Shown here: piece after piece, positions 1 through 64,000 of the stretch
How positions within the stretch are numbered: position 1 is the first letter of the stretch
Layout: each line of letters starts with the position of its first letter
Assembly (NCBI GenBank): GCA_026002935.1
Contig: BPGH01000001.1
Location: 2,629,250 to 2,693,249 of the forward strand
Length of the DNA stretch: 64,000 bases
From: Acidimicrobiia bacterium
Lineage (GTDB): Bacteria > Actinomycetota > Acidimicrobiia > IMCC26256 > PALSA-610
Direction: 5' to 3'
Made by a program: the position numbers and the translations under genes
The notes under the pieces: generated by a model
Databases searched by the model: none
What the model saw: only the letters and a program-made list of their open reading frames with translations
What the model was told of the DNA's origin: nothing

Positions 1-624
1 GGCCCGGAAGACCGGGCCGATCTCGTACACCCGTTCGAACACCCCGACCATCATCTGCTTGTAGAACTGCGGGCTCTGCGCGAGGTAGCCGGGCCGGCCG
101 AAGTAGTCGATGCGGAACACGTTGGCGCCGGTCTCGGTGGCCGACGCGACGATCTTCGGCGTCTGGATCTCGACGAAGCCGTCCGCGTCGAGCACGGCGC
201 GCATCCCGGCGAGCGACGCCGCACCGAGGCGGAACACGGCCCGCCGGCGCGGGTGGCGCAGCGACACCGCGGCGTGGTCGAGCAGGTACGGGAGCTGCTC
301 GCGCGGCTCGGGGACGCGCAGGTTGACCGGCGGCGGCTCGGGCGAACGGGCGATCTCCCGGAACACGGGGTCGACGAGCTCCACCCCCCCGGGGGCCTGC
401 CGCGACTCCTTGGGCGTGCCCTCCACCTCGAACACCGTCTCGTCGTGCCACTGCGCGACGGCGGCGCGGGTCGCGTCGTCGTTCACGACGACCTGGCAGA
501 CGCCCCGGCCGTCGCGCAGGATCACGAAGTCGACCTTCGACAGGGCCCGGTGGTTGAGCATCCACCCGCGCAGGACGACCCGCTCCCCGACGTGCTCGTG
601 CAGCTGCGTCGACCAGATCCGCAT
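1..624 (-). CDS. aspS: aspartate--tRNA ligase, type-2/archaeal-like class II aaRS (first 208 codons; gene continues beyond window start)
   Basis: I translated the reverse strand from the ATG (complement of 622-624): MRIWSTQLHEHVGERVVLRGWMLNHRALSKVDFVILRDG...QTPKIVASATETGANVFRIDYFGRPGYLAQSPQFYKQMMVGVFERVYEIGPVFRA. This is an OB anticodon-binding fold followed by class II motifs (SPQxYKQ, ..FRA). It is absent from the ORF track because it is open at the window edge. Confidence 0.65.
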   Translation of the reverse strand, partial: MRIWSTQLHEHVGERVVLRGWMLNHRALSKVDFVILRDGRGVCQVVVNDDATRAAVAQWHDETVFEVEGTPKESRQAPGGVELVDPVFREIARSPEPPPVNLRVPEPREQLPYLLDHAAVSLRHPRRRAVFRLGAASLAGMRAVLDADGFVEIQTPKIVASATETGANVFRIDYFGRPGYLAQSPQFYKQMMVGVFERVYEIGPVFRA

Positions 625-718
625 CGCCGGAACGCTACCGTCCGCCACCCGGTGGCCCGGCGACCGCCGCCACGGCGCCGGCGGCCGGATCGCCGCCTCC
701 GGAGCGGCTCGCGTACGA

Positions 719-735
719 TCTGACGTTCCGTCAGA
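719..735. promoter_or_regulatory. candidate operator: inverted repeat TCTGACG-ttc-CGTCAGA
   Basis: Read directly from the sequence. It lies in the 122-bp divergent gap between aspS (start 624) and the ipdA-like gene (GTG 747), 12 nt upstream of that GTG. A near-identical copy is at 59538-59556. Confidence 0.5.
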
Positions 736-746
736 CCGGGGGGAGC

Positions 747-1595
747 GTGGTACCCGACAAGCGCGTCACGATCGACGAGGTCGTCGCCGAGATCCGCGAC
801 GGGATGACCGTCGGCATCGGCGGCTGGGGGTCGCGCCGCAAGCCGATGGCGCTCGTGCGGGCCCTCGCCCGCTCGCCGGTGCGCGACCTGACGCTCGTGT
901 CGTACGGGGGCCCCGACGTCGGCCTGCTGTGCCGGGCCGGCAAGGTGCGCCACGTCGTCTACGCGTTCGTCTCCCTCGACTCGATCGCGCTCGAGCCCCA
1001 CTTCCGCAACGCCCGCCAGTCGGGCGCGGTGACGACGACCGAGCTCGACGAGGGGATGTTCCTGCTCGGGCTCCAGGCCGCGGCGTGGCGGGTGCCGTTC
1101 CTGCCGACGCGCGTCGGGCTCGGCTCCGACGTGCTCGCGTGCAACCCCCGGCTGCGCACGGTGCGCTCCCCCTACGACGACGGCGAGGAGCTCGTCGCGA
1201 TGCCGGCGCTGCAGCTCGACGTCGCGCTCGTCCACATGCACCGCGGCGACCGGGGTGGCAACGGGCAGTACCTCAACGTCGACCCGTACTTCGACGACCT
1301 GTTCTGCATGGCGGCGCGACGGAGGTTCATGTCGGTCGAGCGCCTCGTCGACACCGAGCAGCTCCTGGCGGGCGGGCCGCCGCAGTCGCTCCGCATCAAC
1401 CGCCTCATGACCGACGGCGTCGTCGAGACGCCGCACGGCGCGCACTTCACCGAGTGCGTACCCGACTACCCGCGCGACGAGGCCTTCCAGCGGGAGTACG
1501 CCGAGAGCGCGAGGAGCGACGAGGCGTGGGAGGCCTTCCGCGCCCGCTACGTCGACGTGACCGAGGCCGAGTACCAGTCGGTGGTGTCGCGGTGA
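747..1595 (+). CDS. ipdA: CoA-transferase alpha subunit, IpdA-like
   Basis: ORF track 747..1595 (GTG start). The translation GMTVGIGGWGSRRKPMALVRAL...ELDEGMF...MPALQLDVALVH is typical of a family I CoA-transferase A subunit. The gene order A subunit, B subunit, nitronate-monooxygenase-family gene matches the mycobacterial ipdABC block as I remember it. Confidence 0.75.
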   Translation: MVPDKRVTIDEVVAEIRDGMTVGIGGWGSRRKPMALVRALARSPVRDLTLVSYGGPDVGLLCRAGKVRHVVYAFVSLDSIALEPHFRNARQSGAVTTTELDEGMFLLGLQAAAWRVPFLPTRVGLGSDVLACNPRLRTVRSPYDDGEELVAMPALQLDVALVHMHRGDRGGNGQYLNVDPYFDDLFCMAARRRFMSVERLVDTEQLLAGGPPQSLRINRLMTDGVVETPHGAHFTECVPDYPRDEAFQREYAESARSDEAWEAFRARYVDVTEAEYQSVVSR

Positions 1596-2359
1596 GCGCG
1601 CCGGCCGGCCCGACCCGCGCCGACGTGTGCGCCGTCGCGATCGCGGAGTGCTTCCGCGACGACGGCGAGATCGTCGCGAACCCGATCGGGACGCTGCCGA
1701 TGATCGGCGGTCGGCTCGCGAAGGCGACCTTCGCGCCCCAGCTCCTCATGACCGACGGCGAGGCGCTGCTCGTCGAGAACGTGGTGCCGGTCGGCGTCGA
1801 GCGCCCCGAGAAGGTCGTCGGCGCGTGGAACCCGTACCGCGCCATGTTCGACGTCGTGTGGTCGGGCCGGCGCCACGTGATGATGGGCGCCAGCCAGATC
1901 GACCCCTGGGGCAACCAGAACTTCGCGTTCATCGGCAGCCACGAGCGCCCGCGCGCGCAGCTCCTCGGGATGCGCGGCGCGCCCGGCAACACGATCAACC
2001 ACCGCACCTCGTACTGGGTCCCGAACCACTCGCCGCGCGTGTTCGTCCCGTCGGTCGACGTCGTCAGCGGCGTCGGGTACGACCGCGCCGCCGCGCTCGG
2101 CGACGCCGCCCGGTTCCACGAGCTCGTCTGCGTCGTCACCGACCTGTGCGTGCTCGACTTCCGCACCCCCGACCACCGGATGCGGCTGCGCTCGGTGCAC
2201 CCGGGCGTCTCGGTCGACGACGTCGTCGCCGCGACCGGCTTCGAGCTCGTCATCGACGCCGACGTCCCGCCGACGCGTCTGCCGGAGCCGGAGGAGCTCG
2301 ACTGGCTCGCGCGGATCGACCCCAACGGGCTGCGCCACCGCGAGGTGCCCGACCCGTGA
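1592..2359 (+). CDS. ipdB: CoA-transferase beta subunit, IpdB-like
   Basis: These are the last 255 codons of track ORF 110..2359 (the upstream part is Arg/Pro-rich noise). GTG 1592 overlaps the ipdA stop (GTGA). Translation: VSAPAGPTRADVCAVAIAECFRDDGEIVANPIG...DPWGNQNFAFIG. Confidence 0.75.
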   Translation: MSAPAGPTRADVCAVAIAECFRDDGEIVANPIGTLPMIGGRLAKATFAPQLLMTDGEALLVENVVPVGVERPEKVVGAWNPYRAMFDVVWSGRRHVMMGASQIDPWGNQNFAFIGSHERPRAQLLGMRGAPGNTINHRTSYWVPNHSPRVFVPSVDVVSGVGYDRAAALGDAARFHELVCVVTDLCVLDFRTPDHRMRLRSVHPGVSVDDVVAATGFELVIDADVPPTRLPEPEELDWLARIDPNGLRHREVPDP

Positions 2360-3408
2360 TCCGCACCCGGATCTGCGACCTCTTCGGGATCGACGTCCCG
2401 ATCGTGCAGACCGGCATGGGCTGGGTCGCCGGCCCCCGGCTCGTCACCGCCACCGCGCGGGCGGGCGCCCTCGGGATCCTCGCCTCCGCCACGATGACCC
2501 TCGACGAGCTCGAGCGGGCGATCGCCGAGGTGCAGGACCGCACGGACCGGCCCTTCGGCGTGAACCTGCGGGCCGACGCCGAGGACGCCGACGCGCGCGT
2601 GCAACTCCTCGTGCGCCGCGGCGTCAGGGTCGCGTCGTTCGCGCTCGCGCCGCGCGAGGCCCAGGTGAAGGCGCTCAAGGACGCGGGCGTGGTCGTCGTC
2701 CCGTCCGTCGGTGCCCGCCGGCACGCCGAGAAGGTCGCCGCCTGGGGCGCGGACGCGGTGGTCGTGCAGGGCGGCGAGGGCGGCGGCCACACCGGGCCGG
2801 TGCCGACGACGCTGCTGCTCCCGCAGGTGGTCGACGCGGTCGGCATCCCCGTCGTCGCGGCGGGCGGCTTCTTCGACGGCCGCGGGCTGGTGGCCGCGCT
2901 CGCCTACGGCGCGTGCGGCGTCGCCATGGGCACCCGCTTCCTCCTGACCCGCGAGAGCACGGTCCCCGACCCGGTGAAGCGGTATTACCTCGAGCGCGGG
3001 CTGACCGACACGGTCGTGACGACCCGCATCGACGGCGTCCCCCACCGGGTGCTGCGCACCGAGCTCGTCGACGCGCTGGAGCGCACCAACGCCCTCACGG
3101 GCCTGCCGCGCGCGCTCCGCAACGCCGTCCGGTTCAAGCGGATGTCGGGCGCCTCGTGGCGCGGCATGGTGCGCGAGGGCCTCGCGATGAAGCGGGAGGC
3201 GGGACTCGGCTGGACGCAGGTCGCGCTCGCGGCCAACACCCCGATGCTGCTGCGCGCCGGGCTCGTGGAGGGCCGGCTCGACGCCGGGGTGCTGTCGAGC
3301 GGGCAGGTGGTGGGCGTGATCGACGACCTGCCGACGGTCGCCGAGGTGGTGACGCGGATCGTGCAGGAGGCGGAGGAGACGTTGCGGCGACTCGGGGGGA
3401 CCGGATGA
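2356..3408 (+). CDS. ipdC: nitronate monooxygenase / FMN-dependent enoyl reductase family, IpdC-like
   Basis: These are the last 350 codons of track ORF 1627..3408. GTG 2356 overlaps the ipdB stop (GTGA). Translation: ICDLFGIDVPIVQTGMGWVAGPRLV...VVQGGEGGGHTG...VVAAGGFFDGRG. Confidence 0.7.
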   Translation: MIRTRICDLFGIDVPIVQTGMGWVAGPRLVTATARAGALGILASATMTLDELERAIAEVQDRTDRPFGVNLRADAEDADARVQLLVRRGVRVASFALAPREAQVKALKDAGVVVVPSVGARRHAEKVAAWGADAVVVQGGEGGGHTGPVPTTLLLPQVVDAVGIPVVAAGGFFDGRGLVAALAYGACGVAMGTRFLLTRESTVPDPVKRYYLERGLTDTVVTTRIDGVPHRVLRTELVDALERTNALTGLPRALRNAVRFKRMSGASWRGMVREGLAMKREAGLGWTQVALAANTPMLLRAGLVEGRLDAGVLSSGQVVGVIDDLPTVAEVVTRIVQEAEETLRRLGGTG

Positions 3409-3866
3409 GCAAGGTGCGCGTGCCGGCCGTGGAGGGCTGGTTCACGATGGACGAACGGGAGCCGCACCTGATCGGCGAGCGCGGGACGCGCACCGGCAGC
3501 TACTTCTGGCCGAAGGCCGTCGCGGTGTCGGCGAACCCGCTCGCGCCCGACGAGGAGCGCGAGGAGGTCCTCCTGTCGCGCCACGGCCGCCTGTGGTCGT
3601 GGACCACCAACCACTACCCGCCCCCCGAGCCGTACGTCGCGCCCGACCCGTTCGTGCCGTACACCGTGTGCGCGGTGGAGCTCGAGCGCGAGCGGATGGT
3701 CGTGCTCGGCCAGCTCGCGACCGGCGCCGACCCGGCGGCCCTGGCGGTCGGGATGGAGATGGAGCTCGTGCTCGGGCCGCTCTTCGAGGACGACGCGCAC
3801 GAGTACGTCGTCTGGCAGTGGGCGCCGCGGGCGGCGACCGCGGCCCGAGGGGAGGCCGGCCGGTGA
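3405..3866 (+). CDS. DUF35 OB-fold protein (partner of thiolase-like Ltp enzymes)
   Basis: ATG 3405 overlaps the ipdC stop (ATGA). Translation MSKVRVPAVEGWFTMDEREPHLIGERGTRTGSYFWP...YTVCAVELERERMVVLGQL is the usual DUF35 pattern, and the gene sits directly upstream of an Ltp-type thiolase. Confidence 0.7.
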   Translation: MSKVRVPAVEGWFTMDEREPHLIGERGTRTGSYFWPKAVAVSANPLAPDEEREEVLLSRHGRLWSWTTNHYPPPEPYVAPDPFVPYTVCAVELERERMVVLGQLATGADPAALAVGMEMELVLGPLFEDDAHEYVVWQWAPRAATAARGEAGR

Positions 3867-5062
3867 GCGCGGACCGTTCGATCGCGATCCTCGGGGTGGG
3901 CATGCACCCGTGGGGCAAGTGGGGCCGCAACTTCGTCGAGTACGGGCTCGTCGCCGCCCGCGAGGCCCTCGCCGACGCCGGCCTCGCCTGGACCGACATC
4001 CAGTTCGTGTCCGGCGGCGAGACCGTGCGCAACGGCTATCCCGGGTACGTCGCCGGCGCCACCTTCGCGCAGGCGCTCGGATGGAACGGCGCGCAGGTCG
4101 CGTCGTCGTACGCGGCGTGTGCGTCCGGGGTGACCGCCCTGTCGACCGCACGGGCGCAGATCCTCGCCGGTCTCTGCGACGTCGCGCTCGTCGTCGGTGC
4201 CGACACGACCCCGAAGGGGTTCCTCGCCCCCAACAAGGGCGAGCGGGGCGACGACCCCGACTGGCTGCGGTTCCGGCTGCTCGGCGCCACCAACCCGACG
4301 TACTTCGGCCTGTACGCACGGCGCCGGATGGAGCTGCACGGGGCGACCCGCGAGGACTTCGCGCTCGTGAAGGTGAAGAACGCGCGGCACGGGATGGCGA
4401 ACCCGCACGCGCGCTACCGCAAGGAGGTCACGGTCGACGACGTGCTCGCCGCCCCGGTCGTGTCGGACCCGCTCGGGCTGCTCGACATCTGCGCGACGAG
4501 CGACGGCGCCGCCGCGCTGGTCGTGTCGAGCGTCGAGTACGCGCGGGCCCGGGGGCGGGCCGACGCGCCCCGCATCCGCGCGATCTCGACCGTGACACCG
4601 TCGTACCCGCAGACGACGATCGAGCTGCCGAACTTCGCGACCGACTCGGCCGCGGGTGCCGGCGAACCGCCCGCGCACGGCTTCAAGGAGTCGATCGCGC
4701 GGCGGGCCTACGAGGAGGCCGGGGTCGGACCGGAGGACCTCGACTGCGCCGAGGTCTACGACCTGTCGACCGCGATGGAGCTCGACTGGTACGAGCAGAT
4801 CGGGCTGTGCGCGCCGGGCGATGCCGAACGGCTGCTGCGCGACGGCGCGACGGCGCTCGGCGGGCGGGTGCCCGTGAACCCGAGCGGCGGGCTCGCCTGC
4901 TTCGGCGAGGCGGTCCCCGCGCAGGCGATCGCCCAGGTGTGCGAGCTGGCGTGGCAGGTGCGCGGCGTGGCGCACGGGCGCCAGGTCGAGGGTGCGCGCG
5001 CCGGACTGTCGGTGAACCAGGGCCTGTTCGGCCACGGCTCGGCCGTGGTCGTGACCGCCTAG
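3863..5062 (+). CDS. thiolase-like lipid-transfer protein (Ltp / SCP-x type)
   Basis: GTG 3863 overlaps the DUF35 stop (GTGA). The 399-aa translation reads IAILGVGMHPWGKW...SYAACASGVTAL...NPSGGLACFGEAVPAQAIAQVCEL. Confidence 0.8.
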   Translation: MSADRSIAILGVGMHPWGKWGRNFVEYGLVAAREALADAGLAWTDIQFVSGGETVRNGYPGYVAGATFAQALGWNGAQVASSYAACASGVTALSTARAQILAGLCDVALVVGADTTPKGFLAPNKGERGDDPDWLRFRLLGATNPTYFGLYARRRMELHGATREDFALVKVKNARHGMANPHARYRKEVTVDDVLAAPVVSDPLGLLDICATSDGAAALVVSSVEYARARGRADAPRIRAISTVTPSYPQTTIELPNFATDSAAGAGEPPAHGFKESIARRAYEEAGVGPEDLDCAEVYDLSTAMELDWYEQIGLCAPGDAERLLRDGATALGGRVPVNPSGGLACFGEAVPAQAIAQVCELAWQVRGVAHGRQVEGARAGLSVNQGLFGHGSAVVVTA

Positions 5063-7608
5063 CCCGCCGCGCCCACCGGGCCCGCGTCCGGCCCGAAGCC
5101 CCGCGCGCGCAGGAGGTCGGTGAAGGCGCCGGGCGTGAGCGGGCGGCCGAGCAGGTAGCCCTGGCCGTACCGGCAGCCGGCACGTTTGAGCGCGTCCACC
5201 TGCTCGGGCGTCTCGACGCCCTCGGCGAGCACGTCGAGCCCGAGCGGGCCCGACATCGCCACGATCCCCGCGACGACGGCGGCGGCCGCCGGGTCGTCAC
5301 GGTCGAGCGCCTCCACGAAGACCCGGTCGATCTTCAGCCACGAGAGCGGGTACTCGCTGAGGTGCCGGAGCGACGTGTGGCCGGTGCCGAAGTCGTCGAG
5401 GGCGATCTGCACGCCGACCTTGGCGAGGTCGCGCAGCACCACGAGAGCGCGTGCGGGGTCCTCCACGACCGCGGTCTCGGTGATCTCGAGGCAGATCCGC
5501 CCGGGCGCGAGGCCCGCACGCGCGATCACGTCGTCGATCATCGCGACGAGCCCGGGTTCCCCGAGCTGCCGGGCGGACACGTTGACGCACAGCGACGGCA
5601 GGTAGAGACCGGCTCCGTCCCACGCCGCGAGCTGGACGCACGCGCGCATGAGGACCATCGCGCCGATCTGCACGATCAGCCCGGTCTCCTCCGCGATCGG
5701 CACGAACTCGTCGGGGCGGATCGGGCGCCCGTCGCGCGGCCAGCGCAGGAGCGCCTCGGCGCCGATCAACGCGCCCGACGCGAGGTCGTACTGCGGCTGG
5801 TAGACGAGCGCGAACTCCTCGGCCGTGATGGCGCGCCGGAGGTCCTGCTCGACCTCGAGCCGCTGGACCGCCCGTTCGCGCAGGCGGTCGTCGTAGAACA
5901 CGTAGCGGCGGCCGCCCTCCTCCTTGGCGCGGTACATCGCGATGTCCGCGTTGCGGAGCAGCACGTCCGCGGTCTCGTCGGTCCCGGGCGACCTCACCGC
6001 GACCCCGACGCTCGGGACGACGACGATCTCCCGGCCGTCGAGCGGGAACGGGTACGCGAACGCCTCGAGCAGACGGCCCGCGAGCAGGTCCACCTCGCCG
6101 GGGTCGCCCAGCCGCTCGCACACCACGACGAACTCGTCGCCGCCGAAGCGGGCGACGGTGTCGCCGGACCGCACCGTGTCCTGCAGACGTTGCGCGACGA
6201 GGCGGATCAGCTCGTCACCCGCGGCGTGGCCGAGGGTGTCGTTGACGAGCTTGAACCGGTCGAGGTCGAGGAACAGGACCGCGACGTGGCGGCCGTCGCG
6301 GCGCGACCGCTCGATGGCGTGCTCGATGCGGTCGGCGAGCAACGCCCGGTTCGGGAGGCCCGTCAGGCGGTCGTGCAGCGCGTCGTGGAGCAGCGCGTGC
6401 TCGGCGCGCTTGCGGTCGGTGATCTCCCAGTGCGAGACGACGGCGCCGCCGCAGGGGAGGTCGAGCGCCTCGACGACGAGCTCGAACCACCGTTCGTCGC
6501 CCGCCCGCCGGCAGGCGTAGTCCATCTCGAAGCGGGTCCGTGCGCCGTCGAGCACCGCCCGGACACCCGCCGCGGCCCGGCCGACGTCGCCGGCGTCGGT
6601 GTCGGAGACGTGCAGGAGCGCCGCGTGGTAGTCCTCGCCGACCCCGGCGTTCGCGGGCGAGCCGCGCTCGACCGCGGCGGTGGACCAGGCCCGGTTGACC
6701 GCGACGACGCGCCCCTCCCCGTCGAGCACCGCGGCGCGCGCGCCGATGGAGTCGAGCACGGAGCGCAGGAGCTGCTCGCGCGCGACGATCCCGTCGAGGT
6801 GCTCCTGCTGTTCGGTGACGTCGTGCACGGTGCCGTACACGAGGACCGGCTCCGTCCCCTCGTGCTGCACGTCGGCCCGTACGTCGACGTACCGGACGCA
6901 GCCGTCGGGCCGTACGATCCGGTAACGCGCCGCGAAGGGCTCGCCGGTCGCGACGGCGTCGGCGAACGCGCGGTCGGCGTGCGCGCGGTCCTCAAGGAGC
7001 ATCCGGTCGCGGACCGTGTCGAGCGTGGGGACGAACGCCCCCGGCTCGACGCCGAAGATGCGGTAGGTCTCGTCCGACCACACGACGCCGCGGGTGCGCA
7101 GGTCGAGCTGGAAGCTGCCGATGTGCGCGACGGCCTGGGAGCGTGCGAGCAGCGACTGGCTCTCGCGCAGCGACTCCTGCGCCCGGATCTGGTCGGTGTC
7201 GTCGACGAGCGTGCCGACGAGCAGGAGCCCGCCCCCGACCTCGATGCGCCGCGCCGCGGCCCGCATGTGCCGCAGCCCGTCGGGCCGGCAGACGCGCAGC
7301 GGCAGCTCGTAGGGCTCCCCGTGCAGCGTGGCCCGGCGGTCGTGCAGGGCGACGCCGGCCCGGTCGTCGGGGTGCACCCGGGCGAGGAACCGTTCGAACG
7401 ACGGCGCCAGCGCCGGGTCGAGCCCCAACAGCGCGTAGACCTCCGGCGACCAGGTGGAACGGCCGGTTCGCAGGTCGCGCTGCCACCACCCGATGTCGGG
7501 CACGGCGGCGCCGCCCCGGTCGGCGGGACCGGGGCGCGGCGGGGCCGGCTCCGCGGCGGGGGTCGGCAGGGTGGTCGCCACGACTCCCCTTTCGGCCGGT
7601 TCGGGCAC
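5059..7608 (-). CDS. PAS-PAS-PAS-GGDEF-EAL c-di-GMP turnover protein
   Basis: Track ORF of 849 aa. It contains RFGGDEFVVV (GGDEF) and EALLRW...DDFGTGHTSL..KIDR (EAL), with three PAS-like segments upstream. Its stop overlaps the convergent Ltp stop (CTAG 5059-5062). Confidence 0.85.
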   Translation of the reverse strand: MPEPAERGVVATTLPTPAAEPAPPRPGPADRGGAAVPDIGWWQRDLRTGRSTWSPEVYALLGLDPALAPSFERFLARVHPDDRAGVALHDRRATLHGEPYELPLRVCRPDGLRHMRAAARRIEVGGGLLLVGTLVDDTDQIRAQESLRESQSLLARSQAVAHIGSFQLDLRTRGVVWSDETYRIFGVEPGAFVPTLDTVRDRMLLEDRAHADRAFADAVATGEPFAARYRIVRPDGCVRYVDVRADVQHEGTEPVLVYGTVHDVTEQQEHLDGIVAREQLLRSVLDSIGARAAVLDGEGRVVAVNRAWSTAAVERGSPANAGVGEDYHAALLHVSDTDAGDVGRAAAGVRAVLDGARTRFEMDYACRRAGDERWFELVVEALDLPCGGAVVSHWEITDRKRAEHALLHDALHDRLTGLPNRALLADRIEHAIERSRRDGRHVAVLFLDLDRFKLVNDTLGHAAGDELIRLVAQRLQDTVRSGDTVARFGGDEFVVVCERLGDPGEVDLLAGRLLEAFAYPFPLDGREIVVVPSVGVAVRSPGTDETADVLLRNADIAMYRAKEEGGRRYVFYDDRLRERAVQRLEVEQDLRRAITAEEFALVYQPQYDLASGALIGAEALLRWPRDGRPIRPDEFVPIAEETGLIVQIGAMVLMRACVQLAAWDGAGLYLPSLCVNVSARQLGEPGLVAMIDDVIARAGLAPGRICLEITETAVVEDPARALVVLRDLAKVGVQIALDDFGTGHTSLRHLSEYPLSWLKIDRVFVEALDRDDPAAAAVVAGIVAMSGPLGLDVLAEGVETPEQVDALKRAGCRYGQGYLLGRPLTPGAFTDLLRARGFGPDAGPVGAAG

Positions 7609-7624
7609 CGACCGAAGCCGCGAA

Positions 7625-7646
7625 CGCGTCGCGGGCCCGCGACGCG
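7625..7646 (-). terminator. perfect 22-bp GC palindrome (possible terminator of the DJ-1 gene and/or 5' element of the GGDEF-EAL gene)
   Basis: The sequence CGCGTCGCGGG|CCCGCGACGCG was read directly. It lies 70 nt downstream of the DJ-1 stop and 17 nt upstream of GTG 7608. There is no U-tract. Confidence 0.3.
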
Positions 7647-7716
7647 CGGCGCCGCGAGCCGGCCCGAACCGTGCGATTCCGGGCGTCCCGTCCGAACCGG
7701 GGCGCCGCCCGGGCGC

Positions 7717-8349
7717 TCAGACCCGGCCGGCGTAGCGCGCCGCGAGCCGCTCGACGACGTGGGGTGGCGCCTTGTCGGGCGAACCGGCGTCGAACGGGGG
7801 CTGCGGGTCGTACTCGATGGCGAGCTGCACCCCGGCGGCGAAGTCTTCACCGGCGATCCGGGCGGCGAGCACGAGCGCCATGTCGATGCCCGACGACACC
7901 CCGGCCGCGGTCACGACCTTGCCGTGCTCGACGACCCGCCTCGCGGTCGGGACGGCGCCGTAGTCGGCCAGGCGGGGCAGGGAGGCCCAGTGGCTGGTCG
8001 CCTCCTTGCCCCGCAGCAGCCCGGCGGCGGCGAGGAGCATCGATCCCGTGCAGACCGAGGTGGTCCAGGTCGTGGTCGCGTCCAGCTCCCGGATCCATTC
8101 GAGGGTCCGGTCGTCGGACTCGAGTGCCCGGGTCCCGAACCCTCCCGGGACCACGAGCAGGTCCGCGGCGACCACCTCGTCGAAGGAGCGGTCGGCGACG
8201 AGCCCGAGGAACCGGTTGTCGGTCCGCACCTCGCCGCGCTCGCGTGCCACGAACTCGACGGTCGCGCCGGGCAGCCGCTGCAGCACCTCGTAGGGCCCGA
8301 CGACGTCGAGCGCCGTGATCCCGTCGAACAGCATGCAGGCGATGCGCAT
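7717..8349 (-). CDS. DJ-1/PfpI (ThiJ) family protein
   Basis: I used the internal ATG of track ORF 7717..8529. Translation: MRIACMLFDGITALDVVGPYEVL...TSVCTGSMLLAAAGLL...VTAAGVSSGIDMAL. The upstream 60 codons look non-coding. Confidence 0.75.
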   Translation of the reverse strand: MRIACMLFDGITALDVVGPYEVLQRLPGATVEFVARERGEVRTDNRFLGLVADRSFDEVVAADLLVVPGGFGTRALESDDRTLEWIRELDATTTWTTSVCTGSMLLAAAGLLRGKEATSHWASLPRLADYGAVPTARRVVEHGKVVTAAGVSSGIDMALVLAARIAGEDFAAGVQLAIEYDPQPPFDAGSPDKAPPHVVERLAARYAGRV

Positions 8350-8389
8350 GGGGCATCTTCGCGCGCGGTCGCTACGATCCGCCGCGCCC

Positions 8390-9541
8390 ATGGACATCGA
8401 GTTCGGCCCCGACGAGGAGCGCTTCCGCGCCGAGTGCCGCGCGTGGCTCGAGGCCAACGTGCCGCGGCCGCCGCTGCCCAGCGGCGACACCCGAGAGGGG
8501 TTCACCGCGCACCTCGAGTGGGAGCGCACCCTGTACGACGCGCGGTGGGCCGTCGTGTCGTGGCCGCGCGAGTACGGCGGCCGCGAGGCGTCGCTGTGGG
8601 AGTGGCTGATCTTCGAGGAGGAGTACTACCGCGCCGGCGCCCCGCAGCGCGTGACGCAGAACGGCATCTTCCTGCTCGCGCCGACCGTGTTCGAGTTCGG
8701 GACGCAGGAGCAGAAGGACCGGATCCTGCCGAAGATGGCGTCGGGCGAGCAGACCTGGTGCCAGGGCTGGTCGGAGCCGAACGCCGGGAGCGACCTCGCG
8801 GGCATCAGCTCGCGGGCGGTGCGCGACGACGCGGCCGGCGGCTGGCGGCTGACCGGCCAGAAGACCTGGACGACGCGGGGCGCGTTCTGCACCCACCTGT
8901 TCGGGCTGTTCCGCACCGACCCGGCCGCCGAGCGCCACCGCGGCCTGACCTACTTCCTCGTCGACCTCTCGTCGCCCGGCGTGACCGTGCGCGGGGTCGA
9001 GCGCCTCGACGGCGACGAGGGCTTCGCCGAGGTGTTCCTCGACGACGTGTTCGTGCCCGACGCGGACGTGCTGGGCGAGCCGGGCCGGGGCTGGGAGGTC
9101 GCGATGGCGACGACCGGCTCGGAGCGGGGCCTCACGCTGCGCTCCCCCGGCCGGTTCCTGGCGACGGCGCAGCGCCTGGTCGACCTGTACCGCGCCCGCG
9201 CGGCCGCCGCCGACGACGCGTGGCGCGACCGGCTGGTCGACGCGTGGATCGACGCCGAGGCCTACCGCTGGCAGACCTTCGCGACGGTCACGGCGCTCGC
9301 GCAGGGCGGGCGCACCGGACCGGAGTCGAGCATGGTGAAGCTGTTCTGGTCGGAGCTCGACGTGCGGCTCCACGAGCTCGCGCTCGACCTGCTCGGGCCG
9401 GAGGCGGAGCTCGCCGACGGGGAGCTCGCGTCGTGGATGAAGGGCTACCAGTTCGCGCTGGCCGGCCCGATCTACGCCGGCACCAACGAGATCCAGCGCA
9501 ACGTGGTCGCCGAACGAGTGCTCGGGCTCCCGCGGCGATGA
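8390..9541 (+). CDS. acyl-CoA dehydrogenase, large subunit of an adjacent pair
   Basis: ATG 8390 lies within track ORF 8315..9541. Translation: MDIEFGPDEERFRAECRAWL...WCQGWSEPNAGSDLAG...IYAGTNEIQRNVVAERVLGLP. Confidence 0.85.
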   Translation: MDIEFGPDEERFRAECRAWLEANVPRPPLPSGDTREGFTAHLEWERTLYDARWAVVSWPREYGGREASLWEWLIFEEEYYRAGAPQRVTQNGIFLLAPTVFEFGTQEQKDRILPKMASGEQTWCQGWSEPNAGSDLAGISSRAVRDDAAGGWRLTGQKTWTTRGAFCTHLFGLFRTDPAAERHRGLTYFLVDLSSPGVTVRGVERLDGDEGFAEVFLDDVFVPDADVLGEPGRGWEVAMATTGSERGLTLRSPGRFLATAQRLVDLYRARAAAADDAWRDRLVDAWIDAEAYRWQTFATVTALAQGGRTGPESSMVKLFWSELDVRLHELALDLLGPEAELADGELASWMKGYQFALAGPIYAGTNEIQRNVVAERVLGLPRR

Positions 9542-10434
9542 GGTTCGCGTTCACCGCCGACCAGCTCGAGCTGCGCGACGGGCTGCGGGACCTGCTGGCG
9601 AAGGAGTGCTCGCCCGCGCACGTACGTGACGCGTGGGCGAACGCGACCGGGCGGGTGCCCGGGCTGTGGGACCGGCTCGTGGAGGTGGGCGTCGTCGGGA
9701 TGCTCGCGCCGGAGTCCGCGGGCGGGCTGGGCCTCACCTACGCCGACCTCGTGCTGCTGTTGGAGGAGACGGGCCGCCACGCGGTGCCCGAGCCGATCGT
9801 CGAGACCGCGGCGTTCGGCGTCCCGCTGCTCGGACGCGCGGACCTCACCGTCGCGGCCGCGCCCGAGCTCGTCCCGTGGGCGGACACGGCCGACGTCGTG
9901 GTGACCGCGGCCGGGCGGTTCGACCCGGCGACGATCGAGCTCTCCCCGCGGCCGTCGGTCGACGGCGCCCGCCGTCTGTTCGCCGTGCGCGGCCGGGCCG
10001 AGCCGGTCGAGGGTCTGGCCGAGGCGTTCGACCGCGGCACCCTCGGGTTCGCCGCGCAACAGTGCGGGCTCGCCGACCGGATGCTCGAGATGACGGTCGC
10101 GTACGTGAAGGAGCGCCGGCAGTTCGGCGTGCCGGTCGGGTCGTTCCAGGCGGTGAAGCACCACCTCGCGAACGCCCGCGTCGCGCTCGAGTTCGCGCGC
10201 CCGCTCGTGTACCGCGCGGCCGTCACCCTCGACCCGGTGCACGTGTCGATGGCGAAGGCCAAGGCCGACGGCGCCGCCCTGGCCGCCGCACGCGTCGCGC
10301 TCCAGTGCCACGGCGCGATCGGCTACACGACCGAGTACGACCTCCACCTGTACATGAAGCGCGCGTGGGCGCTCGCCCGCAGTTGGGGCGACGCCGCGTG
10401 GCACCGCAGGCGGGTCGGGCGGGCGATCCTCTAG
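9538..10434 (+). CDS. acyl-CoA dehydrogenase, small subunit of an adjacent pair
   Basis: ATG 9538 overlaps the upstream stop (ATGA). These are the last 298 codons of the spurious 2174-aa track ORF. Translation: MRFAFTADQLELRDGLRDLL...VKERRQFGVPVGSFQAVKHHLA...GAIGYTTEYDLHLYMKRAW. Confidence 0.8.
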   Translation: MRFAFTADQLELRDGLRDLLAKECSPAHVRDAWANATGRVPGLWDRLVEVGVVGMLAPESAGGLGLTYADLVLLLEETGRHAVPEPIVETAAFGVPLLGRADLTVAAAPELVPWADTADVVVTAAGRFDPATIELSPRPSVDGARRLFAVRGRAEPVEGLAEAFDRGTLGFAAQQCGLADRMLEMTVAYVKERRQFGVPVGSFQAVKHHLANARVALEFARPLVYRAAVTLDPVHVSMAKAKADGAALAAARVALQCHGAIGYTTEYDLHLYMKRAWALARSWGDAAWHRRRVGRAIL

Positions 10435-10435
10435 C

Positions 10436-11593
10436 GTGGGGACCGTGCCCGAGGCCTACATCGTCGACGCCGTCCGCACCCCGGTCGGCAAGCGGGGCGG
10501 CGGACTGGCCGCCGTCCACCCGGCCGACCTCGGCGCCCACTCGATCCGGGCGCTCGTGGACCGCGTCGGCGTCGACCCCGCGGCCGTCGACGACGTGGTG
10601 TTCGGCTGCGTCGACACGATCGGGCCCCAGGCGGGCGACATCGCCCGCACCTGCTGGCTCGTCGCGGGGCTGCCCGACGAGGTGCCGGGCACGACCGTCG
10701 ACCGCCAGTGCGGCTCGTCGCAGCAGGCCCTGCACTTCGCGGCCCAGGCCGTGATGTCGGGCACGGCCGACCTGGTCGTCGCGGGCGGCGTGCAGCACAT
10801 GAGCGCGATCCCGATCAGCGCCGCGATGCTCGCCGGGCAGCACTACGGCTTCGAGGACCCGTTCCGCGGGTCGCCGGGGTGGCGCGCGCGCTACGGCACC
10901 CAGGAGGTCTCGCAGTTCCGTGCCGCGGAGATGATCGCCGAGAAGTGGGACATCTCCCGCGACGACATGGAGGCGTACGCGGTGGAGTCGCACGAGCGGG
11001 CGCTGCGGGCACGCGCGGAGGGCCGCTTCGACCGCGAGATCGTGCCGCTCGCCGGGCTGGACCACGACGAGGGCCCGCGCGAGCCGGACCTCGACAAGAT
11101 CCGCTCGCTGCCGCCGCTCGTCGAGGGCGGGCGCCTCACCGCGGCCGTGTCGTCGCAGATCTCCGACGCGTCCGCCGCGATGCTCGTCGCCAGCGAGGCC
11201 GCGTTGCGGACCCATGGGCTGCGGCCGCGGGCGCGCATCCACCATCTCTCGGTGCGCGGTGCGGACCCCGTGTGGATGCTCACCGCGCCGATCCCCGCCA
11301 CCGCGCACGCGCTCGCCCGCGCCGGCATGCGGCTCGACGACATCGACCTCGTCGAGATCAACGAGGCGTTCGCGTCGGTCGTGCTCGCCTGGCAGAAGGA
11401 GACCGGCGCCGACCTCGCGCGCGTCAACGTCAACGGCGGCGCGATCGCGCTGGGCCACCCGCTCGGGGCGACCGGCGCGCGGCTGATGACGACCCTGCTG
11501 CACGAGCTCGAGCGCACGGGCGGCCGGTACGGGCTCCAGACGATGTGCGAGGGCGGCGGCCAGGCGAACGTCACGATCGTCGAGCGCCTGTAG
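10436..11593 (+). CDS. acetyl-CoA C-acyltransferase (classic thiolase, FadA-like)
   Basis: Track ORF of 385 aa. Translation: AYIVDAVRTPVGKRGG...VDRQCGSSQQAL...NVNGGAIALGHPLGATGARL...CEGGGQA. Confidence 0.9.
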   Translation: MGTVPEAYIVDAVRTPVGKRGGGLAAVHPADLGAHSIRALVDRVGVDPAAVDDVVFGCVDTIGPQAGDIARTCWLVAGLPDEVPGTTVDRQCGSSQQALHFAAQAVMSGTADLVVAGGVQHMSAIPISAAMLAGQHYGFEDPFRGSPGWRARYGTQEVSQFRAAEMIAEKWDISRDDMEAYAVESHERALRARAEGRFDREIVPLAGLDHDEGPREPDLDKIRSLPPLVEGGRLTAAVSSQISDASAAMLVASEAALRTHGLRPRARIHHLSVRGADPVWMLTAPIPATAHALARAGMRLDDIDLVEINEAFASVVLAWQKETGADLARVNVNGGAIALGHPLGATGARLMTTLLHELERTGGRYGLQTMCEGGGQANVTIVERL

Positions 11594-11623
11594 CCCGCAC
11601 CGCGCCGCGGGCGACGCGCCCCG

Positions 11624-12379
11624 TCACGCGTACGTGCGGACGAGCTCGAGCACCGCGGCGGCGTCGGGCCCCTCGCCCACCAGCGCGGTCCGCGCCGGGT
11701 CGACCCGGCGGGCGGCCACCCGGCACAGCTCGAACGCGTCGCCCCGGATCGTCGTGCGGGCGGGCCCGTCGGGGTGCCACGCCCAACGCTCGCCCCCCGG
11801 CCCGGTGAGCTCGAACGCGACCGGTCCGGGCGGCCGGCGGCCCGCGCGGGCGAACGCGTACGGGATGGTGCGCCAGGCGAGGCGGGCGACGTGGTGCAGC
11901 CGCCGCGAGGGGGCGAGTGGCCGGCCGAGCGCCTCGGCGACGTCGCACGTGTGGATCCACGTCTCGGCCAGGCGGGTCGTCGCGAGCGTGCGAGCGGTGA
12001 GGACGCCCGCGACCCAGCGCACCCGGGCCGCGGGGTCGCGGCCGCGCAGGGCGGCGCGCAGCGCCCCCGCCGCGCGGCGCCACCGGTCGTGGATCGCCGC
12101 CGGCCCCGCGGCCCGGTCCCGGGCCACCATCCGCCCGGCGGCCTCGTCCACGTCGCGGACGGCGCCGAGCCCGGCGGTCAGCCGGGCGAGCTCCTCCGGG
12201 AACCGGCCACTCGCGCTGGCGGCCGCGAGCTCGTCGGTCTGCGCGAGGTGGAGCACGACGTCGGCGACGGCCCAGCCCGGGCACGGCGTCGGCCGCTCCC
12301 ACCCGTCGGCACCCAGCCCGGTCACGAGATCGGCGAGCTCGCGCTGTTGCGCCGCGAGGTCGCGCACGATCTCCTCCAC
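11624..12379 (-). CDS. mycothiol-dependent maleylpyruvate isomerase / DinB-like family protein
   Basis: Track ORF of 251 aa. The N-terminal segment LAAQQRELADLVTGLGADGWERPTPCPGWAVADVVLHL is typical of the family. Confidence 0.65.
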   Translation of the reverse strand: MEEIVRDLAAQQRELADLVTGLGADGWERPTPCPGWAVADVVLHLAQTDELAAASASGRFPEELARLTAGLGAVRDVDEAAGRMVARDRAAGPAAIHDRWRRAAGALRAALRGRDPAARVRWVAGVLTARTLATTRLAETWIHTCDVAEALGRPLAPSRRLHHVARLAWRTIPYAFARAGRRPPGPVAFELTGPGGERWAWHPDGPARTTIRGDAFELCRVAARRVDPARTALVGEGPDAAAVLELVRTYA

Positions 12380-12417
12380 GGCCCGACCCTACGCCGTGCG
12401 TCGTATCGTGGGCCGCG

Positions 12418-12882
12418 ATGCCGTGGCGCCACGCCGCCGCCGATGCCGCGCTGAAGGCGATGAACGCCGTGCACCGCGCCGTGCTCCGGGTCTCGGGCGG
12501 GCGCCTGCTCGCCCGGCCGTTCGGGATGCCGGCCGTGGAGCTGCACACCGTCGGCCGCCGCACCGGGCGGCCCCGGGTGACGATGCTGACCGCGCCGGTC
12601 CACGACGCGTCGCGCGTCGTGCTGGTCGCGTCGAAGGGCGGGGACGACCGCCATCCGGAGTGGTACCTGAACCTCGTGGCGAACCCCGATGTGGAGCTCA
12701 CGATCGACGGCGTACGGCGGCCGATGCGGGCCCGCACCGCGACGGCGCAGGAGAAGGCCGAGCTCTGGCCGCAGGTGACGGCCCGCTACCGGGGCTACGC
12801 CGCGTACCAGCGCCGCACCGACCGGGACATCCCGCTGGTCGTCTGCGAGCCGCGCGACCCCCCGGGCCCGAGGTCATCGTGA
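12418..12882 (+). CDS. deazaflavin (F420)-dependent nitroreductase family protein (Ddn-like)
   Basis: Track ORF of 154 aa. Translation: VELHTVGRRTGRPRVTMLT...ASKGGDDRHPEWYLNLVANP...ELWPQVTARYRGYAAYQRRTDRDIPLV. Confidence 0.75.
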   Translation: MPWRHAAADAALKAMNAVHRAVLRVSGGRLLARPFGMPAVELHTVGRRTGRPRVTMLTAPVHDASRVVLVASKGGDDRHPEWYLNLVANPDVELTIDGVRRPMRARTATAQEKAELWPQVTARYRGYAAYQRRTDRDIPLVVCEPRDPPGPRSS

Positions 12883-13272
12883 GAGCAGCTCGACCCGGGC
12901 ATCATGGCCCGGCGCGGTCGCGAGCTTCCCGTCGAACGTGAGCAGCGGTGCGTCGAGCACCTCCGCGAGCGTCAGATACGCCGCGTCGTAGGCGGTCACG
13001 TTCTCCCGCAATTCCCAGATCCGGCCCAGGAACGGCTCGTGGGCGTAATGCGCGATGTCGAGGCCGGCGAGGTCCTCGAGCGCTGCGACCGCGACCTCGG
13101 CGGTGACGGATCGGCTGGCGACGTAGCGGCGGAGCACCTGGGCGACCTCGACGGCGAGCAGGTGCGGCGCGTGCAACGACTCGCTCGGGTCCGCGATGCG
13201 CGCCCGCACGAGCTCACCCCCCTCGGTGTTCAGCAACAGCTCGAGCGCCGCCGACGCGTCGAGGACGATCAC
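12874..13272 (-). CDS. vapC: VapC-type PIN-domain toxin
   Basis: GTG 13272 overlaps the vapB stop (GTGA). These are the last 132 codons of composite track ORF 12874..14277. Translation: VIVLDASAALELLL...EVAQVL...AYDAAYLTLAE...LLTFDGKL, carrying the PIN acidic residues. Confidence 0.8.
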   Translation of the reverse strand: MIVLDASAALELLLNTEGGELVRARIADPSESLHAPHLLAVEVAQVLRRYVASRSVTAEVAVAALEDLAGLDIAHYAHEPFLGRIWELRENVTAYDAAYLTLAEVLDAPLLTFDGKLATAPGHDARVELLSR

Positions 13273-13496
13273 CGCGAATCGCGCTCGGCGCGGATGGCAG
13301 CGGCCGGGGTGCGTCGCAGGCGGGGCCTCGGTCGCGCAGCGATCCGGGCGAGGATCTCGTCTCGCGTGGGACGCTCCGCCGCCCGCCGGAGCTCGGCGAG
13401 CGCGTACTCGGAGAGCGACATGCCGGCCAGTGCCGCTCGCGCCTTCAACGTCCGGTGGACGTCGTCGGGCACGTTCCTGATCTGGAGCAGCTTCAT
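13269..13496 (-). CDS. vapB: VapB-type ribbon-helix-helix antitoxin
   Basis: Track ORF of 75 aa. Translation: MKLLQIRNVPDDVHRTLKARAALAGMSLSEYALAELRR. It sits immediately upstream of and overlaps the PIN gene. Confidence 0.8.
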   Translation of the reverse strand: MKLLQIRNVPDDVHRTLKARAALAGMSLSEYALAELRRAAERPTRDEILARIAARPRPRLRRTPAAAIRAERDSR

Positions 13497-13509
13497 GCAT
13501 CGAGTCTAA

Positions 13510-13519
13510 TTGCATGCAA
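13510..13519. promoter_or_regulatory. perfect palindrome TTGCATGCAA upstream of vapB (candidate autoregulatory operator)
   Basis: Read directly. It lies in a locally AT-richer 24-bp gap, 14 nt upstream of the vapB ATG. Confidence 0.35.
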
Positions 13520-13520
13520 C

Positions 13521-14277
13521 TCACAACTGCTGCGCGATCCGATCGGCCGGACCGGCTCGCAGTCGCGCGAGGCGGCGGGCGCCGAGGGCGAGGAGCACGG
13601 GGCCGCCCACGAGCAGCTTGAGCGCGACGATCGCCAGGGTGATGTCGCGCCCGGCGGTCGGCTCGTCGGCGACGACGTCGGTCGGGTCGTCGGGGTCGTA
13701 GCGGATCGCGACGGTCCTCGCCGCCGTCCGTGCGCCCGACCGGATCGGGCTCGGGGACGCGTACGCGCCGCCCGTCGGCGGTCGTGAACTCGACCGTGCC
13801 CGCCTCGTCGCCCACGCGGGTGGCCACGACCGCGACGGTCGCGGCGCGCGTCGCGGCGGCGTCCACGTGGAGGCGCCACGTCGCGAAGCCCACGGCGACG
13901 CCGAGCAGCGTCGTCACGATCCCCGCCGCGACCGACGCGACCGCCCAGCGCCGCGTGAACACGAACGGCCGGGCCGCCGCCCGCGACCGCGCCGGCACGC
14001 GCCCGCCGGGACCGGGACGGCGGTCCGTCGCGGGGGCCGGGCCCGCGTCGCGCACGCGGTCGTAGTCGCGACGGGTACGGGGGTCGCCGAGCACCGCGTA
14101 GGCCGCGGCCACCTCCTTGAACCGCTCGTCGTCGCCCCCGCCGGCATCGGGGTGCAGCGCCTTCGCGAGGCTGCGGTAGGCGCGGGCGATCTCGTCCGCG
14201 GGCGCGCCCGGCGGGACGCCCAGCACCGCGTAGTAGTCCACCTCGGCCCAGTCGCGCACGCGCGCGCTCGACGCCAC
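13521..14277 (-). pseudogene. J-domain (DnaJ-like) membrane protein with DUF3592-like C-terminus, reading frame broken by +1 nt near 13712-13720
   Basis: The N-terminal frame reads MASSARVRDWAEVDYYAVLGVPPGAPADEIARAYRSLAKALHPD, then a TM segment, then TVEFTTADGRRVRVPEP. After about 13715 only the next frame is protein-like: (V)AIRYDPDDPTDVVADEPTAGRDITLAIVALKLLVGGPVLLALGARRLARL...QQL, ending at a stop (complement of 13521-13523). The span is 757 nt, which is 3n+1. Confidence 0.55.
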
Positions 14278-14303
14278 GGGCAGAAGTTACCGACCGGCGG
14301 CAG

Positions 14304-14576
14304 GTGGTGCTGCTGCTCGCCAGCCGGCCGCACCGCGCCGGGGAGCTCGCGCGCGCGACCGGCGAGTCCCCGCCGGCGATGAGCCGCCACCTGCGGATCC
14401 TGCGCGGGTCGGGCATCGTCACCGACGAGCGCGTGCCCGACGACGCGCGGGTCCGGCTCTTCCGGTTGCGCCCCGAGTCGCTGGCCGCCGTGCAGGCGTA
14501 CCTCGACCAGCTGCAGGCCGAGTGGCGCACCCAACTGCGCTCGTTCGAGCGTCACGTCGAGAGGAGGCAGCGATGA
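14304..14576 (+). CDS. ArsR/SmtB-family HTH regulator
   Basis: Track ORF of 90 aa (GTG start). Translation: LLLASRPHRAGELARATGESPPAMSRHLRILRGSGIV. The in-frame upstream codons (..TDRRQ) still look ArsR-like, but I saw no ATG, GTG or TTG upstream, so the N-terminus is uncertain. Confidence 0.7.
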   Translation: MVLLLASRPHRAGELARATGESPPAMSRHLRILRGSGIVTDERVPDDARVRLFRLRPESLAAVQAYLDQLQAEWRTQLRSFERHVERRQR

Positions 14577-15412
14577 GCCCCACGGAGCCGCACCGCGTGA
14601 CCGAGTCCGTCGAGGTCCCCGTCGACCCGCCCGGTGCGTTCGCGGCGTTCACCGACGAGTTCGACGAGTGGTGGGGCCACGGCCCGATCGACAGCTACGC
14701 GAGCTAGAGGCTCGTCGGGCGCCGCTTCGAGGGGCACGTGGGCGGGCGGCTCCTCGAGGACCACGGGGACGCGGTGCGCGTGATCGGCACCGTCACGGCG
14801 TGGGAGCCGGGCGCACGCGTCGCGTGGACGACGCCCGACGGTGTGACGATCGAGGTCGTCTTCGAGCCGCACGGGTCGGGCACGCGCGTCCGCGTGACCG
14901 GCACCGTTCCCGCCGGCGTCGAGGGGACCGCGGACCTGTCGGCGGTCCGCATGACGCCGCGCCGGTTCCCGCGGCACCTCGAGCGCCGGGCCCGGGACGT
15001 CGGCGTGCCGCCCTACGGCCGGCTGCACCTGGCGCTGCGCTCCCCCACCCCGGCGGCGACGGCGCGCTGGCTGACGGAGGCGTTCGGGCTCGAACCGACC
15101 GCCGGCGTCCCGGCCGAGGAGAGCGACCCCGACCACAGCTGGATCGAACTGCGGGCGGGCACGAGCTTCGTGGTGCTGTTGGGGGGCGACGCCACCGTCG
15201 GCACCGACTCGCCCTTCGTCTTCGTCGACGACCTCGACGCGCACCTGCGGCGCGCGCGGGCCGCGGGCGCGCAGATCGTCGAGCCGGTGCACGAGCACGG
15301 ATACCGTGCCTACACGGCCGCCGACTGCGAGGGCCGGCGGTGGGTCTTCGCCCAGAGCGGGCCCCGCATAGGGCGGGAGCCGGATCCGGTCGCGGCCGGC
15401 GCCGCCCGCTGA
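14573..15412 (+). pseudogene. SRPBCC (AHSA1-like)-glyoxalase/VOC fusion interrupted by in-frame TAG at 14705-14707
   Basis: ATG 14573 follows a GAGGAGG RBS and overlaps the ArsR stop (ATGA). Track ORFs 14522..14707 and 14738..15412 are in the same frame and are separated only by the TAG: ...WWGHGPIDSYAS*RLVGRRFEGHVGGRLLEDHG... The C-terminal half is VOC-like (SWIELRAG..FVFVDDLDAHL..). Confidence 0.6.
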
Positions 15413-15414
15413 GC

Positions 15415-15585
15415 TCAGTCGTCCTTGAGCGCGACCGCGTTCGGCGTGACGTTCATCTTCGGTTCGTAGGTGGCGTCGACGGTGCGCGTGGCGCCGCGCA
15501 CCGTCGCCCGGAGCTCGGCGACGCAGTCGGGGCAGGGCCCCGCGAACCGCACGAGCGCGGGTCGGCCGCACCGCAGGCACGGCAT
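15415..15585 (-). CDS. small CxxC...CxxC zinc-ribbon protein (56 aa), hypothetical
   Basis: Translation: MPCLRCGRPALVRFAGPCPDCVAELRATVRGATRTVDATYEPKMNVTPNAVALKDD. Codon third positions are almost all G/C, as in genuine genes here. It is hidden at the end of composite track ORF 15415..17112. Confidence 0.45.
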   Translation of the reverse strand: MPCLRCGRPALVRFAGPCPDCVAELRATVRGATRTVDATYEPKMNVTPNAVALKDD

Positions 15586-15647
15586 CTCCTGGGCGGGGAA
15601 GTCGTCGGGGGTCGATCCGGATGAGTCCGATCGGCATCGGCCGGATG

Positions 15648-16555
15648 CTAGGCGCCCAGCCCGGGCGCGGTGGCGGACCGTCGGCGCGCGGCCACGCCGC
15701 CCGGCGGCGCACCGAACGCCTGCACCAGCCCGGCGTAGCGGTCGAGCACCGGCAGCACCCGCTCGCGGTCCGCGCCGGGCACGCGCAGGACGATCTCCTC
15801 GACCCCGAACGACGCGTAGTACTCGACCTTGCCCGCGTCGGGGACCGTGCCGAACGGGACGATCCGCAGCGTCGGCGGCGTCGCGACCCACCTCGTCGCA
15901 CGCCCGCCGCAGGTCGTCGAGCGCGGCGCGCACCCCGGCGCCGCCGATCGGGATCCAGCCGTCCGCGTACTCGGCGACGTGCCGGAACAGCGTCCGGCCG
16001 GGACCGCCGCCGATCAGCACGGGCGGGCCCCCCGGCCGCGCCGGCTTCGGCCACGACCACGACGGGCCGAAGTCGACGAAGCGCCCGTGGAACTCGGCGA
16101 CCTCGTCGCGCCACAGCGCCCGCATCGCGAGCACGTGCTCACGCGTCCGCTCGCGGCGCGTCGCCATCTCGACGCCGTGGTGCGCCGCCTCGTCCTCGTT
16201 CCAGCCGAAGCCGACGCCGAGCACGAAGCGCCCGCCCGAGGCGCGGTCGAGCGTCGCGATCGCCTTGGCCGTCACGATGGGCTCGCGCTGGGCCACGAGG
16301 CACACGCCGGTGCCGAGCGTGATCCGCTCGGTGACCGCGGCGGCGGTCGCGAGCGCGACGAGCGGGGTCGAGCGTCCGCTTGTACTCCTCGCGGAGCTCG
16401 GCGTCGCCCGTGGGCGGCGGCGTGCGGCGGCTCGTCGGGATGTGCGTGTGCTCGGGCAGGTAGAGGGACACGAGGCCGCGTGCCTCGGCCTCGCGAGCGA
16501 GGTCCGCGACGTCCATCGTGAGGTCCGTCGCGAACATCGTGATCCCGAAACGCAT
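15648..16555 (-). pseudogene. LLM-class F420-dependent oxidoreductase with two +1 frame disruptions (near 16364-16367 and near 15879)
   Basis: Frame A reads MRFGITMFATDL...LPEHTHIPTSRR...EEYKRTLDP. Frame B reads LVALATAAAVTERITLGTGVCLVAQREPI...GGRFVLGVGFGWNEDE...GWIPIGGAGV...DEVGRD. Frame C reads PPTLRIVPFGTVPDAGKVEYYASFGVEEIVLRVPG...VLDRYAGLV, ending at a TAG (complement of 15648-15650). The pieces join without a gap. The span is 908 nt, which is 3n+2. Confidence 0.7.
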
Positions 16556-16573
16556 CTGGCTAGGGTAACCGCC

Positions 16574-17474
16574 GTGATCTGCGAGGGACGGGTGGTGATC
16601 GTGACCGGCGCGGGGCGCGGCATCGGGCGTGCCCACGCGCTCGCCTTCGCACGTGAGGGCGCGAAGGTCGTCGTCAACGACCTCGGCGTCGCGCGCGACG
16701 GGACCGGCGGCGACGCGGGCCCCGCGCAGCAGGTCGTCGAGGAGATCAGGGCGGCCGGGGGCGACGCGGTCGCGAACACCGACGACGTCGCGGACTGGGA
16801 CGGCGCGCGATCACTCGTGCGCGCGGCGATCGACACCTTCGGCCGGCTCGACGTGCTGGTCAACAACGCCGGCTTCCTGCGCGACCGGATGCTGTTCACG
16901 ACGTCGGAGGAGGAGTGGGACGCGGTGATCCGCGTCCACCTCAAGGGCCACTTCGCACCCACGCGCCACGCCTCCGAGTACTGGCGCGCGCAGGCCAAGG
17001 CCGGTGAGCCGGTCGACGCCCGCATCGTGAACACGTCGTCGGGGGCGGGCCTGATGGGCAGCGTCGGCCAGGGCGCGTACAGCGCCGCGAAGGCCGGGAT
17101 CGCGGCGCTCACGCTCGTGGAGGCCGCCGAGCTGGCGCGCTACGGCGTCACCGCGAACGCGATCGCGCCCGCCGCCCGCACCCGCATGACCGAGGAGGTC
17201 TTCGCCGACCGCATGGCCGCGCCGGGCGAGGGGTTCGACGCCAACGACCCCGCGAACATCTCGCCGCTCGTCGTGTGGCTGGGGAGCGCGGACTCCCGCG
17301 ACGTCACCGGCCGCGTGTTCGAGGTCGAGGGCGGCGTGATCTCCGTCGCCGACGGCTGGCAGCACGGGCCCGCGGCTCGACAAGGGTGCGCGCTGGGAGC
17401 CCGCCGAGGTCGGTGCGGCGGTGCGGGAGCTCCTCGCGAAGGCGCCGCCGCCCGCGCCGGTCTACGGCGCGTAG
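16574..17474 (+). pseudogene. short-chain dehydrogenase/reductase (about 300-aa paralog family) with +1 frame disruption near 17375
   Basis: GTG 16574. The translation VICEGRVVIVTGAGRGIGRAHA...NNAGFLRDR...YSAAKAGI...GRVFEVEGGVISVADGWQHGPA continues in the next frame as LDKGARWEPAEVGAAVRELLAKAPPPAPVYGA, ending at TAG 17472-17474. This tail aligns with the paralog at 27963 (..LQGWSLVATLDRGEGRWTPEELAA..). The span is 901 nt, which is 3n+1. Confidence 0.75.
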
Positions 17475-17476
17475 CC

Positions 17477-19132
17477 GTGCGCCACCCGGCGCCGCCGGAG
17501 GTCCGCGACCGCTGGTGGGCGAGCGGCGCGTGGACGGCGGAGACCCTGCTCGACCGGCTCGCCGCCGCGCCCGGCGACCGCCTCGCCCTCGTCGACGGCG
17601 ACGTGCGCGTCAGCGTCGAGGGGCTGCGCACGGCCGCGCACGGGTGGGCCGCCCGCCTCGGCGCGCTCGGCGTCGGCCCCGGCGACGTCGTGTGCTGGCA
17701 GCTCCCGAATTGGTGGGAGGCCGTGGCGCTGTGTTGGGGCGTGTGGCTCCGGGGGGCCGTGGCCAGCCCGGTGACCCCGACGCTGCGCGCCCGCGAGGTG
17801 GGGTTCATCGCGCGCCAGACCGGCGCGGCGGTGATCGCCGTCCCGCGCCGCTTCCGAGGCACCGACCACGTCGCGCTGGTCCGCGACGCGGGGTTCACCG
17901 GCGAGGTGGTGGTCGTGCGCGATGACGACGCGCCACCGCCGGCCCCGGCCGGCGCGTCGACGGTGCCGGGCGTGAGCGCAGGTGACCGGGCCGTGGTGCT
18001 GTGGACGTCGGGCACCACCGCCGAGCCCAAGGGCGCCGTCCACACCCACCAGAGCCTGCGGTACGAGGCCGACACCATCGCCGCCGCCCACGCCATGCGC
18101 CCCGGCGAGTCGCTGCTGCTCCCGATGCCGATCACGCACGTCGCGGGGCTCACCTACGGCGTCCTGCTCCCGGTGACCTCGGGCATCACCGCGGTGCTGA
18201 TGGACACCTGGGACCCGGGCGAGGCGCTGCGCGTCCTCGAGCGCGAGCGCGTCGCCGTCATGATCTCCACCCCGGTGTTCATGCGGACGATGATCGACCA
18301 CCCGTCGTTCGGGTCCACCGACACCTCGTCGCTGCGCCTCTTCTCGCTCGGCGGCGCCGGCGTCGCGCCGGCGATGGTGCGCGAGGGCGCCGCGGCCTTC
18401 GGCTGCTGGTGCAAGCGGACCTACGGGTCGACGGAGTACCCGACGCTCACCACCGGGTGCCCCGGCGACGACCCGGAGCTCGACGCGACCACCGACGGCC
18501 GCCCGATCGCGGACGCCGAACTGCGCGTCGTCGACCCCGACACGCTCGAGGACCGCCCGCCGGGCGAGGCGGGCGAGCTCCTCGCGCGCGGCCCGGAGAT
18601 GTTCAGCGGCTACCTCGACCCGCGCCTCGACGACGCCGCGTTCGCGCCGGGCGGGTGGTTCCGCACCGGCGACCTCGCCGTGTTCGACGGCGCGCACCTC
18701 ACGATCGTCGACCGCCTGAAGGACGTGATCATCCGCGGCGGCGAGAACGTCTCGGCGCAGGAGGTCGAGGCGGCGCTCCTGACGCACCCGGCGATCGCCG
18801 AGGCCGCGTGCGTCGCCGTGCCCGACCGTGTCATGGGCGAACGGGTGTGTGCCTACGTCATCGCACGGCCCGGCGCGCGCGTCGCGCTGGAGGACGTCCG
18901 CGCCCACCTGCTCGCCCTCGGCCTCGCCCGCTACAAGCTGCCCGAGCGGCTCGAGGTCCGCGCCGAGCTGCCGCGCACGGCGAGTGGCAAGGTCCGCAAG
19001 GCCGCGCTGCGCGACGAACTGCGCGCGGCGCCGCGCCGCGAGGGCGGGCCCGCGGGGCCCGGGGGGGGCCGTGGGGGCACCCGGGCCCGGCCCGGCGGCC
19101 GGGAGCGGCCGGGACCTCGCGCGCTAGGGTGA
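17477..19132 (+). CDS. AMP-dependent acyl-CoA synthetase/ligase (FadD-like)
   Basis: GTG 17477, in the frame of track ORF 15470..19132. Translation: LWTSGTTAEPKGAVHTH, YGSTEYP, WFRTGDL, RLKDVIIRGGENV, PRTASGKVRK. The Gly/Arg-rich C-terminal 35 aa (with a G8 run at 19061-19068) may not be authentic. Confidence 0.8.
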   Translation: MRHPAPPEVRDRWWASGAWTAETLLDRLAAAPGDRLALVDGDVRVSVEGLRTAAHGWAARLGALGVGPGDVVCWQLPNWWEAVALCWGVWLRGAVASPVTPTLRAREVGFIARQTGAAVIAVPRRFRGTDHVALVRDAGFTGEVVVVRDDDAPPPAPAGASTVPGVSAGDRAVVLWTSGTTAEPKGAVHTHQSLRYEADTIAAAHAMRPGESLLLPMPITHVAGLTYGVLLPVTSGITAVLMDTWDPGEALRVLERERVAVMISTPVFMRTMIDHPSFGSTDTSSLRLFSLGGAGVAPAMVREGAAAFGCWCKRTYGSTEYPTLTTGCPGDDPELDATTDGRPIADAELRVVDPDTLEDRPPGEAGELLARGPEMFSGYLDPRLDDAAFAPGGWFRTGDLAVFDGAHLTIVDRLKDVIIRGGENVSAQEVEAALLTHPAIAEAACVAVPDRVMGERVCAYVIARPGARVALEDVRAHLLALGLARYKLPERLEVRAELPRTASGKVRKAALRDELRAAPRREGGPAGPGGGRGGTRARPGGRERPGPRALG

Positions 19133-19144
19133 CGCCCACGTCAG
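19129..19144. promoter_or_regulatory. inverted repeat gTGACG-ccca-CGTCAG (candidate operator, N4 class)
   Basis: Read directly. It lies 28 nt upstream of the SDR ATG at 19172. Confidence 0.35.
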
Positions 19145-19171
19145 GTTTCCCGGTTCGGAGGGAGCGCGCGC

Positions 19172-20110
19172 ATGGGCATGCTCGACGGCAAGGTCGCGAT
19201 CGTCACCGGCGCCGGCAACGGTGTGGGCCGCGGCGAGGCGATCATGCTCGCCGACCACGGCGCCAAGGTCGTGGTCAACGACCTCGGTGGCGGCGTCTCG
19301 GGCGACGGCGGCGGCGACAAGCGGGTCGCCGACGAGGTCGTCGAGGTCATCAAGCGGCGCGGCGGCGAGGCCGTCGCCAACTACGACAGCGTCGCCGACT
19401 TCGAGGGCGCCCGGAACATCGTCGCCACCGCGATCGAGGCGTTCGGCCGCCTCGACGTGCTCGTCAACAACGCCGGGGTGCTGCGCGACCGCATGATGTT
19501 CTCGATGACGCCGGAGGACTTCGACACGGTCGTCAAGGTCCACCTGTACGGCACCTGGAACACGATGCACCACGCGTCGGTGTACTGGCGCAACGAGTCG
19601 AAGGAGGGCCGCCAGCCGCGCGCGTCGATCGTCAACACGGTCTCGAGTGCCGGGCTCCAGGGCCAGGCGAGCCAGATCAACTACGGGGCCGCGAAGGCGG
19701 GTATCGCCGCGATGACGATCATCGCGAGTCTCGAGCTGAAGCGCTACGGCGTGCGCGCCAACTGCATCGGGCCCGGCGGCTTCACCCGGATGGTCGCCCA
19801 GGCCATGAAGGACATCCAGGTCAAGAACCCCGAGGACTACACGGAGTTCGACCCGATGAACCCGGGCAACTCCGCCCCCGCGGTCGTCTGGCTCGCGTCC
19901 GACGAGTCGCTGCACGTGACCGGGCAGGTGCTGCGGCTCGTCGGCAACAACCTGTGCGTGTACCGTCCCTGGGAGATGGGCGAGCAGTTCCTGGCGACCG
20001 ACAAGGACGGGTCGCCCAAGCAGTGGGACCCGGCCGACATCGGCCGCATCCTCAACCGGTACCACTTCCGCAGCGAGAACCCCGGGATCGACGCGCAACG
20101 GCGGGCGTGA
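19172..20110 (+). CDS. short-chain dehydrogenase/reductase (312 aa)
   Basis: Track ORF with a GGAGGGAG RBS. Translation: MGMLDGKVAIVTGAGNGVGRGEA...NNAGVLRDR...YGAAKAGI. Confidence 0.85.
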   Translation: MGMLDGKVAIVTGAGNGVGRGEAIMLADHGAKVVVNDLGGGVSGDGGGDKRVADEVVEVIKRRGGEAVANYDSVADFEGARNIVATAIEAFGRLDVLVNNAGVLRDRMMFSMTPEDFDTVVKVHLYGTWNTMHHASVYWRNESKEGRQPRASIVNTVSSAGLQGQASQINYGAAKAGIAAMTIIASLELKRYGVRANCIGPGGFTRMVAQAMKDIQVKNPEDYTEFDPMNPGNSAPAVVWLASDESLHVTGQVLRLVGNNLCVYRPWEMGEQFLATDKDGSPKQWDPADIGRILNRYHFRSENPGIDAQRRA

Positions 20111-20958
20111 GGCACGTGTACGTCCAGGCGATCCCCGACTTCGAGACCATCCGTTACGAGGAGGGTGACGACGGCGTCGCCGTCGTCACCCTGAACCGCC
20201 CCGAGGTCCACAACGCGTTCAACTCGCTCATGCAGCGCGAGCTGCACTCGCTGTGGCGGGCGCTGCGCCGTCACGACCCGGTCCGGTGCGTCGTCCTCAC
20301 CGGCGCCGGCGACAAGGCGTTCTGCACCGGCATCGACCGCATGGAGCAGATGGGCGGGCGCCAGGACGACACGACCGATCCCGACGTGGTCGGCTCGGGC
20401 AGCACGCCGTTCATGTTCAACGACCCGGGCGACAACCTCGGGCCCAAGTCGTCCGATCTGTGGAAGCCCGTCATCGCCGCGGTCAACGGGATGGCGTGCG
20501 GCGGGGCCTTCTACATGCTCGGCGAAGTCGAGTTCATCATCGCGGCCGAGCACGCGACGTTCTTCGACCCGCACGTCACCTACGGCATGTGCGCGGCGTT
20601 CGAACCCATCCACATGGCCGGCATCACCCCGTTCCCGGAGATCATGCGGCTGTCGCTCATGGGCAACCACGAGCGCATGTCCGCGGCGCGCGCCCACCAG
20701 ATCGGCATGGTCTCGGAGGTGGTGCCCGCCGACCGCCTGCTCCCCCGCGCCCGCGAGGTCGCGGCCGTCATCGCCTCGCAGCCGCGCCTCGCCGTCGAGG
20801 GGACGGTGCGGGCGCTCTGGTCGACCCGGTCGATGCCCCAGCGGGAGGCGGTGCGGCAGGCGTACGCGTACGTCGCGATGGGCACCAGCCAGGAGTCGAT
20901 CGCCGAGGGGCAGAAGCTGTTCGAGTCCGGCACGCGCGTGGAGTGGAAGCTGCGGTGA
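20107..20958 (+). CDS. enoyl-CoA hydratase/isomerase (crotonase) family
   Basis: GTG 20107 overlaps the SDR stop (GTGA). Translation: VVTLNRPEVHNAFN...VVLTGAGDKAFCTGID...AAVNGMACGGAFYML. Confidence 0.8.
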   Translation: MRHVYVQAIPDFETIRYEEGDDGVAVVTLNRPEVHNAFNSLMQRELHSLWRALRRHDPVRCVVLTGAGDKAFCTGIDRMEQMGGRQDDTTDPDVVGSGSTPFMFNDPGDNLGPKSSDLWKPVIAAVNGMACGGAFYMLGEVEFIIAAEHATFFDPHVTYGMCAAFEPIHMAGITPFPEIMRLSLMGNHERMSAARAHQIGMVSEVVPADRLLPRAREVAAVIASQPRLAVEGTVRALWSTRSMPQREAVRQAYAYVAMGTSQESIAEGQKLFESGTRVEWKLR

Positions 20959-22100
20959 GCAAGCGAGTCGCGATCGTCGGTGCCGCCCTGTCCGACATCG
21001 GGCGCGTCGACACGAAGTCCCCGTTCGAGCTCCACCACCAGGCCGCGTCGCGCGCGATCGCCGACGCGGGCCTGACGAAGGACGACGTCGACGGGTTCGG
21101 GTCGTGCGGCACCGGGCTGCTCGCCCCCGTTGAGGTCGCCGAGTACCTCGGGCTGCGGCCCACCTGGGCCGATGGCACGGGGGTCGGCGGCTCGACCTGG
21201 GAGTTCATGGTCGGGCACGCCACCGCGGCGATCCAGGCCGGTCACGCGAACGTGGTCGTGCTCGTCTACGGTTCGACCGCGCGGGCGGACCTGAAGGCGA
21301 GGCGCCGGAGCGCGAACCTCTCGTTCGGCACGCGCGGGCCGGTGCAGTTCGACGCCCCGTTCGGCCACACGCTGATCTCCAAGTACGCGATGACGGCGCG
21401 CCGCCACATGCACGAGTTCGGCACGACGATCGAGCAGCTCGCCGAGATCGCGGTTTCGACCCGATACAACGCGTCGCTGAACCCCGAGGCGTTCTACCGC
21501 GACCCGATCACGATCGACGACGTGCAGGCCTCGCCGATGATCGCCGACCCGCTCACGAAGCTCCACTGCTGCATCCGCAGCGACGGGGGCGGTGCCGTGG
21601 TCCTCACGTCCGAGGACCGGGCCAGGGACCTGGCGAAGGAACCGGTGTGGGTGCTCGGCACCGGCGAGACGACGTCGCACACGACGATGAGCGAGTGGGA
21701 GGACTTCACCGAGTCGCCCGCCGTGCGCAGCGGCCGCCTCGCGTTCGAGCGGGCGGGCGTGACCCCCGCCGACATCGACTGCTGCCAGATCTACGACGCG
21801 TTCACCCCGATGGTGCTCCTCACGCTCGAGGCGCTCGGCTTCTGCGGCAAGGGCGAGGGCGGCCCGTTCGTCGAGGACGGCAAGCTGCGCGTCGGCGGCG
21901 CGCTGCCGACCAACACCGACGGCGGCGGGCTCTCGCACTGCCACCCCGGCATGCGCGGGATGTTCCTGCTCGTCGAGGCGGTCCGCCAGCTCCGGGGCGA
22001 GGCCGAGGGCCGCCAGGTCGAGGGCGCGCGGCTGTGCTGCGTCAACGGCACCGGCGGCTGGTTCTCGTCCGCCGCCACGGTGATCCTCGGCGTCGGCTGA
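20955..22100 (+). CDS. thiolase-like lipid-transfer protein (Ltp type)
   Basis: GTG 20955 overlaps the crotonase stop (GTGA). Translation: VAIVGAALSDIGRV...MIADPLTKLHCCIRSDGGGAVVL...NTDGGGLSHCHPGMRGMFLLVEAVRQLRGEA. Confidence 0.8.
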   Translation: MSKRVAIVGAALSDIGRVDTKSPFELHHQAASRAIADAGLTKDDVDGFGSCGTGLLAPVEVAEYLGLRPTWADGTGVGGSTWEFMVGHATAAIQAGHANVVVLVYGSTARADLKARRRSANLSFGTRGPVQFDAPFGHTLISKYAMTARRHMHEFGTTIEQLAEIAVSTRYNASLNPEAFYRDPITIDDVQASPMIADPLTKLHCCIRSDGGGAVVLTSEDRARDLAKEPVWVLGTGETTSHTTMSEWEDFTESPAVRSGRLAFERAGVTPADIDCCQIYDAFTPMVLLTLEALGFCGKGEGGPFVEDGKLRVGGALPTNTDGGGLSHCHPGMRGMFLLVEAVRQLRGEAEGRQVEGARLCCVNGTGGWFSSAATVILGVG

Positions 22101-22127
22101 CCGCCCGCCGGGCCGGCCCGCCCGCCG

Positions 22128-22823
22128 TCAGCGCGCCGGCGCGGGCGCGCCGAAGAACCCCCGGTGCACCGTGTGGGTGACGGTGGCGAGGAGCTCGCCG
22201 GGCGCGAGGTCGAGGCGGCGCGACACCAGGTAGTACGCGAAGCGTTCGAGCATCGCCATCAGCGCCGAGACGGTCGCGCCGTCGGCGACCGCGCCCGCCT
22301 CGCGCATCCGCCGGCCGAGCGCGGTCGCGATGTCGGTGAACGCCTGCACGCCGAGCGCCCCGACCTCCCGGTCGTCGACGTGGCCCTCCATCCACGCCCG
22401 GATCACCGGCCCGTACCGCCGGTAGGTCCCGAAGAACTCGTCGAGGAACCGCGCCAGCTCCTCGTAGCCGGCGTCGTCCGGCCCGACCGCGCCGAGCCGG
22501 GACGCCAGGTCGTCGAGCGTCTCCGCGCACTCGCGTGCGAGCGCGCGCAGCAGGTCTTCCTTGTTCGCGAAGTAGAGGTAGAAGGTGCCGTGTGACGCGC
22601 GCGCGGCCCGCACGATGTCGTCGACGCGCGCGGCGTGGAACCCGCGCTCGGCGAACACCCGCATCCCGGCGTCGAGCAGTCGCCGCATGGTCCTGCGGCC
22701 CTGCGCCCGCAGCTCCCGGCGTTGCGCGGGGCTCACGGCGGCGGGACGACGCGCGCGGCGCCTGCCACCGCCCCCGTCGCGCGCGCGACCCGCTGTGTAG
22801 CCTTCGCTCATGCTCCCCGCCAC
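22128..22823 (-). CDS. TetR-family transcriptional regulator
   Basis: Track ORF of 231 aa. The HTH reads FAERGFHAARVDDIVRAARASHGTFYLYFANKEDLL. The start is either GTG 22823 or ATG 22811, and either one overlaps the divergent FadD start. Confidence 0.85.
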   Translation of the reverse strand: MAGSMSEGYTAGRARDGGGGRRRARRPAAVSPAQRRELRAQGRRTMRRLLDAGMRVFAERGFHAARVDDIVRAARASHGTFYLYFANKEDLLRALARECAETLDDLASRLGAVGPDDAGYEELARFLDEFFGTYRRYGPVIRAWMEGHVDDREVGALGVQAFTDIATALGRRMREAGAVADGATVSALMAMLERFAYYLVSRRLDLAPGELLATVTHTVHRGFFGAPAPAR

Positions 22824-24267
22824 GATCCGAGAGGCGGCCCGACGATTCGGCGATCGTACCGCCTACGTGGCCGAGGCGGGCTGGCCGATCACGTACGCGG
22901 ACATCGACCGCGTCTCCGACGAGGTCGCGGCCGGGCTCGCGCGCCGCGGGGTGCGGCCCGGCGACGTCGTCGCGCTCGTGCTGCCGCCCGGCCCGGAGTA
23001 CCTGCTCGCCTACTGCGGGGCCGCCAAGGCCGGCGCGATCACCGCGGGCGTCAACGACCGCCTCTCCGAGCGCGAGCGCAAGGCCCTCCTCGACCTCGCC
23101 GACCCGGCCGTCGTCGTCGACGACCCCGCCGCGGACTCGCTCGACGGCGTCCTCGCGGACTGGCGCGTCCGCGGCGCGCCGCCCGCGGCCCCGCTGCCCG
23201 ACGACCCGGACCGCCCGGTGGCGATCGTCTTCACCTCGGGTACGACCGGCCTGCCGAAGGGGGCGATCTACTGCGAGCGGCAGCTCGCGTTCATCACCGC
23301 CACCGACGTCGGCGACGCCTGGGGCGGGGGCGGCCGCTCCTTCACGGGCACGTCGTTCGCACACCTCGGCTTCATGACGAAGCTGCCGGGGAACCTCCGC
23401 CGCGGCGGCACCAACTTCATGATGACCCGCTGGCGCGCGGCCGACGCCCTCGCGCTCGTCGAGCGCGAGCGGATGAGCACGGTCGCCGGCGTGCCGACCC
23501 AGATCGCCCTGATGCTGCGGCAGCCCGACTTCGATCGCCACGACCTGTCGAGCGTGCAGTTCGTCGTCGTCGGCGGCGGCCCCGTCACGCCCGGGCTCGC
23601 GGCCGAGGCACGCGAGCGGTTCGGCGCGCGCCTCGCGACCCGCTACTCCTGCACGGAGGCCGGCATCGGGCTCGGCACCGCCTTCGACGACCCCGACGAG
23701 GACGCCGTCGTGAGCGTCGGCCGGCCCCACGCGAGCGTCGAGCTCGCGCTCCTCGATCCCGACGACCGGCCCGTCGCCCCGGGCGAGGTCGGCCAGGTGT
23801 GCCTGCGCTCCCCCGCCGTGATGTCCGGGTACTGGCACGACCCGGACGCGACCGCGGCGGCGTTCACCGCCGACGGCTTCGTGCGCACCGGTGACCTCGG
23901 CTGGGTCGACGACCGCGGGCGCCTCCGCCTGGTCGGGCGCGCGAAGGAGATGTACGTGCGCGGCGGCTACAACGTCTACCCGGTGGAGGTCGAGGGCGTG
24001 CTGTCGACGCACCCCGACGTCGCGGCCGTCGCGGTCGTCCCGCGGCCCGACCCGGTGATGGGCGAGATCGGCGTGGCCGTCGTCGTCCCGCGCGACCCCG
24101 CGCGCCCGCCCGGCCTCGCCGAGCTCCGCCGCTACGGCGAGCCGCACCTGGCCGCGTACAAGCTGCCCGAGGCGCTGCACGTCGTCGACGCGCTGCCGCT
24201 GACCGCGGGCGAGAAGGTCGACCGCCGCGCCCTCGCCGACGAGGTCGCCGGCGGCGCCGGTCGGTAG
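22810..24267 (+). CDS. AMP-dependent acyl-CoA synthetase/ligase (FadD-like)
   Basis: Track ORF of 485 aa. Translation: VFTSGTTGLPKGAIY, YSCTEAG, FVRTGDLG, GRAKEMYVRGGYNVYP. Confidence 0.85.
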   Translation: MLPATIREAARRFGDRTAYVAEAGWPITYADIDRVSDEVAAGLARRGVRPGDVVALVLPPGPEYLLAYCGAAKAGAITAGVNDRLSERERKALLDLADPAVVVDDPAADSLDGVLADWRVRGAPPAAPLPDDPDRPVAIVFTSGTTGLPKGAIYCERQLAFITATDVGDAWGGGGRSFTGTSFAHLGFMTKLPGNLRRGGTNFMMTRWRAADALALVERERMSTVAGVPTQIALMLRQPDFDRHDLSSVQFVVVGGGPVTPGLAAEARERFGARLATRYSCTEAGIGLGTAFDDPDEDAVVSVGRPHASVELALLDPDDRPVAPGEVGQVCLRSPAVMSGYWHDPDATAAAFTADGFVRTGDLGWVDDRGRLRLVGRAKEMYVRGGYNVYPVEVEGVLSTHPDVAAVAVVPRPDPVMGEIGVAVVVPRDPARPPGLAELRRYGEPHLAAYKLPEALHVVDALPLTAGEKVDRRALADEVAGGAGR

Positions 24268-24279
24268 ATTCGCCGCCGC

Positions 24280-25395
24280 ATGGAGCTCGACTTCACCCCG
24301 GAGCAGGACGAGCTGCGCGACGCGATCCGCGCGGTGCTCGCGAAGGAGTGCCCCGTCTCGGTGGCCCGCCAGGTGCTCGAGCAGGGCACCGTCCCCGGAT
24401 CGCTGTGGCGCACGTTCGCAGAGCTCGGCTGGCCGGGCCTGACGGTCCCCGAGGCCCACGGCGGGATCGGGCTCGGGATGGTCGAGGCGGCGGTGCTCGC
24501 CGAGGAGCTCGGGCGCGTGGTCGCCCCCGGCCCGCTCCTTCCGACCGTCACGCAGTTCGTGCCGGTGCTCCGGGAGTGCGGCACGCCCGACCAGCAGGCC
24601 CGCTGGCTCCCCGAGGTCGCGGCGGGCCGGTGCACCGGGACCCTCGCGATCGCCGAGGACACGGGGTCGTTCGACCCGGCCGACACGACGGCGACGTTCC
24701 GCCTCGACGGCGATGACGTCGTGTGCGCGGGCCACAAGCGCTACGTGATGGAGGCCGGCGCCGTCGACGAGATCGCCGTGGTCGCGCGCGGCCCCGAGGG
24801 GCTCGGAGTCGTCGTCGTGCCCGCGGACGCGACCCGGCGGACCGAGCTGCACACCTTCGACGGCAGCCGACGGATGGCCCACGTCGGGCTCGACGGCGTG
24901 CGCGTCGGACGCGAGCGCCTGCTCGGCGGCGGCACGGGCGACGCGACCGCCGCCGTGCGTCGGGCGGCCGAGGAGGCCACGGTCGCGCTGGCGCTCGAGA
25001 TGGTCGGCACCGCCCAGTCGATCTTCGACGTGACGCTCGACTACGCGAAGCAGCGCGTGCAGTTCGGCGTGCCGATCGGCTCGTTCCAGGCCGTGAAGCA
25101 CAAGTTCGCGGACATGCTCGTCGCGCTCGAGCGGGCCCGCGCCACCGGTTACTTCGCGGCCCTGACGATCGCCGAGGACGACCCGCGCCGCACGAGCGCG
25201 ACGTCGGTCGCGAAGGCAGCCGCCGGCGACTGCCAGCGGCTGCTCGCGAAGGAGGGCATCCAGCTCCACGGCGGCATCGGCTACACGTGGGAGCACGACA
25301 TGCACGTCTACGTCAAGCGGGTGAAGTCGGGCGAGCCGCTGTTCGGCACGAGCGCCTGGCACCGGGCCCGCATCGCCGAGGCGCTCGGCGTCTGA
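24280..25395 (+). CDS. acyl-CoA dehydrogenase
   Basis: Track ORF of 371 aa. Translation: MELDFTPEQDELRDAIR...AKQRVQFGVPIGSFQAVKHKFADM...GGIGYTWEHDMHVYVKR. Confidence 0.85.
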   Translation: MELDFTPEQDELRDAIRAVLAKECPVSVARQVLEQGTVPGSLWRTFAELGWPGLTVPEAHGGIGLGMVEAAVLAEELGRVVAPGPLLPTVTQFVPVLRECGTPDQQARWLPEVAAGRCTGTLAIAEDTGSFDPADTTATFRLDGDDVVCAGHKRYVMEAGAVDEIAVVARGPEGLGVVVVPADATRRTELHTFDGSRRMAHVGLDGVRVGRERLLGGGTGDATAAVRRAAEEATVALALEMVGTAQSIFDVTLDYAKQRVQFGVPIGSFQAVKHKFADMLVALERARATGYFAALTIAEDDPRRTSATSVAKAAAGDCQRLLAKEGIQLHGGIGYTWEHDMHVYVKRVKSGEPLFGTSAWHRARIAEALGV

Positions 25396-25420
25396 GCGGC
25401 GCGCCCGCCCCCGCCGGGGC

Positions 25421-26164
25421 TCAGGCCCGCAGGACGATCTCGGCGAGCACGTAGAACGCCGCGATGAGCACGAAGCCCGTGTACATCGCGTTCTTGTGCG
25501 TCTCGTAGATGACGTTGAGCCCGCCGTTGCCGGTACCGCTGATGCGGCCCAGCGCGTTGAGCTCCAGCACCGCGATGATCGCCACCCCGATCAGGAAGTA
25601 GACGAGCCACATCCCGGCCGACAGGTCGAACTGCTCGAAGTGCGTCACGTTGTAGAAGTGCGACGCGCCGACCATGAACACGAGCAGCGGCAGCGAGAAG
25701 ATCATGTTCTGGCGGGAGGCCATCAGGGCCCGGCGGCCCGCGGCGGCCGCGTCGGGGTTGGCCTCACCCCCCGCCTGAACGTTGCGGGCGTTCGCGATCA
25801 CGATCTGCTGGTTCGGCCAGATGACCATCCACACGTTGGCCGCCATCACCAGACCCATGATGATGCCGAGCAGCAGCGTCACCCCGGCGGTGCTGCCCCA
25901 GTAGTCGCCGTCGTACAGGTCGGGGAACACGGCGATGATCAGCAGCCCGAACACGACGGTCGCCATCGCCGCCCACCGGAACCACCACAGGGCCCGCCAC
26001 GTCAGCTTGTCGAGCGCGTTGTTGCGCGCCGCCGCCTCCATCTCGGCGAACGCGGGGACCTGCACGAAGTTGAAGAACCACAGCAGGCCCATCCACATGA
26101 TGCCGACGATGACATGACTGATGCGCAGGGCGTTGTCGAAGCCTTCTTGCTCGAACAGCCACAT
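25421..26164 (-). CDS. polytopic membrane protein, PuuD-membrane-domain-like (function unknown)
   Basis: Track ORF of 247 aa with 5-6 hydrophobic spans. The N-terminal LRISHVIVGIMWMGLLWFFNFVQVP resembles the heme-binding membrane domain that I recall from urate hydroxylase PuuD-type proteins; this assignment rests on memory only. Confidence 0.6.
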   Translation of the reverse strand: MWLFEQEGFDNALRISHVIVGIMWMGLLWFFNFVQVPAFAEMEAAARNNALDKLTWRALWWFRWAAMATVVFGLLIIAVFPDLYDGDYWGSTAGVTLLLGIIMGLVMAANVWMVIWPNQQIVIANARNVQAGGEANPDAAAAGRRALMASRQNMIFSLPLLVFMVGASHFYNVTHFEQFDLSAGMWLVYFLIGVAIIAVLELNALGRISGTGNGGLNVIYETHKNAMYTGFVLIAAFYVLAEIVLRA

Positions 26165-26279
26165 GAGTCGGAAACCCCCGGGACGGTGCTCGGAACCGGC
26201 GGGAACCTAGCACCGGCGCCGCGGGCGCCACGGGGATGGGCGCGGCGCCCCGGCGGTCGCGCCCCGGGGACCGGGCGGG

Positions 26280-26990
26280 TCAGCGCAGTGGCGCGCCCGC
26301 GCGCCACCACTCGTACAGCGCGGCGAGGTCGCCGTCGGCGCGCGTCGCGTGTGCGAGGAGCGCGGTTGCGTCCTCCGTCCACCAGATCTCGGCCCGCCCC
26401 GCGACGACGCGGCACGCGTACCGGCCCGCGGTGACGGCCGGGGCGTCGGGCCGCGACCAGGCGCGCTCCTCGGGCCGCCCCGCGGCGCACGCCGGCGGCC
26501 CCGTCGCGCGGGTGCCGTCGTCGGGCCCGAGCGCCCGCCGGTACTCCCGTGCCGGGTCGGCCGGCCGCGCGAGCTCGACCGTGCCGTGCTCGATCGGGCA
26601 GGTCAGCCGCACGCCACCCTCCTCGACGCGGGTGCGGCACGTCCCGGGGGCGCCCGCGAGCGCCCGCAGCGCCGCGGCCTCCCGCGCCGCCCGTCCCGTG
26701 GCGACCCCCGCGGTGCTCGGCGGCGCGAGAGGCCGCGACGGCGCGGCGCCGGCCTCCCCGCCCCCGCGCGGCGCGGGGTCCGGGGGCGGACCGGCGCCCC
26801 GGTCGCGCGCCACCGCCACGCACGCGACCGCGAGGGCGGCGACGAGGGCCCCGGCGGCGACCACCCGGCGGCGGGACGGCCGGTGCCGCCCCGGCACCCG
26901 GGGCCGGCGGTCGGGGGCGACGCCGCCGCGGCGCGGACGCGCGGCGGCCCGGCGGTCGAGCGGCGGGCGGGGGACGGTTCCGGTCGGCAT
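26280..26990 (-). CDS. hypothetical single-pass membrane-anchored protein
   Basis: Track ORF 26280..27002; I prefer ATG 26990. An Arg-rich N-terminus is followed by a TM segment (VVAAGALVAALAVACVAVA) and an extracytoplasmic domain with four Cys and a W-rich C-terminus (EIWWTEDA..LYEWWRAG). Confidence 0.5.
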   Translation of the reverse strand: MPTGTVPRPPLDRRAAARPRRGGVAPDRRPRVPGRHRPSRRRVVAAGALVAALAVACVAVARDRGAGPPPDPAPRGGGEAGAAPSRPLAPPSTAGVATGRAAREAAALRALAGAPGTCRTRVEEGGVRLTCPIEHGTVELARPADPAREYRRALGPDDGTRATGPPACAAGRPEERAWSRPDAPAVTAGRYACRVVAGRAEIWWTEDATALLAHATRADGDLAALYEWWRAGAPLR

Positions 26991-27033
26991 CACGGTCCGC
27001 ACTGTATGACCGTTTCACGACGTTGCTCAAGGC

Positions 27034-27063
27034 TTGACACGTTCTGAGACATCTCGCGACGAT
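27034..27063 (+). promoter_or_regulatory. candidate sigma-70-type promoter (TTGACA-18-GACGAT) giving a leaderless LysM-protein mRNA
   Basis: TTGACA lies at 27034-27039 and GACGAT at 27058-27063. The ATG at 27070 is 7 nt downstream of the -10 box. I see no RBS. Confidence 0.35.
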
Positions 27064-27069
27064 TGCCGG

Positions 27070-27919
27070 ATGCCGCTCCCGCCCCCGGCGCGCCCCGCCG
27101 CCTCGATCGTCCTCACCGCCGCCGGCGCGGCCGGCGCCGCCGCGCTCGCCCGTCCCGGTCTGGTCCCGCCCGCCGGGGTCCTCGCCGACGGCGAGGCCCT
27201 CGCGTGGTACGCCGGGCGCGTCGCCGCCGCCGGGCTCGCGGTCTGGCTCGTGCTCGCCGACGTCGTGTGCCGGGCCGCACGCGCGTGGCCGCGCGTGCGG
27301 GCCCTCCGGGCCGCGGCCCGTGGCGCGCCGGCCTTCCTGCGGCGGGCGCACGGGCTCGCGTGCGGCGCGACGGCCGTGCTCGTCACCGTCCCGCCCGCGG
27401 CGGTCGCGGCCCCGGCGGCGCCTGCGCCCGTGGTGGCGCCGGCGCCGCCCGAGGCCCCGGTCGTGCGCGCCCCCGACCCCGGCCCCGGCGCGACGACCAC
27501 CGCGCCCGGCCCTCCCGTCCTGCGCGCGGCACCCCCCCGCGACGCCGGCCACCACCGCATCCCCAGCGGCGCCGCCGATCACCGGAACCACCGCACCCGA
27601 TCCGCCCGTCGTGCGCGCGACACCGCCCCCACCGGCGGCACCGGCCGCGCCGGGCGGCCGCGCGGCGGAGGTGCCGGGCGCCCCGGCCGGCGGACGCCCG
27701 GACGCGGCCCGCCACCACGTCGTCGTCGCGGGCGACAACCTGTGGCGGATCGCCGCGGCCGAGGTCGCGCGGGTCACGGGCGCCGCGCGTGCCCCCGACG
27801 CCGCGGTCCTCCCCTACTGGCGCGCGGTCGTCGCGGCCAACCGCGCGACGCTGCGCTCGGGCGACCCGAGCCTCGTGTACCCCGGCGAGGTCGTCACGCT
27901 CCCTCCCCACCGCGCCTGA
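27070..27919 (+). pseudogene. LysM-domain membrane protein, frame change inside Pro/Ala-rich linker (probably at the C7 run 27532-27538)
   Basis: The frame from ATG 27070 reads MPLPPPARPAAS.., then TM segments (AAAGLAVWLVLADVV; ACGATAVLVTVPPAAV) and a Pro-rich linker. The LysM end lies in the next frame (track ORF 27320..27919): HHVVVAGDNLWRIAAAEV...VLPYWRAVVAANRATLRSGDPSLVYPGEVVTLP. The span is 850 nt, which is 3n+1. Confidence 0.55.
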
Positions 27920-27929
27920 CCCGCATTGA

Positions 27930-27949
27930 CCCTGACACGCGTGTCAGGG
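27930..27949. promoter_or_regulatory. perfect 20-bp palindrome CCCTGACACG|CGTGTCAGGG (candidate operator, N4 class)
   Basis: Read directly. It lies 14 nt upstream of the SDR ATG at 27963. An extra CCTGAC half-site is at 27915-27920. Confidence 0.45.
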
Positions 27950-27962
27950 AAGACTCGCCGCG

Positions 27963-28865
27963 ATGGGGATGCTGGACGGGAAGGTCGCGATCGTCACCGG
28001 CGCGGGGCGCGGGCTCGGCCGGGCGCACGCACTCCTGCTCGCGCAGCAGGGCGCGCGCGTCGTCGTCAACGACCTCGGCACGGGCATGGGCGGCGACGGC
28101 CGCGACGCGACGGCGGCGCAGGAGGTCGTCGACGAGATCGTCGCGGCCGGCGGCGAGGCGGTCGCGAACACCGACGACGTGGCGAGCTGGGACGGCGCCG
28201 GCCGCCTCGTGGGCCACGCGCTCGACGCGTTCGGCGGCCTCGACGTGCTCGTCAACAACGCGGGCGTGCTGCGCGACTCGATGGCGTTCAACATGACCGA
28301 GGAGGACTGGGACACCGTCGTCCGCGTCCACCTCAAGGGGCACTTCGCACCCTGCCACCACGCCGTGCGGCACTGGCGGGACCGGGCCAAGGCCGGCGGG
28401 CCGGTGTCCGGCCGCATCATCAACACCGCGAGCGAGTCCGGCCTGTTCGGCCAGGCCGGCCAGGCGAACTACGCGGCGGCGAAGGCGGGCATCGTCGCGA
28501 TGACCCTCGTGCTCGCGCGCGAAGCGAAGAAGTACGGGGTGACGGCGAACGTGATCTGCCCCCGTGCGCTGACCCGGATGACCGGTTCCGTGCCCGGTGC
28601 CGCCGACTTCATGAGCGGCCCCGAGTGGGACCCCGCGCAGGTCGCACCCATGGTCGGGTTCCTCGCGAGCGACGCCGCGGCCGACGTCTCCGGGCAGGTC
28701 TTCGTCGTCTGGGGAACACGCGTCCACCTCCTGCAGGGGTGGTCGCTGGTCGCGACGCTCGATCGCGGCGAGGGCCGCTGGACCCCCGAGGAGCTCGCCG
28801 CGCGCAAGGACGAGCTGTTCGCGACGCGCCCGCCGAAGGTCCCGCCGATGGGGTTCGGGCAGTGA
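27963..28865 (+). CDS. short-chain dehydrogenase/reductase (300 aa), paralog of 16574 and 19172
   Basis: Track ORF. Translation: MGMLDGKVAIVTGAGRGLGRAHA...NNAGVLRDS...YAAAKAGI. Confidence 0.85.
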   Translation: MGMLDGKVAIVTGAGRGLGRAHALLLAQQGARVVVNDLGTGMGGDGRDATAAQEVVDEIVAAGGEAVANTDDVASWDGAGRLVGHALDAFGGLDVLVNNAGVLRDSMAFNMTEEDWDTVVRVHLKGHFAPCHHAVRHWRDRAKAGGPVSGRIINTASESGLFGQAGQANYAAAKAGIVAMTLVLAREAKKYGVTANVICPRALTRMTGSVPGAADFMSGPEWDPAQVAPMVGFLASDAAADVSGQVFVVWGTRVHLLQGWSLVATLDRGEGRWTPEELAARKDELFATRPPKVPPMGFGQ

Positions 28866-30445
28866 GCCCGCCGGCCGGCCCGGGGGCGCCCGACGCACCC
28901 GAGGGGCCGCTGCTCGTCGACCAGCTCCGCTTCATGGCCCGCCGCTGGCCCGACGAGGTCGCGTACCGCGACCTCGACGCCGGCGCGGGCATCACGTTCG
29001 CGCAGTGGGACGCGACGTCGAACCGGGCCGCGCGCTGGCTCGCCGCGCACGGCGTGGGCAAGGGCGACCGCGTCGCCGTCTACATGGACAGCGACCACTG
29101 CCTGCAGTGGATCTGCGCCTACGCCGCGGTGCACAAGGCGGGCGCGGTCATGGTGCCGGTCAACACGCGCCTCACGCCCGAGGAGGTGCGCACGATCCTC
29201 GCGCACGCGCAGCCGCGCGTCGTCGTCACCAACGAACGCCTCGTCGGGACGGCCTGTGAGGTCGCGGACGCGGTCGGCGCCGCGCACGTGCTGTCGGTCG
29301 GGACGGGGCCGACCGGCGCACACGAGTGGTCGGAGATCGACGACTGCGACGACGCCCGCTTCCAGGTCCCGGTCGCCCCCGGGGACATGGCCGACATCAT
29401 GTACACGTCGGGCACGACCGGCCTGCCGAAGGGCGTGCTCGTGCGCCACGGAAACGTCGCCATGATCCCGAACTGCGCGCCCCACTGGAGCGGGGCGGGG
29501 TGGCTCCACGGGGCGCCGCTGTTCACCTTCGCCGGCATCAGCTTCGTCTACAACCCGATGAAGATGGGCCTGCGCGGCCTGTACATGCCGCGCTTCGACG
29601 TCGACCGGTGGTTCGACGTCGTCGAGCGCGAACGGCCGGGGATGATCTTCATGGTGCCCGCGATGGCGGAGCTCGTCACCGCCCACCCGCGCTTCCCGAC
29701 GGCCGACCTGTCGTCGCCGTTCGCGGTGTCGATCGGTTCGGCGCCCCTCGCACCCGCGACGCTGAAGAAGCTGCAGGACCGCATGCCCCAGGCGACCGTC
29801 TCCAACTCCTACGGGCTCACCGAGGCCGGGCCGGCGTACATCGTGATGCCCAAGGAGGACCTCGATCGCAAGCCCGGATCGGTCGGCAAGCCGATGCCCG
29901 GCATGGAGGTGAAGGTCGTCGGGCCCGACGACGACGCGCCCCGCGCCGCGAACGAGGTCGGCGAGCTCCTGGTACGGCTCGGCGACACGCGCCGCGAGTA
30001 CTACCGCGACGACGCGGCGACGGCCGCGACCTGGACGCCCGACGGGTGGCTGCGCACCGGCGACCTCGCGTACCTCGACGACGAGGGCTTCGTGTACATC
30101 GTCGGCCGCATCAAGGACGTCATCATCCGCGGTGGCAACAACGTCTACGCGACCGACGTCGAGGCGGTGCTGCTCGAGCACCCGCAGGTGCAGGAGGCCG
30201 CGGTCGTCGGCGTGCCGCACCCGGTGCTCGGGGAGGACGTGGGCGCGTTCGTCGTGGTGCGCCCGGGAGCCGCCTGCGACGAGGAGGAGCTGGCGGCGTT
30301 CTGCGGCCGGCACCTCGCCGACTACAAGCGGCCCCGCCGCTTCTGGTTCGTCCCCGAGCTGCCGCGCAACGCGACCGGCAAGGTGATGAAGCACAAGCTG
30401 CGCGAGCGCGCCGCCGAGCCCGCGGACCGGCCCACCGGGGCGTGA
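28862..30445 (+). CDS. AMP-dependent acyl-CoA synthetase/ligase (FadD-like)
   Basis: GTG 28862 overlaps the SDR stop (GTGA). Translation: MYTSGTTGLPKGVLVRH, YGLTEAG, WLRTGDLAYLDDEGFVYIVGRIKDVIIRGGNNVY, PRNATGKVMK. Confidence 0.85.
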   Translation: MSPPAGPGAPDAPEGPLLVDQLRFMARRWPDEVAYRDLDAGAGITFAQWDATSNRAARWLAAHGVGKGDRVAVYMDSDHCLQWICAYAAVHKAGAVMVPVNTRLTPEEVRTILAHAQPRVVVTNERLVGTACEVADAVGAAHVLSVGTGPTGAHEWSEIDDCDDARFQVPVAPGDMADIMYTSGTTGLPKGVLVRHGNVAMIPNCAPHWSGAGWLHGAPLFTFAGISFVYNPMKMGLRGLYMPRFDVDRWFDVVERERPGMIFMVPAMAELVTAHPRFPTADLSSPFAVSIGSAPLAPATLKKLQDRMPQATVSNSYGLTEAGPAYIVMPKEDLDRKPGSVGKPMPGMEVKVVGPDDDAPRAANEVGELLVRLGDTRREYYRDDAATAATWTPDGWLRTGDLAYLDDEGFVYIVGRIKDVIIRGGNNVYATDVEAVLLEHPQVQEAAVVGVPHPVLGEDVGAFVVVRPGAACDEEELAAFCGRHLADYKRPRRFWFVPELPRNATGKVMKHKLRERAAEPADRPTGA

Positions 30446-30460
30446 CCTGCGGCACACCGG

Positions 30461-30907
30461 GTGACGCGCCCTCGAGCCGCGGGGCGGGTCGGGCCGACAA
30501 CCCCCTCGATGTCGCCGACCGCCCGCACCCCGACGGGACCGGCCGCGCCGCGCCCGGCGCCCGGCGGCGGGGACCACGGCCGCGACGACGGGCGGGTGCG
30601 GTTGCGGGCGCCGGTGGAGGTCCTCGCGTCGGCCCGGGGCGGGCCGGTCCTGCTGCCGGGGCTGCTCGCCGACCTGTCGGCGGGGGGCTGTGCCGTGCGG
30701 GTCGGGCTGCCGCTCGAGCCCGGCGTGCGGGTGCGGCTCGTGCTGGGCCTCGGGCAGGACCACCTCGCCGTGTTCGGCCAGGTGGTCTGGGCGGCGCCGC
30801 GCGACCGGGCCTGGGTCGCGGGCGTCCGGTTCGACCCGTTGGGGCCCGCCAAGCGGGCGGCGATCGAGCGCTACATCTTCTCGGCGCGCCGCCACCGCCC
30901 GGGCTGA
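30461..30907 (+). CDS. stand-alone PilZ-domain (c-di-GMP receptor-like) protein
   Basis: Track ORF of 148 aa. It carries the RxxxR-type segment GRDDGRVRLRAP and DLSAGGCAV (D/NxSxxG). The start is uncertain; ATG 30509 is also possible. Confidence 0.6.
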   Translation: MTRPRAAGRVGPTTPSMSPTARTPTGPAAPRPAPGGGDHGRDDGRVRLRAPVEVLASARGGPVLLPGLLADLSAGGCAVRVGLPLEPGVRVRLVLGLGQDHLAVFGQVVWAAPRDRAWVAGVRFDPLGPAKRAAIERYIFSARRHRPG

Positions 30908-30967
30908 GCGGCCCGCCGCGCCGCTGGCCCGGCGCGCCCGCGCTTCGCTAACGTGCGCGGCCCGTAC

Positions 30968-30983
30968 CTGACATCGACGTCAG
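30968..30983. promoter_or_regulatory. inverted repeat CTGACA-tcga-CGTCAG (candidate operator, N4 class)
   Basis: Read directly. It lies 32 nt upstream of GTG 31015. Confidence 0.35.
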
Positions 30984-31014
30984 CGACGTCGCACCCGGAT
31001 CGGAGGCGAGGCAC

Positions 31015-31497
31015 GTGGCGCTCACCGAGCTGAAGGGCCGGCCGCTCGGCACCCAACGCGTCGTCGTCGAGCGGGGCCCGGTGCGGGTCTTCGCACAGGC
31101 CCTGATGGACGACGACCCGGTCTACCGCGGCGACGCCGCCCCGGTGCCGCCCACGTTCCCGTTCGTCATGCCGTACTGGGGCTCGCTCGGCGAGGGCGGC
31201 GCGGCCGGGCTGCCGATCGAGAACCTGCGCGGCAAGGGCCGCGCGATCCTCCACGGCGAGCAGGAGTTCGTCTACCACGGCGGTCGGTGGCCGCACGTCG
31301 GCGACGTGCTCGTGGGCGACGGCGTGATCTCCGACGTGTACGAGAAGGAACGGTCCGACGGCGGCAAGCTCGAGTTCTACGTCACCGAGACCACCTGGAA
31401 GGACGAGCGCACGGGCGAGCCGGTGGTGACGTCGAAGTTCACGCTGACCATCGTGTGCCGGCCCGGCGCCGACGAGCCGAAGCCCCTGTCGTCGTGA
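31015..31497 (+). CDS. MaoC-like / FAS1-like dehydratase N-terminal hotdog-fold protein
   Basis: Track ORF of 160 aa with a GGAGG RBS. Translation: RVFAQALMDDDPVYRGDAAPVPPTFPFV...ILHGEQEFVYHG. Confidence 0.65.
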   Translation: MALTELKGRPLGTQRVVVERGPVRVFAQALMDDDPVYRGDAAPVPPTFPFVMPYWGSLGEGGAAGLPIENLRGKGRAILHGEQEFVYHGGRWPHVGDVLVGDGVISDVYEKERSDGGKLEFYVTETTWKDERTGEPVVTSKFTLTIVCRPGADEPKPLSS

Positions 31498-31525
31498 CGC
31501 CGTCCGGCCGGTAGCGTCGCGGCCG

Positions 31526-31978
31526 ATGCCCTACACCCCGCAGGAGCTCTCCGACCGCGCCGAGATCCAGGACCTGATCCACCGGTACGCCTGGGCGATC
31601 GACACCCGCGACTGGGATCTCCTCGACGCCTGCTTCACCGAGGACGCGCACGTCGACTACTCGTCGAACCCGGGCGGCGTCGCCGGCCCCTACCGCGAGG
31701 TTCGGGCCTGGCTGCAGCGGAACCTCGCGGCGTTCGCCGTCATGCAGCACCTGATGGCGAACGTCGACGTGCACCTCGACGGCGACCGCGCGACCGCGCG
31801 CACGATGATGGTGAACCCGATGGGTGCGAGGACCCGCGAGGGCCCGCCGCACTTCTTCTGGATCGGCGGCCGCTACGACGACGAGCTGGTCCGCACCGCC
31901 TCGGGCTGGCGGATCTCCCGGCGGGTCGAGACGCTGCTGTGGTTCGAGGGCAGCCTGCCCGACGAGCTCCTCACCTGA
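31526..31978 (+). CDS. SnoaL-like / NTF2-fold protein
   Basis: Track ORF of 150 aa. Translation: LSDRAEIQDLIHRYAWAIDTRDWDLLDACFTEDAHVDYS...GRYDDELVRTASGWRISRR. Confidence 0.7.
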   Translation: MPYTPQELSDRAEIQDLIHRYAWAIDTRDWDLLDACFTEDAHVDYSSNPGGVAGPYREVRAWLQRNLAAFAVMQHLMANVDVHLDGDRATARTMMVNPMGARTREGPPHFFWIGGRYDDELVRTASGWRISRRVETLLWFEGSLPDELLT

Positions 31979-32010
31979 GCGGCCGGCGCCGGCACCGGCA
32001 ACGGAACCGG

Positions 32011-32058
32011 CCCACCGGCCGATCCGCCCACCGGCCGATCCGCCTACCAGCCGATCTC
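32011..32058. repeat. 16-bp tandem triplication (CCCACCGGCCGATCCG x2 plus diverged CCTACCAGCCGATCTC)
   Basis: Read directly. The third unit is the last 13 coding nt plus the stop codon of the minus-strand hydrolase gene (..EIGW*). Confidence 0.8.
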
Positions 32059-32997
32059 GTCGAGCAGGCCGCGCACGAGGGTCACCGTCGTCTCCGGGTT
32101 GTCGCCCGCGGCGTGGTGGCCCGCCGACGAGATCGTCGCGAGGCGCGCGTTCGGGATGAGCTTCGCCGTCTCCTCGGCCCCGGCGTCGGAGAGCACGTCG
32201 CTGTGCGCGCCGCGCAGCACGAGCACCGGGCACTCGAGGCGCGTCAGCTCGGCGTCCATGCCCGCGACCAGCTCCCGCCAGCCGCCGGGGCGGAACGCCG
32301 GCTGCCCCTGGGCCTGCGCGTCGCGCAGCCGGCGACCGAGCGAGTGCTTCCACTCCCACCGGCCGTCGGCGCGCTGGCGCAGGTTGCGCTTCAGCCGCTC
32401 CGGCGCCTGCGGTCCCGACCTGCGGTGCGGCAGGTACTCGGCGACCGCCGCGGCCGCCTCCTCCAGCGACGCGAAGCTCTCGTGCCTCGTCATGAACTCG
32501 ATGATGCGCGCGACGCCCTCGTCCTCCAGCCTGTGGCCGATGTCGATCAGGGCGATCGCCCGCACCCGCGAGGGGCTCTGCGCCGCGATCGTGAGGCTGG
32601 TGATCCCGCCGAGCGACGCGCCGACGAAGACCGCCTCGTCGACGCCGACGTGGTCGAGGAACTCCTCGACGCTCGTCGCGAGCGCCCGCCGGTCGAGCCC
32701 GCTGACGGTGCCCGCGACCGCGAGGTCGACGTCGGAGTCGCCGTGGCCGGGCAGGTCGGGGGCGAGCACGAACCAGCGGTCGGCCAGCGCCTCGCCCAGC
32801 TCCTCGTACATGTACGCGGTCTGGCCGCCGCCGTGCAGGCAGACGACCGGCGGGGCCGCCCGCCGGCCCCACCACAGGTAGTGGACCTGGCGGCCGTCGA
32901 CGATCGTGAACGCGCTGTGCCCCCCGGCCGGCACGTCGTGGCGCGGCGGGCCGGCGTCCGCGGCCCCGCCCGCCGGTCCCCCAGGAGGCCCGCTCAT
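32044..32997 (-). CDS. alpha/beta-fold hydrolase
   Basis: ATG 32997 overlaps the upstream stop (ATGA), within track ORF 32044..33543. Translation: VVCLHGGGQTAYMYEEL...FVGASLGG...AGHHAAGDNPE. Confidence 0.8.
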   Translation of the reverse strand: MSGPPGGPAGGAADAGPPRHDVPAGGHSAFTIVDGRQVHYLWWGRRAAPPVVCLHGGGQTAYMYEELGEALADRWFVLAPDLPGHGDSDVDLAVAGTVSGLDRRALATSVEEFLDHVGVDEAVFVGASLGGITSLTIAAQSPSRVRAIALIDIGHRLEDEGVARIIEFMTRHESFASLEEAAAAVAEYLPHRRSGPQAPERLKRNLRQRADGRWEWKHSLGRRLRDAQAQGQPAFRPGGWRELVAGMDAELTRLECPVLVLRGAHSDVLSDAGAEETAKLIPNARLATISSAGHHAAGDNPETTVTLVRGLLDEIGW

Positions 32998-34145
32998 CGG
33001 TCCCCCAGGAGGAACGCCACGTTGTCGTGGAACAGGCCGGGGGCGTCGCCCGGCGCGACCGGCACGGGCGCGCGGGCGTAGTCCTCGAGCGGCGTCGCCG
33101 TGCCCTCGGAGTGGGGGAAGTCGGAGCAGCACATGTAGAGGTCCCCGGTTCGCGCGATGAGCCGCCCGGGCAGTTCGTAGGCGAACGACGAGACGCGCAC
33201 GCGGGCGCGGAAGTAGTCGCTGGGCCGCTGCGCGAGCGGGGCGATCGGCCGGCCGTTGAGGCGGGTCGTGAAGTCGAACCCGCCGTCCAGCATCATCAGG
33301 TACATCGGCACCCAGATCGCGCTCAGCTCGACGATGCCGATCCGCAGGTCCGGGTGGCGTTCGAGCGTCCCGTTGAGGATCAGGTCCGTGCACGCGAGGG
33401 CGGCCGGGGTCCACAGGAACACCGACTCGAGCGGCGACACGAACGAGTCGTCGGGCTCGGTGTACCAGGCGTCGTCGAACGGGCGCCGCTGGTCCGCGAC
33501 GTGGAAGACCGGCGTGACGCCGGCGTCGACGAACGCCCGCCACAGGCGGTCGTGGTCGGGGTGCGAGAGCGGGCGGCCGTCGACGAGCGCCGGTGCGATC
33601 ATCGCGAGGCGGACGCCGTCACGCGACAGGCGCGCGAGCTCGGCCTCGCACCAGTCGGCGTCGCGCAACGTCAGGTGCGCGACGGGGTGGACGACGCCGC
33701 GTGCGTCGGCCACGACCGACGCGCACCACCGGTTCCACGCGGTCATGTTGGCGGTGAGGGCCACCGGGTCGGCGTCGAGCGTGCGTTCCCAGAGCAGGCC
33801 GAAGTTCGGGAACGCGACCGCGGCGTCGAACCCCATCGCACCGACGCGCGCGGCCCGGGCCACCGGGTCCCAGTAGTCGCGCGGGAGCACCTCGTCGTAG
33901 CGCGCCTCGGCGGGCACACCCGCGCGGATCCGCTCGCGCCGCTCGCCCAGCTCGGCGGTGCGCCCGGGGACCTGCACGTCGACGGGCTGGAGGCGCCGGC
34001 CCCGCCAGGTCAGCCACGCGTACCCGAGATCGTCGTCGACGATCCGCAGGGCGTCGTCGCGCCGGTCCGGGTCCACGTGGTCGAGCCAGAGCGTCCGGTG
34101 CTCGTAGAGGTGCTGATCGGAGTCGACCGCCGGCACGGACACCAT
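32994..34145 (-). CDS. amidohydrolase-2 (ACMSD-like metal-dependent hydrolase) family
   Basis: Track ORF of 383 aa. Translation: AVDSDQHLYE...PVFHVADQ...MCCSDFPHSEG. Confidence 0.7.
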   Translation of the reverse strand: MVSVPAVDSDQHLYEHRTLWLDHVDPDRRDDALRIVDDDLGYAWLTWRGRRLQPVDVQVPGRTAELGERRERIRAGVPAEARYDEVLPRDYWDPVARAARVGAMGFDAAVAFPNFGLLWERTLDADPVALTANMTAWNRWCASVVADARGVVHPVAHLTLRDADWCEAELARLSRDGVRLAMIAPALVDGRPLSHPDHDRLWRAFVDAGVTPVFHVADQRRPFDDAWYTEPDDSFVSPLESVFLWTPAALACTDLILNGTLERHPDLRIGIVELSAIWVPMYLMMLDGGFDFTTRLNGRPIAPLAQRPSDYFRARVRVSSFAYELPGRLIARTGDLYMCCSDFPHSEGTATPLEDYARAPVPVAPGDAPGLFHDNVAFLLGDR

Positions 34146-34156
34146 CTTCCCCTAGC

Positions 34157-34172
34157 CTGACGCCGATGTCAT
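34157..34172. promoter_or_regulatory. imperfect inverted repeat CTGACG-ccga-TGTCAt overlapping ATG 34166
   Basis: Read directly. It lies in and beside the 20-bp gap between divergent starts 34145 and 34166. Confidence 0.25.
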
Positions 34173-34936
34173 CTCCGTCGCCCGCGCCGGGGTTCGACCG
34201 GGCCGCCGACGCGTACCGGCGCCGCATCCGGGTCACCACCGTCGCCCCCGGCGTCGTGCGCTCCGAGCTCGAGGACGACTTCCACCACTTCGTCGTGACC
34301 CTGCGCCACCGGGACGGGCTGGTGACGGAGGTGGGCTGCGAGTCGCGCCGCTGGCCCTGGGCGACGTGCCCCGGCGCCGCGGCCGCGCTCGCGGGCCTCG
34401 CCGGCATGCCGCTCGCCCGCCGGTTCACCGCGCCCGGCCGCTTCACCGACCCGAAGCTGGCCTGCACGCACCAGTTCGACGCCGCGTGCCACGCCGTCAC
34501 GCACGCCGCGCGCGGTGGGCGGCGGCGCCAGTACGACGTCGAGGTGCCGGTGCGCGAACCCGCGACCGGCGCGGCCCGGGTCCGGCTGTGGGTCGACGGC
34601 GCGCTCGCGCTCGAGTGGTCGCTCACCTGGGACGGGATCGCCGACCCCGAGCCGCCCTACGACGCCGCGCCCTGGCGTGGCGGCTTCATGCGCTGGGCGG
34701 ACGCGACGCTCCCCGAGGACGAGGCGGAGTGCGCGATCGTGCTGCGGCGGGCGTGCGACATCGGCCTCGGGCGCACGATGGACCTCGACTCGGTCCCGGT
34801 CGCCACCGCGCTGCCCGCCGTCATGACCGGGGTCTGCCACACGATGCGGCCCGGGGTGATCGAGCACGCGGTCCGCAACGTCGGGTCGATCCGCGACTTC
34901 GCCGCCGAGCCCGAACGCCTGCTCGCCGCCGACTGA
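34166..34936 (+). CDS. DUF2889-family protein
   Basis: Track ORF of 256 aa. EDDFHHFVVTLRHRDGLVTEVGCESRRWPWATCPGAA matches my recollection of the DUF2889 signature. Confidence 0.6.
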   Translation: MSSPSPAPGFDRAADAYRRRIRVTTVAPGVVRSELEDDFHHFVVTLRHRDGLVTEVGCESRRWPWATCPGAAAALAGLAGMPLARRFTAPGRFTDPKLACTHQFDAACHAVTHAARGGRRRQYDVEVPVREPATGAARVRLWVDGALALEWSLTWDGIADPEPPYDAAPWRGGFMRWADATLPEDEAECAIVLRRACDIGLGRTMDLDSVPVATALPAVMTGVCHTMRPGVIEHAVRNVGSIRDFAAEPERLLAAD

Positions 34937-34976
34937 CCGCACGCGCCGGCCGCACGCGGCGGGCCGGGCGCGCGGG

Positions 34977-35759
34977 TCACGGGCCGACCGGCTCTCCCCC
35001 GGTCACCCATTCGCCGCCCGGGCCGCGGCACCAGCCCGCGGCGGCCCGGTTGCCGCCGTCGACGTGCAACGTCGTGCCGGTCACGAAGCGCGACGCGTCG
35101 GACGCGAGGAACACGGCGGCCGCGGCCACGTCGTCGGCGTGGCCCGCGTACGGCAGCGGTGTCCGCACCGGCACGTCACCGATCCCCGGGGTCGGGATGA
35201 CGTCGGGGGCGATGCAGTTGACGCGGATGCGGCGGTCGCCCAACTCGAGCGCGAGCGACATCGACAGGTTCGCGACCGCGGCCTTCATCGCGCTGTAGAC
35301 GGCGAAGCCGGGGGCCGCGCGGTGCGCCTCGATCGACGTGACGTTCACGATCGACCCGCCGCCCGTCATCTTCGGCAGGCAGGCCCGGACGAAGTGGGTG
35401 ACGCTCGTGAAGTTCTCCCGGACGAGCGCGTCCTGGCCCTTGTCGGTCACGTCGGCGAACGCGGCGCGGAACCCGCCGCCGGCGTTGTTCACGAGGACGT
35501 CGACGCGGTCGAACGGCTCGACCCACGCCCGCACCGCGTCCCCGTCGCGGACGTCGAGCACGCCGACGACGGCGCGGCGCCCGGCGGCCCGGACCGCCTC
35601 GGCCGTCCGCGCGAGGCCGTCGGCGTCGCGGTCGCAGACCGCCACGTCGGCGCCGAAGCGCGCGAACGCCTCCGCGACCGCGGCGCCGATGCCGCGCGCC
35701 GCGCCGGTCACGACCGCGAAGCGGCCGGTCAGCTCGAACGCGGACGGGGAGAGCGCCAT
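34977..35759 (-). CDS. short-chain dehydrogenase/reductase (classical, 260 aa)
   Basis: Track ORF. Translation: FAVVTGAARGIGAAVA...NNAGGG...YSAMKAAV. Confidence 0.85.
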   Translation of the reverse strand: MALSPSAFELTGRFAVVTGAARGIGAAVAEAFARFGADVAVCDRDADGLARTAEAVRAAGRRAVVGVLDVRDGDAVRAWVEPFDRVDVLVNNAGGGFRAAFADVTDKGQDALVRENFTSVTHFVRACLPKMTGGGSIVNVTSIEAHRAAPGFAVYSAMKAAVANLSMSLALELGDRRIRVNCIAPDVIPTPGIGDVPVRTPLPYAGHADDVAAAAVFLASDASRFVTGTTLHVDGGNRAAAGWCRGPGGEWVTGGEPVGP

Positions 35760-35769
35760 CGGGCCCGGG

Positions 35770-37236
35770 TCAGGAGGCGGGGAGGCCGATCGTCTTCGTC
35801 TCGAGGTACTCCTCGAACCCCTGCACGCCGTGCTCGCGCCCGAGGCCGCTCTCCTTGTAGCCGCCGAAGGGCGAATCGGGCCCGTACCACTGGCCGCCGT
35901 TGACCGAAACCGTGCCCGTCCGGATCCGCCGCGCGACGGCGAGCGCCCGGTCCAGCGACCCGCTGCTCACCGACCCCGACAGCCCGTAGCGCGAGTTGTT
36001 GGCGATGCGGACCGCGTCGTCGTCGTCCTCGTAGGGGATGACGGCGAGCACCGGCCCGAAGATCTCCTCCTGCGCGATCGTCGAGTCGGGGTCGACGTCG
36101 ACGAACAGCGTCGGCTGGACGAAGTAGCCCCGCTCGAACTGGGTCGCCGGGCCGCCGCCGACGAGGCACCGCGCACCCTCCGCCTTGCCCTTTTCGATGT
36201 AGCCCAGCACGCGCTCGCGCTGCTTCGCGTTGACGAGCGGCCCGGCCATGTTCGCGAAGTCGGTGGGGTCGCCGTAGGGGAACTGCTCGAACGCCTGCCG
36301 GACGATCTCGACGCCCTCGTCGTAGCGCGAGCGCGGCAGCAGCAGGCGCGTCGTGATCGCGCAGCCCTGACCCGAGTGCATGCACACCATCCCGGTGCCG
36401 GGGAGGACGGCGGAGAAGTCGGCGTCGTCGAGCACGATGTTGGCCGACTTGCCGCCCAGCTCCAGGAACACGCGCTTGAGCGTGGCGGCCCCGCGCTCCG
36501 CGATGCGCTTGCCGACGGCGGTCGACCCCGTGAAGGAGATCATGTCGACCAGCGGGCTGCCGGTGAGCTCCTCCCCCACGGCCGCGGGATCGGCGGACGT
36601 GACCACGTTGACGACGCCGGGCGGGATGTCGGTCTCCTGCGCGACGAGCCGGCCGATCCACGTCGCCGAGTACGGCGTGTCGGGGGCGGGCTTGAGCACG
36701 ACGGTGCACCCGGCCGCGAGCGCGGGGGTGAGCTTCGACAGGTTGAGCATGAACGGGAAGTTCCACGGCGTGATCAGCCCGGCGACCCCGATCGGCTCGC
36801 GCACGACGAGGCGGTTGGAGCGGAGCCCGAAGAACTCGTGGACGCCGAGCTCGCGCTCCCACTCGTACCGGTCGATCATGTCGATGTCCCACTGCATGTC
36901 CTCGATGCAGGTGTCCTGCTGGATCGCGTACGTGAGCGCGATCGGCGCGCCGACCTCGGCGACGATCTGCGGCCGCAACTCCTCCTTGTGCTTCTCGAGC
37001 GCCTCCCGGAGCTGCACGAGGCACGCCTTCCGGAATGCGCGGTCGGTCGCCCAGTCCGTCTCGTCGAACGCACGCCGGGCCGCCCGGATCGCGCGCTGCA
37101 TGTCGTTCACGCCGGCGTCCGCGACGGGGCCGATCACCTCCTCGGTCGCGGGGTTGACGTTGTCGTACGTCGCACCGCCCTCGGCCTCCACCAGCGCGCC
37201 GTCGATCAGCATCCGGGGCTCGAACGTCGACGTCAT
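35770..37236 (-). CDS. NAD(P)-dependent aldehyde dehydrogenase
   Basis: ATG 37236 lies within composite track ORF 35770..39384. Translation: ITPWNFPF...FTGSTAVGKRI...ELGGKSANIV...EEIFGPVL. Confidence 0.9.
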   Translation of the reverse strand: MTSTFEPRMLIDGALVEAEGGATYDNVNPATEEVIGPVADAGVNDMQRAIRAARRAFDETDWATDRAFRKACLVQLREALEKHKEELRPQIVAEVGAPIALTYAIQQDTCIEDMQWDIDMIDRYEWERELGVHEFFGLRSNRLVVREPIGVAGLITPWNFPFMLNLSKLTPALAAGCTVVLKPAPDTPYSATWIGRLVAQETDIPPGVVNVVTSADPAAVGEELTGSPLVDMISFTGSTAVGKRIAERGAATLKRVFLELGGKSANIVLDDADFSAVLPGTGMVCMHSGQGCAITTRLLLPRSRYDEGVEIVRQAFEQFPYGDPTDFANMAGPLVNAKQRERVLGYIEKGKAEGARCLVGGGPATQFERGYFVQPTLFVDVDPDSTIAQEEIFGPVLAVIPYEDDDDAVRIANNSRYGLSGSVSSGSLDRALAVARRIRTGTVSVNGGQWYGPDSPFGGYKESGLGREHGVQGFEEYLETKTIGLPAS

Positions 37237-37305
37237 CTCCGCTCCCTCTCCACGCCCGCACCGGGTCCGTCGTGCCGACGATAGGCGGATATCCTCGCCC
37301 TCGGC

Positions 37306-38850
37306 ATGCGCATCGCGGCGCTCGACCTCGGCTCGAACTCGTTCCACCTGCTCGTGGCCGACGTGCACCCCGACGGCACCTTCGAGCCCGTCGCCCGCGA
37401 GAAGGAGATGCTGCGCCTCGGCGACGACGTCTCGCGCCACGGCTGCGTCCCGCCCACGGCCGCCGACCGGGCGGTCGCGAGCGCCCGCCGCCTGGTGCGG
37501 CTCGCCCATGCCCTCGGCGCGGCCGAGGTGCTCGCCAAGGCGACCAGCGCGATCCGCACGGCGACCAACGGCAGCGAGCTGGTCGACCGCATCGAGCAGG
37601 AGACCGGGATCGACGTCGACGTGATCTCGGGCCTGGAGGAGGCCCGCCTGATCTTCGGGGCGGTGCGGGCCAGCGTCGTCCTCGACCCGGCGCCCGCGCT
37701 GTGCGTCGACATCGGCGGCGGCAGCGTGGAGTACATGGTGGGCGATCCCGCGGGGCTGCGCTGGGCCGAGAGCGTCCCCATCGGCGTCGGCCGGCTCACC
37801 GCCGAGCTGGTGCGCGACGACCCGCCGTCGAAGGGCGACCGCCGCCGGCTCGGCGACCGCATCCGCACGGCCCTCGAACCCCTGGTGGACGCCGTGCGGT
37901 CGCGCGCGCCGCGCATGGGGGTCGGGACGTCCGGGACGATCAACGACCTGGCGCGCATCGCGGTCGCGCTGCGCACCGAGATGGTCCCGCCCTCCTCCAA
38001 CGGGCTGCGCGTCGAGCGTGCCGCGTTCGAGGACCTCGAGGACCGCATCATGCGGATGAAGGCGTCGGAGCGCCGGCGGCTCCCGGGCCTGGAGGAGAAG
38101 CGGGCCGACCTGCTGCCCGCGGGGTCGATGCTGCTGACGATCAGCCTCGAGCTGTTCGGCGTCGACGTGCTGACCGTCAGCGACTGGGCCTTGCGCGAGG
38201 GGATCGTGCTCGACGCGGTGCGGACCCACGACCCCCGGGAGCTGTCGGACGACCCGCGCGCGCTGCGGCGGGCGGCGGTCACGGGCCTCGCGCGCCGGTG
38301 CAATTCCGACGAGCGCCACACCCACACCGTCGCCCGCCTCGCACTCGAGCTGTTCGACCGGACCCGCGCGCTCCACGGCCTCGGCGAGGCCGATCGCGAG
38401 ATGCTGGAGTACGCGGCGCTGCTCCACGACATCGGCCAGCACGTCTCGCGCCAGGGTCACCACCGCCACGCCGCGTACCTGGTGGAGAACGCGCACCTGC
38501 GCGGGTTCGAACCGGCCGAGGTCGCGTTCCTCGCCGCCCTGGTCCGTCACCACCGCAAGGGGGACCCGAAGCCGTCGGAACCGCGGTTCGCCGCGCTCGG
38601 TGGCCGGGACCGCGAGCGCCTGCGGGCGCTCGCCGCGATCCTGCGGGTCGCCGACGGCATGGACCGCGGACGGCGCGGGGTCGTCGAGGGCTTCTCCGTC
38701 GACGTGGGGGGCGACCTCGTGATGCTGCGGCTCCGCACCACCGGTGACCCCGAACTGTCGCTGTGGGGTGTGCGCAGACGGCGCGATCTGTTCGAGGCGG
38801 TCTTCGGTCGGGAGCTCGAGGTGACGGTCGCGACCGCACAGAAGGTCTGA
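37306..38850 (+). CDS. Ppx/GppA-family phosphatase with C-terminal HD domain
   Basis: Track ORF of 514 aa. Translation: MRIAALDLGSNSFHLLVADV...DIGGGSVEY...LLHDIGQHVSRQGHHRH. Confidence 0.85.
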   Translation: MRIAALDLGSNSFHLLVADVHPDGTFEPVAREKEMLRLGDDVSRHGCVPPTAADRAVASARRLVRLAHALGAAEVLAKATSAIRTATNGSELVDRIEQETGIDVDVISGLEEARLIFGAVRASVVLDPAPALCVDIGGGSVEYMVGDPAGLRWAESVPIGVGRLTAELVRDDPPSKGDRRRLGDRIRTALEPLVDAVRSRAPRMGVGTSGTINDLARIAVALRTEMVPPSSNGLRVERAAFEDLEDRIMRMKASERRRLPGLEEKRADLLPAGSMLLTISLELFGVDVLTVSDWALREGIVLDAVRTHDPRELSDDPRALRRAAVTGLARRCNSDERHTHTVARLALELFDRTRALHGLGEADREMLEYAALLHDIGQHVSRQGHHRHAAYLVENAHLRGFEPAEVAFLAALVRHHRKGDPKPSEPRFAALGGRDRERLRALAAILRVADGMDRGRRGVVEGFSVDVGGDLVMLRLRTTGDPELSLWGVRRRRDLFEAVFGRELEVTVATAQKV

Positions 38851-38955
38851 GAAATCTCGGAGGGGCGCCGAGTCCGATCCCGGGGAACCGCGCGCGATGA
38901 TCGCAAACCTGCCCTTTTTCTGCGACGAGGACGCCGGCGAACACGGAGGACGCTC

Positions 38956-39570
38956 TTGAGCCCCACACGTCGAGAGCTGGTACGCGCGACCCGCACCCGG
39001 ATCGTCGACGCCGCCGCCCGGCTGATGCGCGAGCGCGGCGCGAGCGGCTGGAGCATGGACGTCCTCGCGAAGGAGGCGGGGGTCGCCCGCGCGACCGTGT
39101 ACGAGCACTTCCGCTCCAAGCGCGCGGTGCTCGACGAGCTCGCCGCGACCGCTGCCCGCGAGATCGTGCTCGAGCCGCCGGCGGCGACCGAGGACCCGTT
39201 GCGCGCGCTGCGGGACGTGCTCGCCGAGGTCTGCCGCCACTGGGCCGCGCACGGCGAGACGATGCGCGACCTGCGGACCCTGAAGGCGATGACCGGTGCC
39301 CCGACCACCTCGGACGCGATCGGCCGGGAGGACCTCGCGCACCTCGTCGAGTCGCTGGCGGCCACCGGCCAGCTCCGCCAGCACTGGACGACCGAGGACG
39401 CGGTCGACGCACTCGGCGTGCTGACGTCGTACGCGACCTTCGAGCGGCTGCGCGCGCCCGGCCGGAGCCCGGAGGAGATCGAGGCGGTGCTCGCCCGCCT
39501 CGCGGTCGCCGTCGTCGCGCCGAGCGCGAGCACCAGCCCGAACCCGGGCGCGCCCGCGGGCACCGGCTAG
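38956..39570 (+). CDS. TetR-family transcriptional regulator
   Basis: Track ORF of 204 aa (TTG start, GGAGGA RBS). Translation: IVDAAARLMRERGASGWSMDVLAKEAGVARATVYEHFRSK. Confidence 0.8.
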   Translation: MSPTRRELVRATRTRIVDAAARLMRERGASGWSMDVLAKEAGVARATVYEHFRSKRAVLDELAATAAREIVLEPPAATEDPLRALRDVLAEVCRHWAAHGETMRDLRTLKAMTGAPTTSDAIGREDLAHLVESLAATGQLRQHWTTEDAVDALGVLTSYATFERLRAPGRSPEEIEAVLARLAVAVVAPSASTSPNPGAPAGTG

Positions 39571-39579
39571 TCGCGCGCG

Positions 39580-40275
39580 TCAGCCGCTCCGCCGGTCGCT
39601 CGCGTCGCCGACGACCGTGCGGTGGATGATCCGCGCGGTCGTCTCGACGAGCTCGGTCCGGGTGATCCCGAGCGGTTCGAGGTCGCGGTGGAACGCCGCC
39701 ATGCGCTCGATCAGCGCGACGAGCGCGGCCGCGGCGGCGAGCGGCGACAGCTCGGCGGGAACCCTGCCCCGGCGGCGCGACCGTTCGATCTTCGCCTCGA
39801 ACCCGACCAGGAACTCGTGGTTGGCGCGGTTGCGGACCTCCCGGAACCGCTCGTCGCCCTCCTGCGCCGCGAGGTTGCGGCTCCGCAGCACGGCCCGGTG
39901 GCGGTCCCAGTGCTCGACGAACCCGTCGACCAGACGGCGCGCGTGGTCGAGGCCCTCCGGGCCGTCCCAGGAGGGCTCCAGCCACGCGACCAACGACCGG
40001 CCCTCCTCCCCCACCTCCTCGGCCAGCACGAGCACCGCGTCCTGCGCGTCCCGGAAGTACTGGTAGAAGGTCGCCGGCGACGTGCCGACCTCGCGGGCGA
40101 TGTCGACCACCCGCAGGTCCCGGATCCCGTGGGTCGCGAGCAGCGCCGCCGTGGCGTCGAGCAGCCGGCGCCGGGTCCGCTGCCCGCGCTGGCCGATCCG
40201 GCGGCCGTCGAGCGCCTGGGCGGCCGGCCCGCCCCCCGCGCCGCGCCCGGCGTCCGCGGCCGGCACCGTGTCCAC
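39580..40275 (-). CDS. TetR-family transcriptional regulator
   Basis: Track ORF of 231 aa. Translation: LLDATAALLATHGIRDLRVVDIAREVGTSPATFYQYFRD. Confidence 0.8.
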   Translation of the reverse strand: MDTVPAADAGRGAGGGPAAQALDGRRIGQRGQRTRRRLLDATAALLATHGIRDLRVVDIAREVGTSPATFYQYFRDAQDAVLVLAEEVGEEGRSLVAWLEPSWDGPEGLDHARRLVDGFVEHWDRHRAVLRSRNLAAQEGDERFREVRNRANHEFLVGFEAKIERSRRRGRVPAELSPLAAAAALVALIERMAAFHRDLEPLGITRTELVETTARIIHRTVVGDASDRRSG

Positions 40276-40317
40276 GCGCTGCAGCGTACGCCGCGTCCGC
40301 CGCCGCCCGTGGCCGCC

Positions 40318-40935
40318 TCAGCGGCCGGGGGGCGCCGATCCGTCGCGGCCGGGCTCGAACGGGAAGACCGTCCCCCGGATCTCCCGGATCGTCGCGTCGA
40401 GCTCCTCGACCGTCTGGCGGATGCGCTGCGCGACCTCCGGGGCGAGGCCGGCGTCGCGGAGCGCGTCCAACGTCAGCCCGGCCGCGTACAGCCGCTGGAT
40501 CACGTGGTCGGAGAGGTCGCGCCCGGCGCGCTCGCGGTCCGCGGCGCGGCCCGCGAGCAGCGCGAGCGCCGCCTGCTGCGCGAACGTCTCGACCACCCCG
40601 ACGTCGCGCGCCGCGAACGGGCGGCCGCCGGGGCCGTTCGCCACGACGAGCGTCCCCTCGTGACGCCCCCGCGCCTCCAGGGGGACGCGCACGTCGGGTC
40701 CGAACCCCGCGAGCAGCGAGGCCGGGTCGCCACGGGCGCCGCGCCGCCGGGCGGCGTCGCGGCCGACGGCGGCCGCGACCACCGACTCGGCCGGGTGTTC
40801 GCCGGCGACGAGCACGAGCGCCGTGTCGGCCCCCGCCAGCCGGCGCGCGTGCGCGGCGACGAGCTGCAGGACGGCTTCGAGCTGCTCGCCCGACAGGACC
40901 GCCCCGGCGATCTCGCGCACCGCCCGCAGCGACAT
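40318..40935 (-). CDS. GAF + HisKA_3 (DHp) protein without ATPase domain (truncated or stand-alone sensor-kinase fragment)
   Basis: Track ORF of 205 aa. A GAF-like N-terminal half is followed by an H-box, RDLSDHVIQRLYAAGLTL...LDATIREIRGTVF. The stop follows right after, and only 42 nt separate it from the next gene. Confidence 0.6.
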   Translation of the reverse strand: MSLRAVREIAGAVLSGEQLEAVLQLVAAHARRLAGADTALVLVAGEHPAESVVAAAVGRDAARRRGARGDPASLLAGFGPDVRVPLEARGRHEGTLVVANGPGGRPFAARDVGVVETFAQQAALALLAGRAADRERAGRDLSDHVIQRLYAAGLTLDALRDAGLAPEVAQRIRQTVEELDATIREIRGTVFPFEPGRDGSAPPGR

Positions 40936-40984
40936 GCGAGGATCGTCCTGCCGGGGCGGGCGCGGCCCCCAGGGCCGAACGTCC

Positions 40985-41437
40985 TCAGGCCGCGGGGCCG
41001 CCGTCCGCGGGCCGGAAGTCCACGAACCCGTACTCGTCGCTCGCGGGCCGGAACGCCGCCACCACCCGCATCCCGATCCGGGCCCGGTCCGGGTCGAGGT
41101 CGGGCATCGCGCCGAGCACCCGGGCGCCGCGCTCGTCGAGATCGACGGCGGCCACCACGAACGGGACCCGCTCGGGGAACGGCGGCACGCCGTTCTGGCG
41201 GATGACCGTGAAGGAGTAGACGGTGCCGTACCCGCTGGCCGTCACCCACTCGGGGTCGGCGGCGCCGCAGTGGGAGCACGCCAGGCGCGCGTAGTGCTGG
41301 TGCAGCCCGCAGGCCCGGCAGCGCTGGACCCGCAACTCGCCGCGCCGGGCGCCGGCCCAGAACTCGCGGTCCTCGGGTGTCGGGCGCGGCACGAGGTGCG
41401 CCGGGGTCTGCGCCCAGGACCTCGGCCGGCTCGCCAT
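40985..41437 (-). CDS. DUF35 zinc-ribbon/OB-fold protein (no adjacent thiolase)
   Basis: Track ORF of 150 aa. Translation: REFWAGARRGELRVQRCRACGLHQHYARLACSHCG...GTVYSFTVI. Confidence 0.7.
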   Translation of the reverse strand: MASRPRSWAQTPAHLVPRPTPEDREFWAGARRGELRVQRCRACGLHQHYARLACSHCGAADPEWVTASGYGTVYSFTVIRQNGVPPFPERVPFVVAAVDLDERGARVLGAMPDLDPDRARIGMRVVAAFRPASDEYGFVDFRPADGGPAA

Positions 41438-41743
41438 CGCTCGCCAGCCTCCTTCCCGTCCCCGTCGTCACCGGGGCCGTCCTCCCCGGGGCCGTCCTCC
41501 GCCGGGCGTCCGTGGCGCCGCTCGCGTCGCGCCGCGCCCGTGGCCGGGGTCGCCGGCCCGGCCCCCGCCGGGCGCGGCGGTCGCGCAGCGTCAGCCGTCG
41601 ATCCCGCCGCCGGGCGCCGGCGACCACCCCCGCAGAGTCGTCAGCGAGCGTTTGCCGAGGCGTAACCGGGGGGGTCACCCCGCGCACGGAAAGACCTGCC
41701 ACTCTGCGTGTGGGGCTCGGGCGACCGACGCCCGGGAGGCAGA

Positions 41744-42770
41744 GTGGACACCGAGCGCGATCGCTCGGCGCGCGGCACCCGCCGCGCTCAGGCGCGGCCG
41801 GAGCACACCGATCGCACCCCGATCGCCCTGCGCGAGCCGTCGACGTGCGCGCCGCGCCCGGCGACGCGCCCCTCCCGATCACCGCGCCCACCACGCGCTG
41901 CGCGCACGACGGGTGGGTCCAGCGCGGCCGCGCTGACCCGCGACGCCGGGCTGGCCGCGACCGGGGACTCGAACGGCGAGGTCCGCATCTGGGCCCCGCG
42001 CTCGCACACGCCGGCCCGCGCCGCCTACGCCCACGGGTCGTGGGTCCTCGCGATCGCGTTCGCCCCCCGCGGCGACGTCGTCGTGTCGGCCGGGGCGGAC
42101 GGCGGCATCGTCCGCTACGACCTCGCGACCGGCGAGCGGGCGTGGCTCGGGACCCACGAGGGCTCGGTCCGCGCAATCGCGTTCGCCCCCGACGGCCGAT
42201 CGTTCGCGACCGGCGGGTCCGACGGCACCGTGCGGATCACCTCGGTCGGCCGGCGCGCCGCTCGCCGTGTGCGACCACGGGGAACCGGTGCGCGCGGTGG
42301 GGTTCTCCCCGTGCGGCACGAAGCTCGCCACGGCGGGCGCCGCCGGCGTCACGCGCCTCTGGGACCCGCGACCGGCGCGCCCGTCGGGAAGTCTCGAGCC
42401 CCCGGCCGCGTCCGTGCAGGCGCTCGCGTTCTCGCGCGACGGGACGCTGTGCACGACGGCCCACCGGGACGGTTCGCTCACGGTCTGGGACGCCGACCGC
42501 GCCACGCTGCTCGGGCGCGTCGAGCCCGACGACCCCGGGCCCCCGGCGTGGTGCGTCACGCTCGGGCCCTACGCGCAACGGTTCGCGACCGGCGGCGCGG
42601 ACGGCGTCGCCGCGGTGCGCGACGCGTACGGCCGGACGGTCGCGCGCGTCCGGCACGGCGCACCGATCCGCACCGGTGCCTTCTCCGCCAACGGAACGAC
42701 CCTCGTCACGGGCGGGAACGACGGGTCGGCCCTGCTGTGGTCCCTCCCACCCCGAAGGAGCCCTGGTTGA
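41744..42770 (+). pseudogene. seven-bladed WD40 beta-propeller protein; frame changes near 41923 and 42260 (start GTG 41744 or GTG 41845 uncertain)
   Basis: Blades read across three frames: CAHDGWVQ | AAALTRDAGLAATGDSNGEVRIW..HGSWVLAIAFAPRGDVVVSAGADGGIVRY..HEGSVRAIAFAPDGRSFATGGSDGTVRI..GRRA | LAVCDHGEPVRAVGFSPCGTKLATAG..LTVWD..TLVTGGNDGSALLWS. Codon third-position G/C content follows the same frame switches. The span 41845..42770 is 926 nt, which is 3n+2. A GGGAGG RBS precedes GTG 41744. Confidence 0.6.
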
Positions 42771-44023
42771 CCGACCGCCGCTCGACCGACCGCCCGATCA
42801 CGCTGGTCACCGGACCCCCCGCCGCGAGCGCCCCCGTCACCGTCGTCGTCCCCACCCGCAACGAGGCCGGCAACGTTCGCCCCCTCCTCGACCGCTTCGC
42901 CGCGCTCCGGCCCGGTGTCGTGGGCGAGGTGCTGTTCGTGGACGACAGCGACGACGACACGCCCCAGGCGGTGCTCGCCAGCACGCAGGCGTACGCGTTC
43001 CCGGTGCGGCTGCTCCACCGCAACGCCTCCGAGCGCCGCAGCGGGCTCTCGGGCGCGGTGGCGGCGGGGATCGCCCACGCGCGCTGCGAGTGGGTCTGCG
43101 TGATCGACGGCGACCTGCAGCACCCGCCCGAGGTGATCCCCGACCTCGCCACGGCCCTCGCAACCGGCGCCGACGTCGCGGTCGCGACGCGCTACCGCGC
43201 GGGCGGGGACCACACCGGCCTCGGTGCGCTGCGCACCGCGGTCTCCCGCGCCTCGACGATCGGCGCCCGCGCGCTGTTCCCCCGCGCGCTCCGCGGCGTC
43301 TCCGACCCGATGAGCGGCTTCTTCCTCGTCCGGCGCGAGGTGCTCGACCTCTCGCGCCTGCGCCCGCGCGGATTCAAGATCCTGCTCGAGATCCTCGTCC
43401 GCCACCCGCGGCTGCGCCGGGTCGAGGTGCCGTACCGGTTCGAGGAGCGGGCGTGGGGCACGACCAAGGCGTCCGCCCGCCAGGGCGTCGAGTACCTCCG
43501 GCAGCTCGCGTCGCTGCGCTGGTCCACCGTCGCGGCGCGCCGGCCGGCGGCCGGCCCGCTCGTCGGGTTCGCGACCGTGGGCGTCGTCGGGCTCGCGGTC
43601 AACCAGGCCGTGCTCGTCGCGCTCGTCGAGTCCGGCGCGCTGGGCTACCTCGCCGCCGCGGTCGTCGCGGCACAGGTCGCGATCACCACCAACTTCGCCC
43701 TGTGCGACCGCGTCGTGTTCCGGCGGGCGCGCACCGGGTCGGTGCGCGGCCGGTTCACCCGCTTCTGGCTCGCGAGCAACTCGGTGTCGCTGCTCGGGCT
43801 CCCGGCCCTGGCGCTCCTCGTGTCCGGCCTCGGCGTGCACTACGCGGCCGCGAACGTCCTGGTCGTCGGCGCGCAGTTCCTCGCCCGGTTCGCCGTGTCG
43901 GCCCGGGTCGTCTGGCGGCCGCGGCGCGCCCGCCCGGCCGAGGTGACGTTGCTGCAGCCCCGGACGGCTCCCCACGACGCCGACGGGGTGGGGATCGACG
44001 TGCCTGCGGCGGGCGCCCGATGA
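42767..44023 (+). CDS. GT2 polyprenyl-phosphate sugar synthase (GtrB/Dpm1-like) fused to a GtrA-like 4-TM domain
   Basis: TTG 42767 follows a GAAGGAG RBS and overlaps the WD40 stop (TTGA). Translation: VVVPTRNEAGNV...FVDDSDDDT...VIDGDLQHPP...SDPMSGFFLVRR, then a GtrA-like tail FATVGVVGLAVNQAV...TTNFALCDRVVF...AAANVLVVGAQFLARF. Confidence 0.8.
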   Translation: MTDRRSTDRPITLVTGPPAASAPVTVVVPTRNEAGNVRPLLDRFAALRPGVVGEVLFVDDSDDDTPQAVLASTQAYAFPVRLLHRNASERRSGLSGAVAAGIAHARCEWVCVIDGDLQHPPEVIPDLATALATGADVAVATRYRAGGDHTGLGALRTAVSRASTIGARALFPRALRGVSDPMSGFFLVRREVLDLSRLRPRGFKILLEILVRHPRLRRVEVPYRFEERAWGTTKASARQGVEYLRQLASLRWSTVAARRPAAGPLVGFATVGVVGLAVNQAVLVALVESGALGYLAAAVVAAQVAITTNFALCDRVVFRRARTGSVRGRFTRFWLASNSVSLLGLPALALLVSGLGVHYAAANVLVVGAQFLARFAVSARVVWRPRRARPAEVTLLQPRTAPHDADGVGIDVPAAGAR

Positions 44024-45297
44024 CGATCGCGTTCCTCGTCGCGTACGCGCTGCTGACCGTCGCGCTGCTCGCGGTCGCGGTCGTGAACCTGCGATGGATG
44101 CTCGACGCGTGGATCCACCCGGAGGGCGTCGACGAGCGCCGGTTCGCGCACGAGCCCGGCAACCGGCCGGTGCACACGATCTCCCTCGTCGTCCCGGCGC
44201 GTCACGAGGAGGCGGTGCTGGCCGAGACGCTCGAGCGCCTCGCGCGCCTCGATCACCCGGCCTACGAGGTGCTCGCCGTGGTCGGCCACGACGACGACGG
44301 CACGCGCGCGGTCGCCGAGCGGCTCGCCCGCCTGCACCCCGACCGGATCCACGTCGTCGTCGACCACAACTGGCCGAAGAACAAGCCGAAGGCCCTGAAC
44401 ACCGCCCTGCCGGTGTGCCACGGCGAGATCGTCGGCGTGTTCGACGCCGAGGACGAGGTGGCCCCGGACCTGCTCGCCCGCATCGACGCCGTGTTCCAGA
44501 ACACCGGGGCCGACGTGGTGCAGGGCGGCGTGCAGCTCATGAACTTCCGGTCGCGCTGGTTCACGCTCAAGAACGTCCTGGAGTACTTCTTCTACTTCCG
44601 CAGCCGCCTGCACCTCCACGCGCGCCAGCGCTTCATCCCGCTGGGCGGCAACACGGTCTTCTTCCGGCGCGAGCTGCTCGAGCAGGCCCGGGGCTGGGAC
44701 CCGGAGTGCCTGGCCGAGGACTGCGAGATCGGCGTGCGGTTGAGCTGCCGCGGCGCGGTCACCGTCGTGGCGTACGAGCCGGCGCTCGTGACGCGTGAGG
44801 AGGCCCCGACCCGGCTCTCGGACTTCATGCGCCAGCGGACCCGCTGGAACCAGGGGTTCCTCCAGGTCCTGCGCAAGGGCGAGTGGCGGCGCCTGCCGAC
44901 CGTCGGGCAGCGGCTCCGCGCGCTCGGGATCCTCGGGATGCCGTTCCTCCAGGCCGTCGCCGCGGTCGCGCTCCCGCTGCAGCTCCTGTCGATCTGGGTG
45001 CTCGACGTCCCGGTCGCCCTCGCGCTGTTCAGCTGGGTCCCGCTGTTCGTGACGACGTTGACGCTCGCGGTCGAGCTCGTCGGGCTCCACGAGTTCTGCC
45101 GGTCGTTCGGGCTGCGGGCGCGCTGGACCGACTACGTGCGGCTCGCCGCGAGCTGGTACGCGTACTTCCTGCTGCTCGCCGTCGCGGCGGCCCGCGCCAC
45201 TGCGCGCGAGCTGCGGGGCCAGAAGGGCTGGGAGAAGACGGCCCACGTCGGCGCGCACCGCGTGCCCCTCGACGTGACCGAACGGGTGGCGGCATGA
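44020..45297 (+). CDS. membrane-embedded processive GT2 glycosyltransferase (synthase type, QxxRW)
   Basis: ATG 44020 overlaps the upstream stop (ATGA). An N-terminal TM is followed by ISLVVPARHEE, VFDAEDEV (DxD), QRTRWNQG and three or more C-terminal TM spans. Confidence 0.8.
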   Translation: MTIAFLVAYALLTVALLAVAVVNLRWMLDAWIHPEGVDERRFAHEPGNRPVHTISLVVPARHEEAVLAETLERLARLDHPAYEVLAVVGHDDDGTRAVAERLARLHPDRIHVVVDHNWPKNKPKALNTALPVCHGEIVGVFDAEDEVAPDLLARIDAVFQNTGADVVQGGVQLMNFRSRWFTLKNVLEYFFYFRSRLHLHARQRFIPLGGNTVFFRRELLEQARGWDPECLAEDCEIGVRLSCRGAVTVVAYEPALVTREEAPTRLSDFMRQRTRWNQGFLQVLRKGEWRRLPTVGQRLRALGILGMPFLQAVAAVALPLQLLSIWVLDVPVALALFSWVPLFVTTLTLAVELVGLHEFCRSFGLRARWTDYVRLAASWYAYFLLLAVAAARATARELRGQKGWEKTAHVGAHRVPLDVTERVAA

Positions 45298-46880
45298 GCC
45301 CCGTCGCCCTCGCGCCACCACCGCCGGCGCCCCCCGGCGGCGGGCGCACCGCGGCACCCACCCCCGGTGTCCGCCCGCGAGGGCGCGCCGACCTCGCGGC
45401 GGTCGCCACCCGTGTCGCCGTCGTGGCGCTGATCGCCGCCGCCGCGCTCGTGCACGCCTCGGGCATGTGGGACTTCCCGATCCGTGTCGACGACGAGGGG
45501 ACCTACGTCGCGCAGGCGTGGGCGGTCGAGTCCGGCCTCGGCCTCGCGCACTACACGTACTGGTACGACCACCCGCCCGCGGGATGGCTCCAGCTCGCGG
45601 CGTGGACCTACCTGACCGACGCGTTCGACCGCGCACCCAACGCCGTCGGCGCGGGCCGCGAGGCGATGCTCGTCGCGAAGCTCGCCTGCCTCGTGCTCCT
45701 GTACGTGCTCGCGCGGCGGCTGCAGCTCCGCCGGCCGACCGCGCTGGCCGCGGTCGCGCTCCTCGCCTTCTCTCCGCTCGCGCTCGAGATGCAGCGGCGC
45801 GTCTTCCTCGACAACGTGGCGACGCCCTGGCTGCTCGGCGCGTTCGTCCTCGCACTGTCGCCACGGCGGCGCATCGACGCGGTCGCCGCCGGTGCGGTGT
45901 GCTTCGGGATCGCGGTGCTGTCGAAGGAGACCGTGCTGCTGCTGTTCCCGGCGTTCCTGCTGCAGGTGTGGCTGCACGGTGACCCCCGCAACCGCAAGTT
46001 CGCGCTCGCGCTGGCGTTCACGGTCACGGCCCTCGTCGTCGGGATCTACCCGCTCTTCGCGCTGCTGCGGGGCGAGCTGGTGCCCGGCCCGGGTCACGTG
46101 AGCCTCATCGGCTCCGCGGAGTGGCAGCTCTTCGAGCGGCCCGGCAGCGGCAGCCTCTTCGACCCGGCGAGCGGGGTGCGCGGGCTGATCGCGCACTGGA
46201 TGGACATCGACCCGTGGCTGCTCGCGGCGGGGGTCGCGTGCGCGCCGGTGGCCGTCTTCGTGCGGCGGCTCCGGGCGATCGCCCTCGCGGTGCTCATCCA
46301 GGTCGTCGTGCTCGCGCGGGGCGGCTACGTCCCGTACATGTACGTCATCGGCGTGCTGCCGTTCGGCGCGCTGCTGGTCGCGGGCGCCGGTGAGCACCTG
46401 TGGGACCTGCGCCGGCACCTCCGGCCGGCCGCCCTCGTGCGCCGGGTGTGGGTCCCCGCACGGGTCGCGCTCGCCGCCGCGGCCGCCCTCGCCGCGCTGT
46501 ACGTGGTGCCGGCCTGGGCCCGGGAGGTCGAGGCCGCGACGACCACCGACCACGACGCGCCGATGGAGTCGGCGGAGATGTGGGTCGCCGAGCACGTGCC
46601 GCTCGACGCGACGCTCGTCGTCGACGACGCGATCTGGCTCGACCTCGTGCGCGCCGGGCGGCCGCGTGACCAGGTCATCTGGTTCTACAAGCTCGACCTC
46701 GACCCGGCGGTCGAGCTGCCCAACGGTTGGAGGTCGATCGACTACCTCGTGCTGACCGCGGTCCAGTACGCGCAGTTCGACGGGATGCCGCGCCTGCGCA
46801 CGGCCGTCGAGCACTCGGAGGTCGTCGCGTCCTTCGGCGAGGGGGCCGAGCAGGTCACCGTCTACGAGGTGCAGCCATGA
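45294..46880 (+). CDS. GT-C fold membrane glycosyltransferase (PMT/ArnT, GT39-like)
   Basis: ATG 45294 overlaps the upstream stop (ATGA). The 528-aa product has about 10 TM spans, a first-loop acidic motif RVDDEGTYVAQAW, and a soluble C-terminal domain. Confidence 0.7.
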   Translation: MSPVALAPPPPAPPGGGRTAAPTPGVRPRGRADLAAVATRVAVVALIAAAALVHASGMWDFPIRVDDEGTYVAQAWAVESGLGLAHYTYWYDHPPAGWLQLAAWTYLTDAFDRAPNAVGAGREAMLVAKLACLVLLYVLARRLQLRRPTALAAVALLAFSPLALEMQRRVFLDNVATPWLLGAFVLALSPRRRIDAVAAGAVCFGIAVLSKETVLLLFPAFLLQVWLHGDPRNRKFALALAFTVTALVVGIYPLFALLRGELVPGPGHVSLIGSAEWQLFERPGSGSLFDPASGVRGLIAHWMDIDPWLLAAGVACAPVAVFVRRLRAIALAVLIQVVVLARGGYVPYMYVIGVLPFGALLVAGAGEHLWDLRRHLRPAALVRRVWVPARVALAAAAALAALYVVPAWAREVEAATTTDHDAPMESAEMWVAEHVPLDATLVVDDAIWLDLVRAGRPRDQVIWFYKLDLDPAVELPNGWRSIDYLVLTAVQYAQFDGMPRLRTAVEHSEVVASFGEGAEQVTVYEVQP

Positions 46881-49800
46881 TCACGCCGTCGCACAAGCGC
46901 GTACTCACCGTCGCCGTCGTCGCGGTGCTCGCCGCGATGCAGGTGGCCGCCGTGACGGTCACGGCGGCCGGCGCCGCCCCCGGCGACTGGCAGGCGGAGT
47001 ACTTCGCGAACACGACGCTCGCCGGCCCGCCCGTGCTGACGCGCACCGAGCCGGCCCTCGACCACGACTGGGGCGCCGGCAGCCCGGACGCATCGGTCCC
47101 CGCCGACGGGTTCAGTGCCCGCTGGACCGCGACGATCGACTTCAACGACGCGACCTACCGATTCACCACCTTCACCGACGACGGCGTGCGCCTCTACGTC
47201 GACGGCCAGCTCGTCATCGACCGCTTCACCCCGCAGTCCCCCACCGCCTGGCAGGCCGACGTGCCCCTCGCGGCGGGCGCGCACACGGTCGTCATGGAGT
47301 ACTTCGAGGGCGGCGGCGACGCGGTCGCGCGCCTCACCTACGCGCCGGTCGTGACCGAGGTCCCCGACGGGGCGTGGCTCGCCGAGTTCTTCGGCAACCG
47401 CGACCTCGCGGCCCAGCCCGTCGCCTCGCGCGCCGACCTCGCGATCGACTTCGACTGGGGCGCGGGCGCGCCCGAGCTCGGGGTGCCCGCCAACAACTTC
47501 TCGGTCCGCTGGACACAGACCATCGACGTCACGACGGCCGGCACCTACCGCCTGCGCACCGAGACCGACGACGGCGTGCGGGTCCGCGTCGACGGCGACC
47601 TCGTCATCGACGACTGGACGGAGCACGCGCCCACCGTCAACCAGACGGACGTGGAGCTCACCGCCGGTCCCCACGTGTTCGTCGTCGAGTACTTCGACGC
47701 CTACGGCGACGCGGTCGCGCGCTTCAGCTACGGGCTGGTGCAGGTGGAGATCCCCGACGACGGTTGGCTCGCGGAGCTCTACACGAACCCGGCGCTGGGC
47801 GGCGACCCGATCGCGACCCGCATCGACCCCGTGCTCGACTTCGAGTGGGGGCTCGGCAGCCCGCAGCCCGGCCTGCCGGTCGACAACTTCTCGGTCCGCT
47901 GGACCCGCCGCGTCGACCTCGCCGCCGGCACGTACCGGTTCCAGACCGTCACCGACGACGGCGTGCGCGTGCTGGTCGACGGCGCCCCGGTCATCGACGA
48001 CTGGGAGGACCAGTCCGGCGCGGTGAACCAGGTCGACGTCGACCTCGCCGCCGGCGAGCACCTGCTCGTGGTGGAGTACTACGAGGCGTACGGCGACGCG
48101 ACCGCGAAGCTGGTGTGGGGGCGGGTCACCACCGGGGGCCCGCTCCCCCCGGGCTTCGCGGAGGAGACGGTGCTCACCGGGCTCGTCGAGCCGACGACGC
48201 TGCGGGTCGCCGCCGACGGCCGGGTGTTCGTCGCGGAGAAGAGCGGCGTCGTGAAGGTGTTCGACGGCTTCGACGACCCCACGCCCACGGTGTTCGCGGA
48301 CCTCAACGTGAACGTGTACAACTTCTGGGACCGCGGCCTGCTCGGACTCGAGCTGCACCCGCAGTTCCCGACCGTGCCGTACGTGTACGTCGCGTACTCG
48401 TACGACCACGAGCTCGGGTCGTCCGCACCCGCGCCCCGCTGGGGCACCCCCGGCGTGTACTCGGACCCGTGCCCGACACCGCCGGGCGCGACCGTCGACG
48501 GGTGCGTCACGAGCAGCCGGGTCAGCCGGCTGACCGCGAGCGGCGACGTGATGGTCGGCCCCGAGCACGTGCTCGTCGAGGACTGGTGCGAGCAGTTCCA
48601 GACCCACTCCATCGGCGACCTCGCGTTCGGCCCCGACGGCGCGCTCTACGTCAGCGGCGGCGAGGGCGCCAACAGCGATCGCGTCGACTACGGCCAGTAC
48701 GGCGTCCCCACGAACCCCTGCGGCGACCCGCCGTCGGGGGTCGGCGGCACGCAGGCGCCGCCCGGGGCCGAGGGCGGCGCCCTGCGGGCCCAGGACCTGC
48801 TCACCCCGGGCGACCCCGTCAGCCTCGGCGGCACGGTCGTGCGCATCGACCCCGAGACCGGCGAGGGCCTGCCCGACAACCCGCTCGGGTCCGACCCCGA
48901 CCCCAACGCGCGGCGGATCATCGCCCAGGGCCTGCGGAACCCGTTCCGCATCGCCGTCCGCCCCGGCACGAGCGAGGTCTGGGTCGGCGACGTGGGCTGG
49001 GGCTCCTACGAGGAGATCAACCGGGTCCCCGACGCGACCCGCGTGCACAACTTCGGCTGGCCCTGTTACGAGAGCGCGAACCGCCAGGCCACCTGGGACG
49101 CGCAGGACCTCACCATGTGCGAGGACCTCTACGCCCAGGGACCCGGCGCGGTGACCCCGCCCGTCTTCTCGTACTCGCACTACCTCCCGATCGTGCCCGG
49201 CGAGCAGTGCGTGAACGGCAGCTCCTCCACGTCGGGCCTCGCGTTCTACGCCGGCGGCAACTACCCCGACACCTACGACGGCGCGCTGTTCCTCGCCGAC
49301 TACTCGCGCAGCTGCATCTGGGTGATGTTCCCCGGTGCCGACGGGGTCCCCGACCCGTCGACGATCATGCCGTTCGCGTCGCCCGCGTCGTTCCCGGTCG
49401 ACCTGCAGATCGGGCCGGGCGGCGACCTGCTCTACGTCGACATCACCGGTTCGGTGCGCCGCATCACCTACACGGCCGGCACCACGCCCCCGCAGGCCGT
49501 CGTGACCGCGGACCCGACGAGCGGGCCGGTGCCCCTCACCGTGTCCTTCGACGCGCGCGCCTCTTACGACCCCGACTTCGGCGACACCATCACCTTCGAC
49601 TGGGACCTCGACGGCGACGGCACCTTCGGCGACTCGTCGTCGCCCACCCCCACGTTCACCTTCACCGAGGCCGGGCGGTACGCGGTCCGCGTGCGGGTGA
49701 CCGACGACCACGGAGCCTTCGACGTGGCGTCGGTCACGATCGACGCGGGCAACACACCGCCGGTCGCGTCGATCACCGCGCCGCTCCCGACCACGACGTG

Positions 49801-50590
49801 GCGGGTGGGCGACACGATCGCCTTCGCGGGCACGGCGGTCGACGAGGAGGACGGGGCGCTCCCGCCGGGCGCGCTGACCTGGAACGTCGTCCTCCACCAC
49901 TGCGGCACGACGTGCCACACCCACCCCGTGCAGACCTTCTCGGGCACGGCGTCCGGTTCCTTCGTCGCGCCCGACCACGCGTACCCGTCGTGGCTCGAGC
50001 TGGTGCTCACCGCCACCGACTCCGGCGGGTTGCAGCACGTGCAGCGCCGGCGCATCGACCCGCAGACCGTCACGCTCACGTTCCTGTCGCAGCCGTCCGG
50101 GATGCAGATCGCGGTGGGTGAGACGACCGGCACGACGCCCTTCACGCGGGACGCGATCGTGGGCTCGACCGTGACGGTCGGTGCCCTCTCACCGCAGACC
50201 GTCGCCGGGGTGACCCACGACTTCGTGTCGTGGTCGGACGGCGGCGCCGCCGGCCACGACGTCACCGTCGGGACCTCCCCCGCGACCTACACCGCCACCT
50301 ACGCGGGCCGGCCGCCCGTCGCGGACGCCGGCCCCGATCTGACGGTGGCGAGCGGCGCGTCGTTCACCCTCGACGCGACGGGGTCCTCGCAGCCGGGCGG
50401 CGGTCCGGTCACGTTCTCGTGGACCCAGATCGGCGGCCCGCCCGCGGTGATCCGCGACGAGGACCAGGCGACGACGGTCGTCGACGGGGTCGCCGGCCCC
50501 GCCACGCTGACGTTCCGGGTCCGGGTGACCGGCCCCACCGGCCTCGACGCGACCGACGACGTCGTCGTCACGGTCCGGCGCCCGAAGTAG
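46877..50590 (+). CDS. secreted 1237-aa protein: signal peptide, 3 PA14 domains, PQQ/soluble glucose-sorbosone dehydrogenase-like beta-propeller, PKD and Ig-like domains
   Basis: ATG 46877 overlaps the upstream stop (ATGA). The signal reads VAVVAVLAAMQVAAVTVTAAGAAP. There are three W(Q/L)AE(Y/F)F...FS(A/V)RWT...TDDGVR..VDG modules. The dehydrogenase part reads VFVAEKSGVVKVF, HSIGDLAFGPDGALYVSGGEG, GLRNPFRIAVRPGTSEVWVGDVGWGSYEEIN. The PKD domain reads PLTVSFDARASYDPD...FDWDLDGDG. Confidence 0.8.
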   Translation: MITPSHKRVLTVAVVAVLAAMQVAAVTVTAAGAAPGDWQAEYFANTTLAGPPVLTRTEPALDHDWGAGSPDASVPADGFSARWTATIDFNDATYRFTTFTDDGVRLYVDGQLVIDRFTPQSPTAWQADVPLAAGAHTVVMEYFEGGGDAVARLTYAPVVTEVPDGAWLAEFFGNRDLAAQPVASRADLAIDFDWGAGAPELGVPANNFSVRWTQTIDVTTAGTYRLRTETDDGVRVRVDGDLVIDDWTEHAPTVNQTDVELTAGPHVFVVEYFDAYGDAVARFSYGLVQVEIPDDGWLAELYTNPALGGDPIATRIDPVLDFEWGLGSPQPGLPVDNFSVRWTRRVDLAAGTYRFQTVTDDGVRVLVDGAPVIDDWEDQSGAVNQVDVDLAAGEHLLVVEYYEAYGDATAKLVWGRVTTGGPLPPGFAEETVLTGLVEPTTLRVAADGRVFVAEKSGVVKVFDGFDDPTPTVFADLNVNVYNFWDRGLLGLELHPQFPTVPYVYVAYSYDHELGSSAPAPRWGTPGVYSDPCPTPPGATVDGCVTSSRVSRLTASGDVMVGPEHVLVEDWCEQFQTHSIGDLAFGPDGALYVSGGEGANSDRVDYGQYGVPTNPCGDPPSGVGGTQAPPGAEGGALRAQDLLTPGDPVSLGGTVVRIDPETGEGLPDNPLGSDPDPNARRIIAQGLRNPFRIAVRPGTSEVWVGDVGWGSYEEINRVPDATRVHNFGWPCYESANRQATWDAQDLTMCEDLYAQGPGAVTPPVFSYSHYLPIVPGEQCVNGSSSTSGLAFYAGGNYPDTYDGALFLADYSRSCIWVMFPGADGVPDPSTIMPFASPASFPVDLQIGPGGDLLYVDITGSVRRITYTAGTTPPQAVVTADPTSGPVPLTVSFDARASYDPDFGDTITFDWDLDGDGTFGDSSSPTPTFTFTEAGRYAVRVRVTDDHGAFDVASVTIDAGNTPPVASITAPLPTTTWRVGDTIAFAGTAVDEEDGALPPGALTWNVVLHHCGTTCHTHPVQTFSGTASGSFVAPDHAYPSWLELVLTATDSGGLQHVQRRRIDPQTVTLTFLSQPSGMQIAVGETTGTTPFTRDAIVGSTVTVGALSPQTVAGVTHDFVSWSDGGAAGHDVTVGTSPATYTATYAGRPPVADAGPDLTVASGASFTLDATGSSQPGGGPVTFSWTQIGGPPAVIRDEDQATTVVDGVAGPATLTFRVRVTGPTGLDATDDVVVTVRRPK
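46988..48125 (+). repeat. three tandem PA14-domain coding modules (period about 387-390 nt)
   Basis: The conserved Trp codons fall at 46988, 47375 and 47765. The repeat is clear at protein level and diverged at DNA level. Confidence 0.75.
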
Positions 50591-50596
50591 TGGTCG

Positions 50597-50636
50597 CGGT
50601 CGGCGGTCAGCGCGCGTAGCGCGTGACCGCCGACCG
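50597..50636. terminator. strong GC hairpin between convergent genes (candidate bidirectional terminator)
   Basis: I paired 50597-50613 with 50619-50636 by hand. This gives 17 bp with one bulged G (50623) and a 5-nt loop GCGTA. There is no U-tract. It overlaps the last codons of the minus-strand lipoprotein gene. Confidence 0.45.
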
Positions 50637-51560
50637 GACGAGGTCGAACGACGGACCGGTCTCCGGGACGCTCGGCGCGTCCATGAACCCGAACGCGAAG
50701 AGCCCGTCGGCGGTCAGCGCGCGCACCGACGAGTCCGTGAACAGGTCGCGGACGTCCGCGTCGAGGTGATCGGGCTTGTAGTGGGCGAGCATCACCGCGC
50801 CGTACCTGCCGAGGACCTCCGTCATCGCCCGGACGTCGCCGGGCGCGTCCGGCGAGTGCATCACCTGGAAGCTCTGGAAGTCGGACGCGCGCATCACGTC
50901 CTCGAAGTGCCGGAACATCGAGCGGCCGCCTCCGGTGGCCGGCGAGTCCCAGCGGTGCTGCCAGCCGCCCCAGCCGAGCGACACCCGCGCGTTCGGCGCC
51001 GTCGAACGGAAGACGTCGACCGCGTCGAGGTACCGGTCCTTCAGCGCGCGCCAGTAGTTGTTCGTGCGCGGGTCGGGGTTCCACTGGTTGTCGGTGCACG
51101 CGAACGTCTGGAACTCGGTGAACAGGGTCACGTACAGGGGCGGCCCGCTCGCGGTCCCGGCGAACGTGCGCGCCAGTTCCCGCATGTCCGCGAGGAAGCG
51201 GTCCGACAGCGGATAGGCGCGGCCGCACGCGGTGCCGTAGGGGGTCGAGACCGTGCCCTCGGGGTCGCCCGACCACACGATCAGGTGCAGCGCGAACCCG
51301 CGGCGGTACGCGTCGGGCACGACGGTCGTGCGCCAGCCCGTCATCCAGGCGAGGTCGCCGGGTCCGTTGTACCAACTCGACAACATCCGCACGGGCGCCT
51401 CGCGCACGAGGCGGTGGTCGTCGGCGTCGGAGGCCTCCGGCCCCATGGAGAAGACGAGGCGCGGCTGCGACGGCGGCGGGACCGGTCGCGGCACGGTGCA
51501 GGCGGCCGCCACCGCGGCGAGCGCGGCGGCCAGGGCGAGACGGACGGCGGCGTGCTTCAC
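50607..51560 (-). CDS. lipoprotein, glycoside-hydrolase-like (TIM-barrel type) - function inferred
   Basis: GTG 51560 follows a GGGGGAG RBS, within track ORF 50607..51656. The lipobox-like signal is VKHAAVRLALAAALAAVAAAC. Motifs LYVTLFTEFQTF and SLGWGGWQHRW are reminiscent of clan GH-A enzymes; this family guess was not checked. Confidence 0.5.
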   Translation of the reverse strand: MKHAAVRLALAAALAAVAAACTVPRPVPPPSQPRLVFSMGPEASDADDHRLVREAPVRMLSSWYNGPGDLAWMTGWRTTVVPDAYRRGFALHLIVWSGDPEGTVSTPYGTACGRAYPLSDRFLADMRELARTFAGTASGPPLYVTLFTEFQTFACTDNQWNPDPRTNNYWRALKDRYLDAVDVFRSTAPNARVSLGWGGWQHRWDSPATGGGRSMFRHFEDVMRASDFQSFQVMHSPDAPGDVRAMTEVLGRYGAVMLAHYKPDHLDADVRDLFTDSSVRALTADGLFAFGFMDAPSVPETGPSFDLVRSAVTRYAR

Positions 51561-51826
51561 GGCGGGCTCCCCCCTCGCGCGTACTGATCCCCGTCTCCAT
51601 CGGCCGGCCGGCCCGGTCGCCTGCAGCGAACCCGCCCGGCGAAACCGACTGTTCACCGACCCCGCCGTGTTGCTCCCGAGGGAGGGTACGGGTGCGGGGC
51701 GGCGCGATCGACGGGGCGGGGTCGCCCGTCACCGGGAATTCCGCCGCCCGCGGCGGGCGTCGCCGGAGCGTCCCCCGCGCGCCATCGGGCCGTCAGGGTG
51801 CCGTCAGGACGGGGGCACGCGCGGCG

Positions 51827-52990
51827 TCAGCGCGGCGTCGTGCCGAGGACGACGGTGCCGTGGGTCGACAGCCAGCCCCCGGAGCCGTGGGCGACCGCGA
51901 TCTCGGCACCCTCGACCTGACTGTCGCCGGCCTCGCCGCGCAACTGGCGCGTCGCCTCGCACAGCAGGAACAGGCCGCGCATCCCGGGGTGGGTCGCGCT
52001 GAGGCCGCCGCCGTCGGTGTTGGTCGGCAGCCGGCCGCCGAGCCGGAGGTTGCCGTCGGCGGCGAACGCACCGCCCTCGCCCTTGGGCGCGAACCCGAGG
52101 TCCTCGAGCACGACGAGGACGGTGTAGGTGAACGAGTCGTACATCGCGAAGACGTCGACGTCGCCGGGGGTGATCCCCGCCTCGGCGAACGCCTTCGGGC
52201 CGCTGACCGCCGCCGCGGTGGTCGTCATGTCCGCCATGGCGGTGATCGAGTGGTGTGTCGTCGCGCCCGCCGCCCCCCGCACGTACACCGGCCGGTGCGG
52301 GAGGTCGCGGGCACGCTCCTCGGTGGTGAGCACGATGCAGCAGCCGCCGTCGGAGATGACGCAGCAGTCGAGCTTGTGGAGCGGATCGGCGACGAGCTTC
52401 GACGCGAGCACGTCGTCGATCGTGATCGGGTCGCGGTACATCGCGGCCGGGTTGCGCGCCGCGTGCTCACGCGTCTGCACCGCGATCGACGCGAGCTGTT
52501 CGGGGGTCGTGCCGTACTGGTGCATGTGGCGCTGCGCGGCCATCGCGTACGCGCCCACGAGGGTGAGCCCGACGGGCAGCTCGTACGACATGCCGAGCGG
52601 CAGCGCGCCACGCGCCCCGCCGCCCCCGCCGCCGGTGCCGAGCGTGCGGCCCGACGCCGAGAGCTGGTTGTTGCCGTACACGATCGCGACGGTGTCGACG
52701 TCGCCGGCCTGGATCGCCCGGTAGGCGTGCAGCGTGTGGAACTCGAAGCTGGAGCCGCCGCACGAGGTCGACTCGAGCCACCGGGCGCGCACCCCGAGGT
52801 ACTCGGCGAGCTGCACCTCGTGCATCCCCCCGTAGCCGGCGCTCGCCAGGCCCTCGACGTCGTCCTTGCGCAGCCCCGCGTCGGCCAGCGCGCGGCCGAA
52901 CGCCTGCGCCGCGAGCATCATCGGGGTCATGCCCGGCGCCACCGGGCCGTCGGAGAGCCCGACGCCCACGACGCACACCTGCCGTGTCAC
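51827..52990 (-). CDS. thiolase-like lipid-transfer protein (Ltp type)
   Basis: GTG 52990 (or 52978) lies within composite track ORF 51827..53533. Translation: VCVVGVGLSDG...LVADPLHKLDCCVISDGGCCIVL...NTDGGGLSATHPGMRGLFLLCEATRQLRGEA. Confidence 0.8.
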   Translation of the reverse strand: MTRQVCVVGVGLSDGPVAPGMTPMMLAAQAFGRALADAGLRKDDVEGLASAGYGGMHEVQLAEYLGVRARWLESTSCGGSSFEFHTLHAYRAIQAGDVDTVAIVYGNNQLSASGRTLGTGGGGGGARGALPLGMSYELPVGLTLVGAYAMAAQRHMHQYGTTPEQLASIAVQTREHAARNPAAMYRDPITIDDVLASKLVADPLHKLDCCVISDGGCCIVLTTEERARDLPHRPVYVRGAAGATTHHSITAMADMTTTAAAVSGPKAFAEAGITPGDVDVFAMYDSFTYTVLVVLEDLGFAPKGEGGAFAADGNLRLGGRLPTNTDGGGLSATHPGMRGLFLLCEATRQLRGEAGDSQVEGAEIAVAHGSGGWLSTHGTVVLGTTPR

Positions 52991-53042
52991 GGGCCCGGAA
53001 CGTACCCGACGGCTCGCGGCGACCGCACACGCGCGCGCGAGC

Positions 53043-53057
53043 CTGTCGGCGCGACAG
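53043..53057. promoter_or_regulatory. perfect inverted repeat CTGTCG-gcg-CGACAG
   Basis: Read directly. It lies in the 76-bp divergent gap between the Ltp gene (start 52990) and the methyltransferase gene (GTG 53067). Confidence 0.3.
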
Positions 53058-53066
53058 AATCCCGGG

Positions 53067-53822
53067 GTGCCCCGCGACCACGTCCGGCGCAACCGCGCCT
53101 TCTGGGACGACGACGCGGACGCGTACCAGGAGGTGCACGGCGGCGCGCTCGCGGCGCGTCCGCTGGCCTGGGGCGTGTGGCGGGTGCCGGAGTCGGAGCT
53201 GCAGGTCCTCGGTGACGTGCGCGGCCGCGACGTGCTCGAGCTCGGGTGCGGCGCCGCGCAGTGGTCCGCGGCGCTCGCGGCACAGGGGGCGCGTTGCACC
53301 GCGCTCGACCTCTCGGGGGTCCAGCTCGCGCACGCGCGCGAGCACTGCCGCGCGAGCGGCGTGCGCGTGCCCCTCGTCCAGGCGGGCGCCGAGGACCTGC
53401 CGTTCACCGCCGGGTCGTTCGACGTCGTCTTCTGCGACCACGGCGCGACGAGCTTCTGTGACCCGGCGCGCCTGCTCCCGGAGGTCGCGCGGGTGCTGCG
53501 GCCCCGGGGCCTGCTCGCGTTCTGCACCACCAACCCGCTCGTCTACCTGACCTGGGACGCGACACGGGAGCGCCAGTCGCGGCGCCTGCAGCGTTCCTAC
53601 GACGAGCTCGGCCGCTGGGACCTCGGCGACGGCACCGTCGACTGGGTCGTGCCGACCGGTGAGTGGGTCCGCCTCCTGCGCGCGAACGGCTTCGGCATCG
53701 AGGACCTGATCGAGCTGCGCGCACCCGAGGGTGCGACGACGACCTACACGGAGTTCGTGCCCTACTCCTGGGCCCGCCGCTGGCCCGCCGAGCACGTCTG
53801 GCGGGCGCGCCGCGCGCCCTGA
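53067..53822 (+). CDS. class I SAM-dependent methyltransferase
   Basis: GTG 53067 lies within track ORF 52866..53822. Translation: FWDDDADAYQ...VLELGCGAAQWS...LDLSGVQL...FDVVFCDHGA. Confidence 0.8.
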   Translation: MPRDHVRRNRAFWDDDADAYQEVHGGALAARPLAWGVWRVPESELQVLGDVRGRDVLELGCGAAQWSAALAAQGARCTALDLSGVQLAHAREHCRASGVRVPLVQAGAEDLPFTAGSFDVVFCDHGATSFCDPARLLPEVARVLRPRGLLAFCTTNPLVYLTWDATRERQSRRLQRSYDELGRWDLGDGTVDWVVPTGEWVRLLRANGFGIEDLIELRAPEGATTTYTEFVPYSWARRWPAEHVWRARRAP

Positions 53823-53835
53823 CCGGCGCGGGCGC

Positions 53836-54660
53836 TCAGACCGCGCCGCCGTGGACGGCGAACGACGACACGAGCTCGTCGAAGAGCCGGTCCGTCGCAC
53901 CCTTCGAGTGCACGGCGAGCACGTGGATGCGCCGGCCGTCGTAGATCACTCGGACGCGGGCGGGGTGGTCGTCGCCGACCTCGACCGTGGCGTCGAGCGC
54001 CCGGTGCCCGTCGTGCTCCGTCGCGGACTGGTCGGTGACCCGCCCGAGGCCGCCGACCGACGCCAAGCCGGCCGCCCCGCCCGAGAGCACGGTGTCGGCG
54101 GTGCGGGGGTCGACCGCCCCGACCTCGGCGCTGCCCACCCCCATCTCCCACTCGTCGCCCGAGGCGTAGGCGGTGTGCACGCTCACGGGCCCGAGGCCCG
54201 GCACCGGCACCGTGCCCGTCTCCACGACCGGGTCCGCGGGGAACCGGACCGTGAAGCTCGCGTCCGGCGCGGTGTACGCGACGCCGTCGCCGTCGAGGAA
54301 CGCGGCGGTCCCCTCCGGCGGCGGGTCGAGGAGCTCGCGCAGGTACGGGCGCCCGGCGTACACGCCGGCGCCGATCACGAGCGCGACGAGGAGGGCGGCG
54401 ACGCGCCCGAGCCGGCGCCGGGGCTCGGGCGCGCTCGGGGCGCTCCACTGCGAGCCGGCGGTCGGGACGCGCTCGTGCGGCTCGCCGACCGCGGGGCCCG
54501 GCACGCCGAGGCGGGCGGGCGCGCAGTAGCTGGCGTCCACCCCGGCGGCCGGCCGGGACCCGGCCGGCCCCGGCGGGCTCGGGGGCGCGCCGGGTGCGCC
54601 CGGCGCACCGACGGCCATGCCGGGCTTGAGCGGCGGCGCCGCCAGCCGGGGCCCGCCCAA
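53836..54660 (-). CDS. Pro/Gly-rich single-pass membrane protein, hypothetical (possibly the 3' part of a longer zinc-ribbon gene starting at 54950)
   Basis: Track ORF of 274 aa (TTG start). The TM is RVAALLVALVIGAGVY, followed by an extracytoplasmic domain. The in-frame sequence upstream of 54660 (ELTSWFGAIGAAATPAAPP...) still looks coding but has no start codon. Confidence 0.5.
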   Translation of the reverse strand: MGGPRLAAPPLKPGMAVGAPGAPGAPPSPPGPAGSRPAAGVDASYCAPARLGVPGPAVGEPHERVPTAGSQWSAPSAPEPRRRLGRVAALLVALVIGAGVYAGRPYLRELLDPPPEGTAAFLDGDGVAYTAPDASFTVRFPADPVVETGTVPVPGLGPVSVHTAYASGDEWEMGVGSAEVGAVDPRTADTVLSGGAAGLASVGGLGRVTDQSATEHDGHRALDATVEVGDDHPARVRVIYDGRRIHVLAVHSKGATDRLFDELVSSFAVHGGAV

Positions 54661-55007
54661 CCCTCCCGGGGCGCCGAGCGGTCCCCCGGCGGGCGCGGGT
54701 GGCGCCCCCGGAGGGCCCCCCGGCGGGGCGGACGGCGCCGCCGCGGGGGGCGCGGCCGGCGTCGCGGCCGCGCCGATGGCCCCGAACCACGACGTGAGCT
54801 CGCCGCCCGCCGCGCCGGCGCGCCCCCGGCACCGGTCCGGCCCGCGGCGTGGCCCGCGCCGACGGGCTCGCGCACCCGCAGCGCGCCACAGCGCGCGCAG
54901 GCCGCCTCGTACCCGGCGAGCGCGCCGCCACAGGTGTCACATCGAGTCACGGACGCGGGTATCGGTCCGCGCGCCCCGTGACGTGAGCGATTCCCGCGCG
55001 GGCGGCG

Positions 55008-56609
55008 TCAGCGGCGCTCGAATGTGACGCCCGCCACCTCGCGGTCCCAGGTCGCGGGCGTGACGCCCTGCTCGCGCAGCTCGTACTTCAGCACGCGGCC
55101 GACGGGGTTGCGCGGCAGGTCGTCTCGGAACTCGACGTAGCGGGGGATGGCGAAGAACGGGACGCGCTCGGCGACCCAGCGGCACAGCTCCTCCTCGGTC
55201 AGCCGCGCCCCCTCCTGGAGCACCGCGGTGACCTTCACGTCGTCCTCGCCGACCGGGCTCGGCACCGCGTGGACGGCGACGTCGCGGATCGCCGGGTGCG
55301 CGAACAGCGTCTTCTCCATCTCGAAGCTCGAGATGTTCTCGCCGCGCCGGCGGAGCGCGTCCTTCTTGCGGTCGACGAAGTACAGGTAGCCGTCCTCGTC
55401 GACGCGACCGAGATCGCCGGTGTGGAACCACAGGTTGCGGTACGCCGCGAGCGTGTCGGCCGGACGGTTCCAGTACCCGGCGAACATGAGGTTGGGACCC
55501 TTCGGCCGGCAGACGATCTCGCCCACCTCACCGACCGGCACCTCGAGGTCGTCGTCGTCGAAGATGCGCACGTCGAACTCGTGCCGGTTGACGCGTCCCG
55601 CCGCACCGGGCTTGTTGCGCTCGCCGGCGTCCAGCATCGACAGCAGCGACGCCTCGGTGAGCCCGTAGCCGCCCGAGAACGTCTCGCAGCCGAAGCGCTC
55701 GTGCCAGATCCGGTCCGTGTCGGGCGGCATCGGCGCCGCGGCGCACAGGCGCAGCGTGTGGCCCTCCTGCGCCGGGTGGTCGTCCGCGTTCGCCACGAGC
55801 GTCGCGAGCGAGCCGAGCATGCTGGCGACCGTCGCCTGCGTGCGTTGCACCTCGGGCCAGAACCCGCTGACCGAGAACCGGCGCGCGATCGCGGCCCGGC
55901 CGCCGACGACCAGCGTGCCGATCACGCACGTGGCGATCGCGTTGAAGTGGAACAGCGGCAGCGGGGTCAGCACGACGTCGTCCGGCCGGCGCTCCCACGC
56001 CCGCGCGATCTGGTCGGACAGGCTCACCATGTAGTTGTGCGACAGCATGCAGCCCTTGCTCGGGCCGGTCGTGCCCGCCGTGTAGATGAAGCACGCGAGG
56101 TCGTCCGGGCGGACCGGGGTGTCGACCGGCCGGTCGTCGGCGCCGGCGAGCGCGTCCTGCCAGGTCAGCGTGGGCACGGCGTCGATCACCGCGTCGACCG
56201 GGTCGACGGTGACGCAGCCGCGCAGGTCGGGCGTCGTCTCCCGGCCGGCGACCTCCACGACCCGTGAGGCGTAGTCGCCCTGCACGACCAGCACCGTGGA
56301 CCCGGAGTCCGCGAGCTGGTGGCGCAGGAACTCGCCCTTGTAGGCCGTGTTGATCGGCACCTGGATCGCGCCGAGCTTCAGCGCCGCGAAGAAGCTGACG
56401 ACCTGCTCGGCGCGGTTGTCGAGCAGCGTCGCCACCCGGTCTCCCGGCCCGACGCCCGCGTCGCGCAGCGCGTGGGCGAGGCGGTTCGCCTCGCGGTCCA
56501 TCTCGCGGGCCGTGTAACCCGCGCCCTCGAAGTCGAGGTACCGCCCGTCGGGGTCGGAGGCGAGCCGCCGGGCGAAGACCTCCGTCACGGTCCTCTGGGG
56601 CCTGGTCAC
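55008..56609 (-). CDS. AMP-dependent acyl-CoA synthetase/ligase (FadD-like)
   Basis: Track ORF of 533 aa (GTG start). Translation: IYTAGTTGPSKGCMLSH, YGLTEAS, WFHTGDLG, DRKKDALRRRGENIS. Confidence 0.9.
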   Translation of the reverse strand: MTRPQRTVTEVFARRLASDPDGRYLDFEGAGYTAREMDREANRLAHALRDAGVGPGDRVATLLDNRAEQVVSFFAALKLGAIQVPINTAYKGEFLRHQLADSGSTVLVVQGDYASRVVEVAGRETTPDLRGCVTVDPVDAVIDAVPTLTWQDALAGADDRPVDTPVRPDDLACFIYTAGTTGPSKGCMLSHNYMVSLSDQIARAWERRPDDVVLTPLPLFHFNAIATCVIGTLVVGGRAAIARRFSVSGFWPEVQRTQATVASMLGSLATLVANADDHPAQEGHTLRLCAAAPMPPDTDRIWHERFGCETFSGGYGLTEASLLSMLDAGERNKPGAAGRVNRHEFDVRIFDDDDLEVPVGEVGEIVCRPKGPNLMFAGYWNRPADTLAAYRNLWFHTGDLGRVDEDGYLYFVDRKKDALRRRGENISSFEMEKTLFAHPAIRDVAVHAVPSPVGEDDVKVTAVLQEGARLTEEELCRWVAERVPFFAIPRYVEFRDDLPRNPVGRVLKYELREQGVTPATWDREVAGVTFERR

Positions 56610-56681
56610 GGCGCGAACGATATCGCCGGCCGCGCGCGCCCGGCCCCGGCCGACCCCGGCGCACGCGGCGGCCTGCGACGC

Positions 56682-56710
56682 TTGACCCGGAGCTGATATA
56701 ACCCCATGAT
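56682..56710 (+). promoter_or_regulatory. candidate promoter TTGACC-17-CATGAT giving a leaderless transcript at ATG 56717
   Basis: Read directly. The -10 box ends 6 nt before the ATG, and there is no RBS. Confidence 0.3.
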
Positions 56711-56719
56711 AACCCCATG
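56698..56719. repeat. 11-bp perfect tandem duplication ATAACCCCATG x2 that includes the start codon
   Basis: Read directly. The ATG of the second copy is the start of the Clp_N-domain gene. Confidence 0.8.
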
Positions 56720-57439
56720 CCCAAGGTGAACGTCTACCTGCCCGAGGACCTCGCCGCCGCGGTGCGCGACGCCGGCGTGCCCGTCTCGGCGGTGTGCCAG
56801 GCCGCGCTCGAGCGGGCGGTGCGGGAGGTCACCGCCGCGCGCGCCGCCGAGCACCCGCCCGCACCCGGGAGTGAGGGCGACGGCGGCCCGTACTCCCGCT
56901 TCACCCCCCGGGCGCGCGAGGCGCTCGCGCGCGCCGAGGCGGTGGCGCGCGGGATCCCCCACGACTTCGTCGGCACCGAGCACCTCCTCGCCGGGATCCT
57001 GGAGCAGGGCACGAACCTCGCCGTGCGCGTGCTCGCCGCGTCGGAGATCGACCCCGGCGACGTGCGCGCCGAGCTGCGCGCCTCGATGCCGCCGCCGTCA
57101 CCCGCGCCGGCGGCCGACCGGCCGCCCTTCACCCCGCTCGCGTCCCTCGCGCTGGAGCGCACGACCCAGGAGGCGCTCGCGCTCGGGCACAACTACGTCG
57201 GCTGCGAGCACCTGCTGCTCGGGCTCCTCGCCGTCGAGGACGGACTCGCGAGCCGGGTCCTGCGCCGCATGGGCCTCGAGCTGCGCACCGCGCGGCGGGC
57301 TGTCGTGAACGCGATCGCGGGCGTCGCGCACGCGCGCGGCCTGCCACCGGTGCCGCCCGCCGCGCCCGGGCCCGCGGGCGACGAGGTGCTGCGCGCCATC
57401 CTCGAGCGGCTCGACCGCATCGAGCGGCGGCTCGGCTGA
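56717..57439 (+). CDS. Clp N-terminal (Clp R) repeat domain protein with N-terminal ribbon-helix-helix-like segment
   Basis: Track ORF of 240 aa. MPKVNVYLPEDLAAAVRDAGVPVSAVCQAALERAV is followed by two Clp_N repeats (FVGTEHLLAGILEQGTNLAVRVL; YVGCEHLLLGLLAVEDGLASRVL). Confidence 0.75.
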   Translation: MPKVNVYLPEDLAAAVRDAGVPVSAVCQAALERAVREVTAARAAEHPPAPGSEGDGGPYSRFTPRAREALARAEAVARGIPHDFVGTEHLLAGILEQGTNLAVRVLAASEIDPGDVRAELRASMPPPSPAPAADRPPFTPLASLALERTTQEALALGHNYVGCEHLLLGLLAVEDGLASRVLRRMGLELRTARRAVVNAIAGVAHARGLPPVPPAAPGPAGDEVLRAILERLDRIERRLG

Positions 57440-57475
57440 GCGGCCGGCCGGGCCGCTGCGGCGCCGGGCCCGCGG

Positions 57476-58387
57476 TCAGCGCCCGGGGGCGGCGAGCGCG
57501 TCGGCGACGGCGTCCGCGTGCGCGTCGGCGCTCCCGAAGCACGTGTCGAGCACCCACGCGCGCTTCAGGAACAGGTGGACGTCCACCTCCCAGGTGTAGC
57601 CCATGCCGCCGAACACCTGCGTCGCCGCCTTGCCGTTCGCGATCGCGGCCTCACCGGCGAGGAGCTTCGCGACGGCGACCGAGCGGTCGGCACCCCCTTC
57701 GGCGGGCGCGTCGAGGTGCGCGCCGGCCGCGTACACGGCCGCGCGCGCGACCTCGGTCCGCACGAGCATGTCGGCGAGCAGGTGCTTGATCGCCTGGAAC
57801 GACCCGATCGCGCGGTCGAACTGGACGCGCTCCTTCGCGTACTCGACCGCGAGCTCCGTGACCCGGTCCGCGAGGCCGAGCTGGAACGCGGCCGTGAGCG
57901 CCGCGCCCGCGCGCCGCACCCCGGCGACGTCGACGTCGAGCGGCTCGCCCGGCGGCAGCTGCGCGACGCGCCCGACCGGCGTGAGGAAGTCGAGCGGCCA
58001 CGGCGAATGCTCGACCTCCAGCGCGCGCGGGTCGACCAGCGCCGCCGCGGCGCCGTCGAGCACGACGAGGGCGTCGAGCGCGCCGGGGTGCTCGACCCAC
58101 GCCGGCCCGGCGCGCTCGACGACGCCCGTGACACCGTGGACCTGGAACAGGAGCGACGCGACGAGCGGGCCGGGGACGCACCGGCGGCCGAGCTGCTCGA
58201 ACACGATCACACAGTCGGACCACGAGAATCCGTCGGCGCGCAGGGTGAAGACGCCGGCCTCGGCGAGCTCGTCGTACACGCCCCGGTCGAAGCCGGCGCG
58301 GATCCGCTCCGGACCGAAGCGGGCCGTGAGCACCGCGTCGATGCCGTCGCGCAGCGCGACCTGGTCGGGCGAGAGGTCGAGGTCCAT
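57476..58387 (-). CDS. acyl-CoA dehydrogenase, small subunit of an adjacent pair
   Basis: ATG 58387 overlaps the upstream stop (ATGA), within composite track ORF 57476..59041. Translation: MDLDLSPDQVALRDGIDAVL...AKERVQFDRAIGSFQAIKHLLADM...GGMGYTWEVDVHLFLKRAW. Confidence 0.8.
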   Translation of the reverse strand: MDLDLSPDQVALRDGIDAVLTARFGPERIRAGFDRGVYDELAEAGVFTLRADGFSWSDCVIVFEQLGRRCVPGPLVASLLFQVHGVTGVVERAGPAWVEHPGALDALVVLDGAAAALVDPRALEVEHSPWPLDFLTPVGRVAQLPPGEPLDVDVAGVRRAGAALTAAFQLGLADRVTELAVEYAKERVQFDRAIGSFQAIKHLLADMLVRTEVARAAVYAAGAHLDAPAEGGADRSVAVAKLLAGEAAIANGKAATQVFGGMGYTWEVDVHLFLKRAWVLDTCFGSADAHADAVADALAAPGR

Positions 58388-59523
58388 CAGCGCGGCTCCT
58401 TCGGGAGGCCGAGTACCCGCTCGCCGATGATGTTGCGCTGGATCTGCGAGCTGCCGGCCGCGATCGTGAGGGCGAGCGTGCGCAGGCGCTCCTCGACGAG
58501 CTCGTTGCCGTCGACGTGCAGCGCCTCGCGGTCGAGGACCCGCAGGCACAGCTCGCCGAAGCGCTGACGGGCCTCGGTGTAGGCGAGCTTGATGACGGTC
58601 GCGCCCGGGCCGCTCACCCCGCGCGCCGACTGCGAGACGTTCCGTTTCGTCAGCGCCCACAGGCCGTCGAACTCGGCGGCGCAGCGGCCGAGCTCCCGGC
58701 GCTGCGCGGGGTCGCGAACGAGTGGCACGAGGTCCTCGCACAGGCGCATCGCGTCCACGAGCTCGCTGACGAAGGCGGTGCCGCGCTCGTACTTGAGCGT
58801 CACGTTGGTGACGCGCCAGCCGTCGTTCTCGGCACCCACCCGGTTCGCGACGGGCACCCGCACGTCGGTCAGGAAGACCTCGGAGAACTCCGACGATCCG
58901 AGCACCGTCCGCAGCGGCCGCACCTCGATGCCGGGCAGGTCCATGGGCAGGATCAACCAGGAGATGCCCTTGTGCTTGGGCGCGCCCGGATCGGTGCGCA
59001 CGAGGAACTCCCCGACGTCGGCGACCTGCCCGAACGAGCACCAGATCTTCTGCCCGTTGAGGACATAGTGGTCCCCGTCACGCTCGGCACGCGTGCGCAG
59101 CGACGCGAGGTCGGAGCCCGCACCGGGCTCGGAGAAGCCCTGGCACCACACCTCCTCCCCCCGCAGGATCCTCGGCAGGTGCGCGGCCTTCTGCTCCGGC
59201 GTGCCCTCCTCGATGAGCGTCGGCCCGGCGTGCAGGAGCCCGACGAAGTTCACCCCGACGTACGGCGCGCGCGCCCGCGCCGTCTCCTCGTAGAAGATGA
59301 GCTGCTCGGTCGGCGACGCGCCGCGCCCGCCGTACTCGGCGGGCCAGTGGAGCCCGGCGTACCCGGCGTCGTACAGGCGGCGCTGCCAGTCGGTGTCGTA
59401 GGCCCGCCGCGCGGCCCACGCGTCGCGTGGCGGCTCGGGCGGCAGGGTCGGGAGCACGGCGGCCAGCCAGCGCCGCAGCTCGGCGCGGAACGCCTCGTCG
59501 GCCTCGTCGTACCGGTACTGCAC
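58387..59523 (-). CDS. acyl-CoA dehydrogenase, large subunit of an adjacent pair
   Basis: Track ORF of 378 aa (GTG start). Translation: WCQGFSEPGAGSDLAS...IAAGSSQIQRNIIGERVLGLP. Confidence 0.85.
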   Translation of the reverse strand: MQYRYDEADEAFRAELRRWLAAVLPTLPPEPPRDAWAARRAYDTDWQRRLYDAGYAGLHWPAEYGGRGASPTEQLIFYEETARARAPYVGVNFVGLLHAGPTLIEEGTPEQKAAHLPRILRGEEVWCQGFSEPGAGSDLASLRTRAERDGDHYVLNGQKIWCSFGQVADVGEFLVRTDPGAPKHKGISWLILPMDLPGIEVRPLRTVLGSSEFSEVFLTDVRVPVANRVGAENDGWRVTNVTLKYERGTAFVSELVDAMRLCEDLVPLVRDPAQRRELGRCAAEFDGLWALTKRNVSQSARGVSGPGATVIKLAYTEARQRFGELCLRVLDREALHVDGNELVEERLRTLALTIAAGSSQIQRNIIGERVLGLPKEPR

Positions 59524-59537
59524 GGGCGCAGTCTAAG

Positions 59538-59556
59538 ATCTGACGAGGCGTCAGAT
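59538..59556. promoter_or_regulatory. perfect inverted repeat ATCTGACG-agg-CGTCAGAT (candidate operator, N3 class)
   Basis: Read directly. It lies 15 nt upstream of the fadE-like GTG 59523 and 51 nt upstream of ATG 59607. It is near-identical to 719-735. Confidence 0.55.
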
Positions 59557-59606
59557 TCCAGGCGCCGGTCCCGCCCGGCGTGGACCCCGAGCCCGCAGGA
59601 GCGCCG

Positions 59607-60806
59607 ATGGCCGCCGAGATCCCGAAGATCGTCAGCGTCGACGACCACGTCGTCGAGCCACCCCACGTCTGGGAGCGCTGGCTCCCCGCGCGCCTGCGCG
59701 ACCGGGGACCGCGCGTCGAGCGCCGGGGCATCGGGCACATGCGCCACGTCGGCGGCGGGACCTACGAGCAGACCTTCGACGACGACGGCCCGCAGGCCGA
59801 CTGCTGGGTGTACGAGGACCTGGTCTACGTCCACAAGCGCCACGTCGCCGCCGTCGGGTTCGACCGCGACGACATGACCATGACGCCGATCACCTACGAC
59901 GAGATGCGCCCGGGCTGCTACGACCCGAAGGCGCGGGTCGAGGACATGGAGCTGAACTGGGTCGAGGCGTCGCTGTCGTTCCCGACCTTCCCCCGCTTCT
60001 GCGGCCAGACGTTCCTCGAGGGCAAGGACCGCGAGCTCGCGCACGCCTGCGTGGTCGCCTACAACGACTGGATGGTCGAGGAGTGGTGCGGCGACTCCGG
60101 CGGCCGGCTGATCCCGCTCATCATCGTGCCGCTGTGGGACGCGCACCTCGCCGCCGCCGAGGTCCGGCGCAACGCGGCGCGCGGCGTGCACGCCGTGTGC
60201 TTCAGCGAGATCCCGCCGAAGCTCGGGCTGCCGTCGATCCACTCCGGCGCCTGGGACCCCTTCTTCGCCGCCTGCCAGGAGACCGACACGGTCGTGTGCA
60301 TGCACATCGGCTCGTCGTCCCAGATGCCGGCGACCTCGCCCGACGCCCCGGTGGCCGTCGCCGCGACCCTCTCGTTCAACAACGCGATGGCGTCCCTGTC
60401 GGACTTCCTGTTCTCGGGCGTGCTCGTGCGCTTCCCGACCCTGAAGCTCGCGTACTCCGAGGGCCAGATCGGCTGGCTGCCGTACGTGCTCGAGCGTGCC
60501 GACGACGTGTGGATGGAGCACCGCGCCTGGGCGGGGGTGCGCGACATCGTCCCCGAGCCGCCGTCGACCTACTACTACCGGCAGGTCTTCGGCTGCTTCT
60601 TCCGGGACCGACACGGCCTCGAGTCGCTCGAGCGCGTCGGCGTCGACAACATCACGTTCGAGACCGACTACCCGCACACGGACTCGACGTGGCCGCACAC
60701 GAAGAAGGTCGCCGAGGAGATGATGGGCCACCTCCCCGACGACGTGGTGCGCAAGATCGTGCGCGCCAACGCGATCCGCATGCTCTCGCTCGACCTCGCG
60801 CCCTGA
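59607..60806 (+). CDS. amidohydrolase-2 family metal-dependent hydrolase
   Basis: I prefer ATG 59607 (AGGAG RBS, 5-nt spacer) over the track start at 59580. Translation: IVSVDDHVVEPPHVWE...VVCMHIGSS...ITFETDYPHTDSTWP. Confidence 0.8.
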   Translation: MAAEIPKIVSVDDHVVEPPHVWERWLPARLRDRGPRVERRGIGHMRHVGGGTYEQTFDDDGPQADCWVYEDLVYVHKRHVAAVGFDRDDMTMTPITYDEMRPGCYDPKARVEDMELNWVEASLSFPTFPRFCGQTFLEGKDRELAHACVVAYNDWMVEEWCGDSGGRLIPLIIVPLWDAHLAAAEVRRNAARGVHAVCFSEIPPKLGLPSIHSGAWDPFFAACQETDTVVCMHIGSSSQMPATSPDAPVAVAATLSFNNAMASLSDFLFSGVLVRFPTLKLAYSEGQIGWLPYVLERADDVWMEHRAWAGVRDIVPEPPSTYYYRQVFGCFFRDRHGLESLERVGVDNITFETDYPHTDSTWPHTKKVAEEMMGHLPDDVVRKIVRANAIRMLSLDLAP

Positions 60807-60821
60807 CGCGGCCGGCGCGGG

Positions 60822-62297
60822 TCACCGCGCGGGGCAGCGCAACCCCGCCGGCGGGGGCTCGAGGTCGACGAGGTAGGCGTCGACCGCGCGGTCGACGCAC
60901 TCGTCACCGCGCGCGTACGCGAGGTGCCCCTCGCCCTCGTAGACGACCAGGCGTGCGGACTCCAGCTGCGCCGCCAGCGCCTCGGCCCACGCGAGCGGTG
61001 TCGCCGGGTCGTTCGTCGTCCCGAGGACCACGATCGGCGGCGCGCCCGCGGCCCGCACCGGCGCCGGCGAGCCGTCGGGCGGGACCGGCCACACCGAGCA
61101 CGGCGCGCCGAGCCACAGGGTGGCCGCACCGAAGTACGGCGCCTCGGCCGCGATCCGCTGCGCCGTCGGGGCGAGCTCCCCGGGCGGCGGCGCGGCGCCG
61201 TCGAGACACCCGGTCGCGTAGAAGGCCTCCGTGTCGTTGTCGTACTCGCCGCCCGGGAGCCGGCCGGTGTACGTGTCGGCGAGCGAGGCGAGGATCGACC
61301 CGTCGCCGCGCGCGGCGGACGTGAGGGCGCGCGCGAGCAGGTCCCAGCCCTCCTCGCCGGCGTAGAGCGCCGTCGCGACGCCGATGTCGGCCTCGCCCGG
61401 CCCGACCAGCCGCCGCTCGCCCGCGACCACCGCGGGCAGGGTCTCGGCGTCGATCTGGGACATCAGGTCCTCGTACGCGGCGCGCGGGTCGCTCCCGCCG
61501 AAGCCGCAGTCGACGCGCTCGCAGTGCGCGAAGAAGGCCGCGAGCGCGCCGTCGAACCCCCTCGCCTGGTCGAGCGCGGTCTGCTCGTACGAGCGCGCCG
61601 GGTCGACCGCGCCGTCGAGCACGATCGCGCGCACCCGTTGCGGGTGGGCGTCCGCGTAGAGCGCACCGAGGTACGAGCCGTACGAGAAGCCGACGTAGGT
61701 GAGCCGGGGCTCGCCCAGCGCCTCACGGATCAGCTCCATGTCGCGGACGGTCGAGCGCGACGACAGGTGCGCGAGCAGCTCGCCCGAACGGCGCTCGCAG
61801 CCGGCGGCGAGCCGGCGCGCCTCGGCGAGGTTCGCCTCGACCTCGGCGGCGTCGTCCGGTGAGCGGTCGACGGCGAAGAAGCGGTCGAGGTCGTCGACGC
61901 AGTCGACCGGCGTGCTCTCCCCCACGCCGCGCGGGTCCCAGGTGACCACGTCGAACCGTTCGAGGACGGCCGGGGTGAACAGCTCCTCGGCCCGGTCGAG
62001 CAGCTCGACGGCGGGCGCGCCGGGGCCGCCGGGGTTGAACAGGAGCGCCCCGATCACGTCGTCCCCGCTCGCGCGGCGCCGGCCGAGCGCGAGCTCGATC
62101 GTGCCGGCGCCGGGATCGTCGTGGTCGAGCGGCACCTCGAGGGTCGCGCAGTCGATCCCGCCGCAGTCCTCCCAGTCGATCGATCCCCGCTCCACCCGGG
62201 GCTCGCGTCCGCCGTCGCCGCCGCCGCACGCCGCGCCGACGCAGACCGCCACCACCGCGGCGAGGAGCGCGAGCGGGGGCGGCGGGCGCGGCACCAT
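60822..62297 (-). CDS. secreted alpha/beta hydrolase lipoprotein, tripeptidyl-aminopeptidase (TAP)-like
   Basis: ATG 62297 lies within track ORF 60822..62423. The signal/lipobox is LALLAAVVAVCVGAAC. Translation: LLFNPGGPGAPAVE...YVGFSYGSYLG...NDPATPLAWA. Confidence 0.75.
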   Translation of the reverse strand: MVPRPPPPLALLAAVVAVCVGAACGGGDGGREPRVERGSIDWEDCGGIDCATLEVPLDHDDPGAGTIELALGRRRASGDDVIGALLFNPGGPGAPAVELLDRAEELFTPAVLERFDVVTWDPRGVGESTPVDCVDDLDRFFAVDRSPDDAAEVEANLAEARRLAAGCERRSGELLAHLSSRSTVRDMELIREALGEPRLTYVGFSYGSYLGALYADAHPQRVRAIVLDGAVDPARSYEQTALDQARGFDGALAAFFAHCERVDCGFGGSDPRAAYEDLMSQIDAETLPAVVAGERRLVGPGEADIGVATALYAGEEGWDLLARALTSAARGDGSILASLADTYTGRLPGGEYDNDTEAFYATGCLDGAAPPPGELAPTAQRIAAEAPYFGAATLWLGAPCSVWPVPPDGSPAPVRAAGAPPIVVLGTTNDPATPLAWAEALAAQLESARLVVYEGEGHLAYARGDECVDRAVDAYLVDLEPPPAGLRCPAR

Positions 62298-62320
62298 GGC
62301 CGGCACCCTAGGCGGCGCCA

Positions 62321-63010
62321 GTGGCCGCGGCCGCGCACCGGCGCCGACCCGGCTGGCCCCGCCCGCCCGCCGTTGACGAGGATGCGGAGGTGGACGGTGG
62401 GCACGACGCGCGCTCCGAGGCACCGCACCCCAACGGCGCGCTGCGCCCGCCGCGCCCGGCGCGCGCGCACCGGGTGCGGCGCCGGCTCCTCGCCGGCGGC
62501 GCCGTGGTGTTCGGCCTCGTGTGGGCGTACGCGATCTGGTACTCGGTGACGCGCACGAACCCGGAGGACCTCGACGACGCGACCGTCGCCGCCGTCGAGG
62601 CCGAGTGCGACGCCGCGCTCGCGCGGCTGCGCGAGCTCCCCGCCTTCGACCCCGGCGGCGGTGTCGAGGACGACGCGGCGCTCATCGAGGACGAGAACGC
62701 CGTGTTCGAGGCGATGATCGAGCGCCTCGCGGCGATCGAGCCCGACGGACCCGACCCCGCCGCGGCACGCGAGGCCTACCGGGAGTGGCTCGGCGACTGG
62801 CGCGCCCTCGTCGACCGGCGTGCCGCCGTCGTGCCCGACCTGCTCGCGGACGGCACCGCCCGGCCCGACTTCCGCCGCGAGGGCGAACCCGAGCCGATCG
62901 GGACGCGGATGCAGACCTACGTGAACGCGCAGGGCCTCTCGGCGTGCGATCCGTCGCGGTTGCAGATCGAGAACGTCGACCGGCCCCGCGAGTACCCGCG
63001 GGAGGGATGA
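62321..63010 (+). CDS. hypothetical membrane-anchored protein
   Basis: Track ORF of 229 aa. One TM segment (LLAGGAVVFGLVWAYAIWYSV) is followed by an acidic helical domain. The true start is uncertain. Confidence 0.45.
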   Translation: MAAAAHRRRPGWPRPPAVDEDAEVDGGHDARSEAPHPNGALRPPRPARAHRVRRRLLAGGAVVFGLVWAYAIWYSVTRTNPEDLDDATVAAVEAECDAALARLRELPAFDPGGGVEDDAALIEDENAVFEAMIERLAAIEPDGPDPAAAREAYREWLGDWRALVDRRAAVVPDLLADGTARPDFRREGEPEPIGTRMQTYVNAQGLSACDPSRLQIENVDRPREYPREG

Positions 63011-63011
63011 C

Positions 63012-63803
63012 ATGGGCCGCCTCGACGGCAGGGTCGCGCTGATCACGGGCGCCGCGAGCGGGATGGGGGCCGCGGCCGCCGAGCTGTTCGCCCGCGAGGG
63101 CGCCCGGGTCGTCGCGGTCGACGTCGAGCCCGCGGCCGGCACTGCGCTCGTGGCCCGCCTGCGCGACGCCGGCCACGACGCCTCGTTCGTCACGGCGGAC
63201 GTGTCGCGTGCGGACGACTGCAACCGGATGGTGGCGGCCGCCCTCGAGCGCTACGGCGCGTTGCACGTCCTCTACAACAACGCGGGCATCTTCCCCGCCG
63301 ACGACGGGGGCCTCCTCGAGACCCCCGAGCCGACGTGGGACCGGGTCGTGGCCGTGAACCTCAAGGGCGTCTGGCACGGCTGCCGGGCCGCGGTCCCCGC
63401 GATGCTCGCGGGGGGCGGGGGCTCCATCGTGAACGTCGCGTCCTTCGTCGCGCTGATGGGCTCGGCCACCGCGCAGGTCGCCTACACCGCGAGCAAGGGC
63501 GGGGTCCTGGCGATGACCCGCGAGATCGCCGTCGAGTACGCGCGCCAGGGGATCCGGGCCAACGCCCTGTGCCCGGGCCCGATCGAGACGCCGCTGCTCG
63601 CCGGACTCCTTGCGGACCCTCACCAGCGCGCCCGCCGCCTCGTCCACGTCCCGATGGGGCGCCTCGGGCGGGCCGAGGAGCTCGCGAAGGCCGCGCTGTT
63701 CCTCGCGTCCGACGACTCGTCGTTCATGACCGGCGCCGCGCTCGTGGTGGACGGGGGCATCACCGCCGCCTACGTCACGCCCGAGGACCCGGCCGGGGCG
63801 TGA
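63012..63803 (+). CDS. short-chain dehydrogenase/reductase (classical, 263 aa)
   Basis: Track ORF. Translation: VALITGAASGMGAAAA...NNAGI...YTASKGGV. Confidence 0.85.
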   Translation: MGRLDGRVALITGAASGMGAAAAELFAREGARVVAVDVEPAAGTALVARLRDAGHDASFVTADVSRADDCNRMVAAALERYGALHVLYNNAGIFPADDGGLLETPEPTWDRVVAVNLKGVWHGCRAAVPAMLAGGGGSIVNVASFVALMGSATAQVAYTASKGGVLAMTREIAVEYARQGIRANALCPGPIETPLLAGLLADPHQRARRLVHVPMGRLGRAEELAKAALFLASDDSSFMTGAALVVDGGITAAYVTPEDPAGA

Positions 63804-63891
63804 CCCGGTCACCGGACCGCCACCCGGGCGCCCCCTGATCGTCACCGGAAACGCCGACAGTCCGCCTGCGCGCGCGCCGAGGATACGGACG

Positions 63892-64000
63892 ATGACGAAG
63901 GGCTCGCGCCCGGCGCGCCCGGCCGACCTGTCCCGCCTCGCGCGCGTGCACGCGGCGTCGACGGCCGCGGACGCCGCGGTCGCCGCGGTGCTGGCCGGCA
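63892..64000 (+). CDS. start of an unidentified ORF running off the window
   Basis: ATG 63892, translation MTKGSRPARPADLSRLARVHAASTAADAAVAAVLAG... This is too short to classify. Confidence 0.25.
   Translation, partial: MTKGSRPARPADLSRLARVHAASTAADAAVAAVLAG

What the first reader, a model, noticed from the sequence alone, without database searches (positions are those of the whole stretch)
719..735. Near-identical 17-19 bp palindrome in front of the ipdA-like operon and, 59 kb away, the fadE/amidohydrolase divergon
aTCTGACG-ttc-CGTCAGAc (719-735) and ATCTGACG-agg-CGTCAGAT (59538-59556) share both 7-8 nt arms and the 3-nt spacer length. Both sit in divergent promoter gaps within 15 nt of a start codon of a CoA-thioester catabolic operon. 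This is the signature of one dimeric repressor (TetR-like) with a regulon spanning the window. The arms do not match the KstR (TnnAACnnGTTnnA) or KstR2 (AnCAAGnnCTTGnT) operators as I remember them. So this ipdABC-like block may be under a different regulator than in mycobacteria.
Basis: seen in the sequence. Interest (0 to 1): 0.6.

Follow-up and report, generated by a model that had tools for sequence, protein, structure and literature searches.

The report
TetR repressor operator of catabolic regulon
The two palindromes are real binding sites for a repressor that switches off genes for breaking down ring-shaped, fatty-acid-like compounds. The repressor is most likely the TetR-type protein encoded at 39580-40275 of the same window, and this switch, apparently undescribed, is shared by many actinobacteria and replaces the mycobacterial KstR2 switch in front of the ipdABC genes.

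Summary
TCTGACG-N3-CGTCAGA occurs exactly at 719-735 and 59539-59555, and a third exact copy lies 18 kb past the window; about 0.005 exact copies are expected by chance in the whole genome. The motif is a conserved operator. It is present in 51 of 61 relatives and across the class and phylum, while a reversed control pattern is almost absent. It lies a median of 21 nt in front of start codons of ACAD, Amidohydro_2, SDR, CoA-transferase, thiolase and acyl-CoA-ligase genes. The best candidate binder is the EthR-like TetR encoded at window 39580-40275 (minus strand), here called TetR-C. In 200 Acidimicrobiia genomes, 60 with its ortholog carry 1-29 sites (median 7) and 140 without it carry 0-4 (median 0). 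In at least 15 genomes a site sits directly upstream of the ortholog or heads the operon that ends with it. At the ipdA promoter itself the arms are kept where TetR-C exists and have decayed where it is lost. The other TetRs tested fail these tests. In kind this is an ordinary TetR-operator pair, but the specific regulon appears undescribed. Binding, effector and transcription starts are inferred, not shown.

The parts
718..736 (.). Operator O1: A-TCTGACG-ttc-CGTCAGA-c. Exact 17-bp palindrome at 719-735.
   Evidence: Orthologous ipdA promoters keep it where TetR-C is present.
713..718 (+). -10-like hexamer TACGAT, abutting and overlapping the left edge of O1 (inferred promoter of ipdA).
   Evidence: Read from the sequence. 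'cTACGAT' is kept in orthologous promoters even where the operator arms have decayed. Not found by the strict sigma-70 scan, so this is an inference.
747..1595 (+). ipdA-like CoA-transferase alpha subunit, the first gene behind O1.
   Evidence: PF01144, E=2e-34. 66-86% identical to relatives in Acidimicrobiia, Salinispora, Actinoplanes and Myxococcota.
1592..2359 (+). ipdB-like CoA-transferase beta subunit (GTGA start/stop overlap with ipdA).
   Evidence: PF01144, E=2e-6; sequence.
2356..3408 (+). NMO-family flavoenzyme (ipdC-like), overlapping the ipdB stop.
   Evidence: PF03060, E=9e-87.
3405..3866 (+). DUF35/ChsH2_C OB-fold protein.
   Evidence: PF01796.
3818..5062 (+). SCP-x-type thiolase-like protein, the last gene of the O1 operon. 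The start is approximate.
   Evidence: PF22691 and PF00108.
59538..59556 (.). Operator O2: a perfect 19-bp palindrome, ATCTGACG-agg-CGTCAGAT, in the 83-bp divergent gap.
59533..59538 (+). -10-like hexamer TAAGAT for the amidohydrolase gene. A mirror TGGAAT lies on the minus strand for the ACAD operon (inferred).
   Evidence: Read from the sequence. Not found by the strict scan.
58387..59523 (-). Acyl-CoA dehydrogenase, large subunit (PimC-like), the first gene behind O2 on the minus strand.
   Evidence: TIGR03204-like, E=4e-64, below cut-off. In G102 its ortholog heads an operon of N3 site, ACAD pair, SDR and TetR-C.
57476..58387 (-). ACAD small, partner subunit.
   Evidence: PF00441.
59607..60806 (+). 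Amidohydro_2 (PF04909) protein behind O2 on the plus strand. A paralog sits behind the third exact site at C1:2710968.
   Evidence: This family is the one most often found next to sites in relatives.
39580..40275 (-). TetR-C, the candidate repressor that binds O1 and O2 (TetR_N + TetR_C_38 + EthR_C). The true start is probably about 20 codons downstream.
   Evidence: Pfam; PDB best hit EthR. Co-occurrence with the motif. Sites upstream of orthologs or of their operons. Operator decay where it is absent.
40985..41437 (-). DUF35 OB-fold gene, the conserved operon partner just upstream of TetR-C.
   Evidence: A tblastn match lies next to the TetR-C ortholog in 22 of the 29 relatives' loci.
40318..40935 (-). 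GAF + HisKA_3 protein without an ATPase domain, inserted between DUF35 and TetR-C. Seen only in this genome.
   Evidence: Pfam. No homolog in the 29 orthologous loci.

Best explanation
The two palindromes are operators of one homodimeric TetR-family repressor. Each half-site, (A)TCTGACG, would be read by the helix-turn-helix of one subunit. In this window the operators start at the last bases of -10-like hexamers (TACGAT, TAAGAT) and end 11-15 nt before start codons. A bound dimer would therefore occlude the transcription start region. It would shut off the ipdA-ipdB-NMO-DUF35-thiolase operon at O1. At O2 it would shut off both the ACAD pair and the divergent Amidohydro_2 gene. The repressor is most likely TetR-C, the EthR-like TetR encoded at 39580-40275 (minus strand) between the two sites. 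By analogy with KstR2, FadR and EthR, a CoA-thioester or lipid-like pathway intermediate would release it. The same regulator-operator pair controls 1-29 promoters per genome across Acidimicrobiia and other Actinomycetota. Here it takes the place that KstR2 holds in front of ipdABC in mycobacteria. Shown: the sites, their conservation, their promoter-proximal position, and the genomic linkage to TetR-C. Inferred: physical binding, repression, the promoter elements and the effector.
For: (1) The sites are far above chance and mostly intergenic. (2) The motif is conserved in sequence rather than through covariation. Every arm position is 84-100% invariant in 76 sites from more than 40 genomes; the flanking A/T are 70% conserved and the spacer is free. 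(3) In relatives, 52 of 70 sites lie within -40 to +150 nt of a gene start, with a median of 21 nt. The neighbouring genes are Amidohydro_2, ACAD, SDR, IpdA-like and CaiB-type CoA transferases, enoyl-CoA hydratase, thiolase and acyl-CoA ligase. (4) Co-occurrence with TetR-C. Among relatives, 37 genomes with the ortholog have a median of 6 sites and 23 without it have a median of 1. At class level, 60 with it have 1-29 sites and 140 without it have 0-4 (Fisher 2e-39). At phylum level, 21 genomes outside the class have a homolog and carry 1-22 sites, while nearly all others carry 0-3. (5) Autoregulatory architecture. A site lies directly upstream of the ortholog in G041, G042, G051, G056 and G059, with degenerate copies in G043, G049 and G172. 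A site also heads a co-directional operon whose last gene is the ortholog in G076, G154, G196, G102, G374 and G338 (gene calls), and lies upstream on the correct side in G062, G108, G118 and G325, where my gene calls were incomplete. (6) Decay test at the ipdA promoter itself. Six genomes with TetR-C score 13-15 of 15. Twelve without it score 8.5-12.5, with one exception at 13.5, although the -10 box is kept (P=4e-4). (7) The recognition helix G(T/S)SPATFYQYF is invariant in TetR-C across classes, matching the invariant operator. (8) The paralog TetR-D (33% identical) has the related 4-nt-spacer operator in front of its own gene here and in 13 of 20 orthologous loci. This group of TetRs therefore reads CTGAC half-sites.
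Against: In this genome and its family, TetR-C has no site of its own within 1.5 kb; it follows a DUF35 gene. The co-occurrence tests are not corrected for phylogeny, and any gene of the same catabolic island would show a similar profile. There are exceptions. G426 has 7 sites, G441 has 5 and G211 has 4 without a detectable homolog, and L080 keeps a 1-mismatch ipdA site without TetR-C. The -10 boxes are not recognised by a strict sigma-70 scan. TAnnAT overlapping the arm is seen in only 10 of 76 gene-oriented cases.
Confidence: 0.8

Rival explanations
1. The palindromes are real operators, but they are bound by a transcription factor other than TetR-C. Candidates are another TetR of the catabolic island or the conserved tandem TetR pair at C1:1841828-1843247. 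On this reading TetR-C merely travels with the regulon.
For: TetR-B (C1:1842549-1843247) has a degenerate TCTGATG-N3-CGTCAC at its start codon, behind a strongly conserved promoter. Its presence also correlates weakly with site number (P=1e-3). TetR-C lacks its own site in this genome.
Against: TetR-B orthologs are present in six genomes with zero sites (G006, G013, G016, G017, G040, G054). The degenerate motif there overlaps the start codon and the first codons. TetR 38956-39570 occurs in only 17 of 61 relatives, including zero-site genomes, and in none of the site-rich families of the order. TetR 22128-22823 is present in zero-site genomes and absent from genomes with 6-11 sites; it tracks the N4-spacer motif instead. 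Among about 100 site-flanking regions, the only recurrent regulator gene is TetR-C.
Confidence: 0.13
2. The inverted repeat acts as an RNA hairpin (7-bp stem, 3-nt loop) at the 5' end of the transcripts, affecting stability or translation. It would not be a protein-binding DNA site.
For: The sites lie between the putative -10 box and the start codon, so they would be transcribed. A perfect 7-bp GC-rich stem can form.
Against: The arm sequence itself is invariant across classes, with no compensatory variation. One-mismatch variants break the pairing. The sites serve divergent genes on both strands. No terminator-like T-run follows. Site number depends on the presence of one TetR gene.
Confidence: 0.04
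3. The matches are chance, or a dispersed repeat or mobile-element end with no regulatory function.
For: Only two copies fall within the window. Short GC-rich palindromes are common in a genome with 75% G+C.
Against: The expected number of exact copies is 0.005 per genome against 3 observed. The reversed control is almost absent in hundreds of genomes. The flanks beyond 19 bp are not conserved. The position relative to start codons is constant.
Confidence: 0.01

Closest known systems
KstR2 (Rv3557c) and its operator AnCAAGnnCTTGnT in Mycobacterium and Rhodococcus (PMC3068626; pathway in PMC5380842)
   Same: Both involve a TetR-family repressor and short palindromic operators in (often divergent) promoter gaps about 20-40 nt from start codons. 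Both control a regulon of CoA-thioester catabolic genes that includes ipdA-ipdB-ipdC. In many genomes the regulator is autoregulated.
   Different: The operator sequence is unrelated, and no KstR2 motif exists in this genome. TetR-C belongs to the TetR_C_38/EthR_C group. The regulon is larger (up to 29 sites per genome) and is rich in Amidohydro_2, SDR and ACAD-pair genes. It is distributed in Acidimicrobiia and other non-mycolic Actinomycetota. Orthology to KstR2 was not tested directly.
KstR (Rv3574) and its operator TnnAACnnGTTnnA
   Same: It is a TetR master repressor of a large lipid and steroid catabolic regulon in actinobacteria, with 14-bp palindromes at promoters.
   Different: The motif is different. 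TetR-C gives no hit to the NCBIfam KstR model at E<=1e-3. KstR-like palindromes (for example TAGAACGCGTTCTA) occur separately, 23 times, in this genome, so a KstR-type system may coexist.
EthR (Rv3855) of Mycobacterium tuberculosis, the closest solved structure
   Same: The alignment covers the full length (residues 21-213, E=2e-8), and the EthR_C domain is shared (PF21313). From my own knowledge, EthR is a TetR repressor with a long hydrophobic ligand tunnel.
   Different: From my own knowledge, EthR controls a single divergent gene (ethA) through a long operator bound cooperatively by several dimers. Here there are single 19-bp palindromes at many promoters. Sequence similarity is low.
The sister operator CCTGAC(R)-N4-(Y)GTCAGG with TetR-D (C1:1934261-1934992) and TetR 22128-22823 in the same genome
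   Same: The CTGAC/GTCAG half-site core is the same. The regulators are paralogous TetRs (33% identity) with a similar recognition helix. The target genes are of similar catabolic types (SDR, hotdog, ACAD).
   Different: The spacer is one base longer and the outer flank is C rather than T. Its distribution is independent: it is present in genomes lacking TetR-C and absent from some that have it.

Membership tests
TetR-family repressor/operator pair | A short operator with dyad symmetry (about 15-20 bp) | tested here: met
   The 17-19-bp palindrome is perfect at both window sites. The logo is symmetric over 19 bp.
TetR-family repressor/operator pair | The operator lies in promoter regions of the regulated genes | tested here: met
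   Seven or eight of 10 own-genome sites are intergenic. In relatives, 52 of 70 sites lie within -40 to +150 nt of a gene start, median 21 nt.
TetR-family repressor/operator pair | A cognate TetR gene (PF00440 HTH plus a ligand-binding C-terminal domain) that is genomically linked and co-inherited with the operator | tested here: met
   TetR-C carries PF00440, PF19352 and PF21313. Co-occurrence. Sites upstream of the gene or of its operon in at least 15 genomes. Decay test.
TetR-family repressor/operator pair | Sequence-specific binding of the protein to the operator, and release by a ligand | not testable with these tools
   This needs EMSA or DAP-seq and a ligand screen.
KstR2 regulon | Operator AnCAAGnnCTTGnT (PMC3068626) | tested here: not met
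   There are 0 matches in the whole genome and only 2 to the 10-bp core, neither near these genes. The ipdA promoter carries TCTGACG-N3-CGTCAGA instead.
KstR2 regulon | The regulator is orthologous to Rv3557c | not tested
   No KstR2 reference sequence was used. TetR-C's best named similarities are to EthR, ScbR and FabR-type models, all far below their cut-offs.
KstR2 regulon | Controls the ipdABC (HIP ring C/D) genes | tested here: met
   The operator lies 11 nt in front of the translationally coupled ipdA-ipdB-NMO operon. This is a functional analogy only.
KstR regulon | Operator TnnAACnnGTTnnA | tested here: not met
   The arms of the two sites do not fit it. KstR-like palindromes occur elsewhere in the genome.
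EthR-like / TetR_C_38 subfamily | C-terminal domain matching PF19352 or PF21313 | tested here: met
   PF19352 at E=2e-25 and PF21313 at E=7e-9, both above their gathering scores. All 120 closest homologs listed carry PF19352.
Intrinsic terminator / structured RNA element | A stem-loop followed by a T-run, or covarying stem positions | tested here: not met
   There are 0 terminator-like sites. The arms are invariant in sequence and do not covary.

The most novel reading that the evidence does not exclude
TetR-C and its operator ATCTGACG-N3-CGTCAGAT may form an undescribed master regulon, conserved across the phylum and analogous to KstR/KstR2. It would govern a CoA-dependent pathway for alicyclic, steroid-ring-like or terpenoid-like compounds in Acidimicrobiia, in large-genome actinomycetes (probably Streptomyces) and in other Actinomycetota. 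Paralogous TetRs (TetR-D, TetR-22128) would read the same CTGAC half-site but tell their own promoters apart mainly by a one-base difference in spacer length. Two parallel regulons would thus be insulated by spacing alone.
Probability: 0.45. Interest if true: 0.55.

Novelty: new member of a known kind. Interest (0 to 1): 0.4.

Why it matters
It assigns a regulator and an operator to a large set of otherwise anonymous catabolic genes in uncultured Acidimicrobiia. These genes include Amidohydro_2, ACAD pairs, SDRs and ipdABC homologs. It also shows that the ring-opening ipdABC module is wired to a different TetR than in mycobacteria. Because operator and regulator are nearly invariant across the phylum, the motif can be used directly to delineate this regulon in thousands of genomes. 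It also points to where the unknown substrate might be found, through the acyl-CoA ligase genes that share an operon with the regulator. The sister motif with a 4-nt spacer offers a simple natural system for studying how paralogous TetRs avoid cross-talk.

Tried and rejected
(1) TetR-B, of the tandem TetR pair at C1:1841828-1843247. It has a degenerate site at its start codon, but the gene is present in six zero-site genomes and correlates only weakly. Rejected as the main binder.

(2) TetR 38956-39570. It is found in 17 of 61 relatives, including zero-site genomes. Rejected.

(3) TetR 22128-22823. It is present in zero-site genomes and absent from genomes with 6-11 sites. It tracks the N4-spacer motif instead. 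Rejected.

(4) An autoregulatory site in front of TetR-C or of its DUF35-GAF-TetR operon in this genome. None was found.

(5) The KstR2 motif. It has 0 hits in the genome.

(6) Strict sigma-70 promoter and terminator scans around both sites found nothing. The -10 assignments therefore stay as inferences.

(7) Literature searches for the arm sequences together with TetR, operator or acyl-CoA terms, and for Acidimicrobiia together with steroid or KstR2 terms, gave no description of this motif. I could not verify that it is an ortholog.

(9) Structure prediction was not run, because it would not bear on operator assignment.

Full report
**Observation.** The window reads cgATCTGACGttcCGTCAGAcc at 718-736 and agATCTGACGaggCGTCAGATtc at 59538-59556. 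The pattern TCTGACGNNNCGTCAGA has exactly these two matches in the window. The window is C1:2629250-2693249 of a 3.45-Mb genome with 75% G+C. Record titles of its closest relatives name it an Acidimicrobiia MAG. A third exact copy lies at C1:2710968, 18 kb beyond the window end. There are also two 1-mismatch and five 2-mismatch copies, against one match for the reversed control. A base-composition model expects 0.005 exact copies per genome.

Site 1 ends 11 nt before the GTG of an ipdA-like gene and lies 70 nt from a divergent class-II Asp/Asn-type tRNA synthetase gene. Site 2 lies 15 nt from the GTG of an ACAD gene on the minus strand and 51 nt from the ATG of an Amidohydro_2 gene on the plus strand. 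The third exact site sits between a paralogous Amidohydro_2 gene and a gene I read as sulfotransferase-like, which gave no Pfam hit.

**What lies behind the sites.** Behind site 1 are five overlapping, translationally coupled genes:
- ipdA (747-1595, PF01144)
- ipdB (1592-2359, PF01144, GTGA overlap with ipdA)
- an NMO-family flavoenzyme in the position of ipdC (2356-3408)
- a DUF35/ChsH2_C OB-fold protein (3405-3866)
- an SCP-x-type thiolase (to 5062)

Behind site 2 are a large and small ACAD pair (59523 down to 57476) and, divergently, an Amidohydro_2 protein. The 1- and 2-mismatch sites elsewhere in the genome precede a Peripla_BP_6 solute-binding protein and two SDRs.

**Conservation.** With up to one mismatch, the motif occurs in 51 of 61 genomes of the same family and order, at up to 11 copies, while the reversed control is nearly absent. 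In a sample of 200 genomes of the class it occurs at up to 29 copies. In a sample of 300 genomes of the phylum it is abundant in several other families, including a genus with 7-10-Mb genomes that carries 5-22 copies.

I collected 76 sites with their flanks from more than 40 genomes. Each arm position is 84-100% invariant, the flanking A/T are 70% conserved, and the 3-nt spacer is free apart from avoiding T and A next to the arms. Nothing beyond 19 bp is conserved. In relatives, 52 of 70 sites lie within -40 to +150 nt of a gene start, with a median of 21 nt. The neighbouring genes fall into a few families: Amidohydro_2, ACAD, SDR, IpdA-like and CaiB-type CoA transferases, enoyl-CoA hydratase, thiolase-like proteins and acyl-CoA ligases. 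An invariant sequence with dyad symmetry, a fixed promoter-proximal position and a coherent set of target genes is the signature of an operator read base by base by a dimeric protein. It does not fit an RNA helix or a dispersed repeat.

**Which protein?** No regulator gene flanks the sites in this genome. I followed two leads.

The first lead was a 2-mismatch copy overlapping the start codon of a TetR gene, TetR-B (C1:1842549). TetR-B is the second gene of a conserved tandem TetR pair with a strikingly conserved promoter. However, its orthologs are present in six genomes that have no site at all, and the association is weak.

The second lead came from about 100 site-flanking regions of relatives. 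The only recurrent regulator there was one TetR, found just downstream of sites in G041, G042 and G051, with more distant versions in G059 and G056. Its ortholog in this genome (61-65% identity) is the gene at window 39580-40275 on the minus strand, which I call TetR-C. It carries TetR_N, TetR_C_38 (PF19352) and EthR_C (PF21313). Its closest solved relative is EthR. Its more than 1,600 metagenomic homologs bear only generic names.

**Tests of TetR-C.**

(a) Phyletic pattern.
- Among 60 relatives, 37 genomes with an ortholog (E<1e-30) carry 1-11 sites (median 6). The 23 without one carry 0-4 (median 1), and all ten zero-site genomes lack it.
- Among 200 genomes of the class, 60 with the ortholog carry 1-29 sites (median 7). 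The 140 without it carry 0-4 (median 0). Fisher's test for three or more sites gives P=2e-39, uncorrected for phylogeny.
- Among 277 genomes of the phylum outside the class, 21 have a homolog (37-44% identity) and carry 1-22 sites. Of the remainder, only two reach 5-7 sites.

(b) Autoregulatory architecture. In other families of the order a site lies directly upstream of the ortholog. In other orders and another class, a site heads a co-directional operon whose last gene is the ortholog. The other genes of these operons are acyl-CoA ligases, an ACAD pair orthologous to the one behind site 2, an SDR, or a 206-aa protein I did not scan that looks like a hydrolase. This arrangement is resolved by gene calls in G076, G154, G196, G102, G374 and G338. 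In G062, G108, G118 and G325 the site lies upstream on the correct side, but my gene calls were incomplete.

(c) Decay test at the very promoter in question. I examined 18 genomes with close IpdA orthologs in the same synthetase/ipdA arrangement. The six that possess TetR-C keep the operator (score 13-15 of 15). The twelve that lack it show eroded arms (8.5-12.5, with one exception at 13.5), although the adjacent cTACGAT box is retained (P=4e-4).

(d) The recognition helix G(T/S)SPATFYQYF is invariant in TetR-C from different classes, in line with the invariant operator.

(e) The two other TetRs of the window fail. The TetR at 38956-39570 exists in only 17 of 61 relatives, including zero-site genomes. 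The TetR at 22128-22823 is present in zero-site genomes and absent from genomes with 6-11 sites.

**A sister system.** I confirmed this as a separate class. CTGAC-N6-GTCAG occurs 21 times exactly in the genome and CTGAC-N5-GTCAG (the present motif) 5 times; other spacings occur at most 4 times and the controls 0-3 times. A paralog of TetR-C, TetR-D (C1:1934261-1934992, 33% identical), has such a site 19 nt upstream of its own gene here and in 13 of 20 orthologous loci. The N4-spacer motif is distributed independently of TetR-C and follows the TetR-D/TetR-22128 group. This strengthens the inference that this group of TetRs reads CTGAC half-sites, and that the 3-nt-spacer class belongs to TetR-C.

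**Mechanism proposed.** At both window sites a -10-like hexamer (TACGAT at 713-718, TAAGAT at 59533-59538) abuts or overlaps the operator's first base, and a mirror TGGAAT faces the ACAD operon. The operator would therefore cover the transcription start and the first 15-20 nt of a short leader. A bound dimer would block open-complex formation or promoter escape. At site 2 a single dimer would control both divergent units. These promoter assignments are inferences. A strict sigma-70 scan finds nothing, and the TAnnAT overlap is seen in only 10 of 76 gene-oriented cases. The effector is unknown. TetR-C shares operons with acyl-CoA ligases and ACADs and has an EthR-type C-terminal domain, so a CoA thioester or a hydrophobic pathway intermediate is the natural guess.

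In this genome TetR-C has no operator of its own. It follows a DUF35 gene, as in the whole family, with a GAF-HisKA_3 gene inserted that I found in no relative.

**Comparison with what is known.** In mycobacteria and rhodococci, ipdABC belongs to the KstR2 regulon, whose operator is AnCAAGnnCTTGnT (PMC3068626; pathway in PMC5380842). That motif has no match in this genome, and the ipdA promoter carries the present palindrome instead. In logic the system works like KstR2 or KstR: a TetR repressor, short palindromes close to start codons, a CoA-thioester catabolic regulon and frequent autoregulation. It is not a member of those regulons. Full-text searches found no description of the motif.

Other agents in this scan reached similar conclusions on other genomes, including a TetR_C_38 regulator and a possible Streptomyces counterpart, SCO4421. 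I read those notes only after I had identified TetR-C. I confirmed the TetR_C_38 assignment and the phylum-wide spread, but could not verify the SCO4421 identity. That gene is published only as a sporulation-induced TetR without a mutant phenotype (PMC3878966).

**Verdict.** The sites are operators, and the most probable binder is the TetR at 39580-40275. I put about 0.95 on their being operators of a dimeric regulator and about 0.8 on TetR-C being that regulator. In kind this is an ordinary TetR-operator pair. In particulars it is an apparently undescribed regulon conserved across the phylum that replaces KstR2 at ipdABC, with a paralogous sister regulon distinguished mainly by spacer length. 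Binding, repression, effector and transcription starts remain to be shown experimentally.

Noticed in passing
window 27932-27949 and 30968-30985 (exact); also C1:1935011 and 19 further genome sites: A second palindrome class, CCTGAC(R)-N4-(Y)GTCAGG, has 21 exact CTGAC-N6-GTCAG copies in the genome. It lies in front of SDR, hotdog and ACAD-sized genes and in front of the paralogous TetR-D gene. Its distribution follows the TetR-D / TetR 22128-22823 group and not TetR-C.
   Followed up: yes
genome C1:1842380-1842570 (outside the window); loci L040-L069: A tandem TetR pair is conserved in 52 of 60 relatives. The promoter of the second gene is almost invariant at order level: TGTGACGCGnGACACaTTGACGnTGAGAC-N12-TTAnTGTCTC, that is, a GAGAC...GTCTC inverted repeat bracketing the -35/-10 spacer. 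An apparently leaderless ATG follows, embedded in a degenerate TGATG-N3-CGTCA. Its function is unknown.
   Followed up: partly
genome-wide, e.g. C1:1180536, 1534305, 1987819: There are 23 matches to the KstR-type pattern TnnAACnnGTTnnA, several of them close to the mycobacterial consensus (TAGAACGCGTTCTA, TGGAACACGTTCTA). A KstR-like regulon may coexist with the TetR-C regulon. Their context was not examined.
   Followed up: no
window 40318-40935 (-): A GAF + HisKA_3 protein without a catalytic ATPase domain is inserted between the DUF35 gene and TetR-C. No homolog is found at this position in 29 orthologous loci, where DUF35 is directly followed by TetR-C.
   Followed up: partly
G008:C2:464753-465374, G023:C2:88936-89564, G033:C4:934217-934836: In one genus of the family, the TetR-C ortholog matches in two or three overlapping pieces in different frames, although 3-5 sites persist. 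These assemblies have few contigs, so long-read indel errors are as likely as true pseudogenes.
   Followed up: no
loci L107, L112, L114, L121, L133, L147, L149 (Myxococcota ipdA loci), 20-110 nt upstream of ipdA: Upstream of myxobacterial ipdA orthologs a different conserved element recurs (…ACGAGACGTAnCGTATCAT… / …AACGATACGTCTCGTTAT…). This suggests yet another regulator for the same operon in that phylum.
   Followed up: no
window 1-648 (-) and 719-735: The gene divergent from ipdA is a class-II Asp/Asn-type tRNA synthetase rather than a catabolic gene. The synthetase/ipdA arrangement is conserved in the family (e.g. L031). Whether the operator also affects the synthetase promoter, 70 nt away, is unknown.
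   Followed up: no
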